DNA from: Thermoplasmata archaeon
Lineage (GTDB): Archaea; Thermoplasmatota; E2; UBA202; DSCA01
NCBI GenBank assembly: GCA_021159125.1
Contig: JAGGSL010000140.1
Coordinates: forward strand, 1 to 27,779
Length of the DNA: 27,779 nt
Direction: 5' to 3'
Shown: positions 1 through 27,779 of the stretch, in pieces
Position numbering within the stretch: the stretch's first letter is position 1
Layout: each line of letters starts with the position of its first letter
Notes under the pieces: model-generated
What the model was told of the DNA's origin: nothing
Seen by the model: the letters and a program-made list of their open reading frames with translations, nothing else
The model's database searches: none
Program-made: the position numbers and the translations under genes

Positions 1-60
1 GCCGCCAGATAACGATAAAAGGATCGAGATACAAAATGCTGCTATCAGCATTCTCCTCAT
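1..60 (-). CDS. 5' fragment of a secreted/membrane protein running off the left edge (MRRMLIAAFCISILLSLSGG...)
   Basis: Manual translation from ATG at 60: basic N-terminus plus hydrophobic stretch, like a signal peptide. GGTGA SD 5 nt upstream (plus-strand tcacc at 65-69). Confidence 0.7.
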   Translation of the reverse strand, partial: MRRMLIAAFCISILLSLSGG

Positions 61-154
61 TTTTTCACCAGGTATAAAACAAATCTGTATTTAATATTTG
101 TCGGAATGCGGAGCTGACCGTCAATTTTAATAAATCCTTGACAATTCAAGACAG

Positions 155-1549
155 ATGAAAGTTAAGAAAAGCGAGGACTTTGACGAGTGGTATAACGAAG
201 TCGTTGAGGAAGCAGATTTGTGCGACAAGAGATATCCTGTAAAGGGGATGAACATATGGAAACCATATGGGTGGGAAATACAGCAAAATATAGATTCCAT
301 AATAAGAGGCGAAATGAAAAAAACAGGGCATAAAGAAGTCTATTTTCCTCTTCTTGTCCCTGAAAGCCTATTCAAAAAGGAGGCAGACCATATCAAAGGG
401 TTTGGCTCCGAGGTATTCTGGGTTACCCATGCAGGGGAAAAGGAGTTAGAGGAGCGCCTTCTCCTCCGCCCGACATCTGAAACAGCATTGTACCATATCT
501 TCTCCCTCTGGATTCGCTCTCACGCCGATCTACCTCTAAAAACATTCCAGATAGTAAACACATTCCGCTATGAAACAAAAATGACAAAGGCATTCGTGAG
601 GGTAAGAGAAATACATTTCTTTGAAGCCCATACGTGTCATACCGATTTCAAAGATGCCGAAAAGCAGATATTGGAGGATGTAAAAATTGCAGGCAATTTT
701 TTTGATAAACTTGCAATACCTTATATAATAAGCAAGAGGCCTGACTGGGATAAATTTGCAGGCGCATATTATTCTCTTGGAATAGACGTTCTTATGCCCT
801 CCAAGAAGGTGCTTCAGGTCGCCTCCATACATCAGTACAGGGATAATTTTTCACGCCCTTTCGAAATAAAATATGAGGACGAGAGCGGAGAGCACAGATA
901 CTGCCATCAGACAACGTATGGCATGTCTGAGAGAGTGCTTGGTGCCATTGTGGGCATTTATGGGGATGATAAAGGGATTGCACTTCCCTCATTTATAGCC
1001 CCGATTCAGGCCGTCATTGTACCAATAATATTCAAAGGCAAGGAGGATATGGTGAAGAAAGAATGCGAAGCAGTAAAACATGAGTTGGAAGAAATGGGCG
1101 TAAGAACCCACTTGGACATGAGGGACAAAACACCTGGCAATAAATTCTACGACTGGGAATTAAAAGGAGTGCCTCTGCGGATAGAGATAGGCCCAAGAGA
1201 TGTGGAGAAGGGCGTTATTACGATTGCAGCAAGAGATGGCCTAAAAAAAGAGATAAAAAGAAGTGGTTTAGACAAAATAAAGCAGGAAATGTCTTCTTTT
1301 GACTCACGACTGTTTGAACAGGCAAAAAAGTTTCTCGACGAAAACATACATACTTTGGACTACATAGAAGAAAAAGAAGGCATAATAGAAATTCCGTGGT
1401 GCGGCAGGGAGGAATGCGGGCTGCAGATGGAAGAGGAGCTGGAAATGACATCCCTCGGCATTCCGTTTCCTGAAAAAGCATGCAATGGAAAATGTGCCAT
1501 ATGCGGAAACGAGGCAAAGCACTACCTGCGTCTTGCTAAGAGTTATTAA
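155..1549 (+). CDS. proS: Proline--tRNA ligase, archaeal/eukaryotic type
   Basis: N-terminal F.EWYNEVV, LRPTSET, motif 2 FRYETK...VREIHFFEAHT, QTTYGMSER, anticodon-binding GVPLRIEIGPRD, C-terminal Cys-rich Zn site (WCGREECG...CAICG). Confidence 0.97.
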   Translation: MKVKKSEDFDEWYNEVVEEADLCDKRYPVKGMNIWKPYGWEIQQNIDSIIRGEMKKTGHKEVYFPLLVPESLFKKEADHIKGFGSEVFWVTHAGEKELEERLLLRPTSETALYHIFSLWIRSHADLPLKTFQIVNTFRYETKMTKAFVRVREIHFFEAHTCHTDFKDAEKQILEDVKIAGNFFDKLAIPYIISKRPDWDKFAGAYYSLGIDVLMPSKKVLQVASIHQYRDNFSRPFEIKYEDESGEHRYCHQTTYGMSERVLGAIVGIYGDDKGIALPSFIAPIQAVIVPIIFKGKEDMVKKECEAVKHELEEMGVRTHLDMRDKTPGNKFYDWELKGVPLRIEIGPRDVEKGVITIAARDGLKKEIKRSGLDKIKQEMSSFDSRLFEQAKKFLDENIHTLDYIEEKEGIIEIPWCGREECGLQMEEELEMTSLGIPFPEKACNGKCAICGNEAKHYLRLAKSY

Positions 1550-1835
1550 TCTCCTTCTTCAATTTTTTTATTGTTCCCGAGGTCTTCAAAGTTTTGATAG
1601 AAAATTTATTATTTACTTCTACGGAGTTCAAAAGATCTATTATTTCCTCCTTTTTGGTATGTTTGCATCTCACTATGCCGTAATTTTTTTCGTAAACAGT
1701 AAGCCAAGGCATGTCCTCGTCGTTGTATTTTTTCCTATATGAATTGTTTATTGAATGTATTATATCTTTTCTTGATGCATTCCCACTGACTGAAAATAAT
1801 ATGTATCTCTGCCTCCCCGTTTTTTCCTTTATCAT
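1536..1835 (-). CDS. rnp2: Ribonuclease P protein component 2 (Pop5/Rpp14 family)
   Basis: 99 aa, basic. RQRYILF at the N-terminus, GIVRCKH in the middle and KTLKTSGTIKKL at the C-terminus match the archaeal Pop5 pattern. Confidence 0.85.
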   Translation of the reverse strand: MIKEKTGRQRYILFSVSGNASRKDIIHSINNSYRKKYNDEDMPWLTVYEKNYGIVRCKHTKKEEIIDLLNSVEVNNKFSIKTLKTSGTIKKLKKEINNS

Positions 1836-1837
1836 CC

Positions 1838-2008
1838 TTAAAGTTCTCCGAACTCTTCCTGCAGGTCGATAACAAGCTCACGAAGCATATCTTCAAAAAG
1901 TGTGTTCCTGTATTCCCTTGTCCCGGCCTGGGTGTGAGCCCTTGCTATAAACTCACTTCCCTCCTTCACTATTTCTATCCGACATAACTCTTCTTCCACC
2001 GTGACCAT
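1838..2008 (-). CDS. Small acidic hypothetical protein, 56 aa (MVTVEEELCRIEIVKEGSEFIARAHTQAGTREYRNTLFEDMLRELVIDLQEEFGEL); absent from ORF track
   Basis: Manual translation, ATG 2008 to TAA 1838. Fills the gap between thiC and rnp2, stops 2 nt before the rnp2 ATG, has GTGAGA just upstream and an AT-rich TATA-like element near 2030-2045. Confidence 0.8.
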   Translation of the reverse strand: MVTVEEELCRIEIVKEGSEFIARAHTQAGTREYRNTLFEDMLRELVIDLQEEFGEL

Positions 2009-2056
2009 ATTCTCACTGGTATATCAAATGTATATTTATTATTTTTGCATACCCGC

Positions 2057-3334
2057 TCAATCCTGTAAATATTTCTCAACGATTTCAATGGCGCATAGCT
2101 TTCCGCACATTGAGCATGCCTTTGGGTCCTCCGTGGGCTTCCTCCTTTTCCTGTATTCCTTTGCTTTGTCAGGATCTATGCATGATTCGAACATTTTCTT
2201 CCAGTCCAGTTCGTGCCTTGCCCTTGAAAATTCTGTATCAACATCATAATCTATTCCTTTTGCAATGTCTGCTGCATGTGCCGCTATCCTTGATGCTATC
2301 ACCCCTTCCTTTACATCCTTTACATCAGGAAGGGAAAGATGCTCTGCAGGGGTCACATAGCACAGAAAATCAGCGCCGTAATAGCCGGCTATCGCTCCGC
2401 CTATGCTCCCCACGATATGGTCATACCCCGGGGCTATGTCTGTGACAAGTGGGCCAAGAACAAAGTAGGGTGCCTCTTTTGTAACCCTCTTCATCACCTT
2501 TATGTTGGGCTCTATGTCGGAGAGAGGCATATGGCCTGGCCCTTCAACCATGGTCTGCACGCCTGCCGCCCTCGCCCGCTCCACCAACTCGCCTATAATC
2601 AGAAGTTCCTGAAATTTCGCTCTGTCATTTGAATCGTAAAGCCCGCCCGAGCGCATTCCATCACCAAGACTGAGAGTCAGATCATATTCTCCCGCTATCT
2701 CAAGAAGGTAGTCAAATTCTTTGTAGAGCGGATTTTCCTCCCCATTATGAAGAATCCATGCCATGTGGAATGCCCCTCCCCTCGAAACCATGGGGATGAG
2801 GCGATGCTGCCTTTTCAATCGTTCAACACTTTCTTTTGTGACTCCGACATGTGCCACTGTAAAATCAACGCCCTGCTTTGCCTGATTTCTGAAAGAATTG
2901 AATATGTCATCAGAGGTCATGTCAACTATCGCTCCTCTCTTTTCTATCGCATCCAGACCCGCCTGATATATCGGGACAGTACCGAAGGGAACATCAACTA
3001 TCTTGAGCAATTCCTTTCTTATCTCGTCCAGGTCGCCACCTGTGGACAAATCCATTATGGCATGGGAGCCAGCTGCTATTGCAACTCTTGCTTTTTCTTT
3101 TTCTTCCTCTATGTTGCAATACTCCCTTGAAGTGCCTATGTTGGCATTTATCTTCACCCTCAAACCCTTGCCTATGCCAAGCGATTTTGGGGAATGAATT
3201 GGATTATGTGGTATGACTATTTTGCCTTCAGCAACTCTTCTCCTTACTTTCTCAACATCAAGCCCTTCCGCCCTTGCAATCTCCTTTATTTCTTCAGTAA
3301 CAATGCCCTTCTGGGCATCCTGCATTATTGTCAT
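2057..3334 (-). CDS. thiC: Phosphomethylpyrimidine synthase ThiC (radical SAM-like)
   Basis: KINANIGTS, IMDLSTGG, GTVPIYQA, SRGG, LSLGDGMR, VEGPGH, YVLGPLVTDIAPGYDH, YVTPAEHL and C-terminal CSMCGKLC. Start moved from the ORF-track 3400 to MTIMQDA at 3334, which has a TATA-like element about 25 nt upstream. Confidence 0.93.
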   Translation of the reverse strand: MTIMQDAQKGIVTEEIKEIARAEGLDVEKVRRRVAEGKIVIPHNPIHSPKSLGIGKGLRVKINANIGTSREYCNIEEEKEKARVAIAAGSHAIMDLSTGGDLDEIRKELLKIVDVPFGTVPIYQAGLDAIEKRGAIVDMTSDDIFNSFRNQAKQGVDFTVAHVGVTKESVERLKRQHRLIPMVSRGGAFHMAWILHNGEENPLYKEFDYLLEIAGEYDLTLSLGDGMRSGGLYDSNDRAKFQELLIIGELVERARAAGVQTMVEGPGHMPLSDIEPNIKVMKRVTKEAPYFVLGPLVTDIAPGYDHIVGSIGGAIAGYYGADFLCYVTPAEHLSLPDVKDVKEGVIASRIAAHAADIAKGIDYDVDTEFSRARHELDWKKMFESCIDPDKAKEYRKRRKPTEDPKACSMCGKLCAIEIVEKYLQD

Positions 3335-3526
3335 GGTTGGAGTAAGAAGCATTGCACATATAATATTTTTTCTTGTCTTGATTTCAGATGGGAGCAGCAT
3401 TTATTTGAGAAAGCCATGCAACATGTCTCTGCCCCCTGCCAGACACCCTCAATAACCAGTCAATATTTCCTGGGCATGAATTTCTTCCCTGCCTTCGCCT
3501 CCAAGCATGCATTTGCTGTAAGTCTT

Positions 3527-4183
3527 TCACAAGTTGCTTTTAATGATCTTAATCCCTCCCTTTGTCCCCACAACCACAACATCTGCAAGTTTTACAAATA
3601 AACCGTTTTCCACGACACCTGGAATGCTATTCAGCATTGTTTCCATTTCCTCTGCATTTTCAATGCTTGTGTATTTGCAGTCAAGAATGTAGTTTCCGTT
3701 GTCCGTGATGAATCCTTCCCTTAACTTTGGAGTGAAGCCAAATGCTCTCAGCTTTTTTGCCACACTTTCCCATCCAAATTTTACAACTTCCACAGGCAGC
3801 GGGAAAGAAAATGAGCTGACAATTTTTGACTCATCCACAACTATTATTTCCTTCATAGAACAGCTTGCCACCATCTTCTCTCTCAGCAAGGCGCCTCCCC
3901 CTCCCTTTATTAAATTTAATTTCCCGTCTACCTGGTCAGCTCCATCTATTGTAACATCTATGTCATGCTCATTTAACGGGACAAGAGGTATCCCGGCTTC
4001 ATTTGCGAGCTTTTCCGTTTCTCTGGATGTTGCTATTCCCTTGATATGCAAGCCGTCCTTCACCATTTCTCCTATCTTCTCAATTGCATATTTTGTTGTC
4101 GAGCCTGTGCCCAGCCCCACAATCATTCCGTCTTTCACATAAGAAGTTGCATGATGGGCAGCTGCTTTCTTCAATTCCTCCAT
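3527..4183 (-). CDS. rpiA: Ribose-5-phosphate isomerase A
   Basis: GLGTGST, DGADQVD, LIKGGGGALLREK, TDNGNYILD, IPGVVENGLF. Confidence 0.97.
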   Translation of the reverse strand: MEELKKAAAHHATSYVKDGMIVGLGTGSTTKYAIEKIGEMVKDGLHIKGIATSRETEKLANEAGIPLVPLNEHDIDVTIDGADQVDGKLNLIKGGGGALLREKMVASCSMKEIIVVDESKIVSSFSFPLPVEVVKFGWESVAKKLRAFGFTPKLREGFITDNGNYILDCKYTSIENAEEMETMLNSIPGVVENGLFVKLADVVVVGTKGGIKIIKSNL

Positions 4184-4197
4184 GAATGTAAACCAAG

Positions 4198-4211
4198 ATT
4201 TTTATAAAAAT
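4198..4211 (-). promoter_or_regulatory. TATA box for rpiA (palindromic ATTTTTATAAAAAT), probably a leaderless or short-leader transcript
   Basis: TTTATAAA about 20-25 nt upstream of the rpiA ATG, with no SD. Confidence 0.55.
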
Positions 4212-4218
4212 TTGAGCA

Positions 4219-6063
4219 TCAGCTTTCCATGAACTCCTCTATCTCAAGTTTCTTTAACGTCTTTTCCTTCGGAATTCCTTTTTTATCCCAGCCTCTTGCC
4301 TCGAAGTAGTCCTGCAACATCTTCTTTTCTTCTTTTTCGGATATAAAGCTTCCTTTTGACACTCCTTCAGGTATGGGAATCCTTATCTTTGGCGGGAGCT
4401 TCGAGTCCTCTTTCGTCCATCCGCATTTTATGTTGAATATGTGTTTCAAGTTGTTGATCCTCTCGCCTATGGTAAGCAATTCGTCTTCTCCCATTCTCTT
4501 CCCTATTGCTGCCTCAAGAATATCTGCAAAACCTTCTATCAGAAACATCCCTCTCGAAAACTTGCATACGCCAAGGGTATCGTATACAGCCATGAAATTT
4601 TCCATATCTGCTATTTCCTGCCCTTTCCCTTCGGCGCTGAATCTGTCCACTCCTTCATACCTCCAGAATTTTCCTGTAAGTTCGAGAGCATATGCGCCTG
4701 AACGGAGGTGGCATGCCCCTCGAGGGGACGTCATGAACGCAAGCCCCATTCCTTTTATTCCCCTTACATCATATGCAGGAGGTTCCATGCCGCGCACATG
4801 GACCGCATATTTGTCCGCCCCCTTGCCTATCTTCTCAGCAGCCCTCTTGACTCCTTCTGCCAGCAAATCTCCGAGCCCATCTCTATTGGCTATTTTCTCC
4901 ACCATCTGAACAACCGCATCGCCATTCCCGAAGCGGAGGTCTATGCCCGCAGCATCTTTTTCACTCAGAATCCCGTTCTCGTACAAATCCATGGCAAAAC
5001 CTATGGCTCCTCCTGCAGATATTGTGTCCATGCCGTACAAATCGCACAGCTCATTTGCCTTTGCAAGAGCCTCTATACTTGGATTTCCGCAGTTGCTGCC
5101 CAGAGCAAATAACGTTTCATACTCAACTCCATCAAGTGCCCCTTCGTATTTCCCCTTTATGACAAATGCCTTTCCGCATGGCTTTACGCATTGTATGCAC
5201 GCCTTGTTTTTTATTGTGTATCTTGGGGCCCAGTAGTATGGGTCAATCTCCTTTCTTTCGTCAAAAACTCCTTCCCTCCAGTTTCTTGTAGGGAAAGTGC
5301 CTCGCTCTGCGTTCATCCACTCTAAAAATTCTCCCGTGCCATACTTGCCATCGTCATTGAAAGCAGGGCTTTCTATCATTATCTTATACCACTTATCTAG
5401 CAGCTTCATCATCTTATCAGGGTCTGCAACTTTGATGTCATTGCTTCCTTTGATTGCTATCGCCTTCAAATTTTTTGAGCCCATGACAGCCCCCAGCCCG
5501 CCGCGCCCCGCCTGCCGCTCATCTGAATCTATGGTAGCATACCTGATTTTTCTTTCCCCTGCAGGCCCTATTGAAGCTATAACAACGTCGCCCTCATCTT
5601 TCTTTATCTCTTCCGTGGTTTCTCTTGTTGACTTTCCCCAGAGATGTTCCGCTGATTTTACAAGAACTTCGTCATCATTGATTAACAGATAAGACGGCTT
5701 GTCAGCCATTCCTGTAATTATAAGGGCATCATATCCTGCCTGTTTGAGTGCAAATCCTATTCTTCCGCCCATGATGCCTTCTCCCCATCCCCCTGTGAGG
5801 GGGGCTTTTGCAAAAAAGGCGGTTTTCCCGGCAGTGGGAACAACAGTCCCCGTAAGCAGCCCCGGAGCCATTACAAGCACATTTTCTTTTCCGAAAGGGT
5901 CTGCATCTCCCGGAACAAGTTTATTCAAAAAGTATGCCCCGAAACCATCCCCGCCGAGATATTTGAGGGCAAAGCTATCTCCTATTTTCTGCCTCTTTCC
6001 CTCCTTTTTTGATAAATCTACTGTCAGAATTTTACCGCCATAACAGCTATTTTCAACTACCAT
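4219..6063 (-). CDS. aor: Aldehyde:ferredoxin oxidoreductase (tungsto/molybdopterin AFOR family), catalytic subunit
   Basis: YLGGDG, KAPLTGG, IGPAGE, AGRGGLGAVMGSKNLKAIA, CIQCVKPCG, EYET, DLYGMDTIS, EPPAYDVRG, RGACH, D.LGVCKF; 614 aa. Confidence 0.93.
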   Translation of the reverse strand: MVVENSCYGGKILTVDLSKKEGKRQKIGDSFALKYLGGDGFGAYFLNKLVPGDADPFGKENVLVMAPGLLTGTVVPTAGKTAFFAKAPLTGGWGEGIMGGRIGFALKQAGYDALIITGMADKPSYLLINDDEVLVKSAEHLWGKSTRETTEEIKKDEGDVVIASIGPAGERKIRYATIDSDERQAGRGGLGAVMGSKNLKAIAIKGSNDIKVADPDKMMKLLDKWYKIMIESPAFNDDGKYGTGEFLEWMNAERGTFPTRNWREGVFDERKEIDPYYWAPRYTIKNKACIQCVKPCGKAFVIKGKYEGALDGVEYETLFALGSNCGNPSIEALAKANELCDLYGMDTISAGGAIGFAMDLYENGILSEKDAAGIDLRFGNGDAVVQMVEKIANRDGLGDLLAEGVKRAAEKIGKGADKYAVHVRGMEPPAYDVRGIKGMGLAFMTSPRGACHLRSGAYALELTGKFWRYEGVDRFSAEGKGQEIADMENFMAVYDTLGVCKFSRGMFLIEGFADILEAAIGKRMGEDELLTIGERINNLKHIFNIKCGWTKEDSKLPPKIRIPIPEGVSKGSFISEKEEKKMLQDYFEARGWDKKGIPKEKTLKKLEIEEFMES

Positions 6064-6065
6064 TT

Positions 6066-6461
6066 TTATCCCTCCACTATTTCAAGAGCGCCCTGAGAAC
6101 AGTATTTCACGCACATCGGGTCGCCTCCGCACAAATCGCATTTATATGCCTTTTTTTCAAAAATCCATACCGCACCGATAGGACATGCTTTTTCGCATAA
6201 CCTGCATCCCGTGCATTTTTCATAATCAACATAAACCCTCCCGTTTTCTTTCTTCATGGCATCGAACTTGCATGCATCAACACATTCAAAATTGCAGTCT
6301 TCCCCATGAGTGCATAGATGAGGAATGTCTTCAGTAACGCTTTTTTTCTCAATCCTTATGCCCGACTTCATTGGATTCACAACATGCCAGTGAGCCATTG
6401 AACACACTGCTTCACATTCCATGCATCCGGAACACTTTTCAGGAATTGCCTTGACGAACAT
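6066..6461 (-). CDS. 4Fe-4S dicluster electron-transfer subunit (DmsB/CooF-like), partner of the AOR
   Basis: Four Cys clusters (CSGCMECEAVC; CTHGEDC..ECVDAC; CTGCRLCEKACP; KCDLC...MCVKYC). Stops 2 nt before the aor ATG. Confidence 0.92.
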   Translation of the reverse strand: MFVKAIPEKCSGCMECEAVCSMAHWHVVNPMKSGIRIEKKSVTEDIPHLCTHGEDCNFECVDACKFDAMKKENGRVYVDYEKCTGCRLCEKACPIGAVWIFEKKAYKCDLCGGDPMCVKYCSQGALEIVEG

Positions 6462-6501
6462 ATTTTCCCCTTATCCTGAATGAAAAGTCGTTTAAAAATG
6501 T

Positions 6502-7179
6502 TTATGAGGGCAGAGCAAGCGCCAGTATAAGAAATGGCAATCCGATTTTCGTTATGATTATGCTTTTGTTTCTTACTTTTGGGCTCCAGCCATAATCATC
6601 AAGGCGGTAAAACAGCAACCATCCGTATTGAGAGAAGAATGCAAACAATGACAGGAAAAACAAACGGAGCCATATCATGCCAGATATGTCGGAAAATGCT
6701 TTGAGGGCGTGATGATAATATCCAACCTGAACATAAAACGAGCCGATAACAAGGAACATTGCCCCGAATGCCATCTGAAATTCGCTGTGTATAAGCCCTT
6801 CAGCATACATGCACGCCAGAGCGCCTATTATCGAAAAGACCATGACAGGCCATCCTGCAATAATTGTGAGGTAAATCGCTATCGAGACCAAAATTATCAG
6901 GGATATTACAAGCAGGATTTTCAATGTTTGCTTGCTGAAAGTGGCCCTCTTCTCTATATCATAATGATACAGGTCATGTATTGTATGGGAAAGGAGATAG
7001 TGGGCAAGAAATCCTCCTACGGATGTGAGGACGAGTCCTGTCCAATATATGTCGCCAAAGCTTTTAATTGCTCCGGTATCATACGCAAAAATCGAGCCGA
7101 GTATGGGAAACAGTCCGCCAGTTATAATCGATGTTAAAATTGTGAATGGAGAGGTTATTCCTTTCTCTTCGATTGGCAT
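6502..7179 (-). CDS. Multi-pass membrane protein, divergent short UbiA/MenA-like prenyltransferase candidate
   Basis: About 6-7 hydrophobic segments. PILGSIFA, LAHYLLSHTIHDLYHYD (position of the N-D-x-x-D motif) and LTIIAGWP resemble the MenA N-terminal half. Abuts the polyprenyl synthase stop. Family call is by eye only. Confidence 0.5.
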   Translation of the reverse strand: MPIEEKGITSPFTILTSIITGGLFPILGSIFAYDTGAIKSFGDIYWTGLVLTSVGGFLAHYLLSHTIHDLYHYDIEKRATFSKQTLKILLVISLIILVSIAIYLTIIAGWPVMVFSIIGALACMYAEGLIHSEFQMAFGAMFLVIGSFYVQVGYYHHALKAFSDISGMIWLRLFFLSLFAFFSQYGWLLFYRLDDYGWSPKVRNKSIIITKIGLPFLILALALPS

Positions 7180-8151
7180 TTATATCTCTACACCAACTTT
7201 CTCGGCCATCTTGTTTGTTATGTACACAGGTGCTTCTTTCAGCAGTGGCTTGTAAATGTTATCAGGTATGAGCGGCGAGTTTGCAATTTCCTGCGCCTTC
7301 CTCACATATTTTATTATTCCCTGTCTGTATACTTCCTGAAGGTTTGTTCCCCTCTTCTTTAGTTCTTCCTCTATAGAAATCTTACCTTCTTTCAGCATGC
7401 CTATAAGCTCTTCGTTCAGGTTTTTTCCATATACATTGATAAGCGGCATTATGATGCCCTCTTCAAGTCGCCCTTCTGCAATATCTACCAGATCATCGGC
7501 AAGCTGATACGCCAGCCCTACGTTTCTTCCGTATTCTACCATCAGAGATTGGATTTCAGGGGGTGCCCTTGCTTCTATTGCACCTGCCCTGCATGCTGTG
7601 GCGAAAAGAGAGGCAGTTTTCATTTCCATTACATTGAAGTATTCTTTGACAAGCAGTTCAGAAGAATTTCCCCCATTGAATATATTCTCCAGATGTGCAT
7701 TCAGGTCTATATCTTCTATTTGACCTACAAGCGTCTTATCCCATGTATCCAGGAAAATTATCGCATTGTCCAGCCCATGAGTGACAGAGATGCGAAATGC
7801 CTTGCTTATCATCCTGTGGCCTGTGAGAATGGCGTTGCCTATCCCGCTTTTTATATATAGCGATGGTTTTCCTCTTCTTGTAACATCTCCGTCCATTATA
7901 TCATCATGAACAAGAGACGCGGAGTGGGCAAGCTCTATCCCAAGGGCACTTTCCAGGGCTTTATCATATCTGTCATCTCTTCCATTGCAAGCCCTGAATG
8001 CCAACATAAGCATGATGGGGCGAAGCAATTTTCCGCCTTCAAGAGCATACCTCATGTCTCTGTCCCTGATTTCTTCGTCAATTTTTTTTCTTACCTCGTC
8101 CTGGACGTGAGCGACAAATTCCTGAAATGTGAGCAGTTTCTCTATGGACAT
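7180..8151 (-). CDS. trans-Polyprenyl diphosphate synthase
   Basis: GGKLLRP, first Asp-rich motif HSASLVHDDIMDGD..RRGKPS, GQIEDI, KTASLF, second motif GLAYQLADDLVD. Probable start MSIEKLL at 8151 (ORF track 8169). Confidence 0.93.
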   Translation of the reverse strand: MSIEKLLTFQEFVAHVQDEVRKKIDEEIRDRDMRYALEGGKLLRPIMLMLAFRACNGRDDRYDKALESALGIELAHSASLVHDDIMDGDVTRRGKPSLYIKSGIGNAILTGHRMISKAFRISVTHGLDNAIIFLDTWDKTLVGQIEDIDLNAHLENIFNGGNSSELLVKEYFNVMEMKTASLFATACRAGAIEARAPPEIQSLMVEYGRNVGLAYQLADDLVDIAEGRLEEGIIMPLINVYGKNLNEELIGMLKEGKISIEEELKKRGTNLQEVYRQGIIKYVRKAQEIANSPLIPDNIYKPLLKEAPVYITNKMAEKVGVEI

Positions 8152-8233
8152 TATAAAGGCAATAAACATCTAATATAATAAACTAACGCTCACGAAAAAG
8201 ATTTAAATTCTCAAAAGTGTTGTCTTTTATATC

Positions 8234-11041
8234 ATGAAAACTCTGCTGGTTATTTCAATCATTATTCTTTTTCTTGCGCCTGCAAGCGGCTATGTCGGAA
8301 ACACAATTTTTGAAAAAGAAGAACATGGACAAAAGACAATTGCGGAATTCAATCATACTGTTGAAATAGCGCCTGGAGACGACTACTACATTCATTTTTC
8401 ACCTTCTGGAATAGAAGAAAAGCAAATATCATATGCTCACAATCTGTCGCAGAAGGCGCAGGCGGCGATTGCCCGTTCCCCTTTATGGTTGCAACGGGAG
8501 CTTGCCAAGCAATTTTATTTTTTGGATGAAAGATATGCAGATTTGTTACTCAACACTGAAAAAAAATATGTGGACGAAATTGCTTTTTCGATAGCCTATT
8601 CTCCTGTTGGCGCTGTTCCTCCTCCGGAAGTTTTGTATGACAATGCCCGCTTCCTTTATGAAAATGACAGATTTCTTGATTATGTGGATATAATAGATGA
8701 AGGAAATGGGAGCGATTATTATTCAACGCTAGAATATAAAGTGCTTGAGAACGGAACCGAAAAGAAAGTGATATGTCCCCCCTCCATATATTACTGGTTT
8801 GTTGTGTCTCCGAGAGTGACAATTGAAAATGCTACCTACGTATATGGCAAATTCTGGAGGGAGTATGTATTCAACCACAATGATATTGGCTACCCCCTAC
8901 TCAAAGAAAAGCTGTCGGGCATAAAATATATGTGGGACTGCAAATCGTATCGTCCCCCTGCCCATCGCACCTGGAATTACAGCATGTCAAATCATCCAAC
9001 AGCTGTGGAGGCAGTAAATTACTGGGTCGGAAAAACAATTCCTGCTCTCGCTACAGGTGACCGTCCTGGCCAGCCCAATGTTGTTGCCCATGAGCACAAC
9101 GGTTTTTGCGGGGAAATACACGAGCTTTCGACTGCCGCCCTCCGCGCTGCCCTCATTCCTGCCGTGCCGATCAATTGCCTGGGCGAAGACCATGTGTGGT
9201 GCGAGTTCTGGGAGCGCGGGTGGCACGAATTTGACGAGTGGTGGGCAGACGGCGGCGGGAGTATCGACAACTTTGACGAGTATCGATACGGATGGAATAA
9301 AATCATGTCCGCTCTTTTTGCATTGAAAGGAGATAGCTCCATATATGATGTCACAGAGCACTATATCCATGAGGAAGACAGGGGAGATGTAAAAGTGGCA
9401 GTCAAAGACATATTTGGAAACCCTGTGGATGGAGTGCGCGTTACTGTGTTTGGCTCCTGGAAGGCAAATGATTTCAAGGACAAAATGTGGGACAGGACCG
9501 TGGGCAGGCTGTGGTCCAAACTTCCCGAAGGTTTTAGAGAGAAATGGCAGGAAAATTATACAGAATTGAGAGAATGGTACCATGAGCGTGTACCTGGCAT
9601 CGTACCCTGGATTGTTCCGAGCATATGGAATTATACTGGCGTTGACGGCGAATGCACTTTCCATCTCGGCGCAGGGCATTCTTATCTATTCTCTCTCCAG
9701 AAGGATGAGATATTTTATTACGAGCCCTTCAGTTTGGGGGAAAGCAATGCCCTCCATTACATGGTGACAATTTTTCCCAACAAAAGCAGAAATGTCAGGA
9801 TAACTTTTGTTCTCCCTGACGGAATGCCCTCATTTAAAAAAGAGCATGTTGTTTCACCTCCTGAAGGAAATGATTATGAATGCAAAGTAAAATTCAGTAC
9901 ATCTGCTTATCAGATTCAAAGAAACATATGGGATTGGGAGGATGGAAAGGCAAAGACAGAATATGGAAGAGAAGATGTTTCATCAGCCATAAAATTTTTC
10001 ATTGTTGATGAAGAGAATTTTGGGAAATACATGGAGGGAAAGGCATTCGACTGCTACCATTATATTTACTCAGATACAGGCGAAATTTCATTCAATACAA
10101 GCAAGGCATTTTATCTTGTTTTCCAGAACACCGCAAAGAGAACCACAGTTATAACAAACATATCTGCATCTTTTGAAACAAGTACTGGAGAAAATTTCAT
10201 CAGCATAGACAAGCCGTGGAGCGATGTTTTTGAAAAGCCGACAATCAATGTGGGCGATGTTGTAGTTATTGAAGGCGCATCGACATCTGAAGGGAAGGTA
10301 AAAGTTGCAGACAAAACATTTGATGTGGATGGTAAATGGAAAATTTACTGGAACACCTCTTCATTATCGCCGGGGGACTACGAAATGGTTGCCAAATGCG
10401 GCAATTTTGAAAAGACATATGGCATAAAACTTGTCGATGCATCTCCTCCTGCTATTGATATCTCCCATCCGTATGATGGAGAAATATTTGATGGAAATGT
10501 GGTCGTGCAGGGAAGGGCATACGATAATGTCGGAATTGAAAGTGTCGATATGGAAGTTGCAGGAGAAAAAATATCTCTTCCGGAAAACTTTTCATATGAA
10601 TGGGCTCCTCCTGGCCCTGGAGATTATGACATTCTGATAAGAGCATCGGATGGCAACGGGCTTGAGACTGAAAAAGTTGTACATGTAGTAGTAAATGGTT
10701 CAGGCAATATGCCCTCAATAAATAAAGTCTGGTACACCCCTGAAAATCCAACTAATAGCAGCAATCTTGCCGTATATGCCAATGTGACGGGAGGTATGTT
10801 TTCAATAAAAAAAGTGGAAATAGAGATGAATGGCGAAGCAAAGGAGATGTATCTTTATGCATCAGACCCTGTTCAGCAAAGGCATGACGAAGATCCGCTA
10901 AAAAATGAAAGTAACCTGCCGGCGTACGGAATAGAACTCGGGCAGTTTCCCTCCGGCAGTACCATAAAATTTAGAGTGGAAGCTTATGACAGCGCCGGAA
11001 ATCCTGTAATGTCTGATGAATTTACCGTAAGAATATCATAA
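8234..11041 (+). CDS. Large secreted transglutaminase-like (Cys-His-Asp) protein with C-terminal Ig-like/beta-sandwich domains
   Basis: Signal peptide MKTLLVISIIILFLAPASG. GFCGE (Cys292), DHVW (His320), HEFD (Asp334). V.D..GNPVDGVRVTV...TGVDGECTF beta-sandwich and DASPPAIDISHP..G...V.VQGRAYDNVGIESV Ig-like segments. Confidence 0.8.
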   Translation: MKTLLVISIIILFLAPASGYVGNTIFEKEEHGQKTIAEFNHTVEIAPGDDYYIHFSPSGIEEKQISYAHNLSQKAQAAIARSPLWLQRELAKQFYFLDERYADLLLNTEKKYVDEIAFSIAYSPVGAVPPPEVLYDNARFLYENDRFLDYVDIIDEGNGSDYYSTLEYKVLENGTEKKVICPPSIYYWFVVSPRVTIENATYVYGKFWREYVFNHNDIGYPLLKEKLSGIKYMWDCKSYRPPAHRTWNYSMSNHPTAVEAVNYWVGKTIPALATGDRPGQPNVVAHEHNGFCGEIHELSTAALRAALIPAVPINCLGEDHVWCEFWERGWHEFDEWWADGGGSIDNFDEYRYGWNKIMSALFALKGDSSIYDVTEHYIHEEDRGDVKVAVKDIFGNPVDGVRVTVFGSWKANDFKDKMWDRTVGRLWSKLPEGFREKWQENYTELREWYHERVPGIVPWIVPSIWNYTGVDGECTFHLGAGHSYLFSLQKDEIFYYEPFSLGESNALHYMVTIFPNKSRNVRITFVLPDGMPSFKKEHVVSPPEGNDYECKVKFSTSAYQIQRNIWDWEDGKAKTEYGREDVSSAIKFFIVDEENFGKYMEGKAFDCYHYIYSDTGEISFNTSKAFYLVFQNTAKRTTVITNISASFETSTGENFISIDKPWSDVFEKPTINVGDVVVIEGASTSEGKVKVADKTFDVDGKWKIYWNTSSLSPGDYEMVAKCGNFEKTYGIKLVDASPPAIDISHPYDGEIFDGNVVVQGRAYDNVGIESVDMEVAGEKISLPENFSYEWAPPGPGDYDILIRASDGNGLETEKVVHVVVNGSGNMPSINKVWYTPENPTNSSNLAVYANVTGGMFSIKKVEIEMNGEAKEMYLYASDPVQQRHDEDPLKNESNLPAYGIELGQFPSGSTIKFRVEAYDSAGNPVMSDEFTVRIS

Positions 11042-11087
11042 GTTGGCAAAACAACAAATTTTATAACTTGTTGCTGCATTACTCGCC

Positions 11088-11151
11088 GGGAATGGGACAA
11101 AAATGAAAATTTTCTTTTTCATTTTTCGCCTTCTAACCTCCTCCCATTCCC
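11088..11151. terminator. Nested inverted repeat/hairpin downstream of the transglutaminase-like gene, candidate terminator
   Basis: GGGAATGGGA (11088-11097) and TCCCATTCCC (11142-11151) enclose AAAAATGAAAA (11099-11109) and TTTTCATTTTT (11116-11126). Confidence 0.45.
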
Positions 11152-11189
11152 AAATTTTAATTAAATAATTCTGAAAAAATCGGGCTTAA

Positions 11190-11244
11190 TATTATGGCAG
11201 AATTTGGGCATAATCTGGGATAAATTTGGGAAAATCAATATAAA
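11190..11244 (+). promoter_or_regulatory. Three AAT(T/C)TGGG direct repeats at 11-bp spacing directly upstream of a BRE/TATA element
   Basis: Copies at 11201-11208, 11212-11219 and 11223-11230, a degenerate copy at 11190, and TATAAA at 11239-11244. Downstream SD GGTGA at 11281-11285. Confidence 0.6.
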
Positions 11245-11291
11245 GAATGACCGTAGCTTTTAGCATGCACAAAAAGTGCAGGTGATAAAAA

Positions 11292-11825
11292 ATGAAAAGA
11301 AAAACGATATTGACAATAGGAGCAATTGCCATTATGGCAATGGGCGGAATGCTGATGGCTGCAAGCGCAGGATATGTGGGCGAATATGACCCATATACCA
11401 GTAGCGCATGCACGTACGACCAGCTGAGAAGCCAGAACATGATGCATGCTTCATCAGGTGCATCACACAATACATATACTGGAATTGGCAACGGTGATGG
11501 AGATGGAGAGTGCGACAATTTGACGGAAGTTACAGGTGTGCTTACACAGGACGGAGTATATTTCTACCTTGACGGACTTAGGCTTTATGTTGGACCCTAC
11601 TGGTACATATCTATAAAGGAGTCTGCCTATGACTATGACGGAGATGGCAACACAGAAACAATCATAGAAGAACTGCAGGGACTTACAGGAACAACTGTTA
11701 CCATAACAGGGAGTCTGCATGATGGAATTGCAGGTCAGCGGCTTACGGTATTCCACATAAACGACATGCTCTACCGAGAAGAAGGAAAGCCAATATGGGC
11801 TGGTGGACACCACGGTGGTAACTAA
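11292..11825 (+). CDS. Secreted protein with DxDGDG loops and a probable OB-fold-like domain
   Basis: Signal peptide [27 protein letters not shown], strong GGTGA SD, motifs [10 protein letters not shown] and [27 protein letters not shown]-terminal WAGGHHGGN. Confidence 0.75.
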
Positions 11826-11857
11826 ACACCCACCCTCTCTTTCCCTTTTTAGATAAC

Positions 11858-12496
11858 ATGAAAAAACCAATCCTGAAAGGGTGGACATCCACATTTATTA
11901 TCGTGGGTATTTTACTAATCTTTGTACTGCCCATAACCTCTCAAGTTGCTTCAGCATGGGACGATTGCCCGTACGGTCTTGAAAACGATACATATCCTGG
12001 CGAATGCCCACGTTATGTGGATACCAATGGAGATGGTATATGTGACCATTCTCAGCCAGACCCATCAAAAACAGAAGATACATCGGAAGCAGATAACAGT
12101 ACATCTACAGAACCACAGTCAACAGGGCATAACTCAACTTCTACTCCCTGGTATAAAAATAAGGAAATTGTGGGGCTTACACTCGCATTTATAATCATAA
12201 TTGGCGGAGCCATATTGACAAAAGTTGCTGTAGCGAAAAAGATAATTTCTCCAGCAAAATCAAAAATAATCTGGAATATCTTTCTCCTGATATTCTTTTT
12301 ATTATCAGCAATTACGGGTGTAATGCTTGTTCTGTTTATGACATTTCCATCTCTAAGGATAGACATTAATCTTATTCAGCTGCATTCAATCACTTCATTT
12401 GTGTTCATGTGGATTACAGCATACCACATTCTGACTCAAAGGAAATATTACGCCAAAGGGGTAAAATTCTTGTTTGCAAAACAAAAGAAGAGTTAA
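11858..12496 (+). CDS. Membrane protein with N-terminal Cys/Asp-rich extracellular motif and DUF4405-like (cytochrome b-like) C-terminal helices
   Basis: CPYG...[21 protein letters not shown], Ser/Thr/Glu linker, then three TM segments with intramembrane His (QLHSITS, AYHILT). Confidence 0.72.
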
Positions 12497-12617
12497 CCAT
12501 GCTGCGAGTTATTGCTATACAGTTTTAATAGCTATCAGCCATCCTTTCTCTTTCCCACTTTATTTCTTCATTCAAAAAAATGAATAAGCTTTATTAATGG
12601 ATGCGCCTTTTATTGTC

Positions 12618-13016
12618 ATGCAATTGAACAAGGGAATGCTCTCATTTCTATCCGGTCTTGGATTTACGGGTCTGGGCTTCTACATATGGTTTTTCACATT
12701 GTATTACTTCGACTGGAAAATAGGATGGATATTTGTATTTTCCGTAGCCACGGCAGTTCTCGGAGCAGTGGTGATATGGTGTATCTTTGTTGCTTTTTCC
12801 CTCATTGATACAGAAATACGTTTGAGTTCAACGGCAGGAGGCTTTATAGGCGGCATACTCAGCATGGCCGCGATCATACTCATGATATTGTCTTTCAGGA
12901 TAGGGGACTATAAATGGTATGAAGTGATTCATCCCATAGTATCGTTTTTCATGGCTGCCGGATGCACAACATTGCTAATATACCCATTGGAAGAGAAAGA
13001 GTCAAATAAATGGTAG
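12618..13016 (+). CDS. Hypothetical 4-TM membrane protein
   Basis: Four hydrophobic segments. Probable start MQLNKG at 12618 (TATA-like TTTATTAA at 12589-12596; ORF track 12597). Overlaps the trm56 start by 7 nt. Confidence 0.7.
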   Translation: MQLNKGMLSFLSGLGFTGLGFYIWFFTLYYFDWKIGWIFVFSVATAVLGAVVIWCIFVAFSLIDTEIRLSSTAGGFIGGILSMAAIILMILSFRIGDYKWYEVIHPIVSFFMAAGCTTLLIYPLEEKESNKW

Positions 13017-14032
13017 ACGTCACAGTTTTTAGATACGGCCATAGAATTGCAAGAGATAAACGCATCACGACCCATATTGCACTTGTTGCAAGGGCCTTCG
13101 GAGCAAAAAAAATAATCATAGACAATAGAGACGAAGGGATAGAGGAGGTTGTTGAAGATGTCAACAACAGATTTGGCGATGATTTTGAAATAGAAACGGG
13201 CGTAAACTGGAAAAAATTCATTAAAAACTGGGATGGGCTGATTGTGCACCTTACCATGTATGGGGAAAGTATAGCAGATGTTGCTGATGAAATTAAGAAA
13301 CATGATAAGATTCTTGCCATAGTTGGCTCAAAAAAAGTTCCCGGGGAATTTTATTCCATGGCTGATTTTAATGTCGCTGTTGGGAACCAGCCCCATTCTG
13401 AGGTTGCAGCCCTGGCACTTTTTATGCATTATATCACGGACGGGAAATGGATAGACCGCAAATTCTACGGCAAATTTCAGGTCATACCCCAAAAAAGAGG
13501 AAAGAGAGTTTTGGAAATGGATTACGTGAAAATGCTCAGGGATGAAGGCTGCTCTCAGGAAGTCATTGACCATTCGCTGAAGGTCCAGCGTCTTGCGATG
13601 AAAATAGCAGAGAGGATAAAACGCAACGGCATAAAGGTGGACATGAATACCGTTTATCTTGCATCTCTTTTCCATGACATCGGCAGATCCAAAACACATG
13701 GAATAAATCATATCGTTGAAGGAGCAAATATCGCCCGACGGCTCGGGCTGCCAGAGAAAGTTGTGAGGGCTATAGAACATCACGGAGGTGCAGGAATAGA
13801 TAAAGAAGATGCAGTCAAGCTCGGCCTGCCACCGAAGGATTACACTCCCCGAACCATAGAGGAGGAAATAGTTGCCCATGCAGACAATCTGACAGGCAAT
13901 GGCTACAGAAGCATCGACGAAGTAGTAAAAAAATTTGAGGAAAAGGCGGGCAAAAAGGCGGCAGAAAAAGTTAAGAATCTTCACAAAAAATTAAGTGAAT
14001 TGTGTGACATAGATGTGGGTGAGTTGATATGA
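13010..14032 (+). CDS. trm56: tRNA (cytidine(56)-2'-O)-methyltransferase aTrm56 fused to a C-terminal HDIG-type HD domain
   Basis: N-terminal SPOUT motifs RYGHRIARDKRITTHIALVARAFG, VHLTMYG, VGSKKVP, VGNQPHSEVAALALF. C-terminal HS..V, LFHDIGRS, H...GA, HHGGAG, EEIVAHADNL. Confidence 0.93.
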   Translation: MVDVTVFRYGHRIARDKRITTHIALVARAFGAKKIIIDNRDEGIEEVVEDVNNRFGDDFEIETGVNWKKFIKNWDGLIVHLTMYGESIADVADEIKKHDKILAIVGSKKVPGEFYSMADFNVAVGNQPHSEVAALALFMHYITDGKWIDRKFYGKFQVIPQKRGKRVLEMDYVKMLRDEGCSQEVIDHSLKVQRLAMKIAERIKRNGIKVDMNTVYLASLFHDIGRSKTHGINHIVEGANIARRLGLPEKVVRAIEHHGGAGIDKEDAVKLGLPPKDYTPRTIEEEIVAHADNLTGNGYRSIDEVVKKFEEKAGKKAAEKVKNLHKKLSELCDIDVGELI

Positions 14033-14598
14033 TAAAAGTCGGCGTGACTGCATTTCAGGGGGATGTAGAGGAGCATATAATCACAGTTGAAAGGGCAATG
14101 GATTCAATGGGGATTGAAGGAAGAGCCATTCCAATAAGAGAAAAGATGGTGGATGTGGACGCCCTTATAATCCCTGGTGGGGAGAGCACAACCATATCCT
14201 CGCTAATGATAAAAACAGGCATTTTTGAGGAGATAAAGAAAATTGCAGATGACATACCGATAATGGGAACATGCGCCGGCTGCATTTTGCTGTCAAAGGA
14301 AGTGGATTATGCTGTAAAAACTCTTGAGCTTATGGATATGGAAGTTGAAAGAAATGCATTTGGAAGGCAGAAGGACTCATTTCAATGTTCGCTTGACATA
14401 GAAGGCTTTGACAAACCGTTTCCTGCGGTATTTATAAGGGCACCCCTGATAAAAAGAGTCTGGGGAAATTGCAGAGTTATGGCTAAAATAGATAACGATA
14501 TTGTGATGGCCAAAGAGGACAACAAACTTGCACTAACTTTTCATCCTGAGCTCACCGGTGACTTGAGAATACACCAGTATTTCCTGAACATGCTGTGA
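14029..14598 (+). CDS. pdxT: Pyridoxal 5'-phosphate synthase glutaminase subunit
   Basis: QGDVEEH, IIPGGESTT, GTCAG (catalytic Cys), RNAFGRQKDSF, VFIRAP, FHPEL (His-Glu). Confidence 0.96.
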   Translation: MIKVGVTAFQGDVEEHIITVERAMDSMGIEGRAIPIREKMVDVDALIIPGGESTTISSLMIKTGIFEEIKKIADDIPIMGTCAGCILLSKEVDYAVKTLELMDMEVERNAFGRQKDSFQCSLDIEGFDKPFPAVFIRAPLIKRVWGNCRVMAKIDNDIVMAKEDNKLALTFHPELTGDLRIHQYFLNML

Positions 14599-14669
14599 GT
14601 ATCAACTATTCAAACTATTTCATTCAGGTCTATTACCTGCTGGAATAAAACCTGTTGTGATAAGTGGAT

Positions 14670-15053
14670 TTATACCCTTGTTATTTTTCTCTTTCCAAGA
14701 GCCTGCAGGTACTGGATCTCCTTTCCATTCTCTATCTTACCCTTGAACTCTTCAGGTATGTCCATGTTGAATGTCTCGTACGTTTCCATATCCATGAGCT
14801 GCACTTTGTCTCCCATAATCGATATCACCTGAGCAGTCCTTTTGTCTATGATAGGAATGTTAACTTTATGTCTCACAGGGCTTACAATGCTCCTCTTCTG
14901 GTTGTCAAAGACGCCTATTGCTTCTATTCGTGCCTTTGCTTCGCCATGCTTGCCTGGCTTGGATGTCGTTATGCTGACTATTTTGCACGGCTCGTCGTCT
15001 ATTATAACATACCTATTTACCTTCAATTCTCGTACTTCGGCAACTTCTTTCAT
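14670..15053 (-). CDS. eif5a: Translation factor aIF-5A (eIF5A), 127 aa
   Basis: [13 protein letters not shown] hypusine loop, [24 protein letters not shown]. Start set at 15053 after GGTG SD (ORF track 15179 includes the promoter region). Confidence 0.97.
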
Positions 15054-15145
15054 TTGAGCACCACGAAACGAAATGCAGGAACCCATAAATAAGGTTTTGG
15101 AAAGTTTTGATGAAAAAGTTATAAAGAATTTTGATATCCAAGAGC

Positions 15146-16138
15146 ATGACACTTGTGGTGTACTCCGATGAATTTGCACTCCATCGCAGCCCTGGTCATC
15201 CGGAAAGGGCGGAGAGAGCTGTTGAAGCCATGCGGTTTTTAGAGGGAATGCCGTTCTTTAATAAATTGCGTATAATAGAGCCGGTTATGATAGACGAAGA
15301 AAAAATTTTGAATGTCCATTCAAAAGAAATGATGGAACGGGTGAAAAACACGGTGGGATGGCTTGATCCCGATACATATACCACAGAAAATTCCTACAGA
15401 ATAGCAAAACTTGCTGCAGGTGGGCTTGTGAGGGCATGCGATGAAATTTTGAAGGGAAGAGAGGAAAATGCCTTTGCGATAATTCGTCCTCCCGGCCATC
15501 ATGCCACGAAAGACCGCTCAATGGGCTTCTGTTTATTCAACAATGCGGCGATTGCTGCAGATTTTATTGCCAGCCAGGGAAAAAAAGTGCTTATATTTGA
15601 CCATGATGTTCATCACGGCAATGGTACATGCGATATTTTTTATGACAGAAAAGATGTGCTTTATCAGTCAATACATCTTTCTCCCCACTACCCGGGCACA
15701 GGAATGATTGATGAAATAGGCAAAGGGGAAGGAAAAGGATTTACTGTAAATGCCCCCCTCTCAAGAGGCGTGGGAGATGAAGGAGTTGAAAAATTGCTTG
15801 ATGAGATTATGCTGCCGATAGCCGAACAATTTTCGCCGGACTTTATCATCATATCTGCAGGATTTGATTCCCATCATTCTGATGAGTTGGGAGGGCTCTC
15901 TCTGACAATAGACTTCTACGGGGAAATCATAAAAAAATTCAGTTCTGTTCAGAGTAAAATTGCATGCACACTTGAAGGAGGGTACATGCTCAGCGTTCTT
16001 GAAAAAGGGATTGCAAGCGAGGTGGCTGCTCTTGCTCACGAGCCGCTGCATTTTGAGGACAACTTTGAGGGTGGAAGGGATGCAGATGATGTTGTAATAA
16101 AATTAAAAGATCTGCTGAGCAGCTACTGGAATTTGTGA
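15146..16138 (+). CDS. Histone deacetylase-family Zn hydrolase (lysine deacetylase / acetylpolyamine amidohydrolase-like)
   Basis: [43 protein letters not shown]. Probable start MTLVVY at 15146, TTATAAA at 15119-15125. Confidence 0.93.
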
Positions 16139-16506
16139 TCAGATGACATCCTTACGGTTGTTTTTATTCCCCCTCGAATGTTAAACTCCCCTGTAACTTC
16201 AATAAACTTTGGGTTCAATAGGGCTTCCAAATCATTATATATCCTGTTTGTTGCCTCCTCATGGGTAATATGTCTGTTGCGGTATGAATTCAGATAGAGT
16301 TTGAGAGATTTGAGCTCCACTATGTATTTATCCGGCATATATTTTATCCTTATTACGGCAAAGTCAGGATACCCAGACTGGGGACACAAACAAGTGAATT
16401 CCGGGAATTCTATATTCACAATATAATCATTCTCCTGGCTGGGATTTTCCCACGTCTCAAGTTTTGCCTCTTCTATTGCTTTCTCACCATATTTCTTTTC
16501 TTCCAT
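16123..16506 (-). CDS. queF: NADPH-dependent 7-cyano-7-deazaguanine reductase, unimodular (type I) QueF
   Basis: [15 protein letters not shown] (Cys41, Asp48), QueF signature [10 protein letters not shown] (Glu64), THEE (His82-Glu83), FNIRGGIKT. Confidence 0.9.
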
Positions 16507-16609
16507 GTTCTGGCCCTGCTAATGTACTTTCGATATTTAATAATATTTATGAAGCGCATGCTCCAAATTTTATCCAACAATTTTTATAATGTGCTTCAAT
16601 AAAGATTGT

Positions 16610-17170
16610 GTGAAGATAAATAAAATTTCTGTGGTCCTATTTTCCGTCACAATTTTTTTCACTGCATCCATCTTTATTGCCCCTTTTCTGGTCGGAAAAG
16701 GCGAAGTAAAAAATCTTGACGGAAGCGCATGGAAAGTGGACTACAGGGAAAAATGGGACAGCATGCCGTTGTTTCCCCGCCTTATATATTACTTTGGGGA
16801 TATAAACTGCCACCAGAAGTATTATCGCTCTTATTACATCAACGAAAACCAGATGCCAGTATGCGCAAGAGATACGGGCATGTTTATAGGGCTGTCTTTC
16901 ATTTTCTTAATTTCAATTTTTGTTTCTGCAGGCAATACAATCAAAAACACTGTCATCAATTTCTTCTATCGTAAAATTAGGGATGCAAGAAAAATCTTAG
17001 TTCTTTTTTTTCTATTTCCAGTTCCTGCAGTTGCAGATGGGATTCTTCAGATGCTTACTCCCTATGAAAGCATAAATCCAATCAGGCTGGTAACCGGTCT
17101 TTTTATGGGCATGTCCATTGCTTTTTTTGTTTCCATATTATTTATAACAGACCCGCGCGCAGCATCATAA
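16610..17170 (+). CDS. DUF2085-like membrane protein
   Basis: NCHQ...RSY.IN.NQMPVCARDTG motif plus TM segments and PAVADG, RLVTGLFMG. Probable GTG start at 16610 (TTTATAAT at 16583-16590; ORF track 16589). Confidence 0.8.
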   Translation: MKINKISVVLFSVTIFFTASIFIAPFLVGKGEVKNLDGSAWKVDYREKWDSMPLFPRLIYYFGDINCHQKYYRSYYINENQMPVCARDTGMFIGLSFIFLISIFVSAGNTIKNTVINFFYRKIRDARKILVLFFLFPVPAVADGILQMLTPYESINPIRLVTGLFMGMSIAFFVSILFITDPRAAS

Positions 17171-17599
17171 TGTCTCTATTTCATCAAAAGCATCCCTTTT
17201 CAATATTTCAAGCAATTTTTTACCCGCTTCCTTAACTTTATCGCTTATGCCAGAATGAAACTGCCCCGGCTGTATCCCTATCAACATTACATCTGCATCG
17301 GTTGTTTTTTCAATGTGGGATATAAAAATTGAGAATGGTAACGAATGGGTGGAAAAACCTGCCAGACCTATTTTTTCTTTCGGGATAATTCTTGTTTCCC
17401 CTGCATCAAGCCCCATATCTGCTGCATCCACAATAACCACCTTCTTTGCCCCGCTTCTTTTTATCTCGGAGGTATAGTTTTCAGGGGCAGTAAAACAATC
17501 TATCGAGCGCCACCCATCGCGGGAAAAATTTCGGGCTATCCATACTCCTATGCCGTCGTCGCCGTTAATCTCATTTCCCACCCCGAGCAATATGTTCAT
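17165..17599 (-). CDS. hycI: Hydrogenase maturation endopeptidase (HycI/HyaD family)
   Basis: LLGVGNEINGDDGIG, APEN, VVIVDAADMG, STHSLP, IGIQP. Confidence 0.9.
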   Translation of the reverse strand: MNILLGVGNEINGDDGIGVWIARNFSRDGWRSIDCFTAPENYTSEIKRSGAKKVVIVDAADMGLDAGETRIIPKEKIGLAGFSTHSLPFSIFISHIEKTTDADVMLIGIQPGQFHSGISDKVKEAGKKLLEILKRDAFDEIETL

Positions 17600-17637
17600 G
17601 AGCATCATAACATAACTTCCTATAAAAATGCTATCGG

Positions 17638-17883
17638 CTACCCTCCTTCCAGCGGAGGAAATATTGCTACCTCATCGCCTTCCTTCATCCTCGAATTGCC
17701 GTCTGCATATCTGTGGTTGAGAGAAAGCACAGTATAATCTTTAAGTTCTTTCAGTTTAGGATATTTCTCCGAAAGCATCTCCAGCAAATCATTTAAACTG
17801 CTGTTTTCTTTGATTTCAACTTCGATTTCTTTTTCGCCCACTGCATCCCTGTGAGAAGAAAAGAACTTCACTTTAATCTTCAT
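17638..17883 (-). CDS. moaD: MoaD/ThiS-family ubiquitin-like sulfur carrier (SAMP-like), 81 aa
   Basis: MKIKVKFF..HRDAVG beta-grasp start and C-terminal GDEVAIFPPLEGG di-glycine. Start 17883 overlaps the ThiF stop (ATGA). Confidence 0.9.
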   Translation of the reverse strand: MKIKVKFFSSHRDAVGEKEIEVEIKENSSLNDLLEMLSEKYPKLKELKDYTVLSLNHRYADGNSRMKEGDEVAIFPPLEGG

Positions 17884-18629
17884 ATAACCCCGCAACTCGG
17901 ACATTTTTCGTTTCTTTCAAGCTCTATTATGTCATAAGAAAAAAATCTGCTGTCATATATTAGAAGCTTGTTTGTTAACAGCGATTCCATTCCAACAAAA
18001 AATTTTATCACCTCTGTCGCCTGTATTGTGCCTATAGTCCCTGCAACAGCGCCAAGTATCGGCGTTTTTTTGTGAGGCGGGGGGTTGGGAAAAATGCATT
18101 TCAGACATGCTGTTCTTTTAGGCATCACAGTCATAACCTGCCCTCCCATTTCCATGCACGCCCCATGAAATAGAGGAATGCCGATCTCTATTGCTGCATC
18201 ATTTATGACATATCTTGTTTCAAAATTATCCAGACAATCAACCACAGCATCCACATCCTTCAGCAGCCCAACCGCATTTTTCTCCGTGATTCTTTTGTTT
18301 ATCCCCGCAATCTCAATATTCGGATTGATTGCCCTGAGCTTTTTTTCTGCAGAATGAGCTTTGTCTCTGCCGATATCGCTTTCACTATAAAGTATCTGCC
18401 TGTTCAGATTTGAAAGTTCAACAACATCGTCATCTATAATTTTTATATACCCGATTCCGGCAGCAGCAAGATATATGGCGACTGCTGAACCCAGCCCCCC
18501 TGCGCCTGCAACCGCCGCCCTTGCATTTTTCAGTTTTTCCTGCCCTGCCTTTCCAAACTCCGGAATTGATATCTGACGGCTGTACCTGGCCATCTCTTCT
18601 TCCGTCAGCGTTATAGAATCAGATGCCAT
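17880..18629 (-). CDS. ThiF/MoeB-family E1-like adenylyltransferase
   Basis: RYSRQI, GQEKLK, GAGGLGS, DDDVVELSNLNRQ, VDCLDNFETR, Zn sites CLKC and CPSC. Probable start MASDS at 18629 (ORF track 18662). Confidence 0.92.
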   Translation of the reverse strand: MASDSITLTEEEMARYSRQISIPEFGKAGQEKLKNARAAVAGAGGLGSAVAIYLAAAGIGYIKIIDDDVVELSNLNRQILYSESDIGRDKAHSAEKKLRAINPNIEIAGINKRITEKNAVGLLKDVDAVVDCLDNFETRYVINDAAIEIGIPLFHGACMEMGGQVMTVMPKRTACLKCIFPNPPPHKKTPILGAVAGTIGTIQATEVIKFFVGMESLLTNKLLIYDSRFFSYDIIELERNEKCPSCGVI

Positions 18630-18648
18630 GGAATCACTATCTGTGGGA

Positions 18649-19779
18649 CTATTTCCATGCATCGTAAAACCTCCTTGCTAATTTTTTAATCCCCTTCCAG
18701 ACATCTTTTCCATGATATGCATCGGCCATGAGATGGGCGACTTCTCTCATTTCCTGCTCCTTCATTCCTATGTGGGTGGCTTCTGCAACCCCTATGCGCC
18801 CTGAAATGTCTATGAAAATTCCCTGCTCTTCCATTTTTCCGCAGAATTTTTTTGCCTCTGATGGTTCGAAATCAAGCAAAATCTGGTGTGACATGGTAAA
18901 GCCCTTTTCTGAAAATTTTACAGGTATGCCGAGCTCATGGAGCGATAACGCAAGCTCTCTTGCATTTTTTACTATTTGCCCTGCATATTCCCTCCCGTGA
19001 GAAAGCATTTCTTCCAGCACAATGCCTATTGCGGCAATCCTGTGGGCATGAGGGTTATCAACCAGGCCTATGCCTTCATCGAAGTCAAATTGCAGCATTT
19101 TTTTTAGCATTTCAGCTTTTTCTTCTGAATTTGTGAGAACAATGCCGCCCTGCGGACCGGGAAATGTTTTGTGAGTTGAGCCAATCATAACATCTGCCCC
19201 TTCTTTCAAAGGTTGCTGGAATCTGCCGCCTGCCACCAATCCGAGGACGTGGGATGCATCGTAGACCATAGTGCCGTATCTTTTTGCGTTCTCAAGCTCT
19301 TTCACAGGATGAGGAAATAGTATCACAGAAGAGCCGAGCATTGTAACCTCTGGCTTCTCCTTATTTATGACATCAATCGCTTCATCAACAATTATTTCTG
19401 TTTTCCTTACAGGAAGAGGAATCAGCTTTCTCTCAAATTTTTTGTAGCCCAACGGATAGCCGCCTTCTTCCTTTGGGACTGCAGCAATTTTTCCCTGGCA
19501 GGATGTAAAAGAGAAAAGGACTGCAAGGTCGCATATGTTTCCTGAAAGCGGTGTTACAAATGCGTACTTTGAATTAAAAACCTTTTTTGCCAAATTCTCC
19601 ACTTCCTCAAAAATCTGGGCAGCAAATTTACTGCCGCCGTACCATTTATCTCCGTATCTGCCGGCAAGGTCTGACGAGAGGGCATTGAGGGCAGACGAAA
19701 TCACTCTGTTTTCTGATGCAACAAGATTTATCCCTGAAGTCCTGTAAGCCTCATGCTCTTTTATCAGCTGCGAAATCAT
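18649..19779 (-). CDS. Serine hydroxymethyltransferase-like PLP enzyme (divergent, short)
   Basis: NLVASEN, YDASHVLGL, GSTHKTFPGPQGG (PLP lysine), SHQILLD, SGRIG. Several folate-related segments are altered or deleted (see findings). Confidence 0.85.
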   Translation of the reverse strand: MISQLIKEHEAYRTSGINLVASENRVISSALNALSSDLAGRYGDKWYGGSKFAAQIFEEVENLAKKVFNSKYAFVTPLSGNICDLAVLFSFTSCQGKIAAVPKEEGGYPLGYKKFERKLIPLPVRKTEIIVDEAIDVINKEKPEVTMLGSSVILFPHPVKELENAKRYGTMVYDASHVLGLVAGGRFQQPLKEGADVMIGSTHKTFPGPQGGIVLTNSEEKAEMLKKMLQFDFDEGIGLVDNPHAHRIAAIGIVLEEMLSHGREYAGQIVKNARELALSLHELGIPVKFSEKGFTMSHQILLDFEPSEAKKFCGKMEEQGIFIDISGRIGVAEATHIGMKEQEMREVAHLMADAYHGKDVWKGIKKLARRFYDAWK

Positions 19780-19808
19780 ACGCAATTAATGGAAGGAAGC
19801 TTAAAAAT

Positions 19809-20702
19809 TTACGCCTTTTTGTATTTTTTCCATATGATGGCGATTATCAGGGCTATGATGAGCAGCAGAAATATGGCTGATGCTATGGCGCCGCCTGATA
19901 TGCCGGGCTCCGAGCTTTTCACAAATACCGGAATTGCAACTGTTTTCTCTCCCCATCCGGGATTTGAAGACGGAGAGTATGTTACCTCAATCCATCCCTC
20001 TTCTGAGCCCTTTCCGGAAGCTCTGAATGTCAACGGTATTGACTTCGTGGGTGTTCCCGTGTATTTTGAGGAAATGACAAGTTCTGGCTGGGTAGCTGTG
20101 ACCTTCCAATCGCTTGAGAGATTCATTATGTTTATTTTTACATAAATATCTCCGTTGCACATGTTCGTGATGTTCAGATAAACTTTCTCGCTTTCTCCCT
20201 TGACGAGATTTATCGTGCTATCCGATAGCTGTGTTGAGATTCCCTTGTCAACGAAATCCTGCATAACGGTCACTTTTTTCTCTGTTTCAGAGCCCTGTAC
20301 CAGGAAGCTGCCGTTTGTATATGCATGGAGAGTGATGGACTCATAAGAAAATGCTTTTGTTTCAGCACTTGCCGTCAGCTTTATAGGAATGACCTTTCTC
20401 TCTTCTCCTCCTGTAAATCCTTTTGGCGTGACGCTGAAGGAGCTAACAGACGGAGAAACATATAGCCAGTTCGGCACATCTTTAACTTCAAGGTATACTG
20501 TCACAGGCAGGGGAAGGAAAGAGCCAAATCCCCACCTGAACGTGACATTTGCATTTATTGTCACAGAATCCGAGGGTGGAATTGGCTGTGGATCACTCAC
20601 GTCCAAATCAATTCCTGAAGACACAAAACATCCTTCTGCTGACGGTAAAAGAATTGCAAGTATAGCCACCATTATTATTGCTTTTCCAAATGCCATGCTC
20701 AT
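19809..20702 (-). CDS. Surface protein with signal peptide, beta-rich ectodomain and C-terminal TM anchor
   Basis: N-terminal hydrophobic segment, Ser/Thr/Val-rich beta-strand pattern, C-terminal GGAIASAIFLLLIIALIIAIIW followed by KKYKKA. Confidence 0.8.
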   Translation of the reverse strand: MSMAFGKAIIMVAILAILLPSAEGCFVSSGIDLDVSDPQPIPPSDSVTINANVTFRWGFGSFLPLPVTVYLEVKDVPNWLYVSPSVSSFSVTPKGFTGGEERKVIPIKLTASAETKAFSYESITLHAYTNGSFLVQGSETEKKVTVMQDFVDKGISTQLSDSTINLVKGESEKVYLNITNMCNGDIYVKINIMNLSSDWKVTATQPELVISSKYTGTPTKSIPLTFRASGKGSEEGWIEVTYSPSSNPGWGEKTVAIPVFVKSSEPGISGGAIASAIFLLLIIALIIAIIWKKYKKA

Positions 20703-20739
20703 TTATGCGGCAGCAGTATAAATAAATTTTTCAAGGTGA

Positions 20740-21303
20740 CTATTCTATTGTTATGCTTTCTATTATGACATCATTGACAGGCCAGTCCTGCATTTGCCCA
20801 TACGGTGTATTTTTTGTGGTCGTTTCCACAGAGGCGATTGCTCTCACGACTTCCATGCCCTCTATGACTTTTCCGAATGCTGCATATTGCCCGTCCAGAT
20901 AGTGCTGCGCTCCATCGCATATGAAAAACTGGCTTGTGGCGCTGTTCGGGTCAGATGTTCTTGCCATTGATATGGCGCCGTCGACGTGTGTCACATCAGG
21001 ATTTGTCTCCAGAGGAATGGGACCGTAAGGACTCTCTTTATACGTTCCGTTAGGATAAAATCCGCCTCCCTGGATCATGAAATTTTTAATGACTCTATGA
21101 AAGACAAGGCCGTTATAAAATCCATCATTTGCAAGCTTGACGAAATTTTTGGTTGTAGTGGGCATTTTATCCTCATATAACTCTACTTTCATTGTGCCCA
21201 TGTTTGTTTTTATAACTGCTACGGGATTTTTTTCTTTGCCTGTGCATCCACTGAGCGAGGATGCAATTAAAAACCCCAGCAACAGCACAGCAATTTTTTT
21301 CAT
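20740..21303 (-). CDS. Cyclophilin-type peptidyl-prolyl cis-trans isomerase with lipoprotein signal peptide
   Basis: FYNGLVFHRVIKNFMIQGGG, GAISMART...SATSQFFI, LDGQYAAFGKVIEG. True start MKKIAVLLLGFLIASSLSGC (lipobox LSGC) at 21303. Confidence 0.93.
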   Translation of the reverse strand: MKKIAVLLLGFLIASSLSGCTGKEKNPVAVIKTNMGTMKVELYEDKMPTTTKNFVKLANDGFYNGLVFHRVIKNFMIQGGGFYPNGTYKESPYGPIPLETNPDVTHVDGAISMARTSDPNSATSQFFICDGAQHYLDGQYAAFGKVIEGMEVVRAIASVETTTKNTPYGQMQDWPVNDVIIESITIE

Positions 21304-21376
21304 ATTTCCGTATTTGGGATGAATAGATATATTTTTGGTTCGAGTCCTGGTTAGGATATTATGTTTCCTGCCTTTG

Positions 21377-22468
21377 CTATTCATCAGGCAAAATTTTTTT
21401 CATTCGCCTTACTGCTTTCAGCTTTTCCTCTTTCCCGATTTTTGCTTCTTCTATACCCTGCTTTATGATGGAAGTTGCTTCATCCATTGCTCTCCTGTTC
21501 ACAGGGTACGGTACCCCGTCTTTTCCGCCAACAGCAAAAGAGTATTTTATGGGGTCTTTCCATGAGGGGGGAGCGCCGTACATCAATTCCGATATATATG
21601 CAAGAGCCCTCACTGTCGCAGGCCCCACACCCCTGATTGAAAGCATCTCTTCATAGTCACGAGGCTGGAACTCATATATCCCTTTTATCACATTCCAGTT
21701 TATTCTCTGCGGCATGCGGAGATGGGGAATTTTCATGTTCCATCCATCAAGGGTTGTCTGGCACGATGGCTTTTTGAGAAGCTCCCATTCCCTTCTCAAA
21801 TGCCTCGGGTTATCTCTCACCAGGTCAACGGATACTTTTCTCGCCTCCCTGCTTTCCCTTGCGGTCATATCCATTGCCTTCTCCTTTTTTCCCAAAATTG
21901 CATTATGGGGCTCTTCAACAAAAACCTTCAGATCGTCAGATAGCCAGTGGTATCTTCTCGCATATTTATAATCGATGTTCATCCCCTGCTGTATAACAGC
22001 CCAATCGCCATCTTCTGACATTATGAGAACATGGTGGTAAAGCGCATAGCCGTCCTGAAGCGCAGCATTATCCACTTTTGCCGCCATCCTGCTCGCATAT
22101 TTCAACGAATCTATGGTTTCTTCCCCCAGGCCCATCTCGTAGCCGATTGTGTCTATCTCCTCAAGGGTTTTTTTCGAACTTTTGCCCTTCCCTCCTGCTA
22201 TCCTCACTTCACGCTTCCCTGACAGAGCTTCCTTAAGGGCACCGCATGTGACTGTTGTAGTGCCAGAGGAATGCCAGTCAAATCCGAGCACGCATGAAAA
22301 TGCCTGAAACCAGAAAGGGTCTGAAATTGTCTGCAAAAATTTTTTCTTTCCGTACTCGTAAATCATAACCTCGGATATTGCCTCCGCAAGCTTTACCATT
22401 CTCCCGAACAACCATCTGGGCGCTTTTCCTGGATGCAAAGGGAGCGATGCCATCCCTGTCCTTTCCAT
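21377..22468 (-). CDS. DUF763-like protein
   Basis: LPLHPGKAPRWLF.RM, WFQAFSCVLGFDWHSSGTTT, AAKVDNAALQDGY.LYHH, FAVGGKDGVPYPV. Includes an HhH-like segment IRGVGPATVRAL. Confidence 0.85.
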   Translation of the reverse strand: MERTGMASLPLHPGKAPRWLFGRMVKLAEAISEVMIYEYGKKKFLQTISDPFWFQAFSCVLGFDWHSSGTTTVTCGALKEALSGKREVRIAGGKGKSSKKTLEEIDTIGYEMGLGEETIDSLKYASRMAAKVDNAALQDGYALYHHVLIMSEDGDWAVIQQGMNIDYKYARRYHWLSDDLKVFVEEPHNAILGKKEKAMDMTARESREARKVSVDLVRDNPRHLRREWELLKKPSCQTTLDGWNMKIPHLRMPQRINWNVIKGIYEFQPRDYEEMLSIRGVGPATVRALAYISELMYGAPPSWKDPIKYSFAVGGKDGVPYPVNRRAMDEATSIIKQGIEEAKIGKEEKLKAVRRMKKILPDE

Positions 22469-22665
22469 TGGATAAATATGGGGGCCGAAATATAAAAGCT
22501 TGCACGGGGGGCAGATTTAAATAAAAACTTTTCCTTTCAAAAAACAAATGTGGGAGGCAGGGGGACGGAGAGGCGGTGATTGGAAAAAGTAGAGGAGGGA
22601 AAATCCTCTTCCTATCCCCCAGTTCGTGAAAGTAAAATGTTCTTATTGTTTATAAAGGATATCTG

Positions 22666-22727
22666 ACAAACATCGAAACGTATAATACAAATATCGAATA
22701 CAAAATTTTTTATATCGCCCTCCGATA
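22666..22727 (+). promoter_or_regulatory. Candidate operator: ACAAA(C/T)ATCGAA direct repeats at 21-bp spacing plus a TATCG-N5-CGATA palindrome overlapping the TATA element
   Basis: Copies at 22666-22677 and 22687-22698, third TATCG core at 22713-22717 in the same phase, CGATA at 22723-22727, TTTTATAT at 22707-22714. Confidence 0.5.
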
Positions 22728-22747
22728 AATAAATTCGGGGTGTTAGC

Positions 22748-22993
22748 ATAGAAGAGATAATAATATTTTCATCAATTGTAATGCTGGGGTTATCATTTTT
22801 GTTGATGCTTGTTTCGGTAGTATCATATTTAAGGATAAAAGACATAAAAATGCTTTTTCTGGTGGCAGCGTTCTCTCTGTTTTTTGTAAAAGGTATTTTC
22901 TTGCTCGCAGAAGTTGCCCATCAAAGTTTGATTTTGATAGTGTTTGATTTGCTGATAATAGTTTTTCTCTACCTTACTGTGGTCAGGAGATAG
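22748..22993 (+). CDS. Small ~3-TM membrane protein upstream of a wHTH regulator
   Basis: ORF track starts at ATG 22781, but the frame is open and hydrophobic upstream (IEEIIIFSSIV). GGTG SD lies 5 nt before ATA at 22748, so the start is uncertain. Confidence 0.65.
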   Translation: MEEIIIFSSIVMLGLSFLLMLVSVVSYLRIKDIKMLFLVAAFSLFFVKGIFLLAEVAHQSLILIVFDLLIIVFLYLTVVRR

Positions 22994-23017
22994 GTAATTC
23001 GATGGGAGTGTCATCAG

Positions 23018-23572
23018 ATGATAAAAGAGGATTCGCTTGCCCTGGAAACCAGAAGAAAAATATACAATCTTATTTTAAACTATCCGGGGCTTCATGAGAG
23101 GGAAATTGCAAGAAAGCTCGATATATCGCTGAGCACTCTGGATTATCACCTCCATTACCTGGAAAAGAGGGAAATAGTTGTTTCCAAAAAAGACGGGAGA
23201 TATACACGCTACTTCGCTTCTCTAAAAGTGGGAATGCAGGACAAAAAAATTATTGCCATACTCCGCCAAAAAACGCCCCGCAAAATAATTCTATTCCTCT
23301 TGATGCATCCGGATTCCATCCACAAGGATATATGCGAGGGGGTGAAAAAATCTCCTTCCACAATCTCGTTCCACCTGAAAAAGATGGTTGATGCGGGTAT
23401 TATTGAAGCCGTCTCTCTCGGGAGAGAAACAGCATATTCTGTAAAGGATGAAGAGGAGGTGATAAAAATGCTTATCACCTACAAAAACACGTTTTTGGAC
23501 AGCGCTGTTGACAGTTTCATAGAAACATGGTCATCGCTAAACCCCGACCAGGTCAAAAAGTTCAGAGAATAG
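23018..23572 (+). CDS. Tandem winged helix-turn-helix transcriptional regulator (ArsR/MarR-like)
   Basis: Two wHTH units: PGLHEREIARKLDISLSTLDYHLHYLEK and SIHKDICEGVKKSPSTISFHLKKMVDAGII. GGAGTG SD upstream. Confidence 0.9.
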   Translation: MIKEDSLALETRRKIYNLILNYPGLHEREIARKLDISLSTLDYHLHYLEKREIVVSKKDGRYTRYFASLKVGMQDKKIIAILRQKTPRKIILFLLMHPDSIHKDICEGVKKSPSTISFHLKKMVDAGIIEAVSLGRETAYSVKDEEEVIKMLITYKNTFLDSAVDSFIETWSSLNPDQVKKFRE

Positions 23573-24734
23573 ACTTATCTTTTCTGAACATTGCCCACGC
23601 TGCTGCAACAACAACCAGCATGGCGCTTACTGCCGCCATTCCCATGAAAATCGGGTTTTTGACAAGAGATTCTATAACAATTTTATGTTCACTGAAATGA
23701 GGGATGCTTATCAACAGGAAAAATTCATCTCCGCATTTTGATTTTACATTGACAATGGAATACTCCGGCTGCAGCCCGTCATTGTCTGGATTTAACACAT
23801 CTGTCAGGTTATCAGCCATTGGTATCTCTTTTCCGTCAAACATGACTTTCAAATCTTTCGGAGACATCGCCCCACCGATATTGACCTTTATTGTCTTCCC
23901 TGCAGTATGGTCGTCCCCGCTTACAAAAAATTCTGCTTTTTCGCCATTAATAGTAACATTCTTTATGCTCACATTTCCGTAATAGGAAACAGAGTCAACC
24001 TTGTAGCTGTTATTTTTTCTGACAATGGTTATTTCTCCTCCGAGCGTTCTTGCTTTTATCGCTCTACTGACGGCTTCCTCAGCATTGTATATTTCCGGGG
24101 TTTTATCTGCAATGGGTCCGAGATCCGTGCCCCTGAACATCACATTCTTCTTAGCCACTATTTTCCCGTCCTTTTCTTCGAGCATATCGTTGCTTATTAT
24201 AGTCCCGGAAAAATTATTTTTTGATATTTCAACGATATTCCCTTCCCACGTCAGGTTATATTTGCTCAAATTTGAAAAGATTATATCTCCCGTAGTATGT
24301 ATTTTCAGAAAATTGATTGAGGTATCATGCATCTCTATACTGCAGTTTCCATAGGTGAACGATATCTCCGACCTTTCGAATGCCATTTTTTTGTAGGACA
24401 AATCATTTATGTAGTCCTTCAGCCACTCCTCTTTAGAGAGCAATTTCTTCAATACGGCATCATCAAGAATCTGGAAATAAATTTCCATATGGTCTGATTT
24501 ATAAATTATATCAAGCAGGTGGGAACCCTCGGCAGAGTAAACAGAAATCATGCATCCTTCAAGCCCTGAAAGCGCATATTTCCCGGCAATTCCATCTGAA
24601 CCATACTGACAGAAGCTTCCGACATCAAAATAATGGCCACTCTCTTCATTTGAGGTTCCATCTCCCAAAGCTGTGCCACTACCAAGTACAATAATCAATA
24701 CAATGACCGGAACTATCAGCTTTATCCCTTTCAT
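23562..24734 (-). CDS. Surface/secreted protein with C-terminal TM anchor
   Basis: Signal peptide MKGIKLIVPVIVLIIVLGSGTALG at 24734 (ORF track 24779), beta-rich body, IPHFSEHKIVIES, then TM helix and FRKDKSIL. Confidence 0.8.
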   Translation of the reverse strand: MKGIKLIVPVIVLIIVLGSGTALGDGTSNEESGHYFDVGSFCQYGSDGIAGKYALSGLEGCMISVYSAEGSHLLDIIYKSDHMEIYFQILDDAVLKKLLSKEEWLKDYINDLSYKKMAFERSEISFTYGNCSIEMHDTSINFLKIHTTGDIIFSNLSKYNLTWEGNIVEISKNNFSGTIISNDMLEEKDGKIVAKKNVMFRGTDLGPIADKTPEIYNAEEAVSRAIKARTLGGEITIVRKNNSYKVDSVSYYGNVSIKNVTINGEKAEFFVSGDDHTAGKTIKVNIGGAMSPKDLKVMFDGKEIPMADNLTDVLNPDNDGLQPEYSIVNVKSKCGDEFFLLISIPHFSEHKIVIESLVKNPIFMGMAAVSAMLVVVAAAWAMFRKDKSIL

Positions 24735-24807
24735 CTGGAATCTATTATTACTTCTTGTTTTATAAAGAGTATGGTACATTTATCGAATACTCATGTTCTT
24801 CAGAGCA

Positions 24808-25731
24808 TCACTTCTCTATCCGCTCGATTAGCGAAGCAATCATGAGCGGCAAAAGCACGGTGGCATCACCCTCTATCGTCACATATTTCGCCTTTTCTTT
24901 CAACTTTCCCCAGGAAATTCCTTCTCTTATTCTCGCCCCAGACAAAGAACCGTCCCATTCCGGAGATGAGGTTATGTAAACCGCACTGTCCAAGCCACCG
25001 CGAAACTGATTCCACCATATAAGGTGGTGCTTTGATATCCCTCCCCCGATTATCAGCGCCCCCATCTTTTCCTCATCGCTGAAGAATATGTCTGCCAGCT
25101 CTTTCTCATCTTTCAGCAGATCAATCTTGAATTTGTGCGACTGGGAGAACATCCATATCTGCGACCCCACGGCGCCGTCTGTAATGCCCGGCACGTACAC
25201 AGGTACATTGTTTTTCCATGCCCAGTAGAGTATAGAATCCTCGCCGAGATGCTTGCCTATTTGCTGGCATATCTCTCTTGTCCCCCATTCATCCTTTTCC
25301 TTTACCATATCCTCGAGAATTTCCTGCATTTTTTGTTCAATGATAACTCCATAGCTCTCGTTGGGCACGAGCACATTTCCCAGTCGGTTCACACCCCGTC
25401 TGTGAAGTTCAATATCATCCATGAGGAAAGAGCCATGGTAATAGTCTTTCCAGTTCCTCGCCATATCGTGATCGAGGGTGCCGCATGTGGTCATTATCAC
25501 ATCCACAATGCCCTGCTTCACCATTTCCTTTATCACTCCTCTTGTGCCTGTGGCAACTATACATGCAGGAAATGAAAGGCTTATTTTGTATCCCTCCTTT
25601 ACCATCTCTTCAAGTATGTTGACTCCTTCGCCAACTTTTTTTGCAGTAAAGCCGCCCGCATCGTACATCTGCCTAACAATTTCATCTGCACTCATATTTT
25701 TGTGCGGAGTAATGTCTCTAACAGGTATCAT
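24808..25731 (-). CDS. dys: Deoxyhypusine synthase
   Basis: GGFTAK, ACIVATGTRG, TTCGTLDHD, NRLGNV, PGITDGAVG, IGGGISKHH, WDGSLSGA...EGISWGK (catalytic Lys), EGDATV.LP. Confidence 0.95.
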   Translation of the reverse strand: MIPVRDITPHKNMSADEIVRQMYDAGGFTAKKVGEGVNILEEMVKEGYKISLSFPACIVATGTRGVIKEMVKQGIVDVIMTTCGTLDHDMARNWKDYYHGSFLMDDIELHRRGVNRLGNVLVPNESYGVIIEQKMQEILEDMVKEKDEWGTREICQQIGKHLGEDSILYWAWKNNVPVYVPGITDGAVGSQIWMFSQSHKFKIDLLKDEKELADIFFSDEEKMGALIIGGGISKHHLIWWNQFRGGLDSAVYITSSPEWDGSLSGARIREGISWGKLKEKAKYVTIEGDATVLLPLMIASLIERIEK

Positions 25732-25822
25732 AAAAACAAAAATAAAGAGGGGTATAAAAAGAATGGGTAGAGGGGGATTAGATTATATCCGGCTGGCTGC
25801 TGGCAGATGCCTGCTTAATCTC

Positions 25823-27463
25823 TTAGTACTCGGGCATTCCGCCGCCCATGCCGCCGCCTGCGCCGCCACCGCTACCGCCGCCGCTGCTTCCCTTCGCTGC
25901 TATGACATCGTCAATGCGCAGTATCATGACTGTTGTTTCAGTTGCAGACTTTATTGCCTGTGTTCCTACCCTCATCGGCTCAACGACATTCTTGCTTCTC
26001 ATGTCTCCTGGCTTTCCTGCGAATATGTCCACACCGTATGTCTTCTTTCCTTCCTTGTGGGCTTTCTTCAGTTCTATTAGCATGTCAATCGCATCTAGCC
26101 CTGCATTGGTTGCAAGCGTCTTTGGAATGACCTCTATTGCATCTGCAAATGCCTCAACAGCCATCTGCTCTCTGCCGCCCACGCTGCTTGCAAAGTCCCT
26201 CAGGGCGAGAGAAATCTCTGTTGCTGCCGAGCCGCCGCCTGTAGTTATCTTTCCGTCCTCGAGTGTCGCTGCCACCACAGACAGAGCATCATGCATTCCG
26301 CGCTCTATCTCGTCGACCACATGTTCTGTTCCGCCCCTTATGAGAATCGTTACTGCCTTTGCTTCCTTGCAGTTCGTGACAAACACCATCTCGTCATCGC
26401 CTATTTTCTTTTCCTCAACTTTGCCTGCATATCCAAGATCGCTGTCTTCCACTTCGTCAAGCTCTGACACTATTGAAGCGCCTGTTGCCCTTGCAAGCTT
26501 CTCCATGTCTGATTTCTTTACTCTTCGGACAGCAAATATCCCTGCCTTTGAGAGGTAATGCTGTGCAAGGTCGTCTATTCCCTTCTGGCAGAGCACAACG
26601 TTGGCACCTGACGCTTTTATTTTATCGACCATCTTGCGGAGCATCGCTTCTTCCTCATCAAGGAACTTCTGCAGCTGGGTCGGATCAGATATGCGTATCT
26701 GTGCATCAACCTCTGTTTTCTTTACCTCGAGAGCAGTGTTCAGAAGCATGATTTTTGCATCCTTTACGACTTTTGGCATTCCCGGATGGACTCTTTCCTT
26801 GTCAAGAACTATGCCTTCTATGAGTTCAGTATCTTCAACAGAACCTCCGTGTTTCTTCTCTATTTTTACGTTGTCAAGGTCAACTGTAATTTTTCCATTT
26901 TCTTCATCAGAGACGGCTTTTACAGCCCTGTATGCAATATCTGAAAGCAATTCCTTATTCGCAGCCGCAGCCTTGCCGGTCATGGATGTTGCTGCTATCT
27001 CTTTCAATACTTCGGCATCGTCAGGCTTCACATCCTCTGCAATGCTTTCCAGGATTTCGCATGCCTTCTTGCTTGCTATGCGGTATCCGTCTGCAATTAC
27101 TGTAGGATGAACATCCTGCTCTATGAGGTCGAGGGCTTTCTTGAGCAACTCTCCTGCAATTATCACTGCAGAAGTTGTCCCGTCCCCGCATTCCTCATCC
27201 TGGGTTTTTGCCACCTCTACAATCATTTTTGCTGCAGGATGCTCTATATCTATTTCTTTGAGAATCGTGACGCCGTCATTTGTGATAACCACGTCCCCCA
27301 TGCTGTCCACGAGCATCTTGTCCATTCCCTTTGGTCCGAGAGTTGAGCGTACGGCATCGGCTATCGCCATTGCAGCCCTTATGTTATTATGCTGTGCATC
27401 TCTTCCCTGTTCCCTTTCAGTTCCTTCTTTCAATATCAATATTGGTTGTTTTCCAGATAACAT
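25823..27463 (-). CDS. ths: Thermosome subunit (group II chaperonin)
   Basis: [40 protein letters not shown], helical protrusion [20 protein letters not shown], Gly/Met-rich tail. SD GGTGA. Alpha versus beta cannot be assigned. Confidence 0.98.
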
Positions 27464-27506
27464 GTTACATCACCAAGAACGGTATAATAATTCTTCTATA
27501 TAAAAT

Positions 27507-27671
27507 TTACTCTGCAATGACGTCCTGGGAGCCATTCTTATATGCCAGATAGCAGTTATCACATAGATAGGCGCCTATACTTTCCACAAAATGGGCATGC
27601 TCCTTGCATATATCCTGATAGCAGTGATTGCATTTTGTAACGCTTTTTGCTCCACATATGTAGCAGCCCAT
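27507..27671 (-). CDS. Small zinc-finger protein, 54 aa (MGCYICGAKSVTKCNHCYQDICKEHAHFVESIGAYLCDNCYLAYKNGSQDVIAE); absent from ORF track
   Basis: Manual translation: C-x2-C-x7-C-x2-C-x4-C-x2-H-x11-C-x2-C. GTGAGA upstream and TTTAAA about 26-31 nt upstream. Alternative ATG at 27683. Confidence 0.8.
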   Translation of the reverse strand: MGCYICGAKSVTKCNHCYQDICKEHAHFVESIGAYLCDNCYLAYKNGSQDVIAE

Positions 27672-27779
27672 ATTCTCACGCATATAATACGGAGCGATTT
27701 AAATACATTTGCAGGCAACATAATTTCTGTTGTTCTATCAAAACAATTTTGTCCTTATAGGACAATATTTATATATTCC

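Follow-up and report, generated by a model that had tools for sequence, protein, structure and literature searches.

The window (the whole stretch of 27,779 nucleotides that was analysed) belongs to a Thermoplasmata archaeon whose genome of 1.29 Mb is assembled in 164 contigs, with a completeness of 93.4% and a contamination of 0.19%. The gene under study, queF, lies on the minus strand between a convergent and a divergent neighbor, and the features at the locus are as follows.

15131 to 16138, plus strand: gene for a histone-deacetylase-family protein (PF00850, 280 bits), convergent to queF.
16123 to 16506, minus strand: queF, an ORF of 127 aa that matches PF14489 and TIGR03139 and has residues alignable to B. 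subtilis QueF.
16517 to 16525, minus strand: ACATTAGCA, a short element downstream of the TATA box and ahead of the ATG, seen when upstream sequences were lined up at the ATG.
16534 to 16540, minus strand: TTAAATA, an archaeal TATA-box-like element read from the sequence 27 nt 5' of the ATG; a putative promoter.
16589 to 17170, plus strand: gene for a DUF2085 membrane protein (PF09858), divergent from queF and with its synteny kept.

The 3' end of queF shares 16 nt with the convergent deacetylase gene, while queF and the DUF2085 gene have an intergenic region of 82 bp in common. The flanks of queF are archaeal and encode aIF5A, an aTrm56-HD fusion, PdxT, the deacetylase-family protein, DUF2085, HycI, ThiS/ThiF and a short SHMT paralogue. 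We annotated ten neighboring ORFs and found no second que gene in the window; family searches of the organism's own genome place the others on other contigs, in agreement with the first-pass annotation of this DNA. An Rfam search of the window gave zero matches, preQ1 riboswitch included.

The order to which the organism belongs consists of three families (here f1, f2 and f3) and 14 genera of Thermoplasmata that are uncultured and live mostly in hydrothermal settings or sediments. The deacetylase gene is the syntenic anchor of queF in family f1 (loci L017, L018, L034-L038, L051 and L053). At the two family f2 loci examined, L041 and L044, queF is the last ORF of a rpS6e-aIF2gamma-PIN-queF string and starts at the end of the PIN gene or at most 3 nt from it, so that the ORFs abut. 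Judged from its genomic context, queF is thoroughly integrated in the archaeal gene order and appears to be inherited vertically within the order. The TATA-box-like element already reported in the first-pass annotation is also a family trait, since TTAAATA or TTATATA is found 21-39 nt 5' of queF in 10 out of 10 family f1 loci. With the TATA box 27 nt away from the start codon, the mRNA is expected to be leaderless or to have a very short leader. The five closest relatives (L017, L018, L053, L034 and L038) have the ACATTAGCA element too, as CCATTAGCA or a close variant, which in L038 is CATATTAGCA. This element may mark the transcription-start region, and its conservation may merely mirror close kinship.

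Examination of the 127-aa protein with family models left little doubt about its identity. The Pfam QueF model PF14489 matched the ORF with an E-value of 1.5e-33 and 115.3 bits (cut-off 27.3), and the NCBIfam equivalog TIGR03139 for preQ(1) synthase was passed with 157.7 bits for a cut-off of 86.9. The nearest solved structures are those of B. subtilis QueF (4f8b, 5udg and 4fgc, with E-values from 1e-28 to 2e-27). In the B. subtilis enzyme we take Cys55 to be the catalytic residue that forms the thioimide, Asp62 to be its neighbor and His96/Glu97 to be the His-Glu pair. In the alignment to the B. subtilis structures, Cys41 of the window protein lines up with the site occupied by Ala in the mutant entry 4fgc, Asp48 with the Asp of the PDF motif, which is conserved, and His82-Glu83 with the HE of 4f8b, which is HQ in entry 5udg. 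The segment E64-LKSLKLY-71 pairs with ESKSLKLY of B. subtilis QueF and fits the pattern E(S/L)K(S/A)hK(L/Y)(Y/F/W), which we take to be the QueF-specific NADPH motif and which is kept across 21 loci sampled at the level of the order. The part played by the QueF motif in NADPH binding has been described (PMC5699537). All the residues that the first-pass annotation had singled out (Cys41/Asp48, ELKSLKLY and HE) thus align to B. subtilis QueF. The window ORF is a canonical unimodular QueF and by family a genuine preQ1 synthase, whose activity is predicted from these matches.

To place the gene in a pathway we searched the genome with family models for the other que genes. A queD-queC-queE cluster is found on contig C24: QueC is recognized by TIGR00364 with 224 bits (cut-off 150), and the best models for QueD and QueE score below their equivalog cut-offs, yet both proteins are clear family matches. 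The same genome encodes a GCH-IB/MptA protein (PF02649, 251 bits) and QueH (208 bits). The search returned no QueG in the genome, and the sole match to FolE-type GCH-I was a weak one to QueF itself. The archaeosine enzymes TgtA (TIGR00432, 564 bits) and ArcS (NF040592, 521 bits) are both present, so archaeosine synthesis is expected to be intact and QueF-L would not be needed. The first 130 residues of QueA are encoded at the end of contig C7, where the gene runs off the contig. The assembly itself, 93% complete, lacks a bacterial-type Tgt, the only proteins found by PF01702 being TgtA and ArcS.

Since queA and tgt are adjacent in relatives, the contig end was a natural place to look for the missing genes, and we used the gene just upstream of the C7 queA fragment as a query. 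Five contigs from other samples, about 99% identical over the 1.8 kb that they have in common with C7, run on into queA and tgt, which identifies the missing tgt as an assembly gap. The QueA proteins of this species are 339-344 aa long; the one encoded by the contig that was scanned (344 aa) scores 395 bits with NF001140 (cut-off 324) and 361 bits with TIGR00113 (cut-off 267). The Tgt protein of the same species, 341 aa long, scores 362 bits with TIGR00430 (cut-off 306.75). The two genes share 8 nt and are flanked by the genes for aRF1 and OMP decarboxylase. With a full queA and a bacterial-type tgt on contigs of the same species, the de novo queuosine gene set is complete, and it is predicted to branch from the archaeosine pathway at preQ0. 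In all, the genome search that the first-pass annotation had suggested recovered queD, queC, queE, queH, ArcS and the queA fragment in the genome and tgt and full queA on the contigs of the same species, whereas neither queG nor dpdA was found.

Bacterial-type tRNA-guanine(34) transglycosylase is regarded as the signature gene of the queuosine pathway, and Leu231/Ala232 of bacterial TGT versus Val197/Val198 of arcTGT separates preQ1 from preQ0 use (PMC5699537). The Tgt of the same species bears DSGGFQ, GGLCIGE (a Leu231-type pocket) and a CxCxxC...H zinc site, whereas the pocket of the genome's TgtA reads GGVVP. At the positions of Z. mobilis Ala232/Val233 the same-species Tgt has Cys/Ile. As this Tgt is short and has a Cys/Ile pocket, its substrate and its target position are presumed. 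Possible substrates are available in the genome, which has genes for tRNA-Asn(GUU) and an intron-containing tRNA-Tyr(GUA), both with U33-G34-U35; genes for tRNA-Asp and tRNA-His did not turn up in the assembly, which is 93% complete.

To determine how widely these genes are distributed we examined the class, for which 197 species genomes were available: the source genome, 38 other genomes of the order and 158 genomes of the rest of the class. QueF was found in 35 of the 38 genomes of the order; in the rest of the class there was one match out of 158, below the cut-off and in a MAG with 4% contamination. QueA was present in 33 of the 38 and in 1 of the 158, and QueH in 34 of the 38 and in none of the 158. 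Bacterial-type Tgt was found at E<=1e-45 in 33 of the 38, plus one fragment at a contig end. By our count from the tables all four late genes occur together in about 27 of the 38 genomes, and the genomes of the order with gaps in the gene set are MAGs that are 60-97% complete. All four late genes are therefore order-wide, and queF, queA and queH are almost absent from the remaining class. Bacterial-type Tgt does occur elsewhere in the class, in the sister family f4, where 33 of 108 genomes encode one (450-480 bits) together with none of QueF, QueA and QueH. At the sole f4 locus examined (genome G039), tgt is divergent to a gene for a YhhQ/COG1738 queuosine-precursor transporter, and the pocket of the enzyme is different (GG-SLGK). 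This Tgt appears to be a variant restricted to salvage or one with an altered substrate, and as a lead it may be more novel than the queF of the window.

Beyond the order we screened a sample of 401 genomes of the phylum, in which 22 genomes outside the order matched the QueF model. By motif and tree, their QueFs fall into three groups. A few look canonical (group a: L054 and L055, joined here by the f3 member L047). Group b is a well-supported clade marked by ELKSLKxY and HE, to which Aciduliprofundum boonei T469 belongs, and group c is a divergent clade with ESKSVRDYL, in which Gln replaces His. Five genomes were sampled across these groups: QueA was found in all five and a bacterial-type Tgt over the cut-off in four, the fifth genome (G216) having a truncated Tgt match of 288.5 bits, just under the cut-off of 306.75. 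None of four archaeal control genomes matched the QueF model.

We consider it likely that the window gene encodes a working unimodular QueF that would feed preQ1 to a queuosine branch operating beside archaeosine synthesis. In this scheme preQ0 would be made de novo by GCH-IB/MptA, QueD, QueE and QueC and would then reach a branch point. On the archaeosine branch, TgtA and ArcS would insert preQ0 at position 15 of tRNA and convert it to archaeosine. On the queuosine branch, QueF would take part of the pool of free preQ0 to preQ1 with NADPH, via a thioimide on Cys41, bacterial-type Tgt would swap preQ1 into the wobble G34 of tRNAs with a GUN anticodon, QueA would build epoxyqueuosine, and QueH would reduce epoxyqueuosine to queuosine. 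The view of the first-pass annotation that this is a domesticated QueF making preQ1 for a queuosine-type tRNA modification is supported, at the level of gene content, by the remaining que genes of the species.

Several other readings were weighed against this scheme. One is that QueF, Tgt, QueA and QueH are real and that their product or target is unlike bacterial Q34, for instance another position in the tRNA, a derivative of queuosine, or a pathway that under some conditions ends at preQ1 or epoxyqueuosine. The Tgt is indeed shorter than the bacterial enzymes and has the Cys-Ile variant of the Ala232-Val233 pocket, and the Tgt of family f4, found without queF, queA and queH and with a pocket that is altered further in G039, points to a flexible use of Tgt in the class. 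However, Tgt, QueA and QueH pass or far exceed the curated family cut-offs, queA and tgt lie side by side in relatives and overlap in the same-species contigs, and the four late genes co-occur in most genomes of the order. We therefore think an altered product or target unlikely.

preQ1 might also be made for DNA modification (dPreQ1) against restriction, as in Halovirus HVTV-1 and some phages, an option that the first-pass annotation had kept beside tRNA modification. We know of no role in DNA modification for QueA or QueH, and in the genome queF lies amid housekeeping and translation genes and not in a defence island or provirus. An archaeal virus bearing a QueF-type gene does have dPreQ1 (PMC6884629). 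The enzyme that this route would need, DpdA, was however not found: the TGT-family matches in the 93%-complete genome are TgtA and ArcS only, and on the DpdA model, with its cut-off of 200, the Tgt of the same species reaches 21 bits, against the 362 bits that it obtains on the G34 Tgt model. A Dpd-type DNA route was consequently rejected, and a function of the gene in DNA modification is very unlikely.

It is still harder to see the protein as a QueF-Like amidinotransferase, which converts preQ0-tRNA to archaeosine. QueF-L is the known archaeal use of the T-fold (PMC5485725), the window protein has the same fold, and a weak match to the P. calidifontis QueF-L (5jyx) was obtained with the window protein as query. 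That match, however, is of 33 bits, against 103 bits to QueF (4f8b), the full NADPH motif ELKSLKLY that is missing from QueF-L is present, the equivalog cut-off for preQ1 synthase is passed, and the genome already has ArcS to cover archaeosine. Motif and score thus exclude a grouping with QueF-L, which the first-pass annotation had named as the finding that would overturn its reading, and the QueF-Like identity was rejected as highly improbable.

Finally, the identity of 62-70% to the QueFs of Aquificota, Nitrospirae, Thermodesulfobacteriota and Campylobacterales could suggest a bacterial contaminant or an assembly chimera, but this is barely credible and was rejected, given that six contigs from six samples have the same gene order, the same archaeal neighbors and the identical protein and match the window over 8-10 kb at about 99% identity, that the synteny is kept across family f1 and the gene across almost the whole order, that the contamination estimate of the MAG is so low, and that queF, tgt and queA are also found in a closed genome of a different lineage in the phylum. 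The integrity of the contig, about which the first-pass annotation had asked, is thus established by comparison of independent assemblies, and not of read coverage. The identical QueF protein lies on at least 23 contigs, these six among them.

The likely queuosine branch through QueF leaves the question of where queF came from. A homologue search of genome contigs returned seven loci, two of them from Thermoplasmata, and among the named homologues, those of 'Thermoplasmata archaeon' MAGs are closest and already bear the name QueF at NCBI. We built a quick tree of 166 rows and a careful tree of 74 rows on 129 columns; neither can be rooted, and their bacterial rows are the best matches to archaeal queries. 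Locus L048 (G072) was excluded from the careful tree because of a very long branch, a score below the cut-off and a genome with 4% contamination. In both trees the QueFs of f1 and f2 fall in one crown clade, with support of 97/94 in the careful tree; this crown clade also holds a bacterial clade (96/95) with all the named Aquificota, Nitrospirae, Thermodesulfobacteriota and Campylobacterales sequences. Further archaeal QueFs lie outside the crown clade, and Chloroflexi are further out. An AU test did not reject the f1 and f2 QueFs as one clade (p=0.297), which is no proof of monophyly. With bacterial rows chosen as best hits and 129 columns, the trees tell neither which group donated the gene nor which way it moved.

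A bacterial origin of queF is suggested by its distribution instead, as the gene is common among bacterial controls and, within the class, is limited to one order. The first-pass annotation had described the gene as horizontally acquired; acquisition from bacteria is plausible on this ground, and the tree adds neither donor nor direction to it. The presence of several QueF clades in the phylum and of a bacterial clade among the archaeal ones makes transfer from archaea to bacteria thinkable as well. We advance only as a doubtful though conceivable proposal the wider picture in which the order draws on one preQ0 pool to synthesize archaeosine (G15) as well as queuosine (G34) de novo, QueF being the branch-point enzyme, and in which, moreover, QueF and the late genes would be old in the phylum and some thermophilic bacteria would have obtained their queF from archaea.

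Compared with bacterial unimodular (YkvM-type) QueFs such as the B. subtilis enzyme (4F8B/4FGC/5UDG), the window protein has the same fold family, the same catalytic Cys, Asp and His-Glu and the same NADPH motif. Its N-terminus is shorter than that of the B. subtilis enzyme, and its length class is that of the QueFs of about 127 aa of Aquificota and Nitrospirae, to which it is 62-70% identical. It differs from the bacterial unimodular QueFs in its host, an archaeon predicted to make archaeosine as well, in the putative archaeal TATA promoter of its gene and, at the two f2 loci, in its place in a string of ribosomal-protein and aIF2gamma genes. The window gene itself is ordinary, and automatic annotation already names such proteins correctly. 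The QueF-L of Crenarchaeota (5JYX/5K0P; PMC5485725) is a T-fold homologue that, like QueF, has a catalytic Cys acting on the preQ0 nitrile; unlike the window protein with its NADPH motif, it is without the NADPH site and acts on preQ0-tRNA.

At the level of the pathway, the set of genes (GCH-I type B, QueD, QueE, QueC, QueF, Tgt, QueA and QueH) is that of the bacterial de novo queuosine pathway of the QueH type known from the two control genomes with a QueH match, Thermotoga maritima and Lactococcus lactis, and the queA-tgt adjacency is common to these bacteria and the archaeal order. The archaeal set differs from the bacterial pathway in that it would run parallel to archaeosine synthesis by TgtA and ArcS and draw on the same preQ0 pool. 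The archaeal que genes are also scattered, as opposed to a queCDEF operon, and the window has no preQ1 riboswitch.

Reviews still place queuosine in Bacteria and Eukarya and archaeosine in Archaea, and a 2026 paper on the QueC family does likewise. Among archaeal genomes, Castelle et al. 2021 nevertheless found 34 with bacterial queuosine pathways, 'surprisingly' complete or partial; 12 are DPANN and some are Methanosarcinales, and the genes are QueA, QueH-like and Tgt, often co-localised (PMC8204110). Archaeal queuosine genes were thus already published, which makes the present finding less novel than the first-pass annotation assumed when it spoke of reports in few archaea. In the main text and the part of the supplements consulted, QueF is unmentioned and Thermoplasmata appear only in an unrelated introduction passage and in one supplement column header (PMC8204110). 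The bacterial-type QueA, QueH and Tgt are shared between those genomes and the order of the window, which differs by having the de novo pathway, with QueF and the preQ0 genes, conserved across a whole order of Thermoplasmata. The literature searched contained no work linking queuosine in substance to Thermoplasmatota or Aciduliprofundum and no report of queuosine measured in any archaeon. What we describe is a new host lineage for a known phenomenon and not a new kind of system. A complete queuosine set beside TgtA and ArcS raises the questions of how one preQ0 pool is split between two tRNA modifications and of the role of wobble-base queuosine in an archaeal translation system.

The first-pass annotation had also allowed that such QueFs might prove common and already characterised in this lineage. 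The former holds: they are common in the order, NCBI already gives them the name QueF, and other lineages of the phylum have them too, among them Aciduliprofundum. The preQ(1) synthase of A. boonei T469 (ADD08412.1 / WP_008082253.1) belongs to the same phylum and has the ELKSLKxY and HE motifs like the window QueF; the ORF that matched in the phylum sample contains ADD08412.1, which confirms its identity. It is about 45% identical to the window protein and sits in a separate well-supported clade, so that it may stem from a separate acquisition or from an old divergence. The closed genome of this organism encodes a bacterial-type Tgt (465 bits) and QueA (406 bits) beside QueF, and since A. boonei is cultured, the idea of queuosine synthesis in this phylum is directly testable.

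In two loci of family f2 of the order, queF is the last ORF of a string in which neighbouring ORFs abut or overlap:

L044, 952-3360: rpS6e, aIF2gamma, PIN (PIN_9) and queF
L041, 2989-5343: the same string in a second locus

In these loci queF is a bacterial-type tRNA-modification gene inserted within a core archaeal translation gene cluster. One genome of the order, G036, carries two full queA-tgt pairs on separate contigs (C63 and C98), and because its completeness is 87% and its contamination 4% these copies may reflect a strain mixture and not a duplication.

The window contains a further tRNA-modification ORF:

13010-14032, + strand: aTrm56-HD fusion, a single ORF of 340 aa

Here aTrm56, a tRNA ribose 2'-O-methyltransferase, is joined to a C-terminal HD phosphohydrolase domain, and the fusion is kept in relatives of the same family. 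The assembly to which the window belongs yielded only about 27 tRNA genes, and neither tRNA-Asp nor tRNA-His was found among them. One gene was read differently according to the mode in which ARAGORN was run:

G000:C155:781-886, - strand: tRNA-Tyr(GUA), intron mode

Without intron mode the program returned tRNA-His(atg) of 95 nt, and with it tRNA-Tyr(GUA) with a 12-nt intron 3' of position 37.

In both the quick and the careful trees the sequences from Aquificota, Nitrospirae, Thermodesulfobacteriota and Campylobacterales fall into a single QueF clade, which the labelled tree, built on biased sampling, places among the Thermoplasmatota QueFs. Under this sampling the tree would allow transfer from bacteria to archaea or the reverse. 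A divergent QueF-family clade (support 100/100) was found in larger genomes of the phylum:

Loci L064-L073: genomes G305, G215, G351, G263, G233, G205, G225, G268, G330 and G339

These proteins keep the Cys, carry the motif ES/GK(S/A)(V/L/I)RDYL and have Gln (WQEY) in place of the catalytic His. In G215, one sampled member, QueA and bacterial-type Tgt are still present.

In the sister family f4 of the same class, 33 of 108 genomes encode a bacterial-type Tgt of about 400 aa that scores high on its model, at 450-480 bits. QueF and QueA each occur in 1/108 genomes of this family and QueH in none of the 108. One such tgt was located as follows:

L011 (G039:C13:36627-40796), locus positions 1486-2679: f4 tgt

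A gene for a PF02592 (YhhQ/COG1738) queuosine-precursor transporter is divergent to it, and the Tgt pocket has GG-SLGK in place of GGL(A/C)(V/I)GE. The f4 enzyme may represent an archaeal Tgt that serves salvage only or has an altered substrate.

A cultured archaeon also encodes QueF, Tgt and QueA:

G244, locus L062: Aciduliprofundum boonei T469, closed genome, contig of 1,486,778 bp

Its QueF (ADD08412.1) has an intact NADPH motif, and QueA (406 bits) and bacterial-type Tgt (465 bits) accompany it. For the question whether any archaeon produces queuosine, A. boonei T469 would be a tractable organism.

Follow-up and report, generated by a model that had tools for sequence, protein, structure and literature searches.

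A shortened SHMT paralog without the canonical folate-binding loops, adjoining a ThiF-MoaD gene pair in a Thermoplasmata archaeon

A same-strand array of seven genes

The window analysed here, the whole 27,779-nucleotide stretch of contig JAGGSL010000140.1 (assembly GCA_021159125.1) from a Thermoplasmata archaeon, carries an SHMT-like gene within a same-strand array of seven genes whose spacers do not exceed 37 nt. From its upstream end the array reads DUF763, PPIase, putative surface protein, SHMT-like, ThiF, MoaD and HycI (Table 1), with the HycI gene, 29 nt past MoaD, as its last member. The DUF763-PPIase order upstream is the same in two relatives (L003 and L010). The hydrophobic segments at both ends of the 297-aa protein suggest a membrane-anchored surface protein. 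It is encoded directly upstream of the SHMT-like gene in 22 of 22 loci of the organism's own family and its sister family, at 33-85% identity, and is the only neighbour kept beside the SHMT-like gene throughout the whole order.

Table 1. Genes of the array, listed from the upstream end
Feature	Position	Strand	Length	Evidence
DUF763 protein	21377-22468	(-)		Pfam DUF763 439 bits
Cyclophilin-type PPIase	20740-21384	(-)		Pfam Pro_isomerase 167 bits
Putative surface protein	19809..20702	(-)	297 aa	No Pfam/NCBIfam match; hydrophobic N- and C-terminal segments
SHMT-like type A paralog	18649..19779	(-)	376 aa	Pfam, NCBIfam, residue table, AF2 model, clade with Ta0811-type proteins
ThiF/MoeB/UbaA-type E1-like adenylyltransferase	17880..18662	(-)	260 aa	Two CxxC pairs; Pfam ThiF 262 bits
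MoaD/SAMP1-like ubiquitin-fold sulfur carrier ending GG	17638..17883	(-)		TIGR01687 moaD_arch 67 bits, cut-off 49.5
HycI-type hydrogenase maturation protease	17165..17608	(-)		Pfam HycI 58 bits; TIGR00072 90 bits, above cut-off

The SHMT-like reading frame opens with an ATG at 19779, with an alternative TTG two codons upstream at 19785, and ends with a TAG at 18651-18649. The original prediction placed this gene about 20 nt upstream of ThiF; its stop instead falls 14 nt inside the ThiF reading frame, which starts at ATG 18662 with a GGAGG 8 nt before it, and only an alternative ThiF ATG at 18629 would leave a spacer, of 19 nt. The best NCBIfam matches of the ThiF-type protein are MoeB and SAMP-activating E1 models, all under their cut-offs. 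The longest MoaD frame begins at 17904, but ATG 17883 is the likely start, producing a 4-nt ATGA overlap with the ThiF stop; the TIGR01687 match begins at residue 10, and relatives are 81 aa long. In this organism the SHMT-like gene is probably co-transcribed and translationally coupled with the genes for the ThiF-type E1 and the MoaD-like carrier. About 25 nt ahead of its ATG at 19779 there is a TATA-like TTTTTAA. A search of sequencing runs listed 20 DNA data sets, from 16 vent and sediment metagenome studies, and none of RNA.

Retained PLP residues and missing folate-binding elements

The window protein matches the Pfam SHMT model (PF00464) with 100 bits against a cut-off of 27, and its AF2 model (pLDDT 94) aligns in Foldseek to M. 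jannaschii SHMT (4uqv) with a TM-score of 0.9. It shares its fold with canonical SHMT/GlyA in general (E. coli 1dfo; M. jannaschii 4bhd and 4uqv; TM 0.86-0.90) and is about 50 residues shorter than these enzymes. With the NCBIfam SHMT model NF000586 it scores 224 bits, under the cut-off of 335, while the canonical copy of the same genome reaches 468 bits.

Every residue that contacts PLP or the amino-acid carboxylate is kept in the alignment to E. coli GlyA. The translation contains VASEN, YDASHV, GSTHKTFPGPQGG and ISGRIG, and the E. coli positions S35, Y55, Y65, S175, D200, H203, H228, K229 and R363 correspond to S22, Y42, Y47, S151, D174, H177, H203, K204 and R328 of the window protein, K204 being the PLP lysine within S-T-H-K (S/T-H-K in canonical SHMT). 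The folate elements, by contrast, are lost. The YAEGxPG segment is shortened by five residues to RYGDKWYGG, the PLP-stacking H126 of E. coli GlyA is replaced by Tyr108 (EEGGYPLG), and about 15 residues of the N-x-N...P...SG loop (E. coli N347) that precedes the carboxylate Arg are deleted, leaving IFIDISGRIG. The folate-dependent step of SHMT requires the Y-A-E-G Glu (E. coli E57). The retained PLP machinery, the shortened first loop, the change of GGH to GGY and the reduced C-terminal loop had all been called in the original prediction and are borne out by the translation and alignment; its substitution of Glu by Asp does not stand as a family feature, the E57-aligned position being T, S, D, N, G or E among family members.

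Across all 61 members of family alignment A1 the PLP and substrate-carboxylate residues are invariant, and each of the Glu57 segment, His126 and the Asn347 loop is either missing or replaced. Tyr108 is present in 61 of the 61; in a wider set, the position is Tyr in 40 sequences and Phe in two. Because the losses are invariant across this alignment, they do not reflect chance or sequencing error. No sequence of type A or type B, the two paralog clades described below, has the N-x-N loop, which is present in 12 of 12 canonical archaeal copies aligned. RYAEG, G(G/A)H and the N-x-N loop are all found in M. jannaschii SHMT, which uses H4MPT, and in the genome's own canonical copy, and the loss is therefore not simply an adaptation to an archaeal cofactor. 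By its sequence, the window protein is a shortened second SHMT copy that has been stripped of its folate-binding loops.

Paralogy, kinship with Ta0811 and the likely reaction

A canonical glyA of 429 aa, the second copy for which the original prediction had suggested a search, is present in the window's own genome, and a canonical SHMT also accompanies the paralog in 10 of 10 other genomes tested, the canonical copy being the better-scoring one. In a careful maximum-likelihood tree the window protein falls within a Thermoplasmatota-wide paralog clade, which we call type A (support 100/99), sister to a Thermoplasmatales clade, which we call type B (96/88). Types A and B together are separated from canonical SHMT at 100/100, with an SH-aLRT of 99 in a quick tree. 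At least 120 clusters have 50% or higher identity to the window protein; these are mostly from Thermoplasmatota, with some on bacterial contigs, and where members carry a database name it mostly reads 'serine/glycine hydroxymethyltransferase' or 'hypothetical protein'. The type A gene is present in single copy, in varied housekeeping contexts of small archaeal genomes.

Type B includes a named T. volcanium protein and the gene at 864.7 kb of a single-contig Thermoplasma genome of 1,564,906 bp, in which the canonical copy is the last gene. From their gene positions we take these two genes to be Thermoplasma acidophilum Ta0811 and Ta1509, respectively. The window protein and the protein at the Ta0811 position are 35% identical (E 5e-70) and have the same loop deletions. 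Both lack the YAEG Glu, carry Tyr in place of the stacking His and Asp in place of N345, have lost the Asn loop with the same boundary (...D-x-x-G-R-I-G) and contain a D-N-x-H-x-x-R motif. Both also coexist with a canonical SHMT and remain under the NCBIfam SHMT cut-off (258 bits for the Ta0811 type). The two types also differ: a five-residue deletion with an invariant W-Y-G-G marks type A at a site of variable inserts in type B, the type A sequence G-G-Y-P-(L/F)-G corresponds to G-G-Y-D-G-Y in type B, and type A has an extra D-x-G-I-G-L segment; type A, unlike the Ta0811 type, is also found on bacterial contigs.

According to a passage of PMC9876860 that cites Ma'ruf et al. 2021 (Extremophiles 25:393, doi 10.1007/s00792-021-01238-9), Ta0811 has a defect in the THF-dependent reaction because its folate loop is absent. 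Literature searches for a described archaeal folate-independent SHMT paralog gave nothing more specific than this citing paper.

An SHMT that still transfers C1 units, with a remodelled site that binds a different or modified pterin carrier, would be compatible with the SHMT fold and the full set of PLP- and amino-acid-binding residues. We consider such an enzyme very unlikely, given that THF- and H4MPT-type SHMTs both keep the Glu and the Asn loop, which are here deleted and not substituted, that a canonical SHMT always stands beside type A, and that the sister-clade Ta0811 is described as THF-defective in the passage cited above. We favour an SHMT-fold PLP enzyme that would no longer bind a pterin cofactor, whether tetrahydrofolate or H4MPT, and would act as a cofactor-independent retro-aldolase alongside the genome's canonical SHMT. 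Its likely substrate would be L-threonine, L-allo-threonine or a similar β-hydroxy-α-amino acid, cleaved to glycine and an aldehyde. The enzyme would then be the local type A member of a paralog that is old in Thermoplasmatota and is represented in Thermoplasmatales by type B, to which Ta0811 belongs.

Folate-independent cleavage of the threonine type appears the most likely reaction because type A is the sister of the clade that holds Ta0811, with its THF defect as cited. The folate-independent aldolase of the original prediction gains support from this well-supported grouping with the short Thermoplasmatales SHMTs. Function is transferred here across a deep split, since only about 35% identity is shared with the Ta0811-type proteins, not more than the 37-39% shared with canonical SHMT. 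The proposed PLP-dependent and folate-independent conversion of Thr to Gly and acetaldehyde is that of LtaE (PF01212), which belongs to a different fold-type I subfamily; with PF01212 the window protein gives no match at E<=0.01. An LtaE-type threonine aldolase was not found in the 93%-complete genome, in which the best PF01212 match is a NifS.

The main reaction of such a cofactor-independent SHMT-fold enzyme could also be something other than threonine cleavage, a reading that we regard as possible but unlikely. L-threonine transaldolases (ObiH, 7k34; TIGR04506) are SHMT-derived and folate-independent, and among solved structures ObiH ranks second by sequence score (116 bits), ahead of bacterial SHMTs, with a Foldseek TM-score of 0.90. 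In ObiH, too, the YAEG segment is missing and the C-terminal loop is shortened. Type A also has invariant features of its own (W46, P109 and an inserted D-x-G-I-G-L-V-D-N-P-H segment), which could signal a different substrate. However, ObiH retains the stacking His within G-G-H where the window protein has Tyr, and the TIGR04506 fluorothreonine transaldolase model gives the window protein 165 bits against a cut-off of 650. The known transaldolases lie in bacterial secondary-metabolite (antibiotic) clusters, whereas the neighbours of the single-copy type A gene are varied housekeeping genes. Finally, types A and B do not occur together in any sampled genome, which suggests that they fill the same role.

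ThiF-MoaD linkage across relatives and its implications

The original prediction had also raised a sulfur-carrier or cofactor role for the SHMT-like gene together with ThiF-MoaD, and had made it depend on the linkage being kept in relatives. Of the 12 loci compared from the organism's own family, 11 have the adjacency; none of the 11 sister-family loci and none of the 8 from other families has it. Nor does it occur on ten further contigs with a clear member of the protein family (L004, L005, L012-L015 and L048-L051), which represent five distinct gene arrangements. The linkage is thus absent beyond one taxonomic family, and the sulfur-carrier role is not supported. Confinement of the adjacency to one small lineage makes a function shared with the SHMT-like enzyme unlikely. 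A comparison of these ten contigs, with their five arrangements, and of eight genomes that are more distant found no functional neighbour conserved in the wider family. The neighbours there include IF-2B-like plus GNAT genes, Iso_dh, DUF2400 and a convergent class-V aminotransferase.

The loci of the organism's own family have flanking genes in common as well, and therefore count as a single inherited arrangement; in one genus of this family an unrelated gene occupies the ThiF-MoaD position. In the sister family, one genome (G001) carries an orthologous ThiF-MoaD pair at another site, with 61% and 52% identity and the same kind of stop/start overlap. Another (G024, 97% complete) has the SHMT-like gene with no ThiF match at E<=1e-20.

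A sulfur-carrier pathway in which the SHMT-like enzyme works with ThiF and MoaD could take several forms, for example attack of a MoaD thiocarboxylate on a PLP-bound intermediate, as in CysO/CysM, or supply by the enzyme of a thio-cofactor precursor. The translational coupling of the three genes in the window and the gene order kept in all but one locus of the family would fit such a pathway. Since no MoaE turned up in the 93%-complete genome, the MoaD here is probably no molybdopterin synthase subunit. Against this stand the distribution, the relocated or missing ThiF-MoaD genes and the single inheritance described above, together with an NcsA/TtuA-like gene in the genome, whose product would be an ordinary client for ThiF-MoaD; taken together, these make the pathway most improbable. 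In CysO-CysM and HcyS-MetY, the gene for a PLP enzyme likewise adjoins genes for a ThiS/MoaD-fold carrier and an E1. The linkage in those systems recurs across lineages and the PLP enzyme is of the sulfhydrylase type, whereas here the linkage is limited to one family and the enzyme has the SHMT fold.

Within the organism's own family the tight coupling to ThiF-MoaD is kept down to 62% identity, which may leave room for a lineage-specific functional link. In this family of hydrothermal Thermoplasmatota, the folate-independent SHMT-like enzyme might have been recruited to act as one functional unit with the ThiF-type E1 and the MoaD carrier, either to build a C-S bond on an amino-acid intermediate bound to PLP, by way of the MoaD thiocarboxylate, or as a dedicated target or partner of the ubiquitin-like modifier. 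We give such recruitment hardly any credence; if true, either form would give the SHMT scaffold a new reaction that depends on a sulfur carrier. In our reading the ThiF-MoaD pair is an independent two-gene module that came to adjoin the SHMT-like gene in one family and is probably used for tRNA thiolation or protein modification. A pterin-free retro-aldolase, most likely of the threonine type, with ThiF-MoaD as an independent neighbouring module, is the reading that we consider reasonably probable. Within it, the fold, the kept and missing residues, the paralogy, the place in the tree and the spread of the linkage are shown directly, and the substrate with its reaction, the co-transcription and the task of ThiF-MoaD are inferred.

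The ThiF-MoaD case carries a caution, namely that genes of a small archaeal genome may be tightly ordered, and even translationally coupled, without belonging to a common pathway. Kinship to the Ta0811-type enzyme provides a concrete, testable annotation for the family, which also offers a set of aldolases, probably thermostable and cofactor-free, of potential use in β-hydroxy amino acid synthesis. Metabolic reconstructions for uncultured archaea would be distorted, in their one-carbon and glycine parts, if its members were annotated as folate-dependent GlyA.

Sequence and structure of the short SHMT-like protein

The SHMT-like protein of the window matches the Pfam SHMT model weakly (100 bits) and scores 224 bits against the NCBIfam SHMT model NF000586, under its cut-off of 335. 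The motifs quoted in the original prediction, which described a PLP enzyme without the folate elements, are all found in its translation. In an alignment with E. coli GlyA (numbered from the annotated K-12 record), equivalents of S35, Y55, Y65, S175, D200, H203, H228, K229 and R363 are kept, the Y-A-E-G-x-P-G segment is shorter by five residues, the stacking H126 is replaced by Tyr108, N345 is replaced by Asp and the N347-bearing loop of about 15 residues is deleted. R41, Y42, Y47, G48, G49, G106, G107, Y108, P109, D174, H177, K204, D324 and R328 are invariant across a 61-sequence family alignment. The sequence observation is correct and true of the whole family, with the exception that Asp is not a conserved replacement of the Y-A-E-G glutamate, as this position varies among T, S, D, N, G and E. 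An AlphaFold2 model built from the family alignment is confident (pLDDT 94) and compares with M. jannaschii SHMT at a TM of 0.9 and with the threonine transaldolase ObiH at 0.90.

The source genome also carries the second, canonical glyA that the original prediction proposed to look for. This is a 429-aa ORF on contig 63 (NF000586, 468 bits) with R-Y-A-E-G, G-A-H for G-G-H and a complete N-M-N...P...P-S-G loop. A canonical SHMT likewise outscores the short form in each of ten genomes with a short form that were searched with the Pfam model (10/10). We further note a third, long form of 582-590 aa in two loci (L075, G004:C14; L076, G016:C120). It is extended at the N-terminus by about 140 aa and carries an insert behind R-Y-A-E, but retains both G-G-H and the Asn-type loop; its branch in the tree is very long.

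Distribution and phylogeny of two short types

At least 120 clusters in a large protein collection share 50-99% identity with the window protein, the majority being 365-395 aa long and the majority coming from Thermoplasmatota bins. When 401 genomes of the phylum were scanned with the window protein, the scores were bimodal. The upper mode (at least 337 bits, 45-78% identity) includes all other genomes of the organism's own taxonomic family (11/11), most of the sister family in the same order and a few other families, and the lower mode (about 205-245 bits) consists of canonical-type SHMTs that are widespread in the phylum. Tabulating motifs in further copies identified a second short form of about 377-446 aa (type B) in Thermoplasmatales and two other families. 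Like the clade that includes the window protein (type A), type B has G-G-Y, lacks the same C-terminal loop, carries Asp in place of N345 and contains D-N-x-H-x-x-R, but it differs from type A in having variable inserts at the Y-A-E-G site. None of the sampled genomes holds both types. Maximum-likelihood trees separate types A and B from all canonical copies by one branch (SH-aLRT 99 in a quick tree, 100/100 in a careful tree), and the careful tree supports type A at 100/99 and type B at 96/88.

Type A proteins with 54-56% identity to the window protein also occur on contigs with clearly bacterial neighbours (L014/L015, 5001-6110; L051, 6001-7098), namely an outer-membrane efflux protein, PhoD, a Por_Secre_tail protein and DUF2400. 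It follows that members of the family have moved between the archaeal and bacterial domains.

Gene order around the SHMT-like gene

Seven genes with spacers of at most 37 nt run in the same direction from 22468 to 17165 on the minus strand.

Genes of the array in the window
Feature	Position	Strand
DUF763 gene	21377-22468	-
Cyclophilin-type PPIase	20740-21384	-
297-aa protein without family match	19809-20702	-
SHMT-like gene, 376 aa counted from ATG	18649-19779	-
ThiF/MoeB/UbaA-type E1	17880-18662	-
MoaD/SAMP1-type carrier, GG at C-terminus	17638-17883 or 17904	-
HycI-type hydrogenase maturation protease	17165-17608	-

Reading the sequence, the end of the SHMT-like gene (TAG at 18651-18649) overlaps the ThiF ORF by 14 nt, the ThiF ATG at 18662 is preceded by GGAGG at a distance of 8 nt, and the ThiF stop overlaps the likely start of MoaD in an ATGA (17883-17880). 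These overlaps and the GGAGG placement indicate tight coupling of the three genes in the source organism. Since the SHMT-like ATG lacks a Shine-Dalgarno sequence and has a TATA-like TTTTTAA about 25 nt ahead of it, this gene may be transcribed from a separate promoter and be leaderless.

We surveyed the neighbourhood by tblastn of the window proteins against 43 loci and clustering of flanking ORFs. In 11 of 12 loci of the organism's own family the SHMT-like gene is followed by ThiF, and by MoaD where the contig is long enough; the exception (G090) has an unrelated 200-aa ORF there. Because the loci of this family also have DUF763, PPIase and HycI in common as flanking genes, they represent one inherited arrangement and not independent evidence. 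ThiF-MoaD follows the gene in none of 11 sister-family loci and none of eight loci from other families, and is adjacent on none of ten further clear-member contigs (L004, L005, L012-L015, L048-L051), which comprise five distinct gene arrangements, the bacterial ones included. The sister-family genome G001 encodes orthologous ThiF (61% identity) and MoaD (52%) elsewhere, as an intact pair with a stop/start overlap behind a divergent regulator gene. Searches of two other relatives (G100 and G034) gave matches of 39-41% identity only, and one 97% complete genome (G024) gave no ThiF match at 1e-20. The sulfur-carrier role with ThiF-MoaD, which the original prediction tied to linkage in relatives, is thus not supported, the linkage being missing at the loci surveyed outside the organism's own family. 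The adjacency probably reflects gene order without shared chemistry.

ThiF-MoaD itself has ordinary candidate roles, since the source genome encodes a second ThiF-family E1 (C112; L053, 1477-2274), a SAMP2-like small modifier (C125; L055, 1498-1800) and an NcsA/TtuA-like tRNA thiolation gene (C89; L092), and MoaE is not detectable in it. This points to a role of the window pair in thiolation or protein modification and away from molybdopterin synthesis.

The only neighbour of the SHMT-like gene kept order-wide is the 297-aa protein, encoded directly upstream at each of the 22 loci from the two families (33-85% identity). It has no Pfam or NCBIfam match. Both of its ends contain a hydrophobic segment; A-E-G-C comes after the N-terminal one and basic residues after the C-terminal one. 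In one sister-family genus (L012/L013, 6110-7264, minus strand) the type A gene is convergent with a class-V aminotransferase-fold gene (Pfam Aminotran_5, 310 bits), so type A may be loosely associated with other PLP enzymes. Two genomes of another family share a layout (G077:C68, L073; G146:C18) in which the type A gene, at 4009-5202 in the former, lies about 2.5 kb from a divergent bacterial-type SHMT at about 7630-8890; the SHMT match (352-356 Pfam bits) falls in two pieces inside one very long open frame.

Relationship to Ta0811 and likely function

The short paralog of T. acidophilum, Ta0811, reportedly cleaves threonine as its only substrate and is said to be expressed far above the canonical copy, Ta1509, in an organism that reportedly has no threonine aldolase gene. 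In a single-contig Thermoplasma genome (G203), the canonical SHMT is the very last gene and the type B copy lies at 865 kb; we take these to be Ta1509 and Ta0811, respectively, because the locus numbers agree with where the two genes lie. Among the type B sequences is an exact match to a protein that NCBI names for T. volcanium. On L089 of G203 (2648-3736), the start of a gene for a four-CBS-domain protein overlaps the end of the Ta0811-position gene by 11 nt. The window protein aligns with the Ta0811-position protein over its full length (35% identity, E 5e-70) and has the same deletions.

A passage in PMC9876860, citing Ma'ruf et al., describes Ta0811 as defective in the THF-dependent reaction owing to the absence of one folate-binding loop, and credits that work with THF-independent threonine aldolase activity. 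An LtaE-type threonine aldolase was not found in the source genome, where the top Beta_elim_lyase match is NifS. The folate-independent aldolase proposed in the original prediction is the best supported reading, and a characterised relative already represents such an enzyme. On balance, we favour an aldolase that acts without a pterin on threonine or a similar substrate.
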